From positions 1-64,000 of the IMG/VR virus record IMGVR_UViG_3300035520_001285: a DNA stretch of 64,000 bases; one strand, written 5' to 3'. The stretch comes from a virus. Its lineage: Duplodnaviria > Caudoviricetes. The notes under the pieces are model-generated. The model was not told the DNA's origin, ran no database searches, and saw only the letters and a program-made list of their open reading frames with translations. The stretch's first letter is position 1; every line of letters starts with the position of its first letter. The position numbers and the translations under genes were made by a program. Shown here one piece after another: positions 1 through 64,000 of the stretch.

Positions 1-30
1 TTCTTTATAGTTATAGTTTAAATATACAAA

Positions 31-60
31 TTCCCCGACTACCGTGCGATAATCGGGGAA
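31..60 (-). terminator. Intrinsic terminator after polB
   Basis: On the minus strand, TTCCCCGATTA-loop-TAGTCGGGGAA followed by TTTG, starting about 22 nt after the TAG stop. Confidence 0.75.
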
Positions 61-82
61 TAAGTGCTATGTGCAAAAAGGC

Positions 83-2662
83 CTACCTTAGAATAAAACG
101 TATTCCTGCAAGACAAGTCTTTGTGAGGTTTACTTTATCGTTATAATGTTTAATAAATTCAGCATAGAATTTCACTCTAACTTCTTTTGAGGCATTTAGT
201 ATTAAGCTTGGTACTCTGTCTATAATGCCGTTTGCAACTTTTTTAGCCTGTTGAGAAATCACATCATCAGTAAGATTATTATTAAGTGTTTCTATACTAT
301 TAATATCATATTCTTCAAGTTTAACCGAATCGGTTATTTGAGATGGCTTGATTTTCTCTTTGCTTTCTTTAAACAATGAGTGGTCTTGTGTTACATCAAC
401 ATGACCTTTTGAATTCGATACACGATAAATATCTTTTTCAGTATCATGACGATAGACATAACTCACTTCGCTCCATCCTGAACGGCATAAAACCAAATAC
501 GGCTTTTCTGAATAATCATATTCTCGACCAAGTAAGTCTCTTTCGATATGATTTTCATTAATGATTTCAGAAATTGGTTTGATATCTATCACGTGAGAGT
601 TCTTATACTTTATGAATAGAGGTGTATCACCAAGCACTGAATCACCCACGATAGGTTCATAACCCAATTTCTTGAAATGAGATATCATTAATCTTAATGA
701 TTGTCTGCCCGTGCATGTTGTCTGTTCGGCACACTTTAAGGAACCAAAAGGAAACACATTAGGTGCCCCGTATGAGCCGAAAAAAGAGTTACCTAACACC
801 TTCATTTGCATTTGTTTACCATCTGCTAAGGCATAATCAGCTACTGCTTTGTTGTATTGTGTAATCTCTTCAGGAGTAGCTATTTTATTGATAATCTTCT
901 CTTTAAGACTGTCTACAATCTTGCCAGCGGCTTTTTTCATACCCTTAAATTTCTCACGAGTTGTTAGCACATATTCAAGAAATTTAAGCATTGACCCCAT
1001 AAGGTCATTTGTATCGGAGATGCCCCATGTCAAGATGATTGAAGGGTAAAGTGAATTGTAGTCTAATTTGATTACATTAGGGGCGTAGCCTGTTTGAAGT
1101 AAGCGAGAAAGGCCGCCTGTAAATGTTTTAGACTCTCCAAACATTGGAACAGCAAGATTGTGTCTATAAGACCATGCTAAAAGTAATGCTTTCCATTGGC
1201 CTGCCGTACCCATTGTTGTACATTTTTTATAAGGCACGGGAAGCATTTTACAGATAAGGAAGTTAGTTGAATTAAACTTCCATTCAACTCTATCACCTTC
1301 CCAAATATCATCAAGAAGATACCGTTCAACAATATATCGGCCACTTACAAGTTGATAGCCATCAAGAAGAGCATTTCTTGAACGCATTTTGAATGGCCCA
1401 TCTCCTTGTTTACTTTTGATTGACTTGATGTATTCATCATACTCTTTATCCGAATCAAACTCCTCACGTGTCTTTACCGAAGAGCCGTTAACAGGGTCGT
1501 AGACATACCAATCACCGTCATTATTATTAAAAGCGTAGTGTTCTTCCAAATCAGTTAAAATGAAATCGATCTTATCACCAGGAGTGTAGACACGATTCTT
1601 TTTAACCATTCCTGAATACTTTGTAGCATACTTCAAGTCAGCTCTTTGCATGTTAGAATCCATTGCTTGAGCACGTCTTACCGCATGAAGAGAATCTGTA
1701 AGGATAGTATTTGGAACTAAAGTTTGATTAAATTCTTCAATCTCGCCGCCTAATTTAAGAATGGTAGACCTTGCTTCTTTACGGATTGGTTCACCAAGTA
1801 TTTCTTTTGAAACGTCTTCAAATGTAGTACCTAAACGTTCACAAGCGCCAATGAAGACCTGAATATCGAAGTTTTCAATGTTATGGCCACAAACAATATC
1901 AGGATTAAAAACCTTGATTGCTTTGCAGAATGTTTTTATTAGCCTTAATTCAGATTTATCTTTTTCCTCTTTGGTAGTGCCTTCAAGACTAAAAATTTTT
2001 TGAAAACCATTAGGGTAACCATTGAATGGCCTATTAAAACGGAGGCCAAGCTGTTTAATACGATGTTTTTTGGCATCAAGACCCTCGGTTTCCAAGTCGA
2101 AAGATAGCCTCAATAATTGGTCATAATCATCATAGCCTTTAAAAAAACGTTTACCTGTAGCAATCATGAATTGCTCTTGAGGCGGAACTACTAAGAATTG
2201 TTTTTCTTCCTCTTTTGGCCTTATAATTTCATTGCCATTTTTATCTCTTTTGCCATAAACGGGATTGCCTGCATCTTTGAAGAAAGTAAGAAATCTTTGG
2301 TAAGACATTGGTTTTAAGGCATAAAACATAAAAAGGTAACCGTTGTTGAATTCAGTTCTAATGGTACCATCATATGAAGTATTACTTAAACGTTTAACGC
2401 CAATGTTGTATTTTCGTAAAAGTTGTGAAGTCTCCTTTCTGTTACCCCCACATAATTTATCACAGGCACGATAAGTAGCCCAACAGAACGGATAAAATTT
2501 TTGAGTAGTTGAACATTTCTGATCTTTCTCATTACGATAGAAAATAGTAATGAAATCATCCTTGTAACTATATGTAAGATTGACGATACGTTCCATGGGG
2601 TCATAACCATTCATGAACGCATCAATTTCCTCTTGAGATATTCTTTTTGGAGGATTTTCCAT
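83..2662 (-). CDS. polB: Family B DNA polymerase, N-terminal fragment (exonuclease plus motifs A and B), ending in an N-terminal intein half
   Basis: Exo motifs FDLETEG and GHNIENFDI; Pol motif A LDYNSLYPSII; motif B KVLGNSFFGSYG. Motif C is broken at IVGD by SVLGDTP (intein block A). The ORF ends at TAG with no TD residues or C-terminal polymerase domain. Confidence 0.93.
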   Translation of the reverse strand: MENPPKRISQEEIDAFMNGYDPMERIVNLTYSYKDDFITIFYRNEKDQKCSTTQKFYPFCWATYRACDKLCGGNRKETSQLLRKYNIGVKRLSNTSYDGTIRTEFNNGYLFMFYALKPMSYQRFLTFFKDAGNPVYGKRDKNGNEIIRPKEEEKQFLVVPPQEQFMIATGKRFFKGYDDYDQLLRLSFDLETEGLDAKKHRIKQLGLRFNRPFNGYPNGFQKIFSLEGTTKEEKDKSELRLIKTFCKAIKVFNPDIVCGHNIENFDIQVFIGACERLGTTFEDVSKEILGEPIRKEARSTILKLGGEIEEFNQTLVPNTILTDSLHAVRRAQAMDSNMQRADLKYATKYSGMVKKNRVYTPGDKIDFILTDLEEHYAFNNNDGDWYVYDPVNGSSVKTREEFDSDKEYDEYIKSIKSKQGDGPFKMRSRNALLDGYQLVSGRYIVERYLLDDIWEGDRVEWKFNSTNFLICKMLPVPYKKCTTMGTAGQWKALLLAWSYRHNLAVPMFGESKTFTGGLSRLLQTGYAPNVIKLDYNSLYPSIILTWGISDTNDLMGSMLKFLEYVLTTREKFKGMKKAAGKIVDSLKEKIINKIATPEEITQYNKAVADYALADGKQMQMKVLGNSFFGSYGAPNVFPFGSLKCAEQTTCTGRQSLRLMISHFKKLGYEPIVGDSVLGDTPLFIKYKNSHVIDIKPISEIINENHIERDLLGREYDYSEKPYLVLCRSGWSEVSYVYRHDTEKDIYRVSNSKGHVDVTQDHSLFKESKEKIKPSQITDSVKLEEYDINSIETLNNNLTDDVISQQAKKVANGIIDRVPSLILNASKEVRVKFYAEFIKHYNDKVNLTKTCLAGIRFILR
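86..640 (-). mobile_element. Intein N-terminal half (about 185 aa, Ser1), probable split intein
   Basis: Block A SVLGDTP directly after GD; block B DVTQDHSLF (TxxH); then a remnant resembling an endonuclease linker (RVPSLILNASKEVRVKF). No terminal HN/HQ + S/T/C. Confidence 0.8.
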
Positions 2663-2782
2663 TAGAAATATTTATGTATTAAAGAATTGTGTTATTTAAA
2701 CTCCAACCTTAGAGCCTATAACAATAAGGCATCAGGTTTGCGTTAAATATACATTTTAAGAATTGAAAAAAGGAATCACAAA

Positions 2783-3223
2783 ATGAAATATTTCACTTTA
2801 AAGGAGTTTACAGCATCAAGTACAGCAACAGCCAAAAACATTGATAATACTCCAAATGCAACAGTTACGGCACATATCGAAGAGCTTGTAAATTCTCTAT
2901 TAGATGATTTGAGAGAAGCATGGGGTTCGGCCATTAAAGTTTCTTCTGGTTACAGATGCACAAAATTGAATAATGCAGTTGGTGGAAGTAAAACCTCGGC
3001 TCACACTACAGGATATGCTGCTGATTTAGTGCCCGTAAATGGTAAGATGACTGAATTTAAGACATTTGTTAAAGAATGGTTGAAAGATAAAAAATTCGAC
3101 CAATATATAAATGAATTCAGTGGAAGTACTGAATGGGTCCATATTGGACTTAAGAATATTTCAGGCAAGCAAAGAAAACAGTACCTAATGTATAAGGGCG
3201 GTAAATACAGTACAATCAAATAG
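2783..3223 (+). CDS. Peptidase M15 family (Zn D-Ala-D-Ala peptidase fold), probable endolysin
   Basis: SSGYRC...GGSKTSAHTTGYAAD...WVHIG motif set. Confidence 0.85.
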   Translation: MKYFTLKEFTASSTATAKNIDNTPNATVTAHIEELVNSLLDDLREAWGSAIKVSSGYRCTKLNNAVGGSKTSAHTTGYAADLVPVNGKMTEFKTFVKEWLKDKKFDQYINEFSGSTEWVHIGLKNISGKQRKQYLMYKGGKYSTIK

Positions 3224-3227
3224 AAAG

Positions 3228-3258
3228 AAAAAAAGGTGAGTTTTTAGCCCACCTTTTT
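3228..3258. terminator. Bidirectional terminator between convergent genes
   Basis: AAAAAGGTGAG...CCCACCTTTTT hairpin with A/T tracts on both sides. Confidence 0.65.
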
Positions 3259-3259
3259 A

Positions 3260-4150
3260 TTATTTTTCAAATTTAGATTTATCAGGAAACTTTTTAGATA
3301 GAACGTTCTCAATAAAATCATAATCTTCATCCGTAGCAACATTATCATTAATGCAAGTTGCCTGAAATATTTTTGAATTAATTACTTCTTCAATTAACTC
3401 ATGTTTACTATTTGTAGTTAGGTAGCAACTTCTTAATTCAGACGGGACAAAATCGTTATTAAAGTAATGCGGATACAAAAATACGTATTGATTCAAATTG
3501 AAGGTTGTACGGAATGGCTCTATTCTAAAAACAATTTCCCTTTCCAAATTCTGCCATACCCATTCGCATGTTGCTTTTACCATAGGATTACACATGTGAT
3601 TTAATAAAAGGGATTCTTCTTCATTGCCTTTTATGCCGAGAGCATTCCTAATAATTTTAGTACCATTTTCACCATATGCCATAAAATTCATGAAACGATA
3701 TACACCATGACGTATATAGTTACTAAAGGAAAGGCAAGGCTTACCATCCTTAAAAAAGTCTTCTTCTTGACAAGCGTTTATAAGCAAAGTATCATCATTA
3801 AAGAATAAAAAATGATTTTTCAAATCTTTTATTCTGTGTAGAAACATTTCAATAGTAGACGCATTGAAAGTAGGTAAAAACTTTTCGGGAATGATATCCT
3901 TATGATATACGATTTTAACCTTTTCAGTATTAATATAGTCGGGAACCTGACTTTCCATCATCACTACAAGATAAACATTATCTATAAATGACGCATACTT
4001 ATCAATACCCCGAAGAACATATTTTAAAGTCCCATAGTCACCAAAATATTGCATGGTACGCTTTTTGTCGCAAACGGGTTCGTTTTCTGAATAAATTTTA
4101 TACCATTTAGGGTCTGACATATTTACATATGTTATCACTGCATCAATCAT
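3260..4150 (-). CDS. Stealth-family sugar-1-phosphate phosphotransferase (CpsY/XcbA-like)
   Basis: CR1 IDAVITYV; CR2 LKYVLRGIDKY...HKDIIP...LPTFNASTIEMFLHRI...FLFFNDD; CR4-like CINDN. Confidence 0.88.
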   Translation of the reverse strand: MIDAVITYVNMSDPKWYKIYSENEPVCDKKRTMQYFGDYGTLKYVLRGIDKYASFIDNVYLVVMMESQVPDYINTEKVKIVYHKDIIPEKFLPTFNASTIEMFLHRIKDLKNHFLFFNDDTLLINACQEEDFFKDGKPCLSFSNYIRHGVYRFMNFMAYGENGTKIIRNALGIKGNEEESLLLNHMCNPMVKATCEWVWQNLEREIVFRIEPFRTTFNLNQYVFLYPHYFNNDFVPSELRSCYLTTNSKHELIEEVINSKIFQATCINDNVATDEDYDFIENVLSKKFPDKSKFEK

Positions 4151-4718
4151 AAATCAAGTAACTTTTGTAAAAGATTGTTTCTTCTTTAGGATTTCCATAA
4201 AAGGCATAATATGGCTCCGCTGACTCATTGTTAAAGTTAATAGAATCACCGTTAAGAGCGTAGTGCTTTATCATATTGGCCAACTCTCCCCATCTTAGTC
4301 TATATATGCTTACATTATCCACGATATGATTAAACACATAAAACAAATGGGCGTGTAGCTCGTTATCAGTAGATGAAACAGTTGTGTTCGCAAAGGTTGG
4401 CTTGAATGGTAGGGTTGTAATTAATGTATCGAGTAGGCCATCACGATGGGTTAAATCTATCCCGACAAAATTAGTTTGAACAAATTGAGAATTATCCTTA
4501 TTAGTATATAAGCCACCAATGGTTTTGTTTTTTCGGCTATCTATATGGCCAATAAACCTTCCTTCCATTAACCTATCAACAATAGAGTCAATATTAAAAG
4601 TAAATTCATCAAAATGGTTTACTTTTTCAACCCATTTCATTTGAGACTTCCAATCAAAAAAATCCAAGCTAACCTGTAGATTGAATTCAAAATCTTTATT
4701 ATAGTGAGGAAATGTCAT
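4143..4718 (-). CDS. Hypothetical protein, primase-polymerase (AEP)-like domain, paralog 2 with degenerate acidic motif
   Basis: Aligns by eye with 4699..5286 (QTNFVGIDLT, KPTFANTTVS, HAHLFYVF, FYGNP). Confidence 0.5.
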   Translation of the reverse strand: MTFPHYNKDFEFNLQVSLDFFDWKSQMKWVEKVNHFDEFTFNIDSIVDRLMEGRFIGHIDSRKNKTIGGLYTNKDNSQFVQTNFVGIDLTHRDGLLDTLITTLPFKPTFANTTVSSTDNELHAHLFYVFNHIVDNVSIYRLRWGELANMIKHYALNGDSINFNNESAEPYYAFYGNPKEETIFYKSYLIYD

Positions 4719-5286
4719 TTTTGGAATAAACTAAGTTACTTTTATAGAGTTCCCAATCTGAAGGATTACCGTAAATCGCAAACCATGTATACATTGCATG
4801 TTTGTCTATTGATTCATCGTTGACGACTGTGGTTAAATCATCATATATTTTGCCCCATAATTCATGATATTCCGCAGGAGAAGTGATAGGCTCATCAAGA
4901 ATATAAAATAAGTGAAATTTATTTAATCCTTTACTATCAAACAGTCCTTTGTGTCTTGATGATGTATGGCTAAACGTAGGTTTTAATTTCAGTTTGGAAA
5001 TAGTTTCACCAAGAGAGATAATTGAGCCATCTATGTCGAAAAGCAACATATTGGTTTGAGTAAAGCATTCTTCGCTGCGGCGTAAAAATGCCTTATTGTA
5101 TAAGCGCTCTTTTGCAACACAGGTAATTAAATGGCCTCTTTTTAAGAAGCTAATCAACTCATTAATGGAACAAGAATGCTTACTATAATGATTAATAGCC
5201 GACGCCCATATCAATTGGTCTCGGTATTCATAGTAATCATTACTTATAAACACATCGAATTTGAAATTATCATCTGCAATAAACAT
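4699..5286 (-). CDS. Hypothetical protein, primase-polymerase (AEP)-like domain, paralog 1
   Basis: hhhDhD motif LLFDID, KPTFSHTSS, KFHLFYILDEPI: the pattern of AEP-like catalytic domains. No C-terminal accessory domain. Confidence 0.55.
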   Translation of the reverse strand: MFIADDNFKFDVFISNDYYEYRDQLIWASAINHYSKHSCSINELISFLKRGHLITCVAKERLYNKAFLRRSEECFTQTNMLLFDIDGSIISLGETISKLKLKPTFSHTSSRHKGLFDSKGLNKFHLFYILDEPITSPAEYHELWGKIYDDLTTVVNDESIDKHAMYTWFAIYGNPSDWELYKSNLVYSKNDISSL

Positions 5287-5296
5287 CTATACACCA

Positions 5297-6943
5297 TTAA
5301 TTAGCAAGTTCCTTATATTTTGGCAACCAAAAGTTGTCCCACATATAGTAGTGGCAACCAAATGGTAAATGGCCTAATTTACTTATATTTTTCTCTTTTT
5401 CTTCTTGAATGGAGAAATCAAAGCCAACACTTAAGGGCGGCAATTTTAAAAGATAAGAGTAATATTTTGAAAAGAATACATCTTCGTAGATATTGTAGTT
5501 CATTTTATTATTACGGCAAATATCTATGAACTTGCTTATCTTACGTAATGAAAAGCCGCCATTGCCTATTGTGTAATTCGTCTCCTTGAACGCTTCATCA
5601 AAGTCATTTTCATGCACCATATGTGGAGCGCCTATATAGTCGTAATCCTTTTCAATAAAGTATTGAAGCCTATTTGAGAATACAAATGCGTCCAATTGAT
5701 AAATAAGCATATACTTGAATTCTTTAAAACACTCGTAAAATTCGGCTCTTTGGCATAGTTCATTATAAGTCATTTTAGACTCAAAGAATGAAGAGTTTAA
5801 ATATAAAATATCAAAATCATAATCAGCTTCATTAAAGTACTTTCTAATATCCATCATATCAGGCGCAACAAGACAAATACGATAATTATCGCCAAGCATT
5901 TTGACTACTTGTTTTAATGAAGCAATTTCAATGCTATTTGGCTCTACATTATAGATAGGAACTACAATAATACAACTATTATTTTCAACAGGGCATGAGT
6001 GTATGATTTGAGATTGTGTAAATTGTATCCTTGATGGTTCTTCACCTTTTAAAAGCCCACTTTTATTATACACGTTCATATATTGTTCTTTAAGCGTGTC
6101 ATCGTCAAAGGTGTATTGAACCCCAAACTTATTATCAATATTGACTTTACTCAGTTTCTTTTTACTCATGTGATACCTATCAAGCAAATAATTCAAGGAT
6201 AGGTATTTAGCATGATATAAAAAGAATTTATTATCAGTATAATATACTACATTACCAACAGGATGACAAACATGGCACCCTGGGTCGTAACCAATTTCTT
6301 GTATTTCATTCGGATTAAATAAAACACATTTTGACATACTATCAGACAAAGCACCTCTATTTATAATCTCATGCATAAGTTGTATCCCATCGTATTTTGG
6401 CAAATTAAATGAAAATAAATTAATACCTTGGGGTTTAATGATAGTCGCACCTGAAGATTTCATATCTTGCAACACATTTACGATATCATCGGTATACAAG
6501 AATTCGTCCATATCGCATACACAAACAAAATCAGCAACATAGCGTGATTCTTTCCAAATATTGTTTTTCATGTTTTGCAATTGGAAATCATCAATACCTC
6601 TTGGATAAACAAAATGGCGTATTTCTATGAAATCATTCTTAATGTGATTGAATGCTTCCAAAGCCTCTATGGAGCCATCCGTAGAACCATTGTCGTAGAC
6701 GATGACTTTGGCTGCAAATTTTTGCCAATATTGCAAAGCAAATGGTATTAGCTTTTTCTCATTGTAACAAAATGTATAGACATGAATGTTCAGTGGAACA
6801 TCATTAACTTGACTTTTATGATGTGCCTCATTTATCATTTTGTTAGTATTTGTACTTATACTTATGGGTCTCTTCTTTTTGGCAATGCGTAGAGCGTCGT
6901 CAATTACTCCCGCTCTGTAAATTTTTCTTCGGTTTATCTTCAT
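5297..6943 (-). CDS. Two-domain glycosyltransferase: GT-A (GT2-like) fused to a DUF5672-like domain
   Basis: N-domain VIVYDNGSTDGS...CDMDEFLY; C-domain YMLIYQLDAFVF...YDYIGAPH...IGNGGFSLRK. Confidence 0.8.
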   Translation of the reverse strand: MKINRRKIYRAGVIDDALRIAKKKRPISISTNTNKMINEAHHKSQVNDVPLNIHVYTFCYNEKKLIPFALQYWQKFAAKVIVYDNGSTDGSIEALEAFNHIKNDFIEIRHFVYPRGIDDFQLQNMKNNIWKESRYVADFVCVCDMDEFLYTDDIVNVLQDMKSSGATIIKPQGINLFSFNLPKYDGIQLMHEIINRGALSDSMSKCVLFNPNEIQEIGYDPGCHVCHPVGNVVYYTDNKFFLYHAKYLSLNYLLDRYHMSKKKLSKVNIDNKFGVQYTFDDDTLKEQYMNVYNKSGLLKGEEPSRIQFTQSQIIHSCPVENNSCIIVVPIYNVEPNSIEIASLKQVVKMLGDNYRICLVAPDMMDIRKYFNEADYDFDILYLNSSFFESKMTYNELCQRAEFYECFKEFKYMLIYQLDAFVFSNRLQYFIEKDYDYIGAPHMVHENDFDEAFKETNYTIGNGGFSLRKISKFIDICRNNKMNYNIYEDVFFSKYYSYLLKLPPLSVGFDFSIQEEKEKNISKLGHLPFGCHYYMWDNFWLPKYKELAN

Positions 6944-7757
6944 CGGTCGAAAATAGCTGATGTCGGCTTACTAACTTAGTTTCAACGCTATTGTATTTCT
7001 CCCCGTATTGGAATACAATTCTGTAAGGTTCAGGATAATTCTCATATTCTGAGATATCTTCAAATCCGATAGCAACTATACCTTCAACAGCATATCTCAT
7101 TCCATAGCAAACATTATTTTGAATACAAAAGAATGGAATATTTGTTTTAAGCCTAAGTTTTTTATTGAAGGTTTTTTTATCTGGCGGGTAACATGTACCT
7201 TGGGCTGCAAATTCACACTCCCAGCCACTTCCCCATACAATATCAGGCGTGTTTGAAAAGTAAAAATCATACTCATTCCATCCAAGACCATTTTTACCAA
7301 TAGGTTCGATATAAACAAGCTGCGAATCATCATATTCATCCTCAATAGCACCAATGTTTTGCTTTTCAGATGTTTTAACTTCGCTATTGGTTTTGAACCC
7401 TATTTCAGATAGTTTACACAATACAAAATCGGAATCCTCTGCGAATTTGAAATTCAATAGAACTTTTCCTTTCTCATCGTAACACCAAGCCAAAGATATA
7501 ATACCGTCAATACAATCTTGCATAGAGAAACAGTTGTTATTCTGAGCACAGAACAATTCATAATCTCCACAAACTCTAACTGTAGATGAAATCATATCTT
7601 CAGATGGCATAATGTTCTCACAGATACTGGGTACTTGTTCTGCCCAATCCTCTGCCCAAACAATATCGGGTGTATCTGAAAAATAAAGTTCATATTCGTA
7701 CTTTCCATCGGAATTTAAACCAATCGGAAAAACGAAAACAAGTGATGATTTATTCAT
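6900..7757 (-). CDS. Hypothetical protein made of two tandem copies of one domain
   Basis: LVFVFPIGLNSDGKYEYELYFSDTPDIVW is repeated as LVYIEPIGKNGLGWNEYDFYFSNTPDIVW; LFCAQNNNCFSM is repeated as FFCIQNNVCYGM. Confidence 0.75.
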   Translation of the reverse strand: MNKSSLVFVFPIGLNSDGKYEYELYFSDTPDIVWAEDWAEQVPSICENIMPSEDMISSTVRVCGDYELFCAQNNNCFSMQDCIDGIISLAWCYDEKGKVLLNFKFAEDSDFVLCKLSEIGFKTNSEVKTSEKQNIGAIEDEYDDSQLVYIEPIGKNGLGWNEYDFYFSNTPDIVWGSGWECEFAAQGTCYPPDKKTFNKKLRLKTNIPFFCIQNNVCYGMRYAVEGIVAIGFEDISEYENYPEPYRIVFQYGEKYNSVETKLVSRHQLFSTDEDKPKKNLQSGSN

Positions 7758-9769
7758 TTTTCAGCCTCCCTCTTAATAACAGCATTGGAAATAAGTTTTT
7801 TTCTCAGAGAGATATTCCACATATTTTCGTACTGGGTGTCCCTAAATATCTGATAAAACACATGAACATCTCGCTTTTGGGTGACACGATAGATGCGGTC
7901 TTCCATTTGTGAGTTATCAGAATATACATATGATATATTATTAAATACTAAGTACCTTGAATTAACAAGGTTTATACCAGTTGAAGCCGCAACAATGTTA
8001 CCTATAAAAACCATAACACTGTCGTCTTCATAGAAACGCTTAATAGCTTCGTCTTTCTGCTTTAGATTTGTTTTACCATTATAAATAACACATTTATCTC
8101 CGTAGTATTCTTTTAAGGCGTATAATTCTTCATCATAGCAACAAGCTACGACGACTTTTTCACCACGGCTAATAAGCTTATTAACAAGCTCAATGGTGTG
8201 TGGTGTCATTTGATTTGAGATATACTTGCGATATATAGCACCTTCAAGAAGTTCCTTATTTAGTTCTTTGGTTGGGTCTTCAGCAAGTTTAGCTTGTTCA
8301 TACTCATCCCAAAGTCTATCATATTCTTTCTTTTGTTCAGATGTCAAATCATAGAATTTCTCATGAACAGTTTTAGTTACCATATTGTTCATCTCTTCCT
8401 TAATTCTACGTAAATAAATATGAGAAATTCTGCACTTTAATTCGTCGAGATTGCTTGCCCCGTTAGAAATTGTCATCATTCTGCAACTCTTTTTTATTAG
8501 GGTATTGAGCATGTTTTTCTCGGCTTCATTTAATTCATACCAATTCCTTTTACCACAGTTAGAGATGAATGTAGTACTGATTCTATTGCGTTTGTCTTTG
8601 TCTTTTGGATGGCAAATCTCCTTTGCATCGCAGTATCTTTCGAGATAGTACTTTCTATCCTGTGCGATTGGCTCATCTAATAGCTCAAGTAAACAGAGTA
8701 AATTTTGAGGGTTGTTTGTAATAGGTGTGCCCGTAGATAAAAATACACTATGGGGCTTACCTTTTTGTAACAAACTTTTTATGATTTTGTAACGTATAGA
8801 GGTGTTATTTGAAAGGTTATGAGCCTCATCGATTATAATCAATGACTTTTTATTGGTTATAAATTGCAGCATAGGGCTTTCGTTGTAAGCCTTTAAAATA
8901 TTCTCCTTACTACGGGTAACAGGAATCTTATAAAATTCATCCAATATATCGTAGTTAACGATTACATATTTGTTTTCTTTCCATTTGCCTGCTGATTTGG
9001 CTTCTTCTAAAAGTTCATCTTTAGTCTTACCTGAAGTAGATTGTTTATACCCTAAGAATTCTTCCAATTCAGATTTGGTCTTGCTATTAATAGAATCAAT
9101 AATACTAATGTATTTTGTGTCTACATAATAAGACAATTCATTTTTCCAATTGGTTTTTAATGATGCGGGGCAGATAATTATTACGGCATCAAAATTACCT
9201 TCAATAGAGGCCACGGTTAGAGAAGAACTTTTGCCAAGACCCATATCATCGGCCAATATTGAATGTCTTCTTGAAATAAGGAACTTAACGGCTTCTTCTT
9301 GATGAGACATAAGTTCTCGGTCAAACCCTCTTGATTGAGAGAGCTTTGTATAACGTGTAAAATCTATATCTACATTATGGTAATCTTCAGCAAGAAAATC
9401 TTCAATAATACCTCTTTTTGAAAGGAATTCCATTTTTGGAGCAACAGAGGTACGGTATTGAACATAGCAATGCCATGCATATTCAGTTTCGCCTAAATAT
9501 GAGATAATTTTAACTACTTTCGGAATGAAGTCAGTACCCCATTCTTCCTTTTTCTTCTCACCATACCAATCTGCAAGTTTTACAATTTTATTAATTGTTC
9601 TTGGGTTGGTATTGGCATTACGAAGTATGTAATCAACTTGCAAATCCTTAATAGCACTTACATTCTTAAGAGCATATACCTCTTTTTGAAGATACAGTAT
9701 ATAAGGATTTGAACCACGATATTTCTCTAAAATTGAAAAGGCTTCTTCTTGCCTGTTAAATTTTACCAT
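7754..9769 (-). CDS. SNF2-family helicase/ATPase
   Basis: LADDMGLGKS (Walker A), IIDEAH, STGTPITN, GINL...QMEDRIYR motifs. Confidence 0.92.
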   Translation of the reverse strand: MVKFNRQEEAFSILEKYRGSNPYILYLQKEVYALKNVSAIKDLQVDYILRNANTNPRTINKIVKLADWYGEKKKEEWGTDFIPKVVKIISYLGETEYAWHCYVQYRTSVAPKMEFLSKRGIIEDFLAEDYHNVDIDFTRYTKLSQSRGFDRELMSHQEEAVKFLISRRHSILADDMGLGKSSSLTVASIEGNFDAVIIICPASLKTNWKNELSYYVDTKYISIIDSINSKTKSELEEFLGYKQSTSGKTKDELLEEAKSAGKWKENKYVIVNYDILDEFYKIPVTRSKENILKAYNESPMLQFITNKKSLIIIDEAHNLSNNTSIRYKIIKSLLQKGKPHSVFLSTGTPITNNPQNLLCLLELLDEPIAQDRKYYLERYCDAKEICHPKDKDKRNRISTTFISNCGKRNWYELNEAEKNMLNTLIKKSCRMMTISNGASNLDELKCRISHIYLRRIKEEMNNMVTKTVHEKFYDLTSEQKKEYDRLWDEYEQAKLAEDPTKELNKELLEGAIYRKYISNQMTPHTIELVNKLISRGEKVVVACCYDEELYALKEYYGDKCVIYNGKTNLKQKDEAIKRFYEDDSVMVFIGNIVAASTGINLVNSRYLVFNNISYVYSDNSQMEDRIYRVTQKRDVHVFYQIFRDTQYENMWNISLRKKLISNAVIKREAEK

Positions 9770-9807
9770 TACATAAAGTTTTGAACTTTAGAAAATATAC
9801 AAAAAAA

Positions 9808-9836
9808 TGCTCATAAAGTCAATGGCATTATGAGCA
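9808..9836 (-). terminator. Intrinsic terminator
   Basis: TGCTCATAA / TTATGAGCA stem with a T-tract on the minus strand, after ORF 9865..10956. Confidence 0.65.
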
Positions 9837-9864
9837 AAATAATAAGTTTAAATTAATTGAGTCT

Positions 9865-10956
9865 TTATTCTTCAGTAGCAAATGCTTCAGCCGACATTTC
9901 TTGGAATGTTTTACCGAGTTGGTCCTCTGCTATCTTAACTAAAGCTTTCGAGTCAACAGGCATTTCGGGTTTATTACTGCCACGGCTGAGCGATGAAATC
10001 GAATCATTGATGTAATAATAAGGAACACCATCGACTGTAGCGCAAATACAAAGAATGCCATCGAGTAGGAAAGTTTGGGCTCTGAACTCCTTATCAATTT
10101 CGGCACGTTCTTTGGTATACGCAATCAGTTTTTCAGGGTCGTCGGCCAAAATATCGTACATGCTTTTTTCGAATTCATAATCAGCACGGCTTGGAACCCC
10201 ATTATCCCAATTCCATTTTTCTTTAGGTTTAGCTTGCATTGTGCTTGCTAGGTTACCGTCTATTTCATCAACGATTTTACCATTTTCATCAACAAGGTAA
10301 TTTGAACATTTAGGAGATTTTACACCCTTCATATTGAAGTCGTGTGACAATCTGCCTGTTTGGTTTTGTTGGATATTCCCATAACCTGCATCACTTCTCA
10401 CATTATGGTTATCACCAAGATAGCCATCACTTTCAATAGCGCCACCAAAGCTCATGCGGAGATTGCGTTTCTTTTCAGCATTTGTAGTGTAGAGCTTATT
10501 GAATGTTTTTTTAGACAGCCATTGTACGCCTGAATAACGCTGTGTGATGAGCATATTCATAAGAGGATTTTTATCTTCAGGTTTACGGCCAGTACCTTTT
10601 ACAGCGGGGTCGTTATAGTTGGTAATATCTTGAAACCATTTAGAGTTTTTATCACCTTGGTAATGGTCTAATGCATTTTTCACATCATCGGTACGCCATG
10701 TACGTTTGCCTGTGTAAATAGGAAGGGCCTTTACATAGGTAAAACTTACGAAACGAGTATTACCCTTTTCATCCAAATCATTAAGAATATCAAGAATCTG
10801 ATCACGTGATACCTGTTTGCGTTCTCCCGCAACGGCTTCATTGATCATTCGTTCTTCATTGAGCATAGCCACGTTATACGTATTGTGGTTTTCAATACGC
10901 TCCATCAAAGACCGCATTTTTGCAGCGGCAATCTTATTTGCTTTATTTTTATCCAT
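9865..10956 (-). CDS. Hypothetical phage protein (363 aa), possibly late/virion-associated
   Basis: Long ORF with host-like codon usage, preceded by a TATTTAT motif and followed by a terminator. Confidence 0.7.
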   Translation of the reverse strand: MDKNKANKIAAAKMRSLMERIENHNTYNVAMLNEERMINEAVAGERKQVSRDQILDILNDLDEKGNTRFVSFTYVKALPIYTGKRTWRTDDVKNALDHYQGDKNSKWFQDITNYNDPAVKGTGRKPEDKNPLMNMLITQRYSGVQWLSKKTFNKLYTTNAEKKRNLRMSFGGAIESDGYLGDNHNVRSDAGYGNIQQNQTGRLSHDFNMKGVKSPKCSNYLVDENGKIVDEIDGNLASTMQAKPKEKWNWDNGVPSRADYEFEKSMYDILADDPEKLIAYTKERAEIDKEFRAQTFLLDGILCICATVDGVPYYYINDSISSLSRGSNKPEMPVDSKALVKIAEDQLGKTFQEMSAEAFATEE

Positions 10957-10983
10957 GTAAATTAATAATCAAAATCTTTAATA

Positions 10984-11010
10984 ATAAATATAACAGAAAA
11001 TTCTATTTAT
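10984..11010. promoter_or_regulatory. Divergent pair of TATTTAT putative late-promoter motifs
   Basis: ATAAATA at 10984-10990 (minus-strand gene) and TATTTAT at 11004-11010 (plus-strand gene); the same motif precedes other structural genes. Confidence 0.5.
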
Positions 11011-11030
11011 TTAAAAAGCGATTTTACATT

Positions 11031-11573
11031 ATGGCTATTGACAATAGCAATATAAGAAGAAAAAATCCCATAAATAGGAATAATTTATTTCTTTCCCCTG
11101 AGCAATTTAAAGTTCAAATGGGGTTTGCGAATGAATATGTTAATAAAGTTCTAAATCAAACTGTCATTTTATATGAAGTTGATTTAGAACAGACGAATAC
11201 GACTGTGACTTATCAAGAAGCTGATTTTGATAATATTATCTTCAAAACACCTGTTGAATTGAATGTTATTTTTAATTTGCATGGCTCGGAATTAAAAACT
11301 TACGATAAGAGCAATATCAAAGGCTACTATGTAAAGGTCGGCCAATTGGAATTCACTATATATAATAATGAGTTAGAAGCTAACCATTGCGACATAAAAA
11401 GAGGCGATTATATTGGCTTACAGGTAACTCCTGAGCATATTGAATATTTCATAGTATCAGATGACGGTAGGGTTAACTATGACAATAAGCATACTTTATT
11501 CGGTACGGTCCCTTTCTATCGCACAATTAAATGTGCTGTAGTGAGCGATGCCACTGAAACAACTAATATCTAA
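11031..11573 (+). CDS. Probable neck/head-closure protein (T4 gp14-like)
   Basis: ATG at 11031 (the track start at 10920 overlaps the divergent gene). VILYEVD...PVEL...GQLEFTI...IKRGDYIG pattern; position in the neck/sheath module. Confidence 0.55.
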   Translation: MAIDNSNIRRKNPINRNNLFLSPEQFKVQMGFANEYVNKVLNQTVILYEVDLEQTNTTVTYQEADFDNIIFKTPVELNVIFNLHGSELKTYDKSNIKGYYVKVGQLEFTIYNNELEANHCDIKRGDYIGLQVTPEHIEYFIVSDDGRVNYDNKHTLFGTVPFYRTIKCAVVSDATETTNI

Positions 11574-11589
11574 ATAATATATCAAGAAT

Positions 11590-12669
11590 ATGATAAAGAA
11601 AAACTTAAATGATTTGAATTTACACCAACCATTATTAGGTAATGAGCGTAGGCTTGAAATGTTTAATGATATCGTGGCTAACGGGGTACCACTACCTAAG
11701 GCTGTTACATATCAAGATATTGATGATGATTTCAAGAGGTGGGTTAATGAGGATTTAGTTATTGTTGATGATAATGGCAACAAATTCCCTACAATGTCTT
11801 TGTTTAGTAATCAAAGATTTTCGGAGTATTCACAATCATGGAGCTTTACAGATAAGAACAATAATTTATTGTTGAATTTTAAGACGGTAACTCGTGAAAA
11901 CAATCCTCAATACGGAAAAATACAGGGTGGATTATGGAACATTCCTGGCGATAGATTCTACACTATGCAAAAAGTAAAACACCTTGATGAAAATGGTACA
12001 GAATCGCTGTTGGTATTTAAGATGAGAGAACCTGTTGCCGTAGACTTTAAATATAAGCTTACAATATTTGCAACTAAGTTCCAATATATCAATGACTTTA
12101 ATACCATAATGGTCAAAAAATTTGCCGCAAGACAATGCTATATAAGACCGAATGGCCATTATATGTCTATGATACTAGAGGGTATTAATGATGAATCCGA
12201 ATACAATATAGATGATAGGCAATTCTATTCTCAATCCTACGATATAAAGGTGATGGGATATATACTTACCGAGGATGATTTCAGGGTATATGAAGAACCG
12301 CTAAAACAAGGCTTTTCGTTCATGCAATTGCCTAAAAGAAAAAAGAAAACATCTGATGTTGAAATAGAAGAAACCAAGGGTAAGTATTTTGATGAGATTT
12401 CACTTGAAGTTACTTTTCCCAAGAATTCAACCAAGACCGAATTCACAATTGATACCGATTTTATAGTTAAAAATATTGAATTGGAAAACGTAACTAAGAA
12501 TTATCGGATAATCGTAAAGGACGACGAACTTCAGGAAAATAAAATCATTTCATTTAAAGAGAACGATAAAATTAAAATCACCATTAATAAACGAAACCCA
12601 ATAAAAGAAAGTAAGCTAATATTAAAGGGTATAAAACAGTTCGATAAAAATCTAATAAATTCTCATTGA
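11590..12669 (+). CDS. Probable tail terminator/sheath stabilizer (T4 gp15-like); 3' end probably altered by the TnpB insertion
   Basis: YQDIDDDFKRWV...P...VDFKYKLTIF pattern; lies between the neck gene and the sheath gene. Confidence 0.5.
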   Translation: MIKKNLNDLNLHQPLLGNERRLEMFNDIVANGVPLPKAVTYQDIDDDFKRWVNEDLVIVDDNGNKFPTMSLFSNQRFSEYSQSWSFTDKNNNLLLNFKTVTRENNPQYGKIQGGLWNIPGDRFYTMQKVKHLDENGTESLLVFKMREPVAVDFKYKLTIFATKFQYINDFNTIMVKKFAARQCYIRPNGHYMSMILEGINDESEYNIDDRQFYSQSYDIKVMGYILTEDDFRVYEEPLKQGFSFMQLPKRKKKTSDVEIEETKGKYFDEISLEVTFPKNSTKTEFTIDTDFIVKNIELENVTKNYRIIVKDDELQENKIISFKENDKIKITINKRNPIKESKLILKGIKQFDKNLINSH

Positions 12670-12736
12670 TACTTGCACTTTTTATTTTTCTGTATATTTA
12701 TATATGTAATGGGTTATTAACCCCATTCATATATAA

Positions 12737-13978
12737 ATGATATTAAGAGCGATTAAAATAAGATTATATCCAAACAAAGCGCAACAAGAGTCTTTAAATA
12801 ATACGCTTGGATGTTATCGTTTTGTTTATAATCAATGTCTTGCTCTTAAAAACCGAACATACGAGGAAACGAAACAAAGCCTTGGGCTTTGTGAGCTTTC
12901 AAAGCATTTTCACGGCGTTTTGTTAAAACAAGAGGAATACTCTTGGTTAAAAGAACAAAACACTAAAGTAATGAAACAAGCAATAAGGCAATTGCTTGTT
13001 GCCTATAAGAATTTCTTTGAAGGCAGGGGCTACCCTAAGTTCAAAAAGAAATCCGATGGGCAATCGGCCTTGTTTCCTTATGACGCTATATCAAAGAGTA
13101 ATACCTTCGAAAAGAAAACGATTTCTTTAACCAAACCTCTGAAAGATATTAAGTTCCGCTGCTCGAACCTTATATTTGAACGGCTCCAAAGATACAAGAA
13201 TAACATCAAGAGCGCAACTTTGTCAAAAACCAAGACAAACAAGTACTTCCTATCGGTTCTTGTTGAAATGGATAAAGCGGAGCTTATCCGCTTTCAACAT
13301 ACCAACCGAAAGGTTGGTATAGACCTCGGAGTTAAAGATTTTGTTATAACTTCAGATGGAGAAGTGTTTGAAAACAAACACTTCAACAAAGTTAAAAAAG
13401 GTAAGATAGCAAGGCTACAAAAGCGACTTTCCAAAAAGCAGAAAGGTTCTCACAATCGTGAGAAGGTAAGGCTTAGACTTGCCAAAGCCTATGAAAAAGC
13501 GACTAATCGTAGAATCGACTACTTGCATAAGATAGTTAATTCATTGTTGACTGATTACGATTACGTTTTCATGGAAAACCTTAATGTAAATGGAATGCTT
13601 AAGAACCATAAGATAGCTTATGCTATTCAAGAGCTTGGATTGTATTCATTTAAGGCTTTACTGAAAGGCAAAGCCTTAATGAATAACAAGCTTGTTATCG
13701 AAGTGGACAGATTCTATCCGTCAAGTCAGCTTTGCCATCATTGTGGTTGCAGGTATAAAGGCCTGCGTTTATCCGAAAGGCAATGGCATTGCCTGCAATG
13801 CGGCAACGACCTTGACAGGGATAAAAACGCAGCTATCAATATCTTGAACGAAGGCCAAAGAATAATAGGCAGCCGTACTGCCGAATTTACACTTGTGGAC
13901 TATCCAACCATGGATGAACGCTCTGATTATCAGAGCCTAAAAAGTGGTGATAGGTTAAAGCAAGAAGCAAAATCATAA
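12737..13978 (+). CDS. tnpB: TnpB RNA-guided endonuclease
   Basis: N-terminal HTH RAIKIRLYPN; RuvC-I GIDLGVKDF; RuvC-II FMENLNVNGM; Zn finger CHHCG...CLQCG; RuvC-III DRDKNAAINI. Confidence 0.95.
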   Translation: MILRAIKIRLYPNKAQQESLNNTLGCYRFVYNQCLALKNRTYEETKQSLGLCELSKHFHGVLLKQEEYSWLKEQNTKVMKQAIRQLLVAYKNFFEGRGYPKFKKKSDGQSALFPYDAISKSNTFEKKTISLTKPLKDIKFRCSNLIFERLQRYKNNIKSATLSKTKTNKYFLSVLVEMDKAELIRFQHTNRKVGIDLGVKDFVITSDGEVFENKHFNKVKKGKIARLQKRLSKKQKGSHNREKVRLRLAKAYEKATNRRIDYLHKIVNSLLTDYDYVFMENLNVNGMLKNHKIAYAIQELGLYSFKALLKGKALMNNKLVIEVDRFYPSSQLCHHCGCRYKGLRLSERQWHCLQCGNDLDRDKNAAINILNEGQRIIGSRTAEFTLVDYPTMDERSDYQSLKSGDRLKQEAKS

Positions 13979-14002
13979 ATTTTATTAGAATTTTGTATAC
14001 GG
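13860..14002 (+). ncRNA. Putative TnpB omega/reRNA scaffold
   Basis: Hairpins GGCAG-CCGTA-CTGCC and GCTCTGAT-T-ATCAGAGC, plus CTATC/GATAG pairing, overlap the tnpB 3' end as is known for TnpB reRNAs. Confidence 0.55.
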
Positions 14003-14113
14003 TAAATCCAAATGTAATTCACAATAAAGAAGACTTATTAAAAAAATATGGGTTGAATGAGAAGGAATTGCACGATAATATCGTAAAGATATATAGTGAG
14101 TACAATTAAGATG

Positions 14114-14143
14114 AGGCTACTAAAAACAGTAGCCTTTTATTTT
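14114..14143 (+). terminator. Intrinsic terminator
   Basis: AGGCTACT-AAAAAC-AGTAGCCT followed by T-rich sequence. Confidence 0.7.
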
Positions 14144-14223
14144 GCTGTGAAAAATAACTTTCAAAAGTGAGCAGCTATTTATATATAAAATAATCGAATA
14201 AAATAAAATTAAGCAAATATAAC

Positions 14224-17200
14224 ATGGGAAAAATCAGAGGAACACACTCAAGCCCTGGTGTTTATACCGAAATTACCGATTTGAATTATGCGGCTAAAAG
14301 TTTAGGTATTACGACCCTTGGCCTTGTAGGTGAAACCAAAAAAGGCCCCGCTTTTGAACCTATTGCTATCTCCAATTGGAGTGAATTCAAAGATTACTTC
14401 GGAGATGTGAGTGCAGAAAAGTTTAAGGATAGCCAGTACCCTAAATATGAGTTGCCTTACATCGCAAAATCATATCTTTCGGCATCTGACCAACTTTATG
14501 TATGCCGTGTTCTCGGTCTTAGCGGTTATAACGCAGGCCCTGCTTTTTTAATTACGGCCCAAAAAGAAGACGACGATACTAAGAAATATGTTGTAGGCGT
14601 TCTCAGGGCAAGAGGTCACTATGACAAATATGCTAAGCATGGTGATATCTGTAATGGTGGTTATACAACATATGACACTCTTTCGTTTGATTGCGATACT
14701 GTAAAAATCACCCCCTATACTAGTGTATATATAATCACTCAATGCGAAACAAGCGTTTCAGGTGAGACTGCTGATAGCGTCGATATTACTCAATACAATA
14801 TGGGCCAATTTACCATTGAGGCATACAAAGATGGTGAGTTGGTTGGTAAGTACCCTGTGTCATTAAATGCAGGTTCTAAAGATTATATCTATAACGTACT
14901 CGGTAGCACTCCTACCGAAGGTTCTGCTGCCGTATTTGTGGAAGAACTTTATGATGTACGTCTTAATGAACTCATCGCCAATGGTACTGTTGATATAATT
15001 TCAAGTGGTACCGTTGCTATGGGTCGTGACGTTAGTCTTAATGCTGTTCATAATCCTGTAAGTGATTTTGCCGAACTTCCATATCACAAGTTGACTAAGA
15101 AAAATCTTGGTTTGACATATCTTTGTGTGTCAGGTGGCTCTGAAGACTTGATGTATATGAAGAACGACGGTGATGGTTCAATTAACCCCGAATCAAGACT
15201 TTATTCAATGGAACGTGGTGGCCTATACACTGTTGCTTCTTATGTGACAAGTGCAGGTACTAAGTCTTATTGCTACATGAATCTTGTAAATGATAACGGC
15301 AATAGTCTTAAAATTGGCAAAGAAGTTGTTACAAGCGGTAATACTGCAACCTCAAGTGTCGATGTAGTTAAGGTACTTGCTTACGATACCCTTTTCCAAC
15401 TTGATGATGGTGGTAACGTAATCCCTACAACCAACATTAGTGATTATCATGAACAATTCCGTTGCGCTTCAACCCCTTGGATTGTATCTGAACTGAAGGG
15501 CGATGGCGAGAATATTGAAGTTAAGAAACTTTTCCGTTTCCATACCATTACTGATGGTACAGGTGCTAATTCTCAAATTAAGATTTCTATCGCCAATATT
15601 GAACCCAACGAAGGTACATTCGATGTATTAATTCGTGACTTTAACGATAGTGACGCATCTCCCTCTATTCTCGAACAATATAAGAATGTGAATCTTATCC
15701 CTGGCAATTCAAAATATCTCGGTCTTAAGATTGGTACTCTTGATGGTTCTTATGAAACAGTCTCTAAGTATGTACTTGTTGAAATCATTGAAAATGACAT
15801 GACACAAAATTGCGTACCTTGCGGTTTCTTAGGCTACCCTGTTCGTGATTATTCAATGATTGGTAACAATATTGTTGCGCCTACATTCACATACAATACT
15901 TCTTATAATGAAGATATTAAGGATAAACGTCAATACTTCGGTATGGGCGATATTGATGGCGTAAGCTCAGTAGACGTTGATATGCTTTATTACAAGGGTA
16001 AGAACGCTTATACTGAAGACTATCGTTACGGTTATACTCATCCTTTCCACCTCGACTCTACTCTTAACAAAACAATTCTTGATGACCTCAAAAATGGTGG
16101 CCATCCTGTAACTGTTACGGTAGATGGCGACCAAGACACTGCAAGCCTTGTTTGGGACACCGTTTCACCTGATTATGACCCGACTGAATTCGAGGGTGCT
16201 CCTGTGATTGGCGATGAAACCGACATGGAAGGTACTCTTTATGAAAAGGTAGCTTTACGTAAGTTTACTGTTTATCCTTGTGGTGGTTTTGATGGTTGGG
16301 ATATTTACCGTGGTAGTCGTACAAATACTGATGAATTCAAGGCATCTAAGTACAAAGGTACTATCTCCAATGGCATGGGTGCTACATTCTCCAAAATTTC
16401 AAATGCAGATACCCTCGCTTTGGATGCAGGTGCAATCACGTCTGATTACTATGCATATTTAGCAGGTATTAATCAATTTGAAATCCCTGAAAGAACTGTT
16501 ATCAACTTGTTTGCAACGCCTGGCATTGACTACGTAAACAATACTTTACTTAGTAATGATGCCCTTGACATGATTGAGGAAAAACGTGGTGATACATTCT
16601 ATGTCATGACTACACCCGATAAGCCTTGGGGTGCTTCAGATGCCCGTGATGAGATGTATAGCTCTGCTGATGCTGCTGAAAACCTTGCAGATACAGGCAT
16701 TGATACCATCTATGCTTCAACTTACTATCCTTGGATTAAGTATTATGATAAAACTAATTCAATTTACGTAAATCTTCCTGCTACCAAGGACGTGTTAAGA
16801 AACTTAGCCAACATTGATAACAAGAAATATCCATGGTATGCTCCCGCTGGTATTGAACGTGGTGATGTTGAATGTACTAAGATGCACTTCTTTGCTAAAC
16901 TTGAAGATGAAGATACGCTTTATGATGCTAATATCAACCCGTTGAAAACATTCTCCGAAGATGGTGTTAAGGTTTGGGGTAACAAGACAATGACACAACG
17001 TGATTCCCCACTCAATCGAATTAATACTGTTCGTTTGATGTTGTATCTGCGTAAACTTGTCGTGGCTGCATCTCGTAAGTTAGTATTTGAACCGAATGAT
17101 ACTACGCTTAAAACTCAACTTGAAGGTATCATCAATCCTATCTTAGCTCAAATCAAGAGTGACAGAGGCCTTACCGACTATCGTGTTGTGGTTTCACAAA

Positions 17201-17325
17201 CAACTGAACAAATGGATGCCCATGAGGTTAGTGCTTCAATTTACGTTAAGGCCACCCCTTCAATGGAATACCTTGAAATTTCATTCGTTGCCACTCCCCA
17301 AGGTGTTAGTTTCGATGATATTTAA
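14224..17325 (+). CDS. Contractile tail sheath protein (T4 gp18-like)
   Basis: N-term SPGVYTEITD...GLVGET.KGPAFEP; C-term INLFATPGID, YYPWIK, PWYAPAGIERG, INPL, VWGNKT, RINTVRL. Confidence 0.93.
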   Translation: MGKIRGTHSSPGVYTEITDLNYAAKSLGITTLGLVGETKKGPAFEPIAISNWSEFKDYFGDVSAEKFKDSQYPKYELPYIAKSYLSASDQLYVCRVLGLSGYNAGPAFLITAQKEDDDTKKYVVGVLRARGHYDKYAKHGDICNGGYTTYDTLSFDCDTVKITPYTSVYIITQCETSVSGETADSVDITQYNMGQFTIEAYKDGELVGKYPVSLNAGSKDYIYNVLGSTPTEGSAAVFVEELYDVRLNELIANGTVDIISSGTVAMGRDVSLNAVHNPVSDFAELPYHKLTKKNLGLTYLCVSGGSEDLMYMKNDGDGSINPESRLYSMERGGLYTVASYVTSAGTKSYCYMNLVNDNGNSLKIGKEVVTSGNTATSSVDVVKVLAYDTLFQLDDGGNVIPTTNISDYHEQFRCASTPWIVSELKGDGENIEVKKLFRFHTITDGTGANSQIKISIANIEPNEGTFDVLIRDFNDSDASPSILEQYKNVNLIPGNSKYLGLKIGTLDGSYETVSKYVLVEIIENDMTQNCVPCGFLGYPVRDYSMIGNNIVAPTFTYNTSYNEDIKDKRQYFGMGDIDGVSSVDVDMLYYKGKNAYTEDYRYGYTHPFHLDSTLNKTILDDLKNGGHPVTVTVDGDQDTASLVWDTVSPDYDPTEFEGAPVIGDETDMEGTLYEKVALRKFTVYPCGGFDGWDIYRGSRTNTDEFKASKYKGTISNGMGATFSKISNADTLALDAGAITSDYYAYLAGINQFEIPERTVINLFATPGIDYVNNTLLSNDALDMIEEKRGDTFYVMTTPDKPWGASDARDEMYSSADAAENLADTGIDTIYASTYYPWIKYYDKTNSIYVNLPATKDVLRNLANIDNKKYPWYAPAGIERGDVECTKMHFFAKLEDEDTLYDANINPLKTFSEDGVKVWGNKTMTQRDSPLNRINTVRLMLYLRKLVVAASRKLVFEPNDTTLKTQLEGIINPILAQIKSDRGLTDYRVVVSQTTEQMDAHEVSASIYVKATPSMEYLEISFVATPQGVSFDDI

Positions 17326-17350
17326 TTGAACAACAATATCTTATAATAAC

Positions 17351-17428
17351 AAATGAGGTCTATTAACTTAGGCCTCATTTTTTATTCACATGCAATAAAA
17401 AAACGCAAGCCATAAAATTGACTTGCGT
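17351..17428. terminator. Pair of back-to-back terminators for convergent genes
   Basis: AAATGAGG...CCTCATTT+T (plus strand) and ACGCAAG...CTTGCGT with a minus-strand T-tract. Confidence 0.7.
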
Positions 17429-17452
17429 AAAATATAAAAAATGAAAAAACCT

Positions 17453-17812
17453 TTACTTCATCTCTCGTTCTTCAGCTTTCTTGTCGTTAGCCTTATCTAT
17501 TAAACTGAATACTTTTTTAAGAACTTCATATTGAGGGTCTTCGGGGGTTTTATAAAGAGCTGTCATACCTTTAAGGGCAATACCTCTAATCTGATTGATA
17601 GGACTATTATCGTCTTGTAATTCGGCTTCAATCTCCTCATCGGCATTACGTGGAGCTATAGGTTCTTGCTCTTTATCGTCGAAGTCATTGTATTCATCGT
17701 CTTCATCACAATAAGAATCATTAAAAGAAATTGATTCTTTTAAACATCTTTTGTGGATAATATCTGTCATTTGTTTGATTTCGTCGAAATCCTTTGTAAA
17801 ATCTTTCTTCAT
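17453..17812 (-). CDS. Hypothetical acidic protein
   Basis: ORF probably starts at ATG 17812 (MKKDFTKDF), downstream of a TATTTAT motif. Confidence 0.65.
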   Translation of the reverse strand: MKKDFTKDFDEIKQMTDIIHKRCLKESISFNDSYCDEDDEYNDFDDKEQEPIAPRNADEEIEAELQDDNSPINQIRGIALKGMTALYKTPEDPQYEVLKKVFSLIDKANDKKAEEREMK

Positions 17813-17980
17813 GCTTTCGAATAGTTTATTGCTATTGCATTTAATAATAAATATCATTTAATACCGCAAAAGTCAAGTTTAGATAATGCAAAAACTTAGT
17901 GAATAAAACATTTATTATTGAAAGTTATATTGTTTGACTTTTTAATAATAAAATGTTATACTTTAACAAAGCTATCTTTG

Positions 17981-18529
17981 ATGAGGCAACCACAACGAAA
18001 AAGCACTCCTAAACCAAGGAATAATACTAAAACAAAATTAGTTAATAGAAGACCACCTTCAAATATTGAAAGAAGCGGAGAAGAATCAAAGAAGCCAAGA
18101 AAAAGAGTTTATAAAAATGATAAACAAAAAGAACATGCCGAATATGGCACTTCTAAGTTAGAAGAAAAATTCGCTAAGAATTTCTTGGATAAATTAGGGC
18201 TTGCTTATGTTTACCAATATAAGATGGTTTCTATTGGAAGATATGCTGATTTTAGAATAGAACCACGTGGACCGATTATTGAAATACAAGGCTCTTATTG
18301 GCATGGGGACAAAAGATTATATGAAGATAAAGAGTTAAACGGAACCCAACGGCATAGTAAATTTGTGGATGAAATAAAACGCAAATGGTGTTCAAGAAAT
18401 GGTATTCCTTTGATTTGTATATGGGAAAAGGATATAAACGAAAAACCTAAAGAAGTTTTAGAGTATCTTAAACAAATTTTAGCCCCATGGATTGATGGCT
18501 CAATAAATGAAATGAAGAAAAGACATTAA
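17981..18529 (+). CDS. PD-(D/E)xK endonuclease, DUF559/Vsr-like
   Basis: RYADF...IIEIQGSYWHGD...DEIKRKWCSRNGIPLICIWEKDI; first ATG at 17981. Confidence 0.75.
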   Translation: MRQPQRKSTPKPRNNTKTKLVNRRPPSNIERSGEESKKPRKRVYKNDKQKEHAEYGTSKLEEKFAKNFLDKLGLAYVYQYKMVSIGRYADFRIEPRGPIIEIQGSYWHGDKRLYEDKELNGTQRHSKFVDEIKRKWCSRNGIPLICIWEKDINEKPKEVLEYLKQILAPWIDGSINEMKKRH

Positions 18530-18539
18530 AAAAACGTAA

Positions 18540-19076
18540 ATGCTTGCTAAAATACTACTATCTGTAATTGATACAGACAATATAGATTTTGATAATAGTG
18601 AGAGTCTTGGAATAGATGAATACTTTGATAAGCTAACTGAAAGCATATCAAAAGGTGGAGACTATAGCTTGTATTCTGAAAGCGACTTAGAACGGTTATC
18701 AAAAGTAGACAACAAATACAAGACCTTTGAAATAAAAACCTATGTAAGAGATATTAAGGGTGGGGAAATAGATAATTCCTTATTGGAAGAAAGATTGTCT
18801 GATGGGAGAAACTTACTTCTTATTTTAGATTTAGACCCTGACATTGACTTTGATGCGCAAGATGAGATAAATTTATGGTTAGGCGTATCAAAGAAAATTA
18901 TAGACACCAAGCTTTTAACTGACAAGGAGAAAATATTAAATCTACCATCCAAAACATTACAGTTAATTACGAAACAAGGTAAATATACTTTGAATGGGTG
19001 TAAAATTGTAAAAATTTATACTAATTCAAAAAAACCATTTGAATTTGCAATCATAATCAACGAAATAACTCAATAA
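18540..19076 (+). CDS. Hypothetical protein
   Basis: 178-aa ORF co-oriented in the operon. Confidence 0.65.
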   Translation: MLAKILLSVIDTDNIDFDNSESLGIDEYFDKLTESISKGGDYSLYSESDLERLSKVDNKYKTFEIKTYVRDIKGGEIDNSLLEERLSDGRNLLLILDLDPDIDFDAQDEINLWLGVSKKIIDTKLLTDKEKILNLPSKTLQLITKQGKYTLNGCKIVKIYTNSKKPFEFAIIINEITQ

Positions 19077-19087
19077 TTTTTTCAATA

Positions 19088-20542
19088 ATGGCAAAGAACA
19101 ACAATCCTCAAAACGTAGGGGAAGAAGACATTCAGAAGGGGCTTGAAAGATTAAGAAATTCATACATAATGTATGAAAAAACTAAAGCCGAAACAATTGA
19201 ACAACGTACTAATGCCGTTGATAAAAATGGCAATAAGAAATACTCGCCTTCAAGCCTTAAAGATACTTTGGCATTAATTGAAACGATGCAGCAAGATATT
19301 ATGACCCAATACATTCAACTTGGTGGTGATAAAGCCGACCTTGAAAATTTGAGTCCTAAAAAGAAAACTCAAAACCGAAAGAAACTTTTTGAACAAATTC
19401 TTGCAAGAGAAAAAAGCCAAGCCGCTATTAATATGGAAGAACAAATAAATAACGAGCCTGTAATTGAAGAAGGTGATATTGCGCCAAGCCCGACATATAC
19501 CATGGAAGATTTACCTAACTATGAGAGAAAAGAGGAAGAAGTAACTCCTGATGAATTCAAAGCTAAAGAAAACATTGAAAAGCCTGAAATCGTAACCGTT
19601 AATGAAGAACCTCAACATACGCCATCCGTAGGACTTGACCCAACAAAGGCTACATTTAACAGCGTAAAATATGATGTGATACCCCTTCCCTCAAACGGTG
19701 AGTGTTACAAGAATAAAATGACTAAAATTCCCGTGGCTTATCTTACCGCTTATGATGAAAATTTGATTGTATCACCTAACCTTTATAAAGACGGTACTTT
19801 CTTGGATTATATCTTAAAGAGTAAAATTATCACCAATGAAATCGAAGCCGATGATTTACTCCCTGGTGATAGGGACGCAATTATTCTTTGGCTTAGAGCA
19901 AGTGGTTATGGCCCCGAATTTCCTGTAACCGCAACTGATAATGCAACAGGTGAAAAGTTTGATGCTATTGTTGACCTTACTAAACTCAAATACAAAAAGT
20001 TTAATCTTAAAGCCGATAGAAATGGCTACTTTGGTTTTGAATTGCCGTTTAGTAAAGACAAAATCAAATTTAAATTCTTAACCTATAAAGACACAAAGGT
20101 CCTTGATGAGCTTGATATTGATGAGAACCTTAATATCAAGAAAACTAAATTGGAAGAACTTTATGAAAGATTAGGCGAATATATCAATAATGATACTGAC
20201 ATTAACCGAAGTTTGAAAATCAAACTTTCAGATTCAATGAAGGGTATTAGGGAATATATTGACTCAATTAAGGCTGATGATGACGCATTATTCACCCACT
20301 CGGTAACGAATAAATTGGAGGCATCAATCGTTTCAATTAATGGCATATCTGATAGAAAATATATTAAGCAATATGTCGAATATATGAATGTTAGAGATTC
20401 ATCCGCCTTGAGGAAATTCATTATTGAAAACGAGCCTGGCATCGATTTTAATGTTGAAGTGCAACGCCCTGAGAGTCTGGGAGGTGGCTCAGTGAAGATG
20501 TTTCTCACGCTTGACCAATTTATTTTTCTCACAGTTGCCTGA
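19088..20542 (+). CDS. Baseplate hub/tail assembly chaperone (T4 gp26-like C-terminal domain) with a long acidic N-terminal extension
   Basis: IPLPSNG...VAYLTAYDENL...DLLPGDRDAIILWLRASGYG...IKFKFLT.KD; upstream of the tape measure gene. Confidence 0.65.
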   Translation: MAKNNNPQNVGEEDIQKGLERLRNSYIMYEKTKAETIEQRTNAVDKNGNKKYSPSSLKDTLALIETMQQDIMTQYIQLGGDKADLENLSPKKKTQNRKKLFEQILAREKSQAAINMEEQINNEPVIEEGDIAPSPTYTMEDLPNYERKEEEVTPDEFKAKENIEKPEIVTVNEEPQHTPSVGLDPTKATFNSVKYDVIPLPSNGECYKNKMTKIPVAYLTAYDENLIVSPNLYKDGTFLDYILKSKIITNEIEADDLLPGDRDAIILWLRASGYGPEFPVTATDNATGEKFDAIVDLTKLKYKKFNLKADRNGYFGFELPFSKDKIKFKFLTYKDTKVLDELDIDENLNIKKTKLEELYERLGEYINNDTDINRSLKIKLSDSMKGIREYIDSIKADDDALFTHSVTNKLEASIVSINGISDRKYIKQYVEYMNVRDSSALRKFIIENEPGIDFNVEVQRPESLGGGSVKMFLTLDQFIFLTVA

Positions 20543-20771
20543 AAATTATGAACAGGCTTTTTGGGATGAAATCTATGGATGTGTTCAATATATAGGTTTA
20601 CCATATGAAACAGTAATGTCTATGCCTGTTCAAAATAGGAAGATTTGGATTCAAAAACACAATATAGAGCAAGCTAAACGTGATAATCCTAATAATGATT
20701 CAGGTGGCATTAGTGGGGAAGCATTAAATGGTTACGCACGTATTGAACAACAAAAGCTTAAAACTCAATGA
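20511..20771 (+). CDS. Small tail assembly factor (gp51-like or GT-type chaperone tail); no in-frame upstream ATG
   Basis: FWDEIYGCVQYIGLPYETVMSMPVQNRKIWI resembles chaperone C-terminal modules; overlaps the previous gene in the +1 frame. Confidence 0.55.
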   Translation: MTNLFFSQLPENYEQAFWDEIYGCVQYIGLPYETVMSMPVQNRKIWIQKHNIEQAKRDNPNNDSGGISGEALNGYARIEQQKLKTQ

Positions 20772-20780
20772 ACACCGCTT

Positions 20781-20813
20781 ATATCCTGTCATTCTTTAGT
20801 GGCAGGATATTTG
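20781..20813 (+). terminator. Terminator-like hairpin
   Basis: ATATCCTGTCA / TGGCAGGATAT stem followed by TT. Confidence 0.5.
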
Positions 20814-20857
20814 GTTTTAAGGATATTTATATGCAAGAGCAAGTTAAACATTTTTAA

Positions 20858-23800
20858 ATGGCTGATTCAGGTAATAAAGAAGTGGCTGATGCCTTAAAAG
20901 ATTTAAAAAAGACCTTAGAGGATTACGGTTATGTAGGCAATGTAGGGCAAACCCCAATGTATAGTGAGGAAGCCTTACAAGCTCGTGATGCCTTAAGGGA
21001 AGCCACAGCAAAACTTAAATATTTCACAGATGAATTAGGTGGTGATGCATCACAGGCCATAAAAGACTATGGCGATGACATAAAGAAACTTAAAGAAGCC
21101 AGTAGGTCATTTTACCGTGAAATAGTTAGGCTTAATGAGAAAAAAAGAACAACAGGACTTTCTGACTCTGAAAAAGCTGATTTAAAAACCGCACAAGAAT
21201 TAAGGAGGGAAGCTCGTGAGGAAATAAAGGGGCTTCAAGAGAAAACCAAACTTGCACAGGAATATCTTGATGCAGGGAAAACCGAATTAGACTATAAAAC
21301 CGAAGCCCTCAAAAAACAGCTTGAAGAGCAGAGGGTTTTAAAGAAAATCAACGAAGAGCTTACCTACCAAAATAAGAAATTAGACGAAGGCGTAACATTC
21401 CAAGAGCGCACCAACCATTTCCTGAATCAGCACGTAATGAACGTGAGAAAATTCTCTAATGGATGGAATGAACTTAAAAGGAATGGGCAAGAATTACTAA
21501 ATAACGCCAAGGAGTTAATGAAACCTTGGGGTGTTATTGACCAAGCCGCCGCTAACTACGCTAAACATATAGGCCAATCTCGTGCTCAATTTGGTTTATT
21601 AAGACACGAAATTCTTACTTTTGCAAGGGATAAACATATTGAAGAAAGGTATAATACAAGTGCAGCTGAATTAATTCAGATGCAAGAACAATATGGCCTT
21701 GCGACAAATAGGAATACAGGCACAACCGAAGCTGACAAGGAGAATCTTGCAGGATTAAAAGTTCTTACAGGTTCAACTGATGCTGCAGCAAAAACCGCCG
21801 CCCTATTTGATAGTTTTGCCATGAATCTATCAAGTGGTGCTGATAGAATTGCCGACATATTCAAAAAATCTCAAAAACATGGCATTGCGTTTGCGAAGTA
21901 TTCTGAGATATTTACTAATAATTTAAAACTCGCTCAAACATATACCTTTAGAAACGGGTTAAAGGGCTTATCGGCAATGGCAGAAAAATCCGCTGCATTA
22001 AGACTTGATATGCAACAAGTTGCTAATGCTGCCGATAAGGTTTCCACTCTCGAAGGCGCTATGCAAGCAGGTGCTCAACTGTCTGTATTAGGCGGCCCAT
22101 TCTCATCTTTTGGCAATCCATTACAACTCTTAAGTGAGGGTTTAATGGATATGGAATCATTGCAAGATAGGATTATTGCGATGTTTGGTGAGTTTGCTAA
22201 ATTTAATCAAGCTACAGGGCAATTAGAAGTTAGTGCTTTCAACCGACAAAGAGTAAAGGCCGCTGCTGATGCTATGGGTATGAACTACCAATATGTCATG
22301 GATATGATATATGCTAAAGGTAGAAGAAATATCTTAGAGCCTTCAGTTAATTCCATCACATCTAACAAAGACGAAAGGGAATTATTGCTCAACAAAGCAC
22401 AGCTCGATGAAAATGGGCAAGGATATGTTGTTGTTAATGGCCAAAAGAAATATCTTTCTAAGGGCAGAGAAAACTCAATCACTAAAGAAGATATTAGCCA
22501 CTTAACAAGAACGAACTTCAAAGATAGTGATAATATTGCAACTATTGCTTCAACATTACTTGGTTGGGAAGACCGATTAGAGGCTTTTCAAAAAGGCATT
22601 GATGATAGTAAGGCTAATATAGTCGAGCAGACAGGTGCTTATAAAGCCGCTGATAAAATCCTCAATGAGGCCACGAAACACACTGCAATGATAGGTGCTA
22701 TTCAGACACTTGTTCAGACTATGGCTATTGGTATGAATATTTTGGCCATGGGCAATGGTTTCGGTAATATGATGGGTAGTTTTGGTGGCAAAGGTGTAGC
22801 AAAATTAAGTCCAAACCCAATAGTTGGCGGAGGTGGGGCGGGTACAAGCACAGCTCCAATGGTAACAGGTGCAAATGCTGCAAAATTTAGTGGTGTTCGT
22901 GCTAATTACAATGCCGCTTATAATGCTGCAGGAGGTATGGGAATAAAAGCAGGGTGGAATAGTGCTTATGGGGCCGCAAGAACCGCTGGTGCGGGTCGAT
23001 TCGGCGCAGGTACAAAAGCTGCAGGAGCTGTAATGGGAAAAGGCTTCAGTAATATGGGCTCATACGGTGTACCTGCTATGTTGTTAGGCATGGTTGGTTC
23101 AGCAGCAGGTGATTATATGAAACAAGATGCACAAAATGGCTTGGACGAAGGTAAAGATAACGATTCTACACGAAGTAAATACAAATGGGGTGGCTCTCTA
23201 AGTAAAGCCTCATCATGGGCAGGAATGGGCGCAATGGTAGGTAGCTTCTTTGGACCGTGGGGTACTGCAATCGGTGCCATTGTGGGTGGTATCGCAGGCG
23301 GTATTGCAGGTTATCAAGAAGGCAAAGACAATTTGGAAATGAAAGACCGTAAAAAGTCTATATACAAAAAGAGCGGCGAAAGAATGGCCCTTAATGATGA
23401 ATATGAACTTGATACCCTTAGGAGTATAGACAAAGAAGGTACTGCTTACATTGAGCGTAAACCAACTTTACGTGCTAAGATATTTGCCGACACTGGTTTA
23501 ACCCCAATAGATTTAAATGAAATTCATGCTGATGGTTTTAAAGATGGCGGTATTGTAAAAGGAAGAGGCAATGAGACTTCGGACTCTAATTTAGCATTAC
23601 TATCCAATAATGAATACGTAATGCCTGCTAACAGGGTAACTCAACCTCAAAATAGAATGATACTTGATTCCATGCGAGACGGAAGGCAAATGCAAATCAT
23701 GAAAGTTGCAAGTACTACGCCTACAAACATAACTCCTGTAACAAGTGTAACACCTCAAAAGATTGAATTCTCACCAATTAATTTAAGTGGCACAATCAAA

Positions 23801-23953
23801 TTAGATTTAGGTGGCTATTCAAAAGATGTTGACTCTAAGGCATTATTAAACAATCCGTTATTCTTAAAACATATAACTGATGAAGTAATGAAACGAGTTA
23901 ATACCCAAACTCATGGTGGCTATGACAAAAATAGTTTCTATAAGAAATTCTAA
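20858..23953 (+). CDS. Tape measure protein
   Basis: 1031 aa, helical and Ala-rich, with a Gly/Ala-rich hydrophobic region and C-terminal DGGIVKG...SDSNLALLSNNEYVMPA; follows the chaperone genes. Confidence 0.8.
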   Translation: MADSGNKEVADALKDLKKTLEDYGYVGNVGQTPMYSEEALQARDALREATAKLKYFTDELGGDASQAIKDYGDDIKKLKEASRSFYREIVRLNEKKRTTGLSDSEKADLKTAQELRREAREEIKGLQEKTKLAQEYLDAGKTELDYKTEALKKQLEEQRVLKKINEELTYQNKKLDEGVTFQERTNHFLNQHVMNVRKFSNGWNELKRNGQELLNNAKELMKPWGVIDQAAANYAKHIGQSRAQFGLLRHEILTFARDKHIEERYNTSAAELIQMQEQYGLATNRNTGTTEADKENLAGLKVLTGSTDAAAKTAALFDSFAMNLSSGADRIADIFKKSQKHGIAFAKYSEIFTNNLKLAQTYTFRNGLKGLSAMAEKSAALRLDMQQVANAADKVSTLEGAMQAGAQLSVLGGPFSSFGNPLQLLSEGLMDMESLQDRIIAMFGEFAKFNQATGQLEVSAFNRQRVKAAADAMGMNYQYVMDMIYAKGRRNILEPSVNSITSNKDERELLLNKAQLDENGQGYVVVNGQKKYLSKGRENSITKEDISHLTRTNFKDSDNIATIASTLLGWEDRLEAFQKGIDDSKANIVEQTGAYKAADKILNEATKHTAMIGAIQTLVQTMAIGMNILAMGNGFGNMMGSFGGKGVAKLSPNPIVGGGGAGTSTAPMVTGANAAKFSGVRANYNAAYNAAGGMGIKAGWNSAYGAARTAGAGRFGAGTKAAGAVMGKGFSNMGSYGVPAMLLGMVGSAAGDYMKQDAQNGLDEGKDNDSTRSKYKWGGSLSKASSWAGMGAMVGSFFGPWGTAIGAIVGGIAGGIAGYQEGKDNLEMKDRKKSIYKKSGERMALNDEYELDTLRSIDKEGTAYIERKPTLRAKIFADTGLTPIDLNEIHADGFKDGGIVKGRGNETSDSNLALLSNNEYVMPANRVTQPQNRMILDSMRDGRQMQIMKVASTTPTNITPVTSVTPQKIEFSPINLSGTIKLDLGGYSKDVDSKALLNNPLFLKHITDEVMKRVNTQTHGGYDKNSFYKKF

Positions 23954-23966
23954 CATAGAAGAAAAA

Positions 23967-26900
23967 ATGAATTCTGAAAAGACAAAACAAGTTAAAAGTG
24001 TTCTTTTTAAGAATGCAGATATACGTACTCAACAATTATTGAAAAACAAAGGCAAATATTCTCAATATGATGGTGTACTCAACCCTGCTATTGGTGAATA
24101 TTATGAAATACGTAATTTAAGTGCTCCTTCGCTTATGGACGATAAGGGGCTATTCTCATATACACTTGACGACAAATCAGAATACAGTGCTTCTATCTTA
24201 CAGAAATACTTTAAAACTGCTGAATCAAGAGAAAATGCTGAGGTATACAGTGTTAACAATAACGTTGTTACCGATAGATGGAATGGGGCTTATGACGATT
24301 ATAGGGACTATGTAGATTATGTTTTTAATAATGGCTCAGCTGTTTACACATATATAAATGATGCACTTTCTACCGTAAACATCGAGAATGCATTAAGAAA
24401 AATGGAAGTTGGTGTAGTAGACCACTTAAATGTAGCTACCGCATTGGCAGGTGAAGTTACGACCAATCCAAACCTTGCAAATACTACTAAAGATATATTC
24501 AATTGGGATTTAACTACAGGCAAAGCAGATATTAGTAATGAGTCAAAATTGGGTTTAATTACTAACTATATGTATGCTCAAAGCCTTTACAATGGTGCAA
24601 CATTTAATTCGACAAGAGGAACAAAATATTTAACCCCTGGTCTTGAAAGCGAATATGGCAACAACCTCGCAACCATTAACAAATTAAGTGATATTCTTTG
24701 GATAGATTCATCTACTGGGCGTGTTAGGAACATGTTTGGCAATGGAACACAAGTATTGAAATATTCAGAAGCAAGCAATGAAAACGATGGTAGTTATGAA
24801 TATCTTCAAGACCAAATGCTTGCATTCTTGAATGAAGACACCCCCTTATTCGGAAACTCTATACAGCGTGGCAAATATAGCCCCACATCAAAATATGATG
24901 GGAATGTTGAAACCCAAAAGGTTGTAAATTATCGAAACGATGGTAACACGCTTTACAGCAGTAAAATCGTACACATAGTACATGATGATATAATACCCAA
25001 AAAGAAACCCGAAGAAGAGACCGAAGGAACTGCAAAAAAGGTTAATGAGAAAATACCCACAGACTATTCTGATTATGACTTCGATGAATACAATGTTAAT
25101 CAAGATGTTAGTAGTAAAGATTTATTGTCAAAAACAAATGCATTGTTTAAAGAAAAAGTCATAAAAACTATGATAGGTGCTTTCTGCACAGGTAAAATTC
25201 GTGATGAAAATAGCACCAAGGATAACGCCGTGGATAGCACATATGGAAATGCACATGGTAGAGCATTGAAAAAACTTAATCATAGCACCTCGAAAACACA
25301 TACTTTAGATGACCCATATTGCCGTTCATGGGCATATCACAAACAATACCGAAAGTACAGCGATGCAATCAGACCGTTTATGAATGATTCTGTCCCTTAC
25401 TCTATTGAAGAAGTACAGGGGTGGATTACAAGATATCGTGCCCAAAATTCAGGCTATACAAACGGAGATAAATACTTAGCCGATAATACTGTACTAACCA
25501 ATACAGGGCTTGTTTCTATTACCCCTAAAGAATCGAATTTAACAAACAATGTCCAAAGATATATGTTCTCTATAGAGAACTTAGCATGGACGGGTAGATT
25601 AAATTCTTTAGAAAAAGAGCAACGTGGGCCTAATGGCGGTAGAGTAATGTGGTTTCCACCATACGATTTGGATTTTCAAGAAAACGTTTCAGTAGATTGG
25701 AGTGGTAATTCTTTTATTGGCCGTGGCGAAAAAGTATATACATATTCAAATACTAATAGGACAGCATCATTGAATTTTACATTACTTATTGACCATCCAT
25801 CAATAATTAATGAATTACATGATGCTGATGCACAGCAAGGTGATGGAACCCCAGATATTGACGCTGATATATTAAGATTCTTTGCAGGGTGTCAACCGTT
25901 AAATAAAAAATATGAGGCATCAGGAGAAACAGCCAATACTGAAACAGCACCTAATAATGATATTCAAGAAGGGGAAGCTACTGGCGGCGAAATTATATTC
26001 CCAGTATTTTTTCCCAACAACTATTCAGGTTTAATGAATGAACTTAGTGCCGATACATGGAGTAAATCTAATTCATTTTTAGGAGATTCTGATTGGTATC
26101 AATACCTATTGTTTGGTAAAAACGTCTCGGCTTCAGATGGTAATGGTTATGAGATGTCTAATAGTGGCATCACCGATTTGAATTCAAGTGACGGAATTTT
26201 ACCATGTAGTAAAAATAGGCCAATTAGCTCTTTTGGTAATTTTGAAGGTTGCGGCAAATATGGTGAATATGATGACCAAAAAGATAAAGCTGAAAGAACA
26301 TATAAATACCGTGTTGACTTTGACCTTAGGCAACACTCTTTATTGGTAAATGGGAGTACCAATAACTATAGAGATAATAGTGGTCATAAGTATAATTTAG
26401 ATATAAATGCATGTAAGAGTGGGGCTAATTTTTCCAATTGCAACTATTCGTTTGCTGAGGTTGTGTGTGCATTAGATGATGATGTATGCAATAAATTAGG
26501 CAAAAATAATGACGAAAGAGTTAAGGCCCTTAAGGAGATATTTGAACAAAACAATATTGATAGCATAAAGGCTTACGGTAGTGCAACTGCTCAGGACACC
26601 AAGAATTCTAACACATTAGCCAAAAGAAGGGCGTTGAATACAGGCCGATGGTTTAGAGACCATTTAGCAACTTATGCTACAGACGATAATTTCACTACAG
26701 GCGAAGTGCCATACGAAATAATGAAGTTTGAAAACTCAATTGGCTCAAGTGGTAAAGACATTAATCAAGAGGAGGCTAAATTAGAGCGAAGTGCAAAAAT
26801 TCATATTACTTATGGTAATGCCAAAATGTCTGACGAACCCACATTTGACAGCACTGTAAATGAAGAAGATTCAAATACTGCACAATATACCATTAAGTTA

Positions 26901-27509
26901 GGAGAAACCTATAATGAGAGATATGGAGATGAATATAAATTCTTCAAAAATATTGAAGTAACTGACCCGTTTGTTTATAAGAAAATAAAGGATAAATACG
27001 ATTATTTCACTCCTGTTTTTCATTCGCTTTCTCCTGAGGGCTTTAATGCAAGATTAAACTTCTTACATCAATGTACAAGACAAGGCCACACCATATCGGC
27101 TTCTGAGCAAACATTATATACTCCTGTTGCAGCTACTGCGGGTAATTTGTCTTTTGGCCGACAACCTGTTATTGTTTTAAAGATAGGTGATTTCATTAAT
27201 ACAAGGGCCGTTATTCAGTCAATGAATATCAATTATTCAATGGACGGTATGCAGTGGGATTTGAATCCTGAAGGTGCAGGTGTACAGCCAATGTTCGCTA
27301 AAGTCAGTATGAATATCGTAATTCTTGGTGGTATGTCGCTCAATGCCCCTATTAACAGATTACAAAATGCTCATACGTTTGACTATTATGCAAACTCTGG
27401 CGTTTATGATAATCGTGCTGATAGAGTTGATGTTAATTTGGATAGCAGTGGTGCAGTTACGTCTGTTACATATAAAAACCTATTTGAACCAACAACTTCA
27501 AGCGAATAA
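23967..27509 (+). CDS. Baseplate/tail-tube initiator-like protein with an internal OmpA-like domain
   Basis: WFPPYDLDFQENVSVDWSGNSFIGRGEKVYTYSNTNRTASLNF resembles tube-initiator domains; AYGSATAQD...NTLAKRRA resembles an OmpA C-terminal motif. Likely ATG at 23967. Confidence 0.55.
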   Translation: MNSEKTKQVKSVLFKNADIRTQQLLKNKGKYSQYDGVLNPAIGEYYEIRNLSAPSLMDDKGLFSYTLDDKSEYSASILQKYFKTAESRENAEVYSVNNNVVTDRWNGAYDDYRDYVDYVFNNGSAVYTYINDALSTVNIENALRKMEVGVVDHLNVATALAGEVTTNPNLANTTKDIFNWDLTTGKADISNESKLGLITNYMYAQSLYNGATFNSTRGTKYLTPGLESEYGNNLATINKLSDILWIDSSTGRVRNMFGNGTQVLKYSEASNENDGSYEYLQDQMLAFLNEDTPLFGNSIQRGKYSPTSKYDGNVETQKVVNYRNDGNTLYSSKIVHIVHDDIIPKKKPEEETEGTAKKVNEKIPTDYSDYDFDEYNVNQDVSSKDLLSKTNALFKEKVIKTMIGAFCTGKIRDENSTKDNAVDSTYGNAHGRALKKLNHSTSKTHTLDDPYCRSWAYHKQYRKYSDAIRPFMNDSVPYSIEEVQGWITRYRAQNSGYTNGDKYLADNTVLTNTGLVSITPKESNLTNNVQRYMFSIENLAWTGRLNSLEKEQRGPNGGRVMWFPPYDLDFQENVSVDWSGNSFIGRGEKVYTYSNTNRTASLNFTLLIDHPSIINELHDADAQQGDGTPDIDADILRFFAGCQPLNKKYEASGETANTETAPNNDIQEGEATGGEIIFPVFFPNNYSGLMNELSADTWSKSNSFLGDSDWYQYLLFGKNVSASDGNGYEMSNSGITDLNSSDGILPCSKNRPISSFGNFEGCGKYGEYDDQKDKAERTYKYRVDFDLRQHSLLVNGSTNNYRDNSGHKYNLDINACKSGANFSNCNYSFAEVVCALDDDVCNKLGKNNDERVKALKEIFEQNNIDSIKAYGSATAQDTKNSNTLAKRRALNTGRWFRDHLATYATDDNFTTGEVPYEIMKFENSIGSSGKDINQEEAKLERSAKIHITYGNAKMSDEPTFDSTVNEEDSNTAQYTIKLGETYNERYGDEYKFFKNIEVTDPFVYKKIKDKYDYFTPVFHSLSPEGFNARLNFLHQCTRQGHTISASEQTLYTPVAATAGNLSFGRQPVIVLKIGDFINTRAVIQSMNINYSMDGMQWDLNPEGAGVQPMFAKVSMNIVILGGMSLNAPINRLQNAHTFDYYANSGVYDNRADRVDVNLDSSGAVTSVTYKNLFEPTTSSE

Positions 27510-27538
27510 TAAACGGATGATTAAAGAACTTTAGAAAT

Positions 27539-27856
27539 ATGTCTTACAACATTTATTCAAAACTCACTATAAATGGTGGAATTAAAAAGATTCCACCTAT
27601 TAGTTTATCTACACGAAGTACAGACTACTATATCCAATATAAAAAAGGAAGTACACGTTTAGACAATATTTCTTATGACTATTATGGTGACCCAAATTAT
27701 GATTGGCTAATATTAGAGGCCAATAGAGATATTGCTTTGTTTGAGTTTAATATTCCTGATGGGGCAACATTGAGGATACCATACCCATTGACAAGTTACA
27801 TAGAAGAAATCAATAGTAAAATTGAATCATATAATGCCTTATACGGTATTGATTGA
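27539..27856 (+). CDS. LysM-like baseplate wedge protein (gp53/tail X-like)
   Basis: RLDNISYDYYGDPNYDWLILEAN...IPDGATLRIP. Confidence 0.75.
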   Translation: MSYNIYSKLTINGGIKKIPPISLSTRSTDYYIQYKKGSTRLDNISYDYYGDPNYDWLILEANRDIALFEFNIPDGATLRIPYPLTSYIEEINSKIESYNALYGID

Positions 27857-27907
27857 TTTTCTGTATTTTGAAAGGTAAATTTTTAAGAAAGTTAGATTGT
27901 TTACTAA

Positions 27908-30900
27908 ATGAAAACCCAAACTTTAGGTCGATTAGTTTATATAGAGCCAAATGATGTATCCATGCTTGGGGGATACAATAGCAATGATGGCAAAACGCAC
28001 CTGTATGATGGAGTATATTGGAATGAAGAAGATTTAAATATGTCCGTTGATTTACAGGTAGTAATGCCATATAGAGAAGACTGCGGGCAATGCTCGTTAA
28101 ATTCAAGTAATTTTTATGTTCAGATTCAAAATGACAATCAATCTGACGTGGGCAGATATGTGTCATTTTTACAAGGTTCTAATATAAACAATACAAACGG
28201 AGAAAAAATTGGTAACCAACTAACAACTTCATATTTGGAAGCAAGCTATGAAGAACTTCGCCGTGACGGTAAAAGCAACAAAGAATGTCTTGGTATTGAT
28301 TCAGTAGATATAACTTTCGATTCTCACTTCTATCCTCAAGTTAACATTAAATTCATTGATAACAGAGGATACTCTCTAATGATGCCTTCCGAACATGAGT
28401 ATTTGGAAAATTTAAGAGAAAAAGAGGGTGGTGGTACCGCCGAACCATACTCCAACTTTTTTAGAGCACTATTCCATTTCCCATACCCAAGATTTCTACT
28501 TACAATTAAGGGCTATTATGGCAATAGTGTAACTTTCATGCTTGCGGTAAATGAATTCAAGAATAATTTTAATTCTTCTACAGGAAATTTTGAAATTAAC
28601 GTCTCATTTATCGGTTATATGTACGGTCTTTATACCGACATACCTTTAAACCTACTCATTACTGCCCCATATTATAACAGAAATGAAGATGAATGGAATA
28701 ACTTCAAATTTGACAATCAAAATGGCGCTGAAGGCGGCAGTATGCTTACATTTGTTGAATTTATCCGTAAATGCAATGAGTTAAATGATTTGAAAAAGGA
28801 TTTAACAAGCGGTGAAAGTGGCAATGCAAGTACTGATGAGTTAATACAATTAACCAACAAAAAAACATGGTGCCGTAATATGATTACCATCATCAAAGAG
28901 ATGATGCATGATACAGTAAATGGGTACAATGTAAATAAAGCCGATTATAAATTTTTTGCGGATAATGGTGATTTAAATTGCCTATTTCGTGAAAAAGAAA
29001 TAAACATATGCGTAAATAAGAAAAAATACGAAGAATTACGCTCACTTTATAACGATAACCAGTATGGCGTGGCATTATCAAACATATCAAGCAGTTGGCT
29101 TGACGATGGTAAACTAGTCGCTGACGCATGTCGGAATAAATCGTTAGAAACGAAATTAAAAGATATAATTTTAGAAGAAAAAGATGACTGGGGCGAGATG
29201 TCTAAAAATTTCTACTCCAAAAACAAAGCAAAATATGGGGAGTGGTATACATTTAGGGTTGCCTTTAATTCTGTCATAACAGAACTATCTGCACTTATTG
29301 ACGAAATTAACACAAAGTCTAACGAATTATCCGCTGAAGTAGAGTCAAACTTAGATTCAACTTATCAAGAGGCATTGGGGTTTGTGCCGACAATTCAAAA
29401 TTTCTTTAGAATGATATTTGCCCATATGAGTAAATTCATGACCGATTATTACGATTTGCTTGCCGAAATCAAAGAATCGAAACGTGAAATGGGGGCGATG
29501 AAATTAACGGCGCAAACTTGTGATATGAATAAATATAGCGCAGAAAATGCGTTTGTCCCACCCTTTCCTGCTGTCTACAAAGAAGAAGACAATAAACGAG
29601 TTGAAGTTTATCCTGGCGAAATCGATTCACTTACATCTTTAATGCCTGAAATTGCATATACAGAGGGGTTTATTAATGCAGCAATGGGGGTTAAAGATGA
29701 ATTCAATAATATAATTACTCAATATGCAGAAAAGCAAGCCTATGATAAGGAAATACAGGCGGCTAAAGACGCAGGCGGTAGTGGATGGACGGCTACATCT
29801 GTAAGTGATTATTGGTTTAAAGATGAATTTGTTAATCCATATGCAAATCTTGAATCAAATGTAGGAAGTGATATAGAGGTTGGGGGCTTATTATATTTCT
29901 TTATGTGCAGAGATTTATCCAACAAGCTGCAATTCGGTTCAAAGGAAAGAAATGGTTTTGCTGAAGCTGAGGCGAATAATTATTTATCCATACATAAAAC
30001 TCCATCATGTTCTCAATTAAAAAACAAAATCAAAGAGATAAAGGGTGATGCCGCTAAAATAAAGGAAGAAATAAATAATTATATAACCAAAAAAGGTTCT
30101 AATTCCTTAATACTTCCAATTAAAAGTTTAACCAACACGCCTAATGGAGTAATTTCACTTAAAGAGACTTCAGTACCTTTATGGTTCCGTTCTTTGAAGG
30201 TTAAAAGTGATAATTTTGCTTATTACAAAAATACTGATAAAATTAAATACACATTCTTAATAGATGATAATTATTCTTTAGCATCACAAGCTGTAAGTAA
30301 ATTACAAAACCTCGGACAGCCATTTCTTGACGGTTGTGTAACTGCCTTACCCACTGAAGTTAGCATATCCAATTTCGATGGGTCATTTGACAATTTTGAT
30401 GCTTTCAGTGGTAGCACATATGATTATTATACCATATGCAAAGAATGGGAAAAAGAGGACACTGGTGGCCAAAAAGCTGCAATTAGAGATGGCTCTTATT
30501 TTTTTAATTCTCATTACAAAAACGGCATAAACACTGAAAATCAAATAAAAGATTTTATTATGGCGTTAATGTCTAAAGTTAAATCTACTAACTATATCGA
30601 TATAAAAATAGACACTACATGCATAAGGGTTATAAATAAGGCAACAGCAATACTTCTTGGCGCAATAGCTAAAGGGTTGGTGCAGAAAAAAAATCCTCTT
30701 TATAATTCGGGAGCTAGGATAGTACCTTTTATTAGCAAAACAACATATTCCGATACGGGTACCGAAAAAGTGCCTATAGAAGAAAATGTGTTTGGCATAA
30801 AAGAAACTGTTTTTGATTTCATTGTAAATGATAGCACCGCAAACAAAGCTTTTTCTACTTACTTTGATGATTTTAAAAATAGCACCGAATGGAAAAATAT

Positions 30901-33262
30901 ACGCAATTTGATTACCTATGGTGATTTTAGCAGCACACCCCCCAAAGGTAATTATAAAATAGACAGTGGCGTTTATCGCTTGAAAATATGGAAGTCTATC
31001 AGTGTCATTTTAAATCAAAACCTCTTGATTTATAATATTAACAATGAGAATAATAATACTCTTGTTAGCATAAACTTAGGAGATTTCCAACCGTTTCTTA
31101 ATACAATATATAACGCTTACAAAGACACCAAAGCATTAGACGAAAGTTGGTCAAGTGATTTTATTGAGTCGGATATTTCAAGTGAGCATAAATTGGCCTT
31201 ATATAAAACATTCAAAAATTTATATGATAGATGGGCGAATTCTTATAGCAAGAATAACTTTATTTTAAGAAGCCCAAGTGAAGACCATTCGGTTAAAGTT
31301 CAAAGATTTAGTTCAGTAGTACCCTATGATGATAAAATCACTGAATTTGACAATTTTTTATTTGTAGATTCATATTATAATGATATTTCTTACAAATTCA
31401 AAATAAATCCTTCAACTGTTTGTGATTTATTAGCTAAACATCTACAAAACGACTCAAACTATAGTGTTTATGAATTTATGGCTGAGCTGTGCCAAGCAAA
31501 CAGAATGTTACTTTTAGCAATGCCAGTTTACAACAACTACTATAGCTCCGATACAATCAAAAACATATTCTCTCCGCAGCCTTCGGATATAATGAAAACA
31601 GGCTACGGTTCTACATATGTATGCATGTATACTTATGAAGTATCGCATATTGTAGAAGCTGAAGATTCAACGAGTATGGATGATGACGGTTTTGATATTG
31701 CTGATATAAATGGCAATATAATGCCTGAAGAAACTACCATAGGATTACTATTTAATGACGCAAATTCAGAAGATGATTTAAGTTTAACCGTGCCTGCTTT
31801 TGGTGTAACGTATGCAAGGCAAAATCAAATGTATTTCAAGACAATAAATGTCAATATGGATAATCCACGAGTAACGGACTATTCAATCGCCAATTTATTT
31901 GAGTTGAAGAATTTGACAAAAGACGGAACATTAAATAGGCCTCAAACCGTAGCAAATGATATATATTCAGTATATGCAAACAGGTCATATAACTGCTCCG
32001 TTGATATGATGGGTTGTGCTAATATCATGCCGATGATGTACTTCCAATTGAACAATATACCAATGTTTAGAGGAGCGTACATGATTACCAATGTAGAACA
32101 TCATATTAAAGCAGGTGATTTCTCAACTAAGTTTACAGGGGTAAGAGTATCTAAAAACCAATTACCATATAGTGATAGAATGTTCAATCTATCTACGCTT
32201 CTTGATATTACGACTACTGATGAAATTAGTACAAAAGGAAATAGGGCAAGCGGTGTTGATAACTCTTCAGCTCCGACATGTGCAAACTTTGCTACATTAG
32301 TGCAAGAGTCAATGAGCAAAAAATGGCATACGTTCAAGGATAAAACCGTTATTCCTTATAATAACCCAAAATATATTTCAAGGTGTGGCCAAGCTGTAAA
32401 AGAATTTTGTATTCACGCAGGAGTAAACAATGTGAGCGGTGATGGTTTTGGATGGTATGACACCCTTAAGAATAACAGGCAATTTACATTAGTCTACACT
32501 ATACCCGCAAAGGCAACATGTGATGAAAGATGTTCTACGGTAGCGGCAAAATCAAAGATTGGTGATATAGCCGTAATGAAACAAGGTGCCAATGAATTCA
32601 AAAAAGCAAAAGGATATTACGGTCATGTATGTATGTACTATGGTAATGGTGAATGGGTTTCTGATTGTAATCAACAAAAAGCGGGCAGGCCGAAATATGA
32701 CATGTACGTTTATGAAAAAAATGGTGGCACAAATGCACAAGAAATCTTTGTATTTAGATATACTTGTGGTTATGTAAGTGGCGGTACAGTCCCTGCAATA
32801 AGCAACAATGCAACCACAAACACAAGAGGCAAGGCGATTATGACTGCGTTAAAAAACGCATTCTCATTTACCGATGAACAACTGATTGGCATTGGTAGTG
32901 CAATTTATCAAGAATCAGAATGGGACCCGAAGGCTGTTTCGAGTTCGGGTACATATAGAGGAATTATTCAATGGAATAAAGATAGGTATGAGCCCATTAT
33001 AAATTATCTTAACGATAAAAATGGGACTTCATATAAAGTGGCAAATTTTATACAAGTACCGTTGAATCATCAAATTGAAGGTATGATTTGGGAATTGAAC
33101 AATTCCGAAAAAACAGCTTTAGCTGAAATAAAGAAGAAAAAAACATCGAGAGAGATTGCTATTGCATGGACGAAGTACTATGAACGTGGGGCAGATTCAC
33201 AAGAAAATTATAATGCACATGCTGCTCATACAGATATAGCTAAAAAAGCTTTGGATTCGTAA
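27908..33262 (+). CDS. Large baseplate hub/tail-associated lysin with C-terminal CHAP-like amidase and phage tail lysozyme-like domains
   Basis: Hub-like GAYMITNVEHHIKAGDFSTKFTGVR; CHAP-like SRCGQAV...GDIAV...YGHVCMYYG; lysozyme-like AIYQESEWDPKA...GIIQW...WTKYYERG. Confidence 0.7.
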   Translation: MKTQTLGRLVYIEPNDVSMLGGYNSNDGKTHLYDGVYWNEEDLNMSVDLQVVMPYREDCGQCSLNSSNFYVQIQNDNQSDVGRYVSFLQGSNINNTNGEKIGNQLTTSYLEASYEELRRDGKSNKECLGIDSVDITFDSHFYPQVNIKFIDNRGYSLMMPSEHEYLENLREKEGGGTAEPYSNFFRALFHFPYPRFLLTIKGYYGNSVTFMLAVNEFKNNFNSSTGNFEINVSFIGYMYGLYTDIPLNLLITAPYYNRNEDEWNNFKFDNQNGAEGGSMLTFVEFIRKCNELNDLKKDLTSGESGNASTDELIQLTNKKTWCRNMITIIKEMMHDTVNGYNVNKADYKFFADNGDLNCLFREKEINICVNKKKYEELRSLYNDNQYGVALSNISSSWLDDGKLVADACRNKSLETKLKDIILEEKDDWGEMSKNFYSKNKAKYGEWYTFRVAFNSVITELSALIDEINTKSNELSAEVESNLDSTYQEALGFVPTIQNFFRMIFAHMSKFMTDYYDLLAEIKESKREMGAMKLTAQTCDMNKYSAENAFVPPFPAVYKEEDNKRVEVYPGEIDSLTSLMPEIAYTEGFINAAMGVKDEFNNIITQYAEKQAYDKEIQAAKDAGGSGWTATSVSDYWFKDEFVNPYANLESNVGSDIEVGGLLYFFMCRDLSNKLQFGSKERNGFAEAEANNYLSIHKTPSCSQLKNKIKEIKGDAAKIKEEINNYITKKGSNSLILPIKSLTNTPNGVISLKETSVPLWFRSLKVKSDNFAYYKNTDKIKYTFLIDDNYSLASQAVSKLQNLGQPFLDGCVTALPTEVSISNFDGSFDNFDAFSGSTYDYYTICKEWEKEDTGGQKAAIRDGSYFFNSHYKNGINTENQIKDFIMALMSKVKSTNYIDIKIDTTCIRVINKATAILLGAIAKGLVQKKNPLYNSGARIVPFISKTTYSDTGTEKVPIEENVFGIKETVFDFIVNDSTANKAFSTYFDDFKNSTEWKNIRNLITYGDFSSTPPKGNYKIDSGVYRLKIWKSISVILNQNLLIYNINNENNNTLVSINLGDFQPFLNTIYNAYKDTKALDESWSSDFIESDISSEHKLALYKTFKNLYDRWANSYSKNNFILRSPSEDHSVKVQRFSSVVPYDDKITEFDNFLFVDSYYNDISYKFKINPSTVCDLLAKHLQNDSNYSVYEFMAELCQANRMLLLAMPVYNNYYSSDTIKNIFSPQPSDIMKTGYGSTYVCMYTYEVSHIVEAEDSTSMDDDGFDIADINGNIMPEETTIGLLFNDANSEDDLSLTVPAFGVTYARQNQMYFKTINVNMDNPRVTDYSIANLFELKNLTKDGTLNRPQTVANDIYSVYANRSYNCSVDMMGCANIMPMMYFQLNNIPMFRGAYMITNVEHHIKAGDFSTKFTGVRVSKNQLPYSDRMFNLSTLLDITTTDEISTKGNRASGVDNSSAPTCANFATLVQESMSKKWHTFKDKTVIPYNNPKYISRCGQAVKEFCIHAGVNNVSGDGFGWYDTLKNNRQFTLVYTIPAKATCDERCSTVAAKSKIGDIAVMKQGANEFKKAKGYYGHVCMYYGNGEWVSDCNQQKAGRPKYDMYVYEKNGGTNAQEIFVFRYTCGYVSGGTVPAISNNATTNTRGKAIMTALKNAFSFTDEQLIGIGSAIYQESEWDPKAVSSSGTYRGIIQWNKDRYEPIINYLNDKNGTSYKVANFIQVPLNHQIEGMIWELNNSEKTALAEIKKKKTSREIAIAWTKYYERGADSQENYNAHAAHTDIAKKALDS

Positions 33263-33276
33263 AATAATAGCTATAT

Positions 33277-33912
33277 TTGTACAACAAAATACAGAGCCCC
33301 CTAATGAAGTATTTGGCTAATATAATAACAACCAATAATAAATTAAGTACTATTGATTTCGTCAATAAGACTTCAAATGTGGATAGAGTTAATTTTACTC
33401 TACCCACATTAGTTATTGGTAAGGAATTGGCCGAAGGCATTTTTGGGAAAGAAAATATCCATATTTTGAATAAACAAATAAGAGGTGATATTTATTGGAC
33501 TTATAGCAAAATGGAGAAACGCAATGATTTTGAAAAAGACTACGCTAAGTTCAACAATTTCATTTTCAAAAAACTAAAAACCAATGTAAAATATGCTTTT
33601 TTCAATATCTTTACTGAACCATTATATAGGATAAAAGCCTTTCTAAACTTCATTGCGAATGATCAGCCGAAAACAGTTTATAGGGTGAATAATCACGTAT
33701 ATATTTATTGCAATGGAGTGGTAGTTGGCTTGTCATTGGAAGATATCGAATATGCTGGGATTGATAAAGAAAAAGCCTTTAACAGGATTAAGGAAAACGC
33801 ATATAATGTTGTTATAGAGGGCATTGATTTTATGTCCTACAAAATGCAAAAGCAAGTTGAGGGAGTAAACTATATTGTTCCCTATCTCTATGCATTAAAA
33901 AAGAATATTTAG
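33277..33912 (+). CDS. Hypothetical protein
   Basis: 211-aa ORF (the start may be ATG 33304), with a TATATTTG box at about 33272. Confidence 0.65.
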   Translation: MYNKIQSPLMKYLANIITTNNKLSTIDFVNKTSNVDRVNFTLPTLVIGKELAEGIFGKENIHILNKQIRGDIYWTYSKMEKRNDFEKDYAKFNNFIFKKLKTNVKYAFFNIFTEPLYRIKAFLNFIANDQPKTVYRVNNHVYIYCNGVVVGLSLEDIEYAGIDKEKAFNRIKENAYNVVIEGIDFMSYKMQKQVEGVNYIVPYLYALKKNI

Positions 33913-33980
33913 GACAAAAACGCCATAAAAAATAATTTTCTGCTCCATAACTGTATTTATAGATAAGACAACGGATTAAC

Positions 33981-34157
33981 ATGTTCGTACCTAAAAAAAG
34001 TTCAAACCTTAGAAGACCTATTCTGAGGGCACAAAAAGGAATTAATTCATTTCAAGCAGAGGAATCTGTAATTAAGAATGAAGAAAAAGAAAAGGTGGCT
34101 AAAAAAGCCCCTAAAAATAAAAAAGAAGAAAACATTGATAGCAATGGCGATGAATAA
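33981..34157 (+). CDS. Small hypothetical protein (58 aa), not in the ORF track
   Basis: Translated by hand: MFVPKKSSNLRRPILRAQKG...IDSNGDE*. TATTTATA lies 20 nt upstream; the stop overlaps the next start. Confidence 0.5.
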   Translation: MFVPKKSSNLRRPILRAQKGINSFQAEESVIKNEEKEKVAKKAPKNKKEENIDSNGDE

Positions 34158-34323
34158 CTCAAACGATATGGCTAAGGCTGCAACTCTTATTGATTCTATC
34201 AATCAAAGTAAGGGAGCCAAAGTGAAATACATCAAGAAAGAACAAGGCCTCATTGAAAGAACCGAAGATAGAAAAGATAAAATTATTTTAGCCGAAGATA
34301 ATAGACAAATAATTTTTGGTTAA
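34150..34323 (+). CDS. Small hypothetical protein (57 aa)
   Basis: MNNSNDMAK...KEQGLIERTEDRKDKIILAEDNRQIIFG; the 34078 start in the track is probably an over-extension. Confidence 0.55.
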   Translation: MNNSNDMAKAATLIDSINQSKGAKVKYIKKEQGLIERTEDRKDKIILAEDNRQIIFG

Positions 34324-34329
34324 TAGATA

Positions 34330-35151
34330 ATGGAAGCAGAAGTAGATAAAAGGTTATTTGAAGAAACCAAGAAAAGGCTTCAGCAAATACTCGAATATAC
34401 GGTAATCAATGGCAATAACATTGATGAGGCCGATGATGACAACGAAGAGCAGGGTGGCGATGAACAACCCCCCATGAATGGGGGCGGTGGCGTTCCTGTT
34501 CCTGACGGTATGTCTATGGATGATGGCGGCCAAGGTGGTACTCCTATGCCCATACAAGGTCAAGGCATGAATCAATCCCCTATAGGTCCCGATGCAGGAA
34601 TACCACAGCAGGGTGTTAATGGCCCCGAAGGATTTGACCCACAAATAGGTGATGCTGCACAACCCACAATGGATGATATGGGGCAAGAACCTACAGGCGA
34701 CGAGCCTTCTGAAGATGATGACGTGGTTGATATTACTGATTTAACCGATAAGCAGGATGAAACTGAAAAAGACATTGAAAAACTCGGTAATAAATTCAGC
34801 GAAGTATTAGGTCATCTGAAAGCATTTGAAAAATACATTACGGATAATGATAAAAAAATTGAAGATTTGAAAGCAGAATTTGAAAAGAGAAATCCGACTC
34901 AAATTGAGAAGCTTTCAATGCAAACTACAAAATCGTATCCGTTCAACGTAACCCCTGAACAATATTGGAAAGAAAAAGAAGCCACGTCGAATTATCGTAC
35001 TGAAGATGATGATAATGGCAAGGAACAAGGCCAATATGTTATCACTGCAAATGATGTAAATGGTGATACCAATTGGAGGGCAATTGCTGATTCTTTAGAT
35101 GATGATGACTTTATTTATAACCAAACATTGTCCAATGCAATGAAGCTTTAA
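34330..35151 (+). CDS. Acidic, Pro/Gly-rich protein with a coiled coil; possible head scaffold/core protein
   Basis: Low-complexity D/E/G/P/Q middle region followed by a heptad-like helix; function is inferred. Confidence 0.5.
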   Translation: MEAEVDKRLFEETKKRLQQILEYTVINGNNIDEADDDNEEQGGDEQPPMNGGGGVPVPDGMSMDDGGQGGTPMPIQGQGMNQSPIGPDAGIPQQGVNGPEGFDPQIGDAAQPTMDDMGQEPTGDEPSEDDDVVDITDLTDKQDETEKDIEKLGNKFSEVLGHLKAFEKYITDNDKKIEDLKAEFEKRNPTQIEKLSMQTTKSYPFNVTPEQYWKEKEATSNYRTEDDDNGKEQGQYVITANDVNGDTNWRAIADSLDDDDFIYNQTLSNAMKL

Positions 35152-35175
35152 GGAAGAAAAAAATATTCAATATTT

Positions 35176-35209
35176 AACTATGCAAAATCGACATTTTGCA
35201 TAGTTTTTT
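35176..35209 (+). terminator. Intrinsic terminator
   Basis: Perfect 12-bp stem AACTATGCAAAA / TTTTGCATAGTT followed by T-tract. Confidence 0.75.
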
Positions 35210-35344
35210 ACTGCTATTTTTATATTTATATACAAATGGTGAGAATAAAATCACTATAAAATTTGTACATTTGATTTTGAGAAGTACTTCAAAATTCAAC
35301 ATAATTTTTTAAAAATAAAATTTCAATAAAAACTTTAAACTTAG

Positions 35345-36406
35345 ATGTTAGATTCAACAAAATCTGGCGGTAACATTTCAATTGAAGCTATCGAAGGTAG
35401 CGAAAACAAAATTAATCCCAATTTCAATAACAAAACTCCTTTCAATGTAAAGAATTATCTTAACTCACGATTGGAGAATGGAGAAACCTCAAAAGACATT
35501 CGTATCCGCCTTTTGACGATTGATAAGGATTCATCGACGCCTTTTCTACACGTCCATACTCACTACGTTCCTTCTAAAAAGAAAACGTATCTATGTTTAC
35601 AAAAGAATGAATTTCCCAATTCAGACATTTTGGGGCACAAATGCCCTTTCTGTGAAGTAAACAAAAAAGCTTACGAAACTTTCCTCAAAAAGAAAGAAGA
35701 AGGTGACACTGTTGCTGCGCAACGCTACAAGGAGATTTCACTCCAAAATAAATCAAATGAGGAGTGTATTATCCGCTGCATTGAACGTAGCAAAGAAGCA
35801 GATGGTCCCAAGTTTTGGAAATTTAATCTGCGTAGCGACGAAAAAGACCCCGAAAATCAAATTAGAGCAATCTACCGTAATTACAAGGAAGAATGTGCCG
35901 AGGAAGGTGAGGCACCTGAAAACATCTTTGATTTGCGCACAGGTCACGACTTCAAGGTTAAAATTCATGCTATCGTAGACAAGCAAGGCAAGCTCACCGA
36001 CAAACGTGCTATTGGTATAACCATGGTCAAAAAGTCTACACCTCTTGCTGAGGATGAAGAAACTATTGCCAAATGGGTGAACGATGAAAAGAAATGGAAT
36101 GATGTGTTTGTTGCCAAACCCTACGATTACTTGGCTGTTATTCAAGATGGTGGAGAGCCTTTCTTTGATAAACCAACAAAGAAATGGATCAATAAGACTG
36201 AAGCAAGCAAAGCTAAACAAGAAGAAATCCAAAAGAGAGAAGATGAAGCAAATAAGGCGGGTGAAGAAATTTCAGCTGCCGAAGCTAAAATCCTCAATGA
36301 TGCGAAAGAGGCCGAAGTAGGCAATGAGGTTATTCTTCCTGAAGTAACTCCTTTAACTGTAACCCCTGCTACTGATTCCGTGGATGATGATACGCTTCCC
36401 TTTTAA
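35345..36406 (+). CDS. ssb: Single-stranded DNA-binding protein (T4 gp32-like)
   Basis: FLHVHTHY...C...CPFC Zn-type motif, KFWKF, FDLRTGHDF, acidic tail ending DDDTLPF; upstream of the recombinase. Confidence 0.75.
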   Translation: MLDSTKSGGNISIEAIEGSENKINPNFNNKTPFNVKNYLNSRLENGETSKDIRIRLLTIDKDSSTPFLHVHTHYVPSKKKTYLCLQKNEFPNSDILGHKCPFCEVNKKAYETFLKKKEEGDTVAAQRYKEISLQNKSNEECIIRCIERSKEADGPKFWKFNLRSDEKDPENQIRAIYRNYKEECAEEGEAPENIFDLRTGHDFKVKIHAIVDKQGKLTDKRAIGITMVKKSTPLAEDEETIAKWVNDEKKWNDVFVAKPYDYLAVIQDGGEPFFDKPTKKWINKTEASKAKQEEIQKREDEANKAGEEISAAEAKILNDAKEAEVGNEVILPEVTPLTVTPATDSVDDDTLPF

Positions 36407-36434
36407 TTGAATGTAATTAAACTTTATAGAGGTG

Positions 36435-36479
36435 GGTGGATGATTTTGATGAAAATTAAACTCGTTCATCCACCTTTTT
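36435..36479 (+). terminator. Terminator-like hairpin
   Basis: GGTGGATGA / TCATCCACC followed by TTTTT. Confidence 0.6.
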
Positions 36480-36530
36480 CTCAAAAAAATTCTCAATATT
36501 TAATTTGTCAATTTTTAAAATTAAAAACTT

Positions 36531-37676
36531 ATGGCAAAACAGCCCTTAAAGAAAAAAGAAGTCAAGAAATTCGACATTAAGAGTTTCAAGAACGAGATAT
36601 TCGGCGGTGAAGAAAAAAGCAACACCGCCGACAAAGAGTTGGAGTGGATTGTGATGCCCTCCGCATATCAAGAAGCACTCAAGCTGCCTGGTATTCCTCT
36701 CTCTCGTGGTGTAATCACTCTACGTGGATGGTCTGATACAGGTAAGAGTACTCTTAAAAATCTTGCCATTGCAGGCGCTATGCATCAAGGTATGTTGCCT
36801 ATTATCTTTGAAACCGAAGGCAACTTTGATTTTCAATACGCCAAAGATTGTGGTATGGAAATTGAACCCGTCTATGAAGATGTAGAATATACCAATGAAG
36901 AGACGGGCGAAGTAACCACTAAGCATGAAATTGTAAACTGGGAAGGAAATTACCTCCTCTTTACCAACTCAAAAATGTGTGAATTCTGTGGTGATATGGA
37001 CTATTCGCAAGGTAAAAAGGTATCTAAGAAGCGTAAAGTTGCCGTCATCGAAGATATTGCATATATCATGAATACTTTCCTTGATAAGCAAGACAATGGT
37101 GAACTTCCCATGCCTTTGTTCTTTGTATGGGATTCTGTTGGCAGTATCACAGGATGGAAATCATATATGTCAAAAACGGGTAACAACCAATTTGATGCAA
37201 ACTCTATTGCTACTGCTTTCAAAAACATCTTTACACGCATATCTGCCTCAAAAGAAATTGATGCCCCTTACTCAAACGGCTTCCTTGTTGTAAACAAGAT
37301 TTGGCAAGACAACATGAACTCAATGGGTGGCGCTGTTTCTGTTGAAAACAGTGGCGGCAAATCAATCTTCTATGCAACTCGCCTTGGCATCCACTGCGGT
37401 GGTACGGCTAAAGCTTCCACAAAGAAGCTTAAAGCTGTCTACAAAGGGCAGGAATATCAATACGGTACTCTGACTAAGGTAAGCGTCTTTAAGAACCAAT
37501 TACCAATCCCCTACAATATTTCTTACAACGGTACGGTATGTTGTGTTCACAATGGCATCATCTCGGAGAGTGAGCTTGATGAATACAAGAAAACCTACAT
37601 TCCGAAGATTATGGCTGAAAAATTCGCAGGTGCAACTGCTGAAGATATCACCTTTGTAGAAGAGGAAACTAATTAA
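36531..37676 (+). CDS. recA: RecA/UvsX-like recombinase
   Basis: Walker A GWSDTGKST, FETEG, Walker B FFVWDSVGS, GGKSIFYATRL. Confidence 0.88.
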   Translation: MAKQPLKKKEVKKFDIKSFKNEIFGGEEKSNTADKELEWIVMPSAYQEALKLPGIPLSRGVITLRGWSDTGKSTLKNLAIAGAMHQGMLPIIFETEGNFDFQYAKDCGMEIEPVYEDVEYTNEETGEVTTKHEIVNWEGNYLLFTNSKMCEFCGDMDYSQGKKVSKKRKVAVIEDIAYIMNTFLDKQDNGELPMPLFFVWDSVGSITGWKSYMSKTGNNQFDANSIATAFKNIFTRISASKEIDAPYSNGFLVVNKIWQDNMNSMGGAVSVENSGGKSIFYATRLGIHCGGTAKASTKKLKAVYKGQEYQYGTLTKVSVFKNQLPIPYNISYNGTVCCVHNGIISESELDEYKKTYIPKIMAEKFAGATAEDITFVEEETN

Positions 37677-37714
37677 AAGACTATTTATAGTTCTTTTAAC
37701 AATACCACATAATG

Positions 37715-37752
37715 AAAAATGACTGATTCAATCAAGAGTCAGTCATTTTTTC
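37715..37752. terminator. Bidirectional terminator
   Basis: 12-bp stem AAAAATGACTGA / TCAGTCATTTTT between convergent genes. Confidence 0.7.
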
Positions 37753-38100
37753 ATACAAAGGGACAAACACATCAAAACCATCATCATCTTCGAAATGATT
37801 TATTTCTTCAGGGAAAACAATTCCAAATTTATATCGTTGATAAATAAATTTATCCCCATCCCATACTGCCTCTTCAGCATTCCTACAAGTGCCAATGTAG
37901 GTATGCCCTTTTACTAATTGATTTTTAGCAATTGCTCCACATCGAATTAAATTTGGAATGATAATATCTTGATAAAATTGTTTTTCGGTAACAGGTATCG
38001 AGGGTATATCATTTACACCTTTAAATTCGGGCATTGTAATAAATGTCTCCCTAATTATCTGTAACCTCTCCTCCTTCGTTGGTCTCTTTAAATTCATCAT
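37732..38100 (-). CDS. Hypothetical protein
   Basis: 122-aa ORF with protein-like composition, on the strand opposite its neighbours. Confidence 0.65.
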   Translation of the reverse strand: MMNLKRPTKEERLQIIRETFITMPEFKGVNDIPSIPVTEKQFYQDIIIPNLIRCGAIAKNQLVKGHTYIGTCRNAEEAVWDGDKFIYQRYKFGIVFPEEINHFEDDDGFDVFVPLYEKMTDS

Positions 38101-38437
38101 TCAGAAGTTTTGTAAGTTCAATGTTTTTAGGGCATTTGCCTTCAGTTACATAAAAACCATTGCGTATAGTGTTTATATATGTATCAATCATGCTAAGAGC
38201 AAGAAATATGTGGTCGGCATGAGCCTTGGCATCAAACCATCTTAGGCCACCGCACTCAATAACGTATTTTGCAACTTTTTGTTTATTAGGCTTCGTTATA
38301 TACAATTTACCAAGGGCGCAAAGATGCTCTATATCAGGGACAAGCTGCAACTTCATGCTTTTAGTTTCAAACTGTCGCTTAGCATCATTAAATACTAGTA
38401 CGTCAAGAGGATGGTATTCCGATTTATTTGACTTCAT
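38051..38437 (-). CDS. Hypothetical protein
   Basis: 128-aa ORF with a GTATATTT motif upstream; overlaps the next ORF by about 50 nt. Confidence 0.55.
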   Translation of the reverse strand: MKSNKSEYHPLDVLVFNDAKRQFETKSMKLQLVPDIEHLCALGKLYITKPNKQKVAKYVIECGGLRWFDAKAHADHIFLALSMIDTYINTIRNGFYVTEGKCPKNIELTKLLNDEFKETNEGGEVTDN

Positions 38438-38502
38438 GTTCTTATTTTTAATATATTTGAAATATACTGAATAATAAGAAGAAACTCAACAGAAAACAAA
38501 GA

Positions 38503-39684
38503 ATGGCACAGCCTGTTCGTAAAAAAATACAAGATACACATCCTGAAATGATAAAACAAGAAGACATAAGAACCATAATTGTTGATGGCGGCAGCCTACT
38601 ATTCAGGTGTATGGCTGATACTACAAGAAATTCAGATGGAACTCATGTAGGCGGAATCTTTCAATTTCTCCTTCAACTAAAAATGATGGTTGATAAGGTT
38701 AATCCTGATTATGTGTATGTGTTTTTTGATAATGAATATAGTGGTTTATTGAGATACCAACTATATGAACCATATAAAGCAAACAGAGACAAGCATTATC
38801 AATCATACGGAGCCTCAGAGTACGCAAAACAGTATAATGAAAATCTCAAAAGGATGCAAAGTTATATCTATGGAAAAAATAAAAAAGAAAAACCTGTAGG
38901 TGATTATCAAAAACTTGTAGATGAAAACTTTGATAGGGAACGTGACTCTTTAATGAAATATTTTGAAGAGTTATACATCCGCTGCTATATGGATGAAGTT
39001 GTTGAAGGTGATGATTTAATCGCTTATTATTGCATCAATAAGAAGCCAAATGAGAAAATATACATTATGTCTGGTGATGTTGATTTAACCCAATTATTGG
39101 CTGATGATATTGCAATATACGAGCTAAATAAAAAGAAATTTATCACAAAAGACAATTTCAAAGACTATTTTGGCTATCACTACGAAAATACATTAGTCAA
39201 AAAAATCTTCTGTGGGGACAATAGTGATAATATTGGTAACATTAAAGGCTTGTCGGATGTCGGATTTGCTAATTTAATGCCTGAATTTCGCACGAAAAAG
39301 GTTACAGTGGAGAATGTGTTGGAAAGGACAAAAGAATTGATTACAGAGCGCTTAAATGCCAAAAAGAAACCCTTGAAGGTTTATGAAAATATAATCAATG
39401 GAATTTCCAATAAACCATACAGCGGTGATTTTTATGAAATCAATCAAAAAATTATAGATTTGAAACATCCGCTATTGACTGATGAAGCGAAAAAAGTGAT
39501 GGATTCGATGATGTACGCCCCACAAGACCCCAATGGCCGCTCATTCGGGAATTTATATGGATATATTCTTGAAGATGGTATTACTGATTTAATGAGCAAC
39601 ACAAGATTTGCCTCATTTTTCTCGCCTTTCAAAAGGCTTGAAGAAAAAGAGATTTCGAGATTTAAAGAAAGCTTAAAACAATAG
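38503..39684 (+). CDS. 5'-3' exonuclease/flap endonuclease (T4 RNase H or Pol I N-terminal type)
   Basis: IIVDGGS, VFFD, YKANR, EGDDLIA, SGDVDLTQL, GDNSDNI..IKGL motifs. Confidence 0.9.
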   Translation: MAQPVRKKIQDTHPEMIKQEDIRTIIVDGGSLLFRCMADTTRNSDGTHVGGIFQFLLQLKMMVDKVNPDYVYVFFDNEYSGLLRYQLYEPYKANRDKHYQSYGASEYAKQYNENLKRMQSYIYGKNKKEKPVGDYQKLVDENFDRERDSLMKYFEELYIRCYMDEVVEGDDLIAYYCINKKPNEKIYIMSGDVDLTQLLADDIAIYELNKKKFITKDNFKDYFGYHYENTLVKKIFCGDNSDNIGNIKGLSDVGFANLMPEFRTKKVTVENVLERTKELITERLNAKKKPLKVYENIINGISNKPYSGDFYEINQKIIDLKHPLLTDEAKKVMDSMMYAPQDPNGRSFGNLYGYILEDGITDLMSNTRFASFFSPFKRLEEKEISRFKESLKQ

Positions 39685-39692
39685 CACTTTTT

Positions 39693-39701
39693 GTATATTT
39701 G
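39693..39701 (+). promoter_or_regulatory. GTATATTTG putative early/middle promoter box, resembling the Bacteroidota -7 element TAnnTTTG
   Basis: GTATATTT also lies upstream of polB, SNF2, tnpB and ORF 38437. Confidence 0.45.
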
Positions 39702-39791
39702 AAATAGAAGAAGCAGTGGTGATAAACCAATCAACTTTTTTTGATTAATTTTTGAAATTTTAGTTTTTTAACATTTTTAATTAAAACAGAA

Positions 39792-40592
39792 ATGACTGAA
39801 AAAATGACAAGCGAAACACAGGCTACACCAAAGGTGGAACGCTTCGAGTTTAAGCTCACAGTGAATGACAACATTATTTGTCAGCGCTATTTCCGTATTA
39901 ACGGTTTTCGCCGTGAGGCATACAACTCAATTAACCTCTTAGAAACAATCGATTCATGCGTTGACCTTATCGACAAAGACCTTAAGGAAAAATCAGCAAT
40001 CTACCTTGAAAATGCTGCACCGCTTTCGTTTGAAACCGTTGAGGATATGGAAGACTACGTTGCAAAACATCCTCAAACTAAGAATGGCGTACCTGAATTC
40101 GCTGTAATCACAACAACCAACGAAGTATTCACTGTATTTGATGGTGAAATTACTCCTTATGAAAAACACTATGACATTAGTGATTCCACAAAGAATGATT
40201 CCGAAATCCCTTGCGTATTGAAGTTTGCCTTCCTTGACAATGGCCGTGAGATTATCTCAAAGACTTGGGATGGAAATGTTTATCCTCGTTTTGTGCGCAC
40301 AAACATCGACCTTTCGAATTCGAAGAACAAATACCGCATCAACGGCATCTTCGCCCCTGTAGAATCAGCAATCCTTGACAAATGTATTGCATCTCAGCCC
40401 GACCTTATTCCGCAAATCGTGCGCCAACTTTGCACTGTTTGCAGTAAGGAAGATGTTGATGAGTACGACACCACAATTGACTTTGGTAACAAGACATACA
40501 ATCTTGATATTCGCAAGGAAAACCATAAGTTGTATCGCAGTCTTGAAGCGCAATATCGTAAGAAAACCGCAGAATACTTCCGTGGACTTTAA
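39792..40592 (+). CDS. Hypothetical protein in the replication operon
   Basis: 266-aa ORF with C-ending codon bias like that of ssb and recA. Confidence 0.7.
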   Translation: MTEKMTSETQATPKVERFEFKLTVNDNIICQRYFRINGFRREAYNSINLLETIDSCVDLIDKDLKEKSAIYLENAAPLSFETVEDMEDYVAKHPQTKNGVPEFAVITTTNEVFTVFDGEITPYEKHYDISDSTKNDSEIPCVLKFAFLDNGREIISKTWDGNVYPRFVRTNIDLSNSKNKYRINGIFAPVESAILDKCIASQPDLIPQIVRQLCTVCSKEDVDEYDTTIDFGNKTYNLDIRKENHKLYRSLEAQYRKKTAEYFRGL

Positions 40593-40629
40593 TCTTAGCC
40601 TTAACTAACACAAAGCGATAAAGAGTATT

Positions 40630-43134
40630 ATGGCTAAGATTCAGAAAAATACTCTTGGCTTCTTGGGCGTTGATTTTCAATATAAGTTAATCAACGCCTT
40701 TATAGAACGGCCAAGTTTCTTTAAAGACCTATTTCCGATTATTGATCAAAATATGTTCACGGAGTCTTATTTGAAGACTATCGTGGGTGTAATGAGAGAA
40801 TACTATTCAAAGCATGATTCAACTGCATCATACGATATTCTTGCAATCAAATTGAATGAACTTGCAAGTACGGATGATGATAAACAATGCTATGATGAGG
40901 CTATTCAAAAACTTCGTGAAGTAACCACTGACGGTATCGACGAAGTTGAAGATATGGCCGAAAAATTCTTCAAACAGCAAAATTGGATTAGAATTGCCAA
41001 TGAAATCAAACGAGTAGCAGGCGATGGTGATATGTCAAAATACGCCGAATGCGAAAGAATGATTATTGAAGCAAATGCAATCACACGAAAGCATGAAGAT
41101 TCAGGTTCGCCTTTGGATAGTATTGACGAAGACCTTTCAAAAGAAAATATTGTAAGCATTCCTACAGGTATTCCTAAGATTGATGACTGCCTTGGTGGTG
41201 GTCTTGATAAGGGCAAATTAGGCCTTATTATGGCGGCTATGGGTAGTGGTAAAGCACTGCCTAATAGTGAAATCGTTTACACTGTTGATGGACCTAAGAC
41301 AATGGGAGAAATCAACGTTGGTGATATGGTTTTAGGGCGTGATGGTAATGGCCATACCGTTATTGGCAAATATCCCCAAGGTGTACGTGATATTTATGAG
41401 GTTAGATTTAATGACGGTGTTTCTGTGCGTTGTGACAAGGAGCATTTATGGAATGTAAACTCCCGTTATCAACGAAGCACATGGAAAAGAATACCAGGAA
41501 GCCGAAAAACCATACGCAAACCTGACTATTCATTTAAGACACTTACTTTAGGCGAAATAATGAATAAGGGTCTTTATAAAAATGGGAAGCAACATAGTTA
41601 TAACTTCAAAATACCTATGGCCAATCCTGTAGAATTCAACGAAATACCTTTGCGTATAAATCCATATTTAATGGGTTATTTTATTGGGGATGGTTGTTTT
41701 AGTAGAGGTGCTATAACTGTAGGTGAAGAAGATTTAAGTGACGTAGTGCTCCTTTTAACGAATGAAGAATTTAAATTCGGTATTAAGCGCCATAAGGGGC
41801 GTGCTACAAGTATTGATTTTAGAAGTGATTTTAAAAATGAATTAAAGTCATATTACGGAACGCCATGCAAAGCGGAGCATAAATTTATCCATAAGGACTT
41901 TTTATTCAATTCTAAAAAAAATAGAATTGCTATTTTAAATGGTTTAATGGATTCTGACGGAACATGTGGCTTGAATGGAAATTGCTCTATAACAACTAAA
42001 TCAAAGCAGCTAGCTGAAGATGTGAGAACATTAGTTTTGTCTCTTGGTGGATTCGCCTCAATAACAGAGAAGAAACGTGGCTATTTCAATAAAAAATACA
42101 AAGAATACCGAGATTGCGGAATGCATTACGAGGTACACTTTAGTTTGGTTGATGATTCTATTCCCGTTTTCAGACTAAAACGAAAACAGGACAGAGTTAG
42201 GTATAGAAAATTCTATGCCACAGCACGATTCATAAAAAGTATTGAGCCATGTGGCCAAGAAGAAGCTAGTTGTATAAAAGTTGATGCTGAGGATGAATTA
42301 TTCTTAACTAAGGATTTCATTGTAACCCACAACACATCTCTTACAACTGCATTCTCCGCTGCAGCCGCAACTATAAAATCACAGCAGAATGATTATCAGG
42401 GTTATAAGGTGTTGCATATAGTTTTTGAGGACACTAAGCGTGATATCAATCGTAAGTACTTTGGCCGATTAACTCAGATTGAAACCAAAGACCTCAATAA
42501 GGATGACGAAACAACCGAAAGGGCAAGGGAACTCCTTAAAAATCACAAAGATTTCGATTTGATTAAAAACAATATCAAAATCCTTCACCTTAATACAGGT
42601 GAAAAAACCGCAAGCGACATTGTGCGAATAGGAAAGAAATTTATCAATGAAGGCTTTAAGCCTGATATGATTGTTATTGACTACTTCGAGTGTGTTGCTC
42701 CCGAAAAGGGTAGTGGTAATCAACAAAAATGGGACCAAGAAACCAAGACAATGCGTGTTTTTGAAAATGGTGCTAAAGAGTTGAATGTTGCCATGTGGAT
42801 ACCTTCACAAGGTAATCGTGGTTCGGTTTCCTCTGAATTGATTACAATGGACCAAGGTAGCGGTTCTATTGGCAAACAACAGGTCGCTCAGGTAGTAATG
42901 AGTATTACCCGCTCCCTCAATGATATTGATAACAAACAAGCAACAATTGCTATCCTTAAAAACCGTAGCGGCGCTGCAGGTTTGACACTCAATGGCATAT
43001 CATTTAATAACGGCACTTGCACGATTAATTGCGATAACACTGTTGATTTCAATAGCATTGATGACTACAATGAATTTGCGATGAACGTTGAAGATAATAT
43101 CCGAAAGGATTTAACTAAAGGCCTTAGAGGTTAA
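40630..43134 (+). CDS. dnaB: Replicative DnaB/gp41-like helicase containing an intein
   Basis: IPTGIPKIDDCLGGG; P-loop AAMGSGK|intein|TSLTT; IVFED; MIVIDY; SQGNR; ILKNRSG. Confidence 0.92.
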   Translation: MAKIQKNTLGFLGVDFQYKLINAFIERPSFFKDLFPIIDQNMFTESYLKTIVGVMREYYSKHDSTASYDILAIKLNELASTDDDKQCYDEAIQKLREVTTDGIDEVEDMAEKFFKQQNWIRIANEIKRVAGDGDMSKYAECERMIIEANAITRKHEDSGSPLDSIDEDLSKENIVSIPTGIPKIDDCLGGGLDKGKLGLIMAAMGSGKALPNSEIVYTVDGPKTMGEINVGDMVLGRDGNGHTVIGKYPQGVRDIYEVRFNDGVSVRCDKEHLWNVNSRYQRSTWKRIPGSRKTIRKPDYSFKTLTLGEIMNKGLYKNGKQHSYNFKIPMANPVEFNEIPLRINPYLMGYFIGDGCFSRGAITVGEEDLSDVVLLLTNEEFKFGIKRHKGRATSIDFRSDFKNELKSYYGTPCKAEHKFIHKDFLFNSKKNRIAILNGLMDSDGTCGLNGNCSITTKSKQLAEDVRTLVLSLGGFASITEKKRGYFNKKYKEYRDCGMHYEVHFSLVDDSIPVFRLKRKQDRVRYRKFYATARFIKSIEPCGQEEASCIKVDAEDELFLTKDFIVTHNTSLTTAFSAAAATIKSQQNDYQGYKVLHIVFEDTKRDINRKYFGRLTQIETKDLNKDDETTERARELLKNHKDFDLIKNNIKILHLNTGEKTASDIVRIGKKFINEGFKPDMIVIDYFECVAPEKGSGNQQKWDQETKTMRVFENGAKELNVAMWIPSQGNRGSVSSELITMDQGSGSIGKQQVAQVVMSITRSLNDIDNKQATIAILKNRSGAAGLTLNGISFNNGTCTINCDNTVDFNSIDDYNEFAMNVEDNIRKDLTKGLRG
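41254..42333 (+). mobile_element. Class 3 intein (360 aa) with LAGLIDADG homing endonuclease
   Basis: Starts with Ala (ALPNSE); block B CDKEHLW; block F ASCIKV; block G FIVTHN followed by Thr; endonuclease motifs LMGYFIGDG and LNGLMDSDG. Confidence 0.9.
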
Positions 43135-43168
43135 AAACTAAAGAATAGTTAAACAAATTTTTTAATTT

Positions 43169-43216
43169 AAAGAGCATCAGTTGGTTACAAAAATAGGTAA
43201 TAGTTGGTGCTCTTTT
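43169..43216 (+). terminator. Terminator-like hairpin
   Basis: AAAGAGCATCA / TGGTGCTCTTT followed by T. Confidence 0.55.
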
Positions 43217-43318
43217 AACATAGATTTTTCTTGCTTTCGGAGTATATATTATTACATCCCTAATTTTACTTCAAGACAAGAAATAATAAATCATAATATA
43301 AAAGATTCCAAATAAATA

Positions 43319-46072
43319 ATGAAAGTCATTAAGAGGAACGACTCAGAACAAGACTTTGATTTGAATAAAATCAGGCGAGCAATTAGGCTTGCCAACGAGT
43401 CTCTTGAAGAGCCATTGCGAATGAATGATGAGCAGTTTGAGAAAGTAATCAACACTGTCGTAAAACGTTTAGATGGTTTTACTAATGTTAGTACAGAATC
43501 AATTGATGATTTTGTTGAAATGGCATTAACACGCCATAATCGTTATAATGTCTTGAAGGCGTATATCAAACGTCGTGAAGAGAAAAAACAAACTAAAAAG
43601 TTCACGGAGAATGAAGAAAAAGTACTCTCGCTTCTTAGCGGTAACTCTGAACTTCGTGGTGACAATGCAAATAAGAACATTGATGACAATGGTACAATGC
43701 GTGACTATTTTGCAGGCATTTTAAGCAAATCACTCACAAATAAGCTTCTTCCTAAGGATGTTCTTGAATTACATAAGCGTGGTTTAGGACATTTTCATGA
43801 TGCAGACTATCAGATTAACAAGATGCATAATTGTGATTTGATTAATGTTGAGGATATGTTCAAAAACGGGTTTCAAATGCAAAGTACAAAAATTGAACCC
43901 AATGAAAATACTCCTTTCCGCACGGCATGTAATTTATTGGCACAAGTAAATTTAATCATATCAGGTAGGCAATATGGTGGCCAAACCGTATCATGGTCGC
44001 ATCTGCTTCCCTTTATTGGTTATTCTCGCAATAACATCAGAAAAAGCATTATCGAAAGATATTCAAACGAAGAACCTTCTATCAAAAAATATAGAAGATT
44101 GCTCAACTCAATTGGAATTAAAACAGGTCTTTATAACACTGACAAGATAAACAAGGAAGTAGAAGAGCTTCTTAGAAAAGAAATTTACGAGGGTGTGAAA
44201 ACCTATCAATATCAAATTCTTTGCCATAGTTCAAGTAATGGGCAAACCCCATTTGTATCAAATAATTTGTGTTTAAGGGAAGCCCAAACTCAGCAAGAGC
44301 TTGATGATTTTGTAATGTTAATAGAAGAAATCTTCAAACGTCGAATTAAAGGTGTAAAAGATGCTTCAGGTCATTACATTTCCCCATTGTTCCCCAAACT
44401 CTTGTATTGGACTTGCGACGGCTTGAATATTAACGATTCTGACCCATATTACGAGCTCACTAAATTGGCTGCTAAATGTGTTTCAACAAGAATGCAACCT
44501 GATATTGTTTCCGAGAGAGAAACACGTAAGGTTAAGAAAGGACAAATTATCCCTTCGATGGGTTGTCGCTCATTACTCGCACCAATATGGGAAATGAGAA
44601 CGTATCCTGCATCAAAGGAATTCTATTGGGTCGAAGGTGCATCACTTCTTGATGATTATGGTATTTCAGAAATAGCCGATACAACTTTCCCTGAAATTGC
44701 ATATCCATATGGCACATTCGTTGATAAAAAGAGCTTCGAAAATATTCCCAACGGTAAATATAAATTTGGAAAATACCGAATTAATTTCAGAGGCAATACT
44801 GGTTGGCTCATAGCTAAAGATAATGAAACAGTAACTATCATAGAGCCTAAAGTATATGGCCGTTGGAATAACGGTGTATTCACTATCAATCTTCCATATA
44901 TTGGTCTTGAAGCATTGGAAGCCGAACCCGATAATCAAGAAAAGAGAATTGAAAAATTCTATTCGATTCTTAACGAAAGGCTTGAAATTTGCCGTAAGGC
45001 TTTGGTATTCAGGTATAAACAATGCGCAAGTATTAAAGGTAAAAACTCTTCTATTCTTTGGCAATATGGTGCATTAGCAAGAATTGGTGCTGAAGATACC
45101 GTTGGTGGTTTAATGAAGAAATATCCTCAAAGAGCTTCTATGAGTCTTGGCTACGCAGGATTGTTTGAAACCTGCCAAGCTCTTATTGGCAAATCCAACA
45201 CAACCGATGAAGGCCGTAAATTATCAAAAGAAATTCTTGCATATTTGAATAAACGTTGTAATGAATGGAAGAAAGTTGGTGATTATATTGGGGATGAAGC
45301 TGACATATATACCCAAGAATGCCCAACAGAAGTATGGGACGAACTACAACAAGATAGCAAACATTGCATTTTGATTGGTAATAAAATTTACACAACTCAA
45401 GATATCACTCTTAATGATAATTCAACTTACATTGTCTATATTGAAAAGACTGAAGAGGGTTGCTTCTATAAACTAACCGACAAAGACAATTTTGCCCATA
45501 TCAACTATTCTATCTATGGCACCCCGATTGAATCTTTGACACTGAAGATGGCTCTTGCCAATCGTAGAGATTTTGGTTTGATTGATAAAATCACTGATAA
45601 AGACTATATTGTCAATTCTTATCATGTAGACCCAAGAGAAACCATTGACGCATTCAAAAAAATTGAAATTGAAGGTGAATATTTGGCTCTTTCTTCGGGT
45701 GGTGCAGTAAGTTACGTTGAAACTCCTGACTTAACTAATAACACTGAGGCAATTGAAACGCTGATTAAGCACATGGATAAACACATTGTCTATGCTGAAA
45801 TTAATCGAAGTCTCGGTACTTGTTACGAATGTGGTTATGAAGGTGTAATTCCTCTTACCAAGACTGATGATGGCAAATTCAAATTCACCTGTCCTCAATG
45901 CGGAAATACAGATGATGCCAAAATGCATGTAGTATGTAGGCTCTGTGGTTATATCGGCACTGTAAATGCAGGTAATACGAATGTTGGCCGTTTGGATGAT
46001 ATCTATTCAAGAACTCTCCATACGGACTGTTATGATGAAGAATGTACATGTTGCTCTAAATCAAAAGAATAA
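43319..46072 (+). CDS. nrdD: Anaerobic (class III) ribonucleoside-triphosphate reductase with ATP cone
   Basis: N-terminal ATP cone VIKRN; HFHDAD; SMGCRS; YGRWN.GVFTINL; YGTP; Zn ribbon CYECG/CPQCG; glycyl-radical motif RLCGY. Confidence 0.94.
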   Translation: MKVIKRNDSEQDFDLNKIRRAIRLANESLEEPLRMNDEQFEKVINTVVKRLDGFTNVSTESIDDFVEMALTRHNRYNVLKAYIKRREEKKQTKKFTENEEKVLSLLSGNSELRGDNANKNIDDNGTMRDYFAGILSKSLTNKLLPKDVLELHKRGLGHFHDADYQINKMHNCDLINVEDMFKNGFQMQSTKIEPNENTPFRTACNLLAQVNLIISGRQYGGQTVSWSHLLPFIGYSRNNIRKSIIERYSNEEPSIKKYRRLLNSIGIKTGLYNTDKINKEVEELLRKEIYEGVKTYQYQILCHSSSNGQTPFVSNNLCLREAQTQQELDDFVMLIEEIFKRRIKGVKDASGHYISPLFPKLLYWTCDGLNINDSDPYYELTKLAAKCVSTRMQPDIVSERETRKVKKGQIIPSMGCRSLLAPIWEMRTYPASKEFYWVEGASLLDDYGISEIADTTFPEIAYPYGTFVDKKSFENIPNGKYKFGKYRINFRGNTGWLIAKDNETVTIIEPKVYGRWNNGVFTINLPYIGLEALEAEPDNQEKRIEKFYSILNERLEICRKALVFRYKQCASIKGKNSSILWQYGALARIGAEDTVGGLMKKYPQRASMSLGYAGLFETCQALIGKSNTTDEGRKLSKEILAYLNKRCNEWKKVGDYIGDEADIYTQECPTEVWDELQQDSKHCILIGNKIYTTQDITLNDNSTYIVYIEKTEEGCFYKLTDKDNFAHINYSIYGTPIESLTLKMALANRRDFGLIDKITDKDYIVNSYHVDPRETIDAFKKIEIEGEYLALSSGGAVSYVETPDLTNNTEAIETLIKHMDKHIVYAEINRSLGTCYECGYEGVIPLTKTDDGKFKFTCPQCGNTDDAKMHVVCRLCGYIGTVNAGNTNVGRLDDIYSRTLHTDCYDEECTCCSKSKE

Positions 46073-46078
46073 TCAGTT

Positions 46079-46582
46079 ATGGCAGAAACTAATTATAGCA
46101 ACATAAAATACTTTTGCACAACAAATGGGAGTGGAATAAGGACCGCTCTATTCGTATCAGGTTGTAATCTCCATTGTAAAGGATGCTTCAATTCAAAAGC
46201 ATGGGATTATAATTTTGGTAAACCACTCACAGATGAAGTAATCGAAAGAATATTAAAATCAATTGAACCTGAATATATCGCAGGATTATCAATTCTTGGG
46301 GGTGAACCATTATCAGAGCCAAATGTTAAAGCCGTAAGGCATGTTATCGAAAGCTTTAGAGAGAGATTCGGTAATAAGAAGGATATATGGCTTTGGACTG
46401 GTTACAACGTTGAAACGTTGAATGATTTTCAAGCCAAAACAGCCCTTATGTGTGATTACATTGTTGATGGCCCATTTAAGATTGATGAACATGTAATAGG
46501 CTTGAAATTCAAGGGTTCTTTGAATCAACGAATACTACGCTCCGACGGGACTATATTTGTAGATATTTCTAACGAACTATAA
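46079..46582 (+). CDS. nrdG: Anaerobic RNR activating radical-SAM enzyme
   Basis: LFVSGCNLHCKGCFN; GLSILGGEP; WLWTGY; DYIVDGPF; FKGSLNQR. Confidence 0.95.
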   Translation: MAETNYSNIKYFCTTNGSGIRTALFVSGCNLHCKGCFNSKAWDYNFGKPLTDEVIERILKSIEPEYIAGLSILGGEPLSEPNVKAVRHVIESFRERFGNKKDIWLWTGYNVETLNDFQAKTALMCDYIVDGPFKIDEHVIGLKFKGSLNQRILRSDGTIFVDISNEL

Positions 46583-46589
46583 TACTAAG

Positions 46590-46622
46590 AAGAGGTGCTT
46601 ATTTTTAAGCACCTCTTTTTTA
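46590..46622 (+). terminator. Intrinsic terminator
   Basis: 12-bp stem AAGAGGTGCTTA / TAAGCACCTCTT followed by T-tract. Confidence 0.8.
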
Positions 46623-46662
46623 TATTAAAAGCTATTTATTGAAGGATAAGGCTTTTAAAAAA

Positions 46663-47055
46663 ATGAATTCTAATCAATATCGAAAATATATAACCTCATT
46701 GGTTCACTTTATGGCCAAAAATGGCTATACAGTGAAACCATTCCCTAAAATAATCCTTACGAATGAGCACCAAGACGAAGCGTTCGGAAAAACAGGTTAT
46801 TATGACCCTGACAACAAAGAGGTTGTGGTTTTTACACATAACCGCCTTGCAAAAGATGTTTTAAGGTCTATTGCACACGAACTTATTCATCATAAACAGA
46901 ATATTGAGGGAAGGCTTGGAAACAGGGCTTATAATGGAGATAGAATTGTAGATGATAAACGTTTGGAAAGACTTGAAATAGAAGCCTATCAAAAAGGTAA
47001 TATTGGTTTTAGGTCATGGACTGAAAGTGAACAAAAGAAAAATCAAGGCGAGTAG
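46663..47055 (+). CDS. HEXXH-motif putative Zn-metallopeptidase-like protein
   Basis: LRSIAHELIHHKQN...LEIEAY; first ATG at 46663. Confidence 0.6.
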   Translation: MNSNQYRKYITSLVHFMAKNGYTVKPFPKIILTNEHQDEAFGKTGYYDPDNKEVVVFTHNRLAKDVLRSIAHELIHHKQNIEGRLGNRAYNGDRIVDDKRLERLEIEAYQKGNIGFRSWTESEQKKNQGE

Positions 47056-47147
47056 TTTTCTACTTGCTTTTTTCTTTTTCAAAAGGTATATCTTATTAAA
47101 ATTCAAATTTAATCGTTAACTATTTATTGTTAAACGTTTTTCGCTAA

Positions 47148-47546
47148 ATGGCAAATAGTAAAATTAGAAGATATTACGGTATTAAGTTCCCATTCACTAC
47201 TGATAATCAAGATGGCATTTTTGTTGATTTGAATAAGACTCTTGATGATAAAGTAGCAAGCGAACTTTTGCATGTTATTTTAACCCCTAAAAGAACAAGA
47301 ATAAGGATGCCTAACTTTGGCACTGATTTAATTAAATTTATTTTTGAAATGGGCGATGATAACACGTGGTCTTCTATTAAATCCGAGATTGAAACAGCAG
47401 TTAGTTGTTATGTGCAAAATACAAAACTTAATGATATAGAGGTGCTACGTGATACCACTGATGAAACAAAGGTTTTTTTGAAAATAACATATTCTGTGCA
47501 AAAAGGTAATACAACAGAAAATAAAGTATTAGCAGTTAAGTTGTAA
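47148..47546 (+). CDS. Baseplate wedge protein, gp25-like
   Basis: LLHVILTPKRTRIRMPNFGTDL motif. Confidence 0.85.
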   Translation: MANSKIRRYYGIKFPFTTDNQDGIFVDLNKTLDDKVASELLHVILTPKRTRIRMPNFGTDLIKFIFEMGDDNTWSSIKSEIETAVSCYVQNTKLNDIEVLRDTTDETKVFLKITYSVQKGNTTENKVLAVKL

Positions 47547-47550
47547 TACG

Positions 47551-49575
47551 ATGTCAAATAAAAAAATATCATATTTAAGTAGGACTTTCGATGATTATAA
47601 AGAAAGTTTAAAAACATATACAGAACAATACTACCCTGAAATTGCTAATGACTTCAATGATTCTTCTGTTGGCAGTTGGATGGTTGATTTAGTATCGGCT
47701 GTGGCTGATAACCTTAGTTACTATATTGATAGAGCTTACAATGAAACTAATTTGGATTCAGCTCAATCAAAAAGTTCTGTTTACGCTTTAGCCCGTAGTA
47801 ATGGTTTCAAAGTTCCAGGACCTAAAGCATCAATGACTGAAGTCAAATTTTCATGCAGTTTGCCCGTTAGTAGTTCGGTTGCTAATTCAAGTTCAACTAA
47901 CGGTATGCCGAGTTGGTCTTATGCTCCCGTAATCAAAAAAGGCACAAGGATTAAATCTAATAGTGGGCAATATTTTGAAACGACCGAAGACTTGGACTTC
48001 ACTTTGCAGTTTGATGAAAATGGGGTTTCTAACCGCACAATTACCCCTATTACTGATTCAAATAATATCGTAAAACGATATATCGTTACAAAAACTTGTA
48101 CTGCTACTGCAGGTTATACTAAAACCTATAAGATGGCAATTACAAGCAGTAAAATAACTCCATTCATGGAAATTACCATTCCTGAGAAGAATGTAATGAA
48201 TGTAGACAGTATTATATTCAAGGATGGTGCTAATTTTCAATCAGACCCATTAACTTCTGAATTCATGCAACAAGCTGAATTTATTTCAGCTGAAGACTCG
48301 ATTTCGGGTGTTGATACGTATAGATTTTTTGAAGTGGACTCATTATTGCAACAGTATCGTTGGGGAGACGATATTAGTACTACATCGAGTGGTAATCAAG
48401 AAGTTGGTGAAAGTAAAACCTATGAATATGGCTACTATGTTTCTCAAAAAGGTGTAAACGTTCCTTCGTATTCAATCACAAAGGGCCAATGGATACCATT
48501 AACTCAAAAATTCATCACAGAATACACTAATAACGGCTATATGAAAGTTATCTTTGGTAGTGGTGATGAAGTTGGACAAGATGTAGATATTGATAAAGCG
48601 GGCGATTTCACTAAAAATCAAATTACAAGAATGATTAGAAACAACTTTCTTGGAAAACTGCCTAAAGAAGGAACTACGATGTATATCAGCTACCGAGTGG
48701 GTGGTGGTGCGGCTTCAAATGTTGCTACGGGCACAATCACTACAATCAGTAAATTGGATGCATCGAATAAAACATGTCCCGTAACTTCTGAAGATAAAAA
48801 GGTTGCCGACGCAATATTAAGTAGTATTACTGTCACAAATACTATTCCTTCAGTATCGGGCAAAGATGCACCTTCTGTTGAAGAAATTCGCAATATGATT
48901 AAATACAATAATGCGGCACAAGAAAGGTGTGTCACTGTTAAAGATTACATTAGCCGTATCCTAAAAATGCCACCTCGATATGGTTGTCCATTTAGAGTCG
49001 GCGCTTTGGAGGAAAACAATAAGGTAATGATTTACTTGATGTTTACCGATAATCTCGGCCAATTGAGTGATGTTCTTCCTTCTCAATTAGTAGAAAATAT
49101 CCAAAACTACTTATCGCATTATAGAAGTATTAATGATTTCGTTGAAATCAAGAGTGGTAGGATTGTAAACCTCTCATTTGAAGCCGATTTATATGTTGAT
49201 AAAAACTACAACTCAGGTGAGGTCGTAAAGAGCGTAATCAACACCATTAAAAGCTACATGGATATCAATAATCATGACCTTGGTAAAGATATCTATGTTA
49301 GTGATATTCAAAAAGAAATCACCAATGTTGATGGCGTATTAAATTTAATTGATTTAAGGGTTTATAATGAGTTTGGGACAGGATATTCTCAAACAAAAAT
49401 TAGCCAACAAACTGTTTATCTAACCGAGGATGATTACGGTTATGATAAAACAGAAGATTCCGAAAGAAGCGAAGTTGATTTGAATGCCTCTGATTATATT
49501 CTCAATAGTGAAGCTGATGAAATGTTCGAGATTAAAAATGACACAGATATAAGAATTAGAGTAAAAACACGATAA
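47551..49575 (+). CDS. Baseplate wedge protein, gp6/J-like
   Basis: RTFDDYKESL...DFNDSSVG...SAVADNLSYYID; YRVGGG; SGKDAPSVEEIR; RCVTVKDY. Confidence 0.85.
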   Translation: MSNKKISYLSRTFDDYKESLKTYTEQYYPEIANDFNDSSVGSWMVDLVSAVADNLSYYIDRAYNETNLDSAQSKSSVYALARSNGFKVPGPKASMTEVKFSCSLPVSSSVANSSSTNGMPSWSYAPVIKKGTRIKSNSGQYFETTEDLDFTLQFDENGVSNRTITPITDSNNIVKRYIVTKTCTATAGYTKTYKMAITSSKITPFMEITIPEKNVMNVDSIIFKDGANFQSDPLTSEFMQQAEFISAEDSISGVDTYRFFEVDSLLQQYRWGDDISTTSSGNQEVGESKTYEYGYYVSQKGVNVPSYSITKGQWIPLTQKFITEYTNNGYMKVIFGSGDEVGQDVDIDKAGDFTKNQITRMIRNNFLGKLPKEGTTMYISYRVGGGAASNVATGTITTISKLDASNKTCPVTSEDKKVADAILSSITVTNTIPSVSGKDAPSVEEIRNMIKYNNAAQERCVTVKDYISRILKMPPRYGCPFRVGALEENNKVMIYLMFTDNLGQLSDVLPSQLVENIQNYLSHYRSINDFVEIKSGRIVNLSFEADLYVDKNYNSGEVVKSVINTIKSYMDINNHDLGKDIYVSDIQKEITNVDGVLNLIDLRVYNEFGTGYSQTKISQQTVYLTEDDYGYDKTEDSERSEVDLNASDYILNSEADEMFEIKNDTDIRIRVKTR

Positions 49576-49896
49576 ATGAAAGCTAAAAGCCGCCTGTACA
49601 CTGATAAAGGTTATCTTTTTAGGACATTTTTACATTATATAATAATTGCCATATCAGGTGCAATTATCGGCAGTATAGCGGGCTTGGCTTTTTTATTTAC
49701 TTACGAACCTAACACTAAAAATACCGTTACTAAACGAAAGGTAAAACGAATTATCTTTTTTACGAAATTAAAGTTATGGTTTTACCATCATACAAGTGGC
49801 AGTGCAAAATTTTTAAATGATTACGTTTACCTAAAAGGTATCCATAAAAGATTTGATAAAACATGTCATGTAACTGCACAACAACGCAAGAACTGA
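49576..49896 (+). CDS. Small predicted membrane protein
   Basis: Hydrophobic stretch YIIIAISGAIIGSIAGLAFLF. Confidence 0.4.
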   Translation: MKAKSRLYTDKGYLFRTFLHYIIIAISGAIIGSIAGLAFLFTYEPNTKNTVTKRKVKRIIFFTKLKLWFYHHTSGSAKFLNDYVYLKGIHKRFDKTCHVTAQQRKN

Positions 49897-50129
49897 ATAA
49901 GCTTTACGAAAAGCTTGGACTAAACGAGAAGAAACATAGAAAACTTACACCGAAGGAAAAAATAAAACATTATACTCAAAAGATTGCTATAATAGCCATA
50001 ATGTTATTAATCCTTCCTTTGCTTTTAGCATACGTTGTTTATATAACCTTCTTTGGGGATGGCAAGATTAGCCTTACCAAATTCTTTAATTTAAAAAAGA
50101 ACAATATTGGCGATGTCGGAGAACAATAG
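49863..50129 (+). CDS. Small predicted membrane protein
   Basis: MSCNC start; hydrophobic stretch IAIIAIMLLILPLLLAYVVYITFF. Confidence 0.6.
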   Translation: MSCNCTTTQELNKLYEKLGLNEKKHRKLTPKEKIKHYTQKIAIIAIMLLILPLLLAYVVYITFFGDGKISLTKFFNLKKNNIGDVGEQ

Positions 50130-53100
50130 AACATATAGAATACGAACAAAGATTAATTCAAATGATGAAGCCGATAGGGTTATTAATGTTAACCTCAATC
50201 GAGACTACGATGTATTTGAATTACTTAGCCTCAAAATAGATACTTCAAACTTTTATAAACTGCACACATCCAATTATGGCTGTGTAGCAGGTAGAGTTTT
50301 AGCAAATGGCAATGTGGGTGTGCCTAATGCTAAAATTTCAGTATTTGTATCCATTGATTCTGATGATGCCAATGACACGGTTTTGTCAGAACTATACCCG
50401 TATACAAAGACTTTTGATAAGAACACAAAAGGTGTAAGATATAACTTATTACCTGATACGCAAGTTTCATCTTGTCATACTCCAGTGGGTACATTCCCAT
50501 CAAAGCGAATGATTTTGGATGATGAAAATATGGTTGAGGTGTATGATAAGTATTATAAATTCACAACAAGGTCAAACGATGCAGGTGACTATATGATTTT
50601 TGGATTGCCTGTCGGAGACCAAACCATACATGTAGATATTGACTTATCCGATATTGGCCATCTGTCACAAAAACCTCGTGATATGATTTACAAGGGGTAT
50701 AATATCACTCAATTTGAAAATGCAAATAAATTTAAGAGTGATACAAATCTTGATGACCTCACTCAAATCATATCACAAAATAGTAGTGTATATGTTTATC
50801 CTTTTTGGGGTGATACAAATGAGAGCGATGTAAAAATCACTCGTAATGATATTGAAATCCAATATAAATTTGAACCCACTTGTGTTTTTATTGGCTCTCT
50901 TATCGTAGATGATACAAGCAACGGCGTGTCGAAGAAATGTATCGCCACTGAGCGCATGGGTAAGATGGATAGACTTACTACTGGCGCAGGCACCATTGAA
51001 ATGATACGCAAAACTATTGATGGTGATGTAGAGGAAGTTCAAATTCAAGGTAATCAACTTGTAGATGGCAACGGTACATGGTGCTATCAAATACCTATGA
51101 ATCTCGATTATTATATGACGGATGAATATGGTAATTTTGTACCGTCTGATGATAAAGAAAAAGGCTTTCCAACAAGAACAAGAGTTAGGTTTAGAGTGTC
51201 ATTGAATGACTTCCAGTCCGACTACATGAATAACCATTTAGCCAAAGTGTTAGTCCCTAATAACCCTGATACATACGAAGATTTGGATTATGCATTTGGC
51301 TCCAAAACAAAAGACGATGAGTTTGGCACTCAAAGCTTCAGGGATTTGTTCTACAATAACTTATACACCGTAAAACAATACATACCTCGTGTACAAAAAG
51401 GTAATAACAACAAGAATCGTAAATTTACAGGTATCAAAAATGTAAATGTAAATGAGGGCAATAATCCTATTCCATACAACAATCTTAGGGTTGACCTTAC
51501 ATTTATGTTTGCTATGCAATGCGCTATTTTGAAGTGTATTATTCGTCTTGTTTCATTTATAAATTGGTTTAACTCTAAATCCTCAAAAAAATGTGCGGCT
51601 ATTGGTGATGGCGTTTGTCCAGATTTGGATGGGTGGTATTTTTCACCAGGTTGCTCAGAGGGAAAATTAAAAAATACCCTTGAGGTCTTGGAAAAAGAAG
51701 ATGGAAATGATTCTAAATCAGTCGAATACCAAAATAATAATGAAACAGACACTGAAAAAGACCAATATTGCATAACAAATAAATCTGATTACCTTATGCA
51801 ATGTGTAGAAATCAATCTTGCAATTGAATATAACGTTATGCAATTTGATTTCTATAACGATTGGATCAACGGAATGTTGTATATACCAAGATGGTTTGTA
51901 AATATCCGCAAGAAGAGAAGTTACTTATTTGGTTTAATTAAAGTTAAAGCTAAAACAGAGGCCTGCATGGAAGAATCGTTTAATACAACAAGGCGATTTG
52001 TTCAACAATGTGCTTTAACGTATGAAGCTGAAAGTGAAAAATCTAACATATATTCTATTGCGACAAACCCTATCGGTTGTGGTAATAACACTAAACAAAA
52101 ATGCCATAAAGCAGCAGGGCGAAAACATGCAGCCATCTTTTTAAGTAACAATAAGGGTGGTGGTGGATTTGTCCATTCCGAAACAACAACTAAAAGCCAA
52201 AAGGTATATTACTTCAAGCCGTGCGAATGGTTGAGCACTGGCGTACATTGCAATCTTTTTGCAACTGATATTGTTCTTCTTGGCTCTTTGAATGAATGTG
52301 ATGAACAGGGTATTCCGCAAGCATTTAAGGAACTTCCGTCATCCACTTATTTCATGCCTACTAACTTAGCCGCAACTAATTTGGATACAAGTACATTTAT
52401 GTACAACGGAGAAGGCAATGGCTATAAATGTACCGCAAGCCACACAACTCAAGAAGAGATTAAAACAGCGCAAGACAAGGGAGAGGAAGAAACCTTTGAA
52501 ACGTACAAAACATGGTCTAAGAATGCTGATTATTATGATGCTGAAATAGATGATAAAAAAGAATACGCCGTAACCGAATCGGCTGGCATTGATTGGGGTT
52601 ATAGAGGGCCAAGGCAAGGTAAAGACAATTTGAGCGAATTGTATCTACCTGGCGGGCATTTCCTTGGTATTGGCTGCTTTAATTCAGCTGTCAATATTAA
52701 GTCTTGCGTCAATCTAATTCGTATTTGTGAGATTGGCGCTGTTATGTCACAACGTCAACCCATTCCTCAGCAAAGTACTTCCGAAATAAAATACAGCTAT
52801 TTAATACCTAATGGATTGATATCATTAGATGAGATTAATGATTCTAACTTTAGGTCAATGTTTGCTACTATGAATAGTAATGGGCTGAAAACCAAAAGAG
52901 ATGAAAGTACTCAATATCTCAAATATGATTTAAGATATTTAAACCCCAATGGATTCGGCGGTGAACTTAGAGGTAAGCTTTTCAATGAAAAAAATGAGCC
53001 TGTTGCATCTTACAATGTGAATTATCAATATGATGATGCATTAGGTAATAATAAAGAAGCATCCGCTCATATACGAACCTTGGAAAGTGTAAACAAAGAC

Positions 53101-55377
53101 TATTATTATTTCAGGATGGGATTGGATGGTACAGAAACCGATGTTGCTAAAAAAAAGTATCTATGGAGTGATTCTACAGGTACCACTGTTGCAATGCCTG
53201 TTTATAATAATTCATTCTATTTTTATTTTGGCCTTTCTGACGGTAACACAGCCATTGATAGATTTTTCAATGATTTTTATGCATCATGCGAGACTAATGG
53301 TGAAGATGCTAATTATTTTACTATAAATGTAGATACACCAAGTAGCTGTAGTGGCAATGGGTCTGTGGTGTCTGTCGACATTATTAATGCTGATGGCCCT
53401 TATAAGATTTCGATTATGGATAATGACACCAATAAACTTGTTCCGTTGGAAATGAATGGTAGTGTTATTAATCGAACAAATAAATCTATATACAGTACAG
53501 CTATTGAGCATGATTATTCGTCGTTTACAATAACAAATCTACCTTCAGGCACATATAAGATTACATTGTCAACTGATGAATTGGGTGATGCGTCTACTAA
53601 CTTCAAAATCACTGATGCCACAATTGATGCTATTGAAAATCTTCTTTTTGGGGTAAAAAACTTTAAAAAAGGAATGTCTCAGGATATAACAACAAATTGG
53701 TATTCTGACGCTAACACAAGTCGTGGCTATTATAATATATCCAGTTGGAGGGGTATTGATGCTTTGTGTTTGTTTAACGATGAAAAATATATATTATATA
53801 ATATAACAAACTCAAGAAAAGACAATGAACTACAAGCTCTTATCAAAGATGATTTAGATGGTTTGACAAGGGTATCAAGTGGCTACGTAGTTGCAAATTC
53901 GAATAATATATTTTTACCATGTTGGAAAGGTAATAGTAAATACAAATTATATGTGTTTTACACATGCACAGGTTCTACCGACTCATTATTAAAAACTGCT
54001 TTAGTTGATAATGGGACAACTGTGACAATGCCAACACAGCTTGATATTTTGTTTTTTGACAACAGTTTATCGTATGTAAATGATATTAAAAGCCTCGGAG
54101 ATGAATGGGTAGGCCAAATACTTAGAAATAGCAAATTTACCGAAAAGCAAAAGTGGTGTTTGAAGAAAGCCTTGTACTTTAGGAATAGCCTGTATGATGG
54201 CAATAGGTCTAATTCTATTAATATTACGATTACGGGCACAAGCTTGAAGCCTACTGTTATTGGCAACCCTGAACGCATCTATATTAGTGACGATGGAGAT
54301 GAAGACGAGGATAATGCATATTCGGCCATAGAGGTTAGTAGTTCTCGTGTGGATTCTACAGTTTATAATAGTGAAAGCGATTGGCATGTAAGTATTGAAA
54401 ATATGTTATTACCGACATCTTATTTAGATGCTAATGGTAAAGTCGTCCAATACGGCAATGATGGCTATTGTAAAAATACAACTGACAATAACCATACTTA
54501 TGGTTATTATAAAATGGCGACAACCCCTAAGACTCCATATAAAGTTTCATTGAATGGTAGTGAAATTTCTGCACTTCTACCGTCAATATATCGGCCTTTC
54601 TATGTTAATGCTGTTAAATTGATTTATCCAACAGATTCGGTAAGCTCTGCGAAAATCAATTATACGGCAATAGGCGCATTATGCATTGTGAATCCAATAT
54701 TGTACAATAAAAAATTTGATTCAATAACAATAGACAATAATGTAGTCGAAGTGAGTGGTAGACAGGATAATGGTGGCCGTAATTTCACATTTACCGTTGC
54801 GAAAAATGAGGGAACCGTAGCGGAGGGTATCGTATCCTTTACATATAGTGTTGACGAGGGTGCAGCTGTAAATTACAATGGCAATACATACTCAAATAGT
54901 ATTAGCCGCAAATTCCCTGACCTTAGTGACTCTGACGATGATTTTACATACGATAACCGTATTAGATTCTTTACCTGTGAAGACAAGAGCGGAAATGATA
55001 ATGCTGATGCATATGTTCAATTTATTGTTAAAGGAAATGTGACAAGCGATTATGTGACCACTACAGATTGTTTTAATGGCATATTTGGCACTGAAAACTA
55101 TATATTGAAAGATGTTAGTGATAAATTCACTTTAGCCGAATTAAAAAATCAAGGCAAATCAAGTCTTGCTGAGGCCTTTAAATATCAGGTAGAAACTACC
55201 GTAGGAAAAAGTGTTATTGCTATTAGTGATAGTTGGACTGAATTGGCATCAAGTGATGACGAGGAGAATCGTAAAATGTATCCTGTTAATGACGGCAAAG
55301 CGGACAGACAGAAGATGTGGCTAAGCGTAACTCCTGATAATAGTTGCACAACAATTGTTAAATTGTATAGGAAATGA
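50113..55377 (+). CDS. Very large Cys-rich baseplate/tail structural protein
   Basis: About 1750 aa; N-terminal beta-sandwich-like VAGRVLANGNVGVPNAKISVF; located in the baseplate module. Confidence 0.7.
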   Translation: MSENNRTYRIRTKINSNDEADRVINVNLNRDYDVFELLSLKIDTSNFYKLHTSNYGCVAGRVLANGNVGVPNAKISVFVSIDSDDANDTVLSELYPYTKTFDKNTKGVRYNLLPDTQVSSCHTPVGTFPSKRMILDDENMVEVYDKYYKFTTRSNDAGDYMIFGLPVGDQTIHVDIDLSDIGHLSQKPRDMIYKGYNITQFENANKFKSDTNLDDLTQIISQNSSVYVYPFWGDTNESDVKITRNDIEIQYKFEPTCVFIGSLIVDDTSNGVSKKCIATERMGKMDRLTTGAGTIEMIRKTIDGDVEEVQIQGNQLVDGNGTWCYQIPMNLDYYMTDEYGNFVPSDDKEKGFPTRTRVRFRVSLNDFQSDYMNNHLAKVLVPNNPDTYEDLDYAFGSKTKDDEFGTQSFRDLFYNNLYTVKQYIPRVQKGNNNKNRKFTGIKNVNVNEGNNPIPYNNLRVDLTFMFAMQCAILKCIIRLVSFINWFNSKSSKKCAAIGDGVCPDLDGWYFSPGCSEGKLKNTLEVLEKEDGNDSKSVEYQNNNETDTEKDQYCITNKSDYLMQCVEINLAIEYNVMQFDFYNDWINGMLYIPRWFVNIRKKRSYLFGLIKVKAKTEACMEESFNTTRRFVQQCALTYEAESEKSNIYSIATNPIGCGNNTKQKCHKAAGRKHAAIFLSNNKGGGGFVHSETTTKSQKVYYFKPCEWLSTGVHCNLFATDIVLLGSLNECDEQGIPQAFKELPSSTYFMPTNLAATNLDTSTFMYNGEGNGYKCTASHTTQEEIKTAQDKGEEETFETYKTWSKNADYYDAEIDDKKEYAVTESAGIDWGYRGPRQGKDNLSELYLPGGHFLGIGCFNSAVNIKSCVNLIRICEIGAVMSQRQPIPQQSTSEIKYSYLIPNGLISLDEINDSNFRSMFATMNSNGLKTKRDESTQYLKYDLRYLNPNGFGGELRGKLFNEKNEPVASYNVNYQYDDALGNNKEASAHIRTLESVNKDYYYFRMGLDGTETDVAKKKYLWSDSTGTTVAMPVYNNSFYFYFGLSDGNTAIDRFFNDFYASCETNGEDANYFTINVDTPSSCSGNGSVVSVDIINADGPYKISIMDNDTNKLVPLEMNGSVINRTNKSIYSTAIEHDYSSFTITNLPSGTYKITLSTDELGDASTNFKITDATIDAIENLLFGVKNFKKGMSQDITTNWYSDANTSRGYYNISSWRGIDALCLFNDEKYILYNITNSRKDNELQALIKDDLDGLTRVSSGYVVANSNNIFLPCWKGNSKYKLYVFYTCTGSTDSLLKTALVDNGTTVTMPTQLDILFFDNSLSYVNDIKSLGDEWVGQILRNSKFTEKQKWCLKKALYFRNSLYDGNRSNSINITITGTSLKPTVIGNPERIYISDDGDEDEDNAYSAIEVSSSRVDSTVYNSESDWHVSIENMLLPTSYLDANGKVVQYGNDGYCKNTTDNNHTYGYYKMATTPKTPYKVSLNGSEISALLPSIYRPFYVNAVKLIYPTDSVSSAKINYTAIGALCIVNPILYNKKFDSITIDNNVVEVSGRQDNGGRNFTFTVAKNEGTVAEGIVSFTYSVDEGAAVNYNGNTYSNSISRKFPDLSDSDDDFTYDNRIRFFTCEDKSGNDNADAYVQFIVKGNVTSDYVTTTDCFNGIFGTENYILKDVSDKFTLAELKNQGKSSLAEAFKYQVETTVGKSVIAISDSWTELASSDDEENRKMYPVNDGKADRQKMWLSVTPDNSCTTIVKLYRK

Positions 55378-58205
55378 GAAATATTGAGTTAGGAACACAA
55401 AGTGATAGTAATTTTTCTACTTCAGAAAAACGTGTAAATATTGGGTTGGAAGTTAATGAAAAACTTCTGCCCACCGATTCTGTTTCGTCTACAATAGACG
55501 AATATGAGCAATATCTCTCTGAAAAAGATGCTTCTAAAATATACAGGCCTATTTTTACGATAAATCCTTTATGCACCAATGTCTTATTTAATGCAATAAC
55601 CGAAATAACAGACAATGAAGGCTCAGCACAAATACAAGTTTTTGAAAGTGAGGCAATAACAATAAGTAGTATTACCTCTGAAACCGTAAAAAAATACTTG
55701 AATTATAAAGGTAGTGGGAGTGGAAGTGCTATTAACCGTGAGTCATTAATAAATGATACTGGTTTTTCGCATCCTGAAGCTGGCGGCTTAGTTTATCACT
55801 GTGGCTATGACATTTTTAATAACCATACTTTACGTAATAAAGAGTTCTATGTAATAAACAAACTTAACTCGGCTAATAATTTGAGAGGTGGTTTTAATTC
55901 TCTTTCTGATTATGAAAGAGATGGAAATGGTGACACTATTAAAATACCAAAGTCGATTATCACTAAAAAGGAAGATTCCTATAGCACATATGAAAATGTA
56001 GAACAACATCTTTATCAATCTGATACAGTTTATTCATTTAAGGAGTCTATAAATCAAAATTTGATAGAACGTGATGGGTGGTTTGGCTTCATCAACCCAT
56101 CAACCATAGAAACAATTAATTACGTATCGGGCACTACCTCTGTATCTCTTAACAAGTGTATGAATAATAATAAGGCTTGTGAGATGATAGATATGTATCC
56201 TGATAGGGAACTATTCTCGTTTTTGCCGAAAAAGAATAAAAAACGTGCGAGACTTGAATACAATTGGAAATTCTGCCTGACATATCCCTCGGATTGTTTT
56301 TATCAGAATGAGTTAATCCAACATCAAATTTCAATTGGTGAGAAGAATTCATATGCTAAAAAGTATAACGGTATTAAATGCGATTTAGTGTCAGTCCCCT
56401 CAAATGAAGATGAAGAATTCATGTTTAGGAGTCATTTCAAAAACAATCTTACAAGCGGTGATTTGATTGAAATGACAATATTCAACGGTGAAACCTTAAT
56501 TGATGTAACCAATAGGGTTGAAATCAGCAACGTTGGTTATAATGGAGAATATTATGATTATTATTTCACCGTTCCATATGATAACCTTATAGATTATGAA
56601 GGCTTTTTAGGCAAGAGTTTAACCGACATACGAATAAGAAAAATTGTTAATGGAGAACCAAGCCATTACTATTTTCGTGTATTTAGACGTTTACCTAATT
56701 TCAAAAACTCAGATGTCTATAAGGAAAATGACTGCATCTATGGGGATTATGATAGTCTTGTGGATTTATATTCTTCAGTTGATTTTGAATGTAATGTTAA
56801 TAAACTTGCGTTTGAACGCACGATTTTCAATGATAACAGCATTCAACTTGTTTACACTGACGATATAGATTTAAGTGGCTTAAGGGATAACCTTAATAGG
56901 CCGCTATCTGAATTTTACTTAACAATAGTAAAAAATAATAGTGGTTATGATAAATGGTATGGAGCATATAAACGTGATGGCGTTTGGACCGAGACGCTTG
57001 ACTTTAAGGACAATAGCGTCGAATATTCGCACTGTTTCGGCAAATTGACATCTGGTTTAGATTTGCCTGAGTTCATTGACAACTACAACGTCCACAAAAT
57101 TCATAACATTAATATTTCTGATGCTGAAACCTTTAGCTCATACAATCCAATTACAGATATTCTTAAAATTAAAGAAAGCCCAAAGGCTCTGGAATATTAC
57201 GGCACCGAAATAACCATAAAAGGTTATGATGATGAATATCAGTTCTTAGGGGATATCGTAGAGTTTCGACCTAAGGCTTTTGATGAGATTGTTTGTGAAG
57301 ATGTTTACTTTAGGTTTAACACGGGACAGCGTGAATATATAAATTATAAAGCGACTAATAAAGTTTATGGTCGTTTTGCTAATCTCCATTATTCCGAAAT
57401 ACAAGCTGACGATTTTGAAATACATGAAAGTGGAAGTACGTTTCAGGCCGTTTCGGACGTCTATAATCAAACAACATTAAATGGCGAAACACGTTATTAT
57501 CCTGTTAATGTATTTCCTGAAGGGTATTATTATAAAGCACATTATCGAGTAAAAGTAAGAGAACTTAACACAGCCGTAAACGAAGGTGCTCACACTAAAA
57601 TGAAGTTTACTGTAATTGGCGCCGTCTTTAACTCTAACAGCTTAACTACAAAAGTGACTATTAAAACTGATAAGAACTATTATGTAGAAGCTGGAAATAC
57701 AATATATGCATATAAAAAGGGTAATGCTGAAACCAATATTGCATTAATAACTAATAAAGTCTTTGGTAAGAATTTTGAATATATTGTTATCACCTTCCCA
57801 TATTCATTTCTGAATGTAAAACAAGGAAGTGACGAAACTGACGAGCAATTTTTAACACGTGCAACCGAAGAAGTGTATAAACTAAATTTATTCAAACATA
57901 ATAGTGAGAAACCTTACTACGCCTATGAATTAAATGATGGCACGGGACGTTACATATGGAGAGATTTAAAGTCTGAGTCGGAGTTAAGGACTGATAGTGA
58001 ATTATATAATTCAGTCTTTACTAATGGAGCCCATTACCCACATAAAACCATAAATTTCTTCTTGAAACGTCAAGACCCAAAGGGTGATTATGGCTTGCAA
58101 TACGGCAATGGGGTACCTTCTAAGGTACTTAATTTAATTGTTGATGGCGAAAGAACTGATATATCAGGTTATGACTATACAGAAGAGGAGGATATGACAT
58201 GCTAA
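55374..58205 (+). CDS. Putative structural (baseplate/tail) protein
   Basis: 943 aa, start overlapping the upstream stop, in the structural operon. Confidence 0.65.
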   Translation: MRNIELGTQSDSNFSTSEKRVNIGLEVNEKLLPTDSVSSTIDEYEQYLSEKDASKIYRPIFTINPLCTNVLFNAITEITDNEGSAQIQVFESEAITISSITSETVKKYLNYKGSGSGSAINRESLINDTGFSHPEAGGLVYHCGYDIFNNHTLRNKEFYVINKLNSANNLRGGFNSLSDYERDGNGDTIKIPKSIITKKEDSYSTYENVEQHLYQSDTVYSFKESINQNLIERDGWFGFINPSTIETINYVSGTTSVSLNKCMNNNKACEMIDMYPDRELFSFLPKKNKKRARLEYNWKFCLTYPSDCFYQNELIQHQISIGEKNSYAKKYNGIKCDLVSVPSNEDEEFMFRSHFKNNLTSGDLIEMTIFNGETLIDVTNRVEISNVGYNGEYYDYYFTVPYDNLIDYEGFLGKSLTDIRIRKIVNGEPSHYYFRVFRRLPNFKNSDVYKENDCIYGDYDSLVDLYSSVDFECNVNKLAFERTIFNDNSIQLVYTDDIDLSGLRDNLNRPLSEFYLTIVKNNSGYDKWYGAYKRDGVWTETLDFKDNSVEYSHCFGKLTSGLDLPEFIDNYNVHKIHNINISDAETFSSYNPITDILKIKESPKALEYYGTEITIKGYDDEYQFLGDIVEFRPKAFDEIVCEDVYFRFNTGQREYINYKATNKVYGRFANLHYSEIQADDFEIHESGSTFQAVSDVYNQTTLNGETRYYPVNVFPEGYYYKAHYRVKVRELNTAVNEGAHTKMKFTVIGAVFNSNSLTTKVTIKTDKNYYVEAGNTIYAYKKGNAETNIALITNKVFGKNFEYIVITFPYSFLNVKQGSDETDEQFLTRATEEVYKLNLFKHNSEKPYYAYELNDGTGRYIWRDLKSESELRTDSELYNSVFTNGAHYPHKTINFFLKRQDPKGDYGLQYGNGVPSKVLNLIVDGERTDISGYDYTEEEDMTC

Positions 58206-60187
58206 GGATTAAAGTTAATACTTCTGAGCTCAATTATGAAAGGGTAGAATTAAACATTTCTGATTTATATTATTCGGATGGCAACCATTCGTATATTACT
58301 GTAACCACTTCTACCCCACACAAATTAAGGGGAAACGATGAGGTTATTGTTGTCAGGAGTGAGGAAGACTATTATGAAGAAACAACAAAGGAAATCTCAT
58401 TGTTATCTCCTTACTCTTTCGAAATTGAATCTTTTCCCGATATTGCATTATTTGTTGAAAAGGCATCCGTTGAAAATTACAAGTTTAGACTAATGCCTAA
58501 TAGTTCTATTGAGTACCGAAAGGCCTTAGTACTTGATTTGTCTTCAGAACATATCTTTCCTAAAAATCGCTATAATATTAACAACTTAGCAATCCTAACC
58601 GATGATTATTACTCATCTGACGATGCTTATACTCAAATGTGTGTAGGTGATTCATTGTTATACAATGGAATAATACATGAAGCTGAATCAATAACCTCAG
58701 ATGGGAAATATATAATGAATAATGCCATTAATAATATGGATTACGGTGAAGTTAAATTCGCAAATAGTGACGGAGAAGAAATATTATTAAAAGGATGGGT
58801 GGCGCCTGTTTTAGAAGATAAAACAACCAATCTTTATAGATTAATCTATTTTTTTGATGAAAATGACGATGAAATTAACTCAATCGCTAAATATATTTCT
58901 CAGAATTACGAAAGTTTAAACTTCTACTCACCTGATGTTAGGTTTTTTGTTGAAGACGAAGATATTAGTGGCGATGGAAAATATCATTTATCATTAGTAA
59001 AACCTGATGAATATACGATAGCCACAATAGTATACAGAGAAAATGGGCACTGCCATGTGTCTTTCCCGATTGCAGAAAATTTTGCCGTTAATATGGCAAA
59101 GGAAGCTTTGCTTGAAGAAGGATTTGTGGAAGAACAAAAAACGAATTCAATCAATGAAATTGTTGATTACGAAAAGAGGATGTTTTATCCCGTTATATAC
59201 GACGACGATGACCCTGAAGCATTTGATAATTTCAATGATAATGAATTGGTTGATTTGAATGAGATAGTATTCAATTTGCATTTCATAGAAAGGCATTATG
59301 ACGACAGTAATGGTTGGGTATACGGCAATTCTGAATGGGTAACAGATGATGATATGGCATGGAATAACTATTCTATATCTGATAATGGCGGTTTAGAAAG
59401 AAATTCCAAGCCTAACTATGGTGATAGCAAGGAAACCTTATCTGATTCGGATGCTGATTTATTGTGGTATTTAGGCTTTACTGATGAGGATGTATATTAT
59501 CAAAAGAAATCTCTTCAAAAGTCATTCTTACGCTTGTCTTTCTATGATTCAAGGGATAGAGCTAATCAAACTTTGCAATTTTATTCAACAATTTTTCTTG
59601 ATACAGGTGATTTATATAACAAATATGTAAAACAAAAGACCTTAAACTATGACTCTGATGATGTTTTAGTATCATTAGAACATGCCGAGGATACGTCTTT
59701 GAGATTGTCAGCAACATTTAGTTGTAGTGACAAAAACAATATGAGCGCCTGTAGTGAAGGATTCTATTTATATGCTTTTCCTTCTTTAGTTAAGGGTAAC
59801 GAGTTAACTCCATTATATATGAAAGTTGAATTCAACCATGCTAAGTATGGCAGGACTATACCATTTATTATGCCAACGAAGTCAAATTATTGGACTAATG
59901 TAGATTATGATAAATGGGATAACATAATAAGATGGAACCCCAAAACTAATGAGGTTGATAATAATTTTCCTGTAAATTACAGTAAAAGTAATGGTGGCAT
60001 TAATATGAAGCGTCTTATTAATGACATGTACATTAAAGTTTATGTGAAATATGATTTCAATAAAAATCGCTACGTGTGGTTCTTAGCTGACCGTATAGGT
60101 AACCTGAATGGAAGCGGTAGTGATGGAAATCTAAAACTCGTATTTAATTTATGGGAGCCAAGGATAAATGGCGTTGAAGGAAAATAG
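58199..60187 (+). CDS. Putative structural protein
   Basis: 662 aa, acidic and beta-rich, in the operon. Confidence 0.65.
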   Translation: MLRIKVNTSELNYERVELNISDLYYSDGNHSYITVTTSTPHKLRGNDEVIVVRSEEDYYEETTKEISLLSPYSFEIESFPDIALFVEKASVENYKFRLMPNSSIEYRKALVLDLSSEHIFPKNRYNINNLAILTDDYYSSDDAYTQMCVGDSLLYNGIIHEAESITSDGKYIMNNAINNMDYGEVKFANSDGEEILLKGWVAPVLEDKTTNLYRLIYFFDENDDEINSIAKYISQNYESLNFYSPDVRFFVEDEDISGDGKYHLSLVKPDEYTIATIVYRENGHCHVSFPIAENFAVNMAKEALLEEGFVEEQKTNSINEIVDYEKRMFYPVIYDDDDPEAFDNFNDNELVDLNEIVFNLHFIERHYDDSNGWVYGNSEWVTDDDMAWNNYSISDNGGLERNSKPNYGDSKETLSDSDADLLWYLGFTDEDVYYQKKSLQKSFLRLSFYDSRDRANQTLQFYSTIFLDTGDLYNKYVKQKTLNYDSDDVLVSLEHAEDTSLRLSATFSCSDKNNMSACSEGFYLYAFPSLVKGNELTPLYMKVEFNHAKYGRTIPFIMPTKSNYWTNVDYDKWDNIIRWNPKTNEVDNNFPVNYSKSNGGINMKRLINDMYIKVYVKYDFNKNRYVWFLADRIGNLNGSGSDGNLKLVFNLWEPRINGVEGK

Positions 60188-60189
60188 AC

Positions 60190-62265
60190 ATGGAAATCAT
60201 TCAAAAAACTGTTGCACTTGAATGTGCTAAAAGTAGGGATTCATGGAAATTGCCTACGGTCGAAGAAAGTAATACCACCATAAATTATGGCGGTGATTAC
60301 TCCGATTGGGGTAAACTTGCGTACGATATAAAATTTGCTGATAAAGGTGGTAATCTTTCAAATTTTAGCCACTATCTAACTTCGATTCCTTATTCTAATT
60401 TAAGTTATTCACAACTGCATAATATAAGTAAAAACCTGCCATTATCAACTAATTACAATGGCGAGAAAGTGCTTAGATATAAAACGCTTGTCGGGGATTA
60501 TAAATTCCTGATTGATTTTATACGAGATTCGAAACTCTATGCACTATGCAGAAGAAAAGATGAATTTAAGTGGGTTGAAATAGGGACTGATACTACAGAC
60601 AGAAGAGAATTTTTCTTTTCAAGGAATTGGCTCTTTTTAACTGAGTTGCCATTAATCGAAGATATGGAAACCTGTTCAAAAAGCTATTTCAATTCAATTG
60701 ACACTTCTAATTGTGAGTATGGAGACGGATACATCATAACTAGTACAAACAATAAATTGGTTAACGGCGGCTTAAATTCATGGGATGGCACTCAATGGGT
60801 ACCATATGTATGCATAAATGAATCCGCTGATAAATTCAGAGGGCTATTCAGGATTAAAGGTGATACTACAAAATATGAAATAATTTATTACTACTTTTCT
60901 CTCTATTTTAAGAATAATTTATTGAGCAGCACCGAAGAGAGTATATTAACAGCGTCTCCGTATCTAAATATTCCTATATTGCTTGAGAGTGAGATTGAAA
61001 ATATAGGTGAAGATACTCCTTATATAGAAGATTGGACTGCGAATAAAACTTATTATGTTGGTGATAAGGTACGTTATGTTAGTGAGGACGACCCATTGGG
61101 TTCGGTGTATAAACTAATTAAAGGTTCGGATACAACCAATGTTACAATTACAGAGGAATTATATAATAAATTCAAGGAACTCGGTACAGTGCCATTACAA
61201 ATGAGGCAAACGAATCACGAATCACCCATCTATTCCATGGTAGTTTCTTTTTATAAAGGATATTATGATAAGGTTAGTAAAGTGGTTTATTTCGATGATA
61301 TTGATTCTAATGGAAACTTAGTATTAAATCATTGGACTAAATGTACAGGTGTAAATGAAGATTCAACGGGAGTCAAGATTACATCAAAAACATCAAGCCA
61401 ATTATCGGCCTTATTAAGAACAAGAAAAAGCTATGATGATAACGTTGAATTACTTCCGTTTATAATTGCTGATGATAAAGTTAATCATAGTAATGGCGAA
61501 ATGCGTTATTGTTTGGGGGATTGCTGCTTCTCTATATCAGACAATAAAACATTTTGCAATAGCCTTAATTCAATTAAATTTTACAATTCAACACAAAGTA
61601 TTTACTCACCAGTAAAAACGCTTGATGAAAGTAATGGCTTGATAAAAATAAGTGTAACGGATGTACCCACGGAATGTGATTTGATTGAATTTAATTACGT
61701 TATTGATAAAAAGGTAGATGATGATGGTAACTCAATAGAGGGGACAGGCATTATTTATAAAGAAATATATCAGTATTTTATTAGCGAATATCTATGCCCG
61801 TGCAGCGACGTCTATACAGAATTTAGGTGGGTTGAATATGATGATGAAGTAGATGACTCCACCTTATATAGTAATGGCGTGGTTTTGGAAACTCCGTCAA
61901 AGTCCATTAACGGTAAAATCGCTGCATATGGAGGTAAATATTACCAATGCCAAGCAGTTTTTAACTACGTGAATATTATTTACACTAATACATATTCTTT
62001 TGATGCTGACAATTCTGAATTTGTGACCGATAATGGAGTTGTAGCATATATTGAATACTCTGACGAACAAGCCAATGATGATGATTTCCAAGATGTTTAT
62101 TCTTTCTTTGATGAAACAAGAATAGGCATTGCTAATATAACCAACGACATATCAGTTAATGTAACACGCAGTGAAAGCGCCGCATTTGAAAGGCATAATA
62201 TTTTAGGTGAAGTAAATACTTTTTCAGACTTGGAGAACTACAGAAATGGTTTGTTCAGCCTTTAA
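60190..62265 (+). CDS. Putative structural protein
   Basis: 691 aa, in the operon. Confidence 0.65.
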   Translation: MEIIQKTVALECAKSRDSWKLPTVEESNTTINYGGDYSDWGKLAYDIKFADKGGNLSNFSHYLTSIPYSNLSYSQLHNISKNLPLSTNYNGEKVLRYKTLVGDYKFLIDFIRDSKLYALCRRKDEFKWVEIGTDTTDRREFFFSRNWLFLTELPLIEDMETCSKSYFNSIDTSNCEYGDGYIITSTNNKLVNGGLNSWDGTQWVPYVCINESADKFRGLFRIKGDTTKYEIIYYYFSLYFKNNLLSSTEESILTASPYLNIPILLESEIENIGEDTPYIEDWTANKTYYVGDKVRYVSEDDPLGSVYKLIKGSDTTNVTITEELYNKFKELGTVPLQMRQTNHESPIYSMVVSFYKGYYDKVSKVVYFDDIDSNGNLVLNHWTKCTGVNEDSTGVKITSKTSSQLSALLRTRKSYDDNVELLPFIIADDKVNHSNGEMRYCLGDCCFSISDNKTFCNSLNSIKFYNSTQSIYSPVKTLDESNGLIKISVTDVPTECDLIEFNYVIDKKVDDDGNSIEGTGIIYKEIYQYFISEYLCPCSDVYTEFRWVEYDDEVDDSTLYSNGVVLETPSKSINGKIAAYGGKYYQCQAVFNYVNIIYTNTYSFDADNSEFVTDNGVVAYIEYSDEQANDDDFQDVYSFFDETRIGIANITNDISVNVTRSESAAFERHNILGEVNTFSDLENYRNGLFSL

Positions 62266-62323
62266 CAACTTGACTTAAAAAGAGTCAAAAACTATATTTA
62301 TTATAAAAGATTTTTAGAAGAAA

Positions 62324-63235
62324 ATGAGCGGTGTTTTTGGAACAAAAAAACCAGCACAAATAACATCAAACGATGTAGATATATATTATTATTACAGACC
62401 TTCAAGAAGTACAGAATCGGCTGATTTTGCAAACTTTAAGAAACTGAATAGTAGTTTATTGGCAGCAAGCAATGCCGAGGACGACAGTGGCAGTCAAATT
62501 CCCTTGATGGGTATGTATGATTTGAGATTGCCATTGAGTGTGTTTGGCAGCGTTGGCATCTATACAATATACATTAAACCAAGGGAAATTAAGGGAGTGA
62601 TAACGGATGTTAGCACTCTTGCTGCATATCCAAATATTAAAGGCGTAGTTTTAGATGCTAACGATTTTGAAACATCTGATGCAACCATATTTGCAAATAA
62701 TGGTTTAGTTGGCTATAGGATAGAGTACTACGACACGGAATCGGGTACGGATAAACAGGATTATTATCGTATTATCACATCTAATAATAAGTGCGAGCCT
62801 GTTGCGCAAAATCTCAATGATTCATCTCAAAAAGGCATTCGTTATCGTTTCAATGAATCAAGCACTTTGACATTCTGCACCGTAACGCCTTCAACTTCTA
62901 TGTCTTTTAAGAGTAGCAATACCCCTTATATCGGTGTTACATCACAGAAGGTAGCATTGGTAAACACAAAATTTAATCCAGTTATGTTGGAGATTGAGAT
63001 TGTTGACCATGATATTGAAACAATATCTACAATGCTTGAAGGTGACCAATCTCGCAATATGGATAGCGGTTTAATTACCACCTATACTAAGGATGGTGGT
63101 ATTTATCATCAAGCCAATCTTCTTACAGTTGTTAACTCGGATGAGGGCATCAACCATGACGTTAAAATCACTAATAAAGACTCCGTTGTCTCTTCTGAAG
63201 CTGACAAATTTGAAAACATCAAAAACAACATCTAA
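62324..63235 (+). CDS. Putative structural protein
   Basis: 303 aa, preceded by a TATTTAT motif. Confidence 0.7.
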   Translation: MSGVFGTKKPAQITSNDVDIYYYYRPSRSTESADFANFKKLNSSLLAASNAEDDSGSQIPLMGMYDLRLPLSVFGSVGIYTIYIKPREIKGVITDVSTLAAYPNIKGVVLDANDFETSDATIFANNGLVGYRIEYYDTESGTDKQDYYRIITSNNKCEPVAQNLNDSSQKGIRYRFNESSTLTFCTVTPSTSMSFKSSNTPYIGVTSQKVALVNTKFNPVMLEIEIVDHDIETISTMLEGDQSRNMDSGLITTYTKDGGIYHQANLLTVVNSDEGINHDVKITNKDSVVSSEADKFENIKNNI

Positions 63236-64000
63236 TGGCTAAAAGTAAGTACACCGTAATAAAAAGTAACTATACTCTTCGCAATAGAAGACAAAATATA
63301 AATAAAGGTACTATCTACGAGCGTGATTATGCAGTAACTAACACTCAAAGCTCGTGGGATGATGGTGTATTCCCTTATGGAGAGTCTAACTTTAAATTAA
63401 CAAGACGTTATCCTGAAAACGGGATACGAAAGCATAGTTTTGGCGATTGGCTAAAGCAAGATGTTTGCATTACGGATGATAACAATGGGCAGTATTGGAC
63501 TTTGAATTGTATCACTGATGATGCAAATGCCAAGAATGAAAATGAAATCATTCTTAAGCCTAACTATGGTTCAATGCTTGACTTTGCTTATTATGGTAGT
63601 TGTGCCGATTTGCTTCGTGTTTCACTAGATAATATTATTAATAACTTTCCCGCCGAACTCTTTATCAAGGATAGTGGGATAGAATACTATGATGATGCCG
63701 AAGGGAAAACTGTAAAACTTGGCTCAACCAACATTAAAGACGTTAGAGATGCACAAAATGATGCAAGTTATAACAATCCCAACAACTTAAGTATTCTTAA
63801 CATAACTGAAGACACAGCGGTTTGTATTGAAAATCCATTCGACTTGAATTTAACAAGAACTACACTACCAAATAGTTCGGATGTAAACGAACTAAGATAT
63901 TTTTGTAGTTCGGCAAATAAATATGACATCTTAAATTCAAATGATACTTTAGTTGCTTGCGCTTGTGATTGGCATGTGATATATAGAGCTAAGGCCTGTA
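63235..64000 (+). CDS. Putative structural protein, truncated by the window end (not in the ORF track)
   Basis: TAATG stop/start overlap; translated by hand as MAKSKYTVIKSNYTL... and open to base 64000. Confidence 0.75.
   Translation, partial: MAKSKYTVIKSNYTLRNRRQNINKGTIYERDYAVTNTQSSWDDGVFPYGESNFKLTRRYPENGIRKHSFGDWLKQDVCITDDNNGQYWTLNCITDDANAKNENEIILKPNYGSMLDFAYYGSCADLLRVSLDNIINNFPAELFIKDSGIEYYDDAEGKTVKLGSTNIKDVRDAQNDASYNNPNNLSILNITEDTAVCIENPFDLNLTRTTLPNSSDVNELRYFCSSANKYDILNSNDTLVACACDWHVIYRAKAC

Follow-up and report, generated by a model that had tools for sequence, protein, structure and literature searches.

The window analyzed here (bases 1-64000 of a linear 86,231-bp fragment of an uncultured jumbo phage, judged 24% complete) begins with a minus-strand gene that encodes the front two thirds of a replicative DNA polymerase followed by half of a self-splicing protein element. 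This gene, called polB-N below, very probably specifies the N-terminal part of a family B replicative polymerase that is naturally split ("fractured") between two genes. The partner gene would lie beyond the contig end, and protein trans-splicing would join the two products. In related phages a separate gene supplies the missing third, so the two parts are most likely joined into one enzyme post-translationally. Window base 1 is also contig base 1 and the contig edge lies 82 nt beyond the polB-N stop codon. The C-terminal half of this phage's polymerase is therefore out of view.

The polB-N protein ends within an intein

The open reading frame at 83..2662 (-) encodes an 859-residue family B polymerase that scored above the cut-offs for PF03104 and PF00136 in a Pfam profile search and matched the DNA polymerase family phrog_262 with E 2e-44. 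These matches fall in the N-extein (641..2662 (-), 674 aa), which includes the exonuclease domain and extends through the palm as far as the GD of motif C. The translation shows motif A as DYNSLYPS and motif B as KVLGNSFFG. The polymerase portion ends ...EPIVGD (GD region, bases 641-646); motif C is present only as GD, and the frame has neither the complete DTD motif nor a thumb. The missing DTD completion and thumb are what splicing would restore. A preliminary description of this DNA had an 859-residue polymerase stopping about 185 residues after IVGD, and indeed 185 residues separate GD from the TAG at 83..85 (-).

The first of these residues, Ser1 of the intein (Ser675 of the protein, bases 638-640), directly follows GD and is invariant across two alignments of relatives (n = 26 and n = 12). 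Block A (SVLGDTP, 620-640) is invariant or nearly so in relatives, and within block B (VTQDH) the T and H of the T-x-x-H element (TQDH, 380-391) are invariant. The RH "NX" motif (intein R64-H65 in YVYRH, bases 446-451) has an invariant His and an Arg in at least 90% of relatives, and many residues of the Hint core are also invariant among the aligned relatives (n = 12-26). This motif, a His preceded by Arg or Lys, is specific to Ser1 inteins (PMC10189870). In agreement with the preliminary description, no HN plus nucleophile is found ahead of the stop in the 859-residue frame.

The splicing half proper, intein residues 1-112, occupies 305..640 (-). When IntN was compared with contiguous inteins of the same insertion site using hhalign, the match had a probability of 99.9% (E 2e-35) and the alignment stopped at residue 112. 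The tail of the window frame alone gave no meaningful match in Pfam, PHROGs or PDB sequences, and matches were obtained only with the profile of the family or with the fold. Among PDB sequences, the IntN family profile came closest to the Aes123 PolB1 split intein 9hth (E 2.9e-5). The AF2 model of the tail (pLDDT 82) has the horseshoe Hint fold, of which only the N-half is possible in the polB-N protein. The 37 best structural matches of this model (VIA, Z 6.3-11.2) consisted entirely of inteins and Hint domains; mini-inteins matched model residues 1-112 with Z 9-10.6 and rmsd 1.8-2.4 over ~100-110 residues. Sequence, invariance among relatives and predicted fold thus support the earlier reading of the tail as a Ser1 intein N-half with blocks A and B, and we assign it, as an N-fragment, to the class 1 inteins of the Ser1 (oxyester) type. 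Estimates of dN/dS were ~0.07-0.2 for the Hint half and roughly 0.1-0.6 for the remainder of the tail; both figures are rough because dS was saturated in most pairs.

The stop codon and the sequences that follow it are conserved

The 120 best homologues (55-69% identity) all end at the same ...KTCLAG... tail, 179-211 residues after GD, and by this sequence comparison the truncating stop is conserved rather than an error. TAG serves as an ordinary stop in this phage: 50 open reading frames of at least 150 aa, covering 88.5% of the contig, end in TAA (37), TGA (9) or TAG (4). Reading through the polB-N TAG adds 23 codons before a TAA and spans the hairpin and box described below. This stretch is therefore non-coding, in keeping with the earlier remark that the read-through resembles neither intein nor polymerase. 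Recoding of the TAG was rejected because the phage uses the standard genetic code and the read-through meets another stop. A group I intron with an in-frame ORF was also rejected, since an Rfam search of bases 1-3000 matched neither a group I intron nor any other RNA family, and the tail has a predicted Hint fold.

An 11-bp hairpin had been reported at 31-60. A fold scan gave a stem of 14 pairs (G-T allowed, 6 G-C pairs) with a loop of 4 at 61..30 (-), followed by the T-rich TTGTATATTT, with a folding energy of -24.1 kcal/mol. Strong hairpins also lie immediately after the polB-N stop in the related loci L003, L006 and L020. The structure is terminator-like, and in the model proposed here it would end polB-N transcription. 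The promoter-like box placed at 20-27 was recovered as the 11-mer TTGTATATTTA at 29..19 (-), which L006, L010 and L019 carry in identical form at the homologous position, ahead of the ATG of the endonuclease gene; L003 has a nearly identical copy there. No sigma-70-type promoter was found in bases 1-82, and TTGTATATTTA occurs in the window about as often as chance predicts (8 matches versus 6.75 expected). The box probably drives the next gene, beyond the contig end; it is the only part of that expected gene to fall inside the window.

Related phages encode the missing third as a separate gene

Related loci were found with an alignment query, a single-protein query having given none. In 30 related phage loci a separate open reading frame 0.1-7.6 kb downstream encodes an IntC of 34-36 residues (...VYDISxDGT...[S/H]N) fused to TDGFNF and the thumb. 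Among these copies, VYDIS of IntC and the Thr at +1 are invariant and the terminal IntC residue is Asn, but Gln in one; the residue before the terminal Asn is Ser, not His, in most. With the stop conserved in the best 120 homologues, these partner genes support the original proposal of a naturally split polymerase.

The two halves usually flank one or two free-standing homing-endonuclease genes, which is the "fractured gene" layout; three relatives have no endonuclease gene between the halves. The intervening genes match the homing-endonuclease families phrog_559 and phrog_3339 (E 1e-95 to 1e-139) and encode proteins with DUF723 zinc-ribbon repeats and a C-terminal region that is Mom-like.

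Uninterrupted alleles, in which residue 674 is followed directly by TDGFNF, are present in 46 distinct related loci. As these intein-less alleles join GD straight to TDG, the insertion site is fixed. Elsewhere among the relatives, an open frame of 1425 aa holds an undivided LAGLIDADG intein at that position. Side by side, the relatives include empty sites, cis inteins, split genes with one or several endonuclease genes, split genes without one, and halves separated by unrelated genes. Each of four relatives that are 100% complete (349-393 kb) contains just one PolB locus and lacks PolA.

Source of the partner and alternatives to the proposed trans-splicing

The 86 kb of the source phage contain no IntC or PolB-C: PF00136 matches the N-half alone, and a tblastn search using PolB-C and the endonucleases of a relative gave no match. 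Scanning metagenome and viral contigs for exact copies of window bases 80-110 and 1-30, in order to extend the contig, was likewise negative. As there is no partner in the 86 kb and neither an overlapping contig nor a sequencing run was found, we infer the C-terminal half of this phage from relatives whose identity does not exceed 69%.

A stop 82 nt from a contig end lies where assemblies are weakest, and polB-N could be a pseudogene or an assembly or sequencing artefact in which a spurious stop or frameshift interrupts what is really a contiguous intein gene. This is very unlikely: the same stop position after KTCLAG in 120 of 120 best homologues, from many independent assemblies, counters the objection of an assembly error or frameshift that the preliminary description had itself raised. 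Moreover, the terminator-like hairpin and the conserved box follow the stop as they do in relatives, the genetic code is standard and the Rfam search of bases 1-3000 was negative for group I introns and other RNA families. That the C-half was lost and another polymerase replicates the phage, leaving polB-N as a relic, is hardly probable either. Only 24% of the genome is available for judging this, but the 859-residue frame is intact with all of its catalytic and intein residues kept, the 86 kb encode no PolA, PolIII-alpha or second PolB, and the complete relatives rely on the split PolB alone. A second polymerase, named at the outset as grounds for abandoning the split reading, was thus found neither in the phage's 86 kb nor in the four complete relatives.

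A somewhat likelier alternative is that the polymerase pieces assemble non-covalently, with the intein halves serving as docking domains and no peptide bond being formed. Precedents are the fragmented NrdA of phage Aeh1 and gp43A/B of some T4-like phages, both cited in PMC2677866, and the penultimate His is missing from most IntC copies. The gene is also broken without an intein in two relatives: nine residues after GD-TDG in L036, which has an endonuclease gene but no intein motifs, and about eight residues before GD in L052. A non-covalent polymerase may therefore be viable. However, all of the residues that splicing requires (Ser1, RH, TxxH, the terminal Asn and Thr+1) are kept across divergent members, the catalytic GD|TDG motif is itself interrupted by the break and the Hint half has the dN/dS of about 0.07-0.2 given above. 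We consider docking without ligation improbable and favor trans-splicing.

Proposed assembly of the polymerase

By analogy with relatives, the partner gene would lie just beyond the contig end after one or two free-standing homing-endonuclease genes, and would encode a 34-36-residue IntC ending in [S/H]N followed by TDGFNF and a thumb of ~480 residues. The hairpin would stop polB-N transcription and the conserved box would probably drive the next gene. The two intein halves would dock post-translationally to give one Hint fold. Ser1 would then form an oxyester, Thr+1 would attack that oxyester and the terminal Asn would cyclize, leaving the joined halves as a polymerase of ~1,155 residues with an intact GDTDG motif C. 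In the 350-390-kb phages of this family the only detectable replicative polymerase would need assembly from two gene products at the catalytic motif, and genome replication would thus hinge on protein trans-splicing. In annotation, such polB N-halves should not be labelled pseudogenes.

Comparison with known split polymerase inteins

Split PolB inteins have been published for the jumbo phages MIJ3 and PA5oct (PMC6892783) and for Aes123 (PMC11923092), so the present case joins a known kind. The precedents cited in the preliminary description, Nanoarchaeum (PDB 5oxx/5oxz) and Aes123 PolB1 (PDB 9hth), are real. In the Pseudomonas phages vB_PaeM_MIJ3 and PA5oct motif C is likewise the break point of a jumbo-phage PolB, whose parts polB-N/IntN and IntC/polB-C are separated by a free-standing homing-endonuclease gene; the intein is of the Ser1 kind with blocks A, B, F and G. 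Their IntN is homologous to that of the window (33% identity, E 2e-3 to 6e-3), whereas the polymerases are too distant to match. In MIJ3 the insertion is two codons later (GDTD|S rather than GD|TDG), the +1 residue is Ser rather than Thr and the endonuclease is annotated as HNH rather than being of the DUF723 type found in the window's relatives. The MIJ3 IntN is about 120 aa and lacks the 70-residue helical extension described below, and its IntC is about 85 aa rather than 34-36.

Aes123 PolB1, from T4-like Aeromonas phages, is a phage PolB intein that is likewise of the Ser1 kind and naturally split. Its sequence match to the window IntN profile centers around block B and its structural match to the window model has Z 9.1 and rmsd 2.4 over 104 residues. 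In contrast to the cysteine-less Aes123 intein (IntN 120 aa, IntC 39 aa, no helical extension), the window IntN has the non-catalytic cysteines C52 and C177, and the host polymerase and phage group differ. The Nanoarchaeum equitans Pol split intein (5oxx/5oxz), the top Foldseek match of the window model (VIA Z 6.6-6.9), similarly yields a family B polymerase from two genes by protein trans-splicing. That system, however, is archaeal and thermophilic, and it has unlinked genes, no accompanying endonuclease gene and a far shorter IntN. The Ser1 split intein PolB16 OarG (PMC10189870; VIA Z 7.6), which comes from a sheep gut metagenome, also lies in motif C of PolB, but it is split after 15 residues (IntN 15 aa, IntC 168 aa) and inserted after GDTD with Ser at +1. 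The PolB mini-intein of Salicola phage SCTP-2 shares the insertion point (...IIYGD|SVTHDT...) and has a homologous N-half with YIYRH and VTEDHS. Unlike the window intein it is not split, as it is contiguous (cis-splicing) within a single 1089-aa open reading frame. Catalytically cysteine-free (Ser1/Thr+1) split inteins are rare and sought for protein ligation; dozens of natural variants are available in this family.

Dassa et al. 2009 (PMC2677866) described phage DNA-metabolism genes fractured into two open reading frames, each with a split-intein half, and the layout there is the same, with a free-standing endonuclease gene having its own control elements (a hairpin) between the halves. A text search of the paper, which lists eight fractured enzyme types, gave no "PolB", and B-type polymerases came up in introductory passages only. 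All of the stages of its evolutionary model (cis intein, fractured, endonuclease lost, halves uncoupled) occur among relatives of the window gene. As closely related genomes show every stage, the family is a natural test bed for the origin and movement of split inteins. The relatives' endonucleases are DUF723/Mom-like, whereas the family of Dassa et al. is Vsr-like. A relative's endonuclease had no real match among PDB sequences, and hence the link to the Vsr-like family consists of a D-G-x-F-W-H motif seen by eye.

The helical extension of IntN

Intein residues 113-185 (86..304 (-), ending ...KTCLAGIRFILR) form an extension that AF2 predicts as four helices with pLDDT about 90. Its length and the K-T-x-x-A-G end motif are kept in all 120 best homologues. 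The preliminary description took part of the tail to be an endonuclease-linker remnant, an idea that has weak support. The whole tail model aligns to PI-TkoII, TliVMA and PI-PfuI over 177-181 residues (Z 10.4-11.2, rmsd 3.7-4.8), hardly above the matches to the Hint part only, and hhalign detected no profile match or sequence homology between the extension and the endonuclease part of cis inteins. Tentatively, the ~70-residue extension may instead be a working module, not a dead endonuclease relic, and the intein-endonuclease cassette may be currently mobile among closely related jumbo phages, although we hold this pair of proposals to be rather doubtful. The intein tree, in which a possible common cassette lineage for loci with the Gly-stop-Gly break was sought, was poorly resolved. 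The extension could contribute to solubility of the long N-precursor, dock the neighboring endonuclease or act as a splicing gate. If it is a working module, this would be a structurally new type of naturally split intein, and if the cassette is mobile, one gene family would hold every fractured-gene stage and could be used as a test of that pathway.

PolB-N ends within an intein N-fragment

The polB-N ORF (83..2662, minus strand, 859 aa) has family B polymerase and exonuclease domains that score above the Pfam cut-offs, matches phage DNA-polymerase PHROGs, and retains legible motifs A (DYNSLYPS) and B (KVLGNSFFG). Its polymerase part closes with ...EPIVGD, the final GD being the start of catalytic motif C. 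A tail of 185 residues then runs from Ser675 (638-640, minus strand) to a TAG stop (83-85, minus strand). The source contig is an 86,231-bp linear viral fragment (CheckV completeness 24%) of which the window is bases 1-64000; as the contig starts at window base 1, the DNA ends 82 nt past this stop. The standard genetic code applies, with 37 TAA, 9 TGA, and 4 TAG stops among the 50 ORFs of at least 150 aa that make up 88.5% of the contig.

Used alone as a query, the tail gave no match in Pfam, PHROGs, or PDB sequences. A family profile of the tails matched the PolB1 split intein of phage Aes123 (PDB 9hth, E 2.9e-5). Residue conservation was taken from two alignments, one of 26 full proteins and one of 12 tails. 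Invariant in both were Ser1, D5-T6-P7 of block A, His65, and T84..H87 of block B. His65, part of YVYRH, falls in the NX motif that was defined for Ser1 inteins (PMC10189870), and the preceding Arg64 is present in at least 90% of the sequences. In the AlphaFold2 model of the tail (mean pLDDT 82), residues 1-112 form a beta-rich half, and residues 125-184 form four helices within a helical extension (residues 113-185). The best 37 VIA-align matches of this model were all inteins or Hint domains. Mini-inteins aligned over residues 1-112 (Z 9-10.6, rmsd ~2) and the endonuclease-bearing inteins PI-TkoII, TliVMA, and PI-PfuI over residues 1-185 (Z 10.4-11.2). Foldseek gave the Nanoarchaeum NeqN/NeqC complex as best match. 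The invariant residues, the Hint-type fold, and the profile match agree with the preliminary description that polB-N ends inside an intein N-half; the family evidence that the tail is an intein N-fragment is clear. A group I intron at the end of polB-N was rejected, as no RNA family, group I introns included, was matched in bases 1-3000.

The truncation is conserved

Searching 5.8 billion proteins gave, among the matches listed, 120 homologues with 54-69% identity; nearly all of these span 96-100% of polB-N (two span 53%), and several sit on 250-390 kb contigs. In every one of these 120, S[VF]xxDTP comes after GD and a block B is present; the tail measures 179-211 aa and closes with the motif ...SKTCLAGLxYLK... 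immediately 5' of the stop. Because the truncation is shared by all 120, an assembly error or recent pseudogene cannot account for the pattern; judged from these sequences, the stop is natural and conserved. In a rough Nei-Gojobori estimate, with dS saturated in most pairs, the Hint half had a dN/dS of ~0.07-0.2 and the helical extension one of ~0.1-0.6.

The partner half in related phages

We retrieved 116 related viral loci and assigned intein state by tblastn, counting distinct sequences. Forty-six lack an intein and have GD and TDGFNF directly joined in frame, which fixes the insertion site. Another 10-11 carry a contiguous intein at the same site. In one of these, L044, a single open 1425-aa frame contains PF14890 and LAGLIDADG_3, and its first 110 intein residues align with the split IntN (E 2e-35). 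Thirty are split like the window, with an IntC-C-extein gene 0.1-7.6 kb downstream. In L003, a 326-kb relative, two endonuclease-like genes come after polB-N, and the 532-aa ORF beyond them contains ...FVCHN|TDGFNFELP.... The aligned IntCs are 33-36 aa, with VYDIS, the terminal Asn, Thr+1, and DGFNF invariant. The separate C-half gene that had been proposed is therefore present downstream in 30 distinct related loci; for the window phage itself we infer such a partner.

Between the halves lie no genes (L104, L107, L110), one gene (most loci), or several. Genes in this position hit phrog_559 and phrog_3339 (HNH or homing endonuclease; E 1e-95 to 1e-139) and bear DUF723 zinc-ribbon repeats, with a Mom-like region in some; DUF723 endonuclease genes are also found in more than one copy per locus. 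Split and empty alleles are mixed at shallow depth on the N-extein tree (L010/L025; L013/L028-L031; L034/L047), which suggests that the cassette has been gained or lost repeatedly. The window groups with split L003 and L006, the next nearest being empty L040.

The PolB-C gene of L019 contains a group I intron (13827-14131; RF00028, 70.6 bits) ~75 codons past the splice junction. Gaps of 300-335 nt occupy this position in L010 (14836-15149), L018 (14574-14909), and L042 (16371-16677), with no Rfam match at gathering score in these three gaps.

Probable dependence on the split gene and its proposed splicing

Four relatives of 100% rated completeness (349-393 kb, two with terminal repeats) have one PolB locus each, which lies in the truncated N-half ORF; none of the four has a PolA. 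No second PolB, PolA, or PolIII-alpha was found in the 86 kb of the window phage. A second intact polymerase was thus not found in either set, and the split gene is the sole detectable replicase of these phages.

Most likely, the polymerase would be assembled in five steps. The two half-genes would be translated separately; IntN and IntC would dock; Ser1 would form an oxyester that Thr+1 attacks; the terminal Asn would cyclise; and joining of the halves would give a PolB of ~1,155 aa whose motif C reads GDTDG. The main alternative, that the polymerase halves assemble non-covalently, has some support in that the same gene is broken without an intein in L036 and L052, but the invariance of all splicing residues argues against it.

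In L036 (9980-15275) the break leaves motif C intact (GDTDGFNFKLP): ~70 unrelated residues end the N-gene, a DUF723-type endonuclease gene is next, and the C-gene opens with ~25 unrelated residues. The L052 break (~8539-8691) lies ~8 residues before GD.

An 841-aa DnaB-like helicase (40609-43131, plus strand; PF03796 at residues 583-791) has a contiguous intein (LAGLIDADG_3 at residues 440-497, weak Hom_end_hint match), so inteins have invaded two or more replication genes of the phage. The SNF2-family helicase 5' of polB in L006 (2470-5553) and L010 (4184-7315) has a LAGLIDADG_3 domain, presumably another intein.

Stop codons at the IntC/C-extein junction

In eight of ~30 distinct split loci (L008 ~14350-14370, L010 ~14610-14630, L016 ~20140-20160, L097, L101, L109, L110, and L122) the Gly codon of TDG has a stop directly after it and then 0-6 nt, giving inserts of 4, 5, 6, 8, 8, 8, 9, and 9 nt. 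The C-extein frame is open and conserved past the stop, and a second Gly codon directly precedes F(N/D)F in seven of the eight (examples are GGT TAG GT TTC, GGC TGA AT GGT TTT, and GGC TGA ATA GGC TTC). The L010 junction, GGC TAG C TTT, has only an imperfect landing codon (AGC), and the L122 junction additionally has an ATG in frame. The match between take-off and landing codons next to a stop is suggestive of a short ribosomal hop, which would yield exactly TDGFNF.

Comparison with known split PolB inteins

A natural split intein in PolB is known from Nanoarchaeum. Aes123-type Aeromonas phages have a cysteine-less one with an IntN of 120 aa and an IntC of 39 aa (PMC11923092), and Pseudomonas jumbo phages MIJ3/PA5oct have one in which an HNH gene separates the halves (PMC6892783). 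We confirmed the split-half layout with a gene in between in the MIJ3 record; its insertion point, GDTD|S, is two codons later than that of the window, and the two IntNs are weakly homologous. Salicola phage SCTP-2 has a homologous intein at exactly the window's site, but contiguous. The 'fractured gene' concept goes back to Dassa et al. 2009 (PMC2677866). Split PolB inteins are thus already known and polB-N adds another case, which differs in its 185-aa IntN with a conserved helical extension, in the DUF723-type endonucleases of its family, in the size of that family, and in the coexistence there of all evolutionary stages.

Signals 3' of polB-N

The hairpin noted after the TAG was recovered as a 14-pair stem with a T-rich tail (61..30, minus strand; -24.1 kcal/mol), and strong hairpins also follow the polB-N stop in L003, L006, and L020. 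The box TTGTATATTTA (29..19, minus strand) is identical in L006, L010, and L019 and near-identical in L003, in each case 5' of the endonuclease start codon. The promoter-like box of the preliminary description is thus present and conserved in relatives; it is not above chance frequency across the whole window, so we infer a promoter role from position and conservation. According to Dassa et al. 2009 (PMC2677866), hairpins and control elements come along with the endonuclease gene. In the closest relative, L006, the gene order is M15 peptidase, polB-N, DUF723 endonuclease; from this synteny the next gene of the window phage is probably a DUF723-type endonuclease. The box also has a copy with one mismatch, ATGTATATTTA, at 2744-2754 (minus strand); lying ~82 nt 5' of the start codon of polB-N, this copy may serve as the promoter element of polB-N itself.
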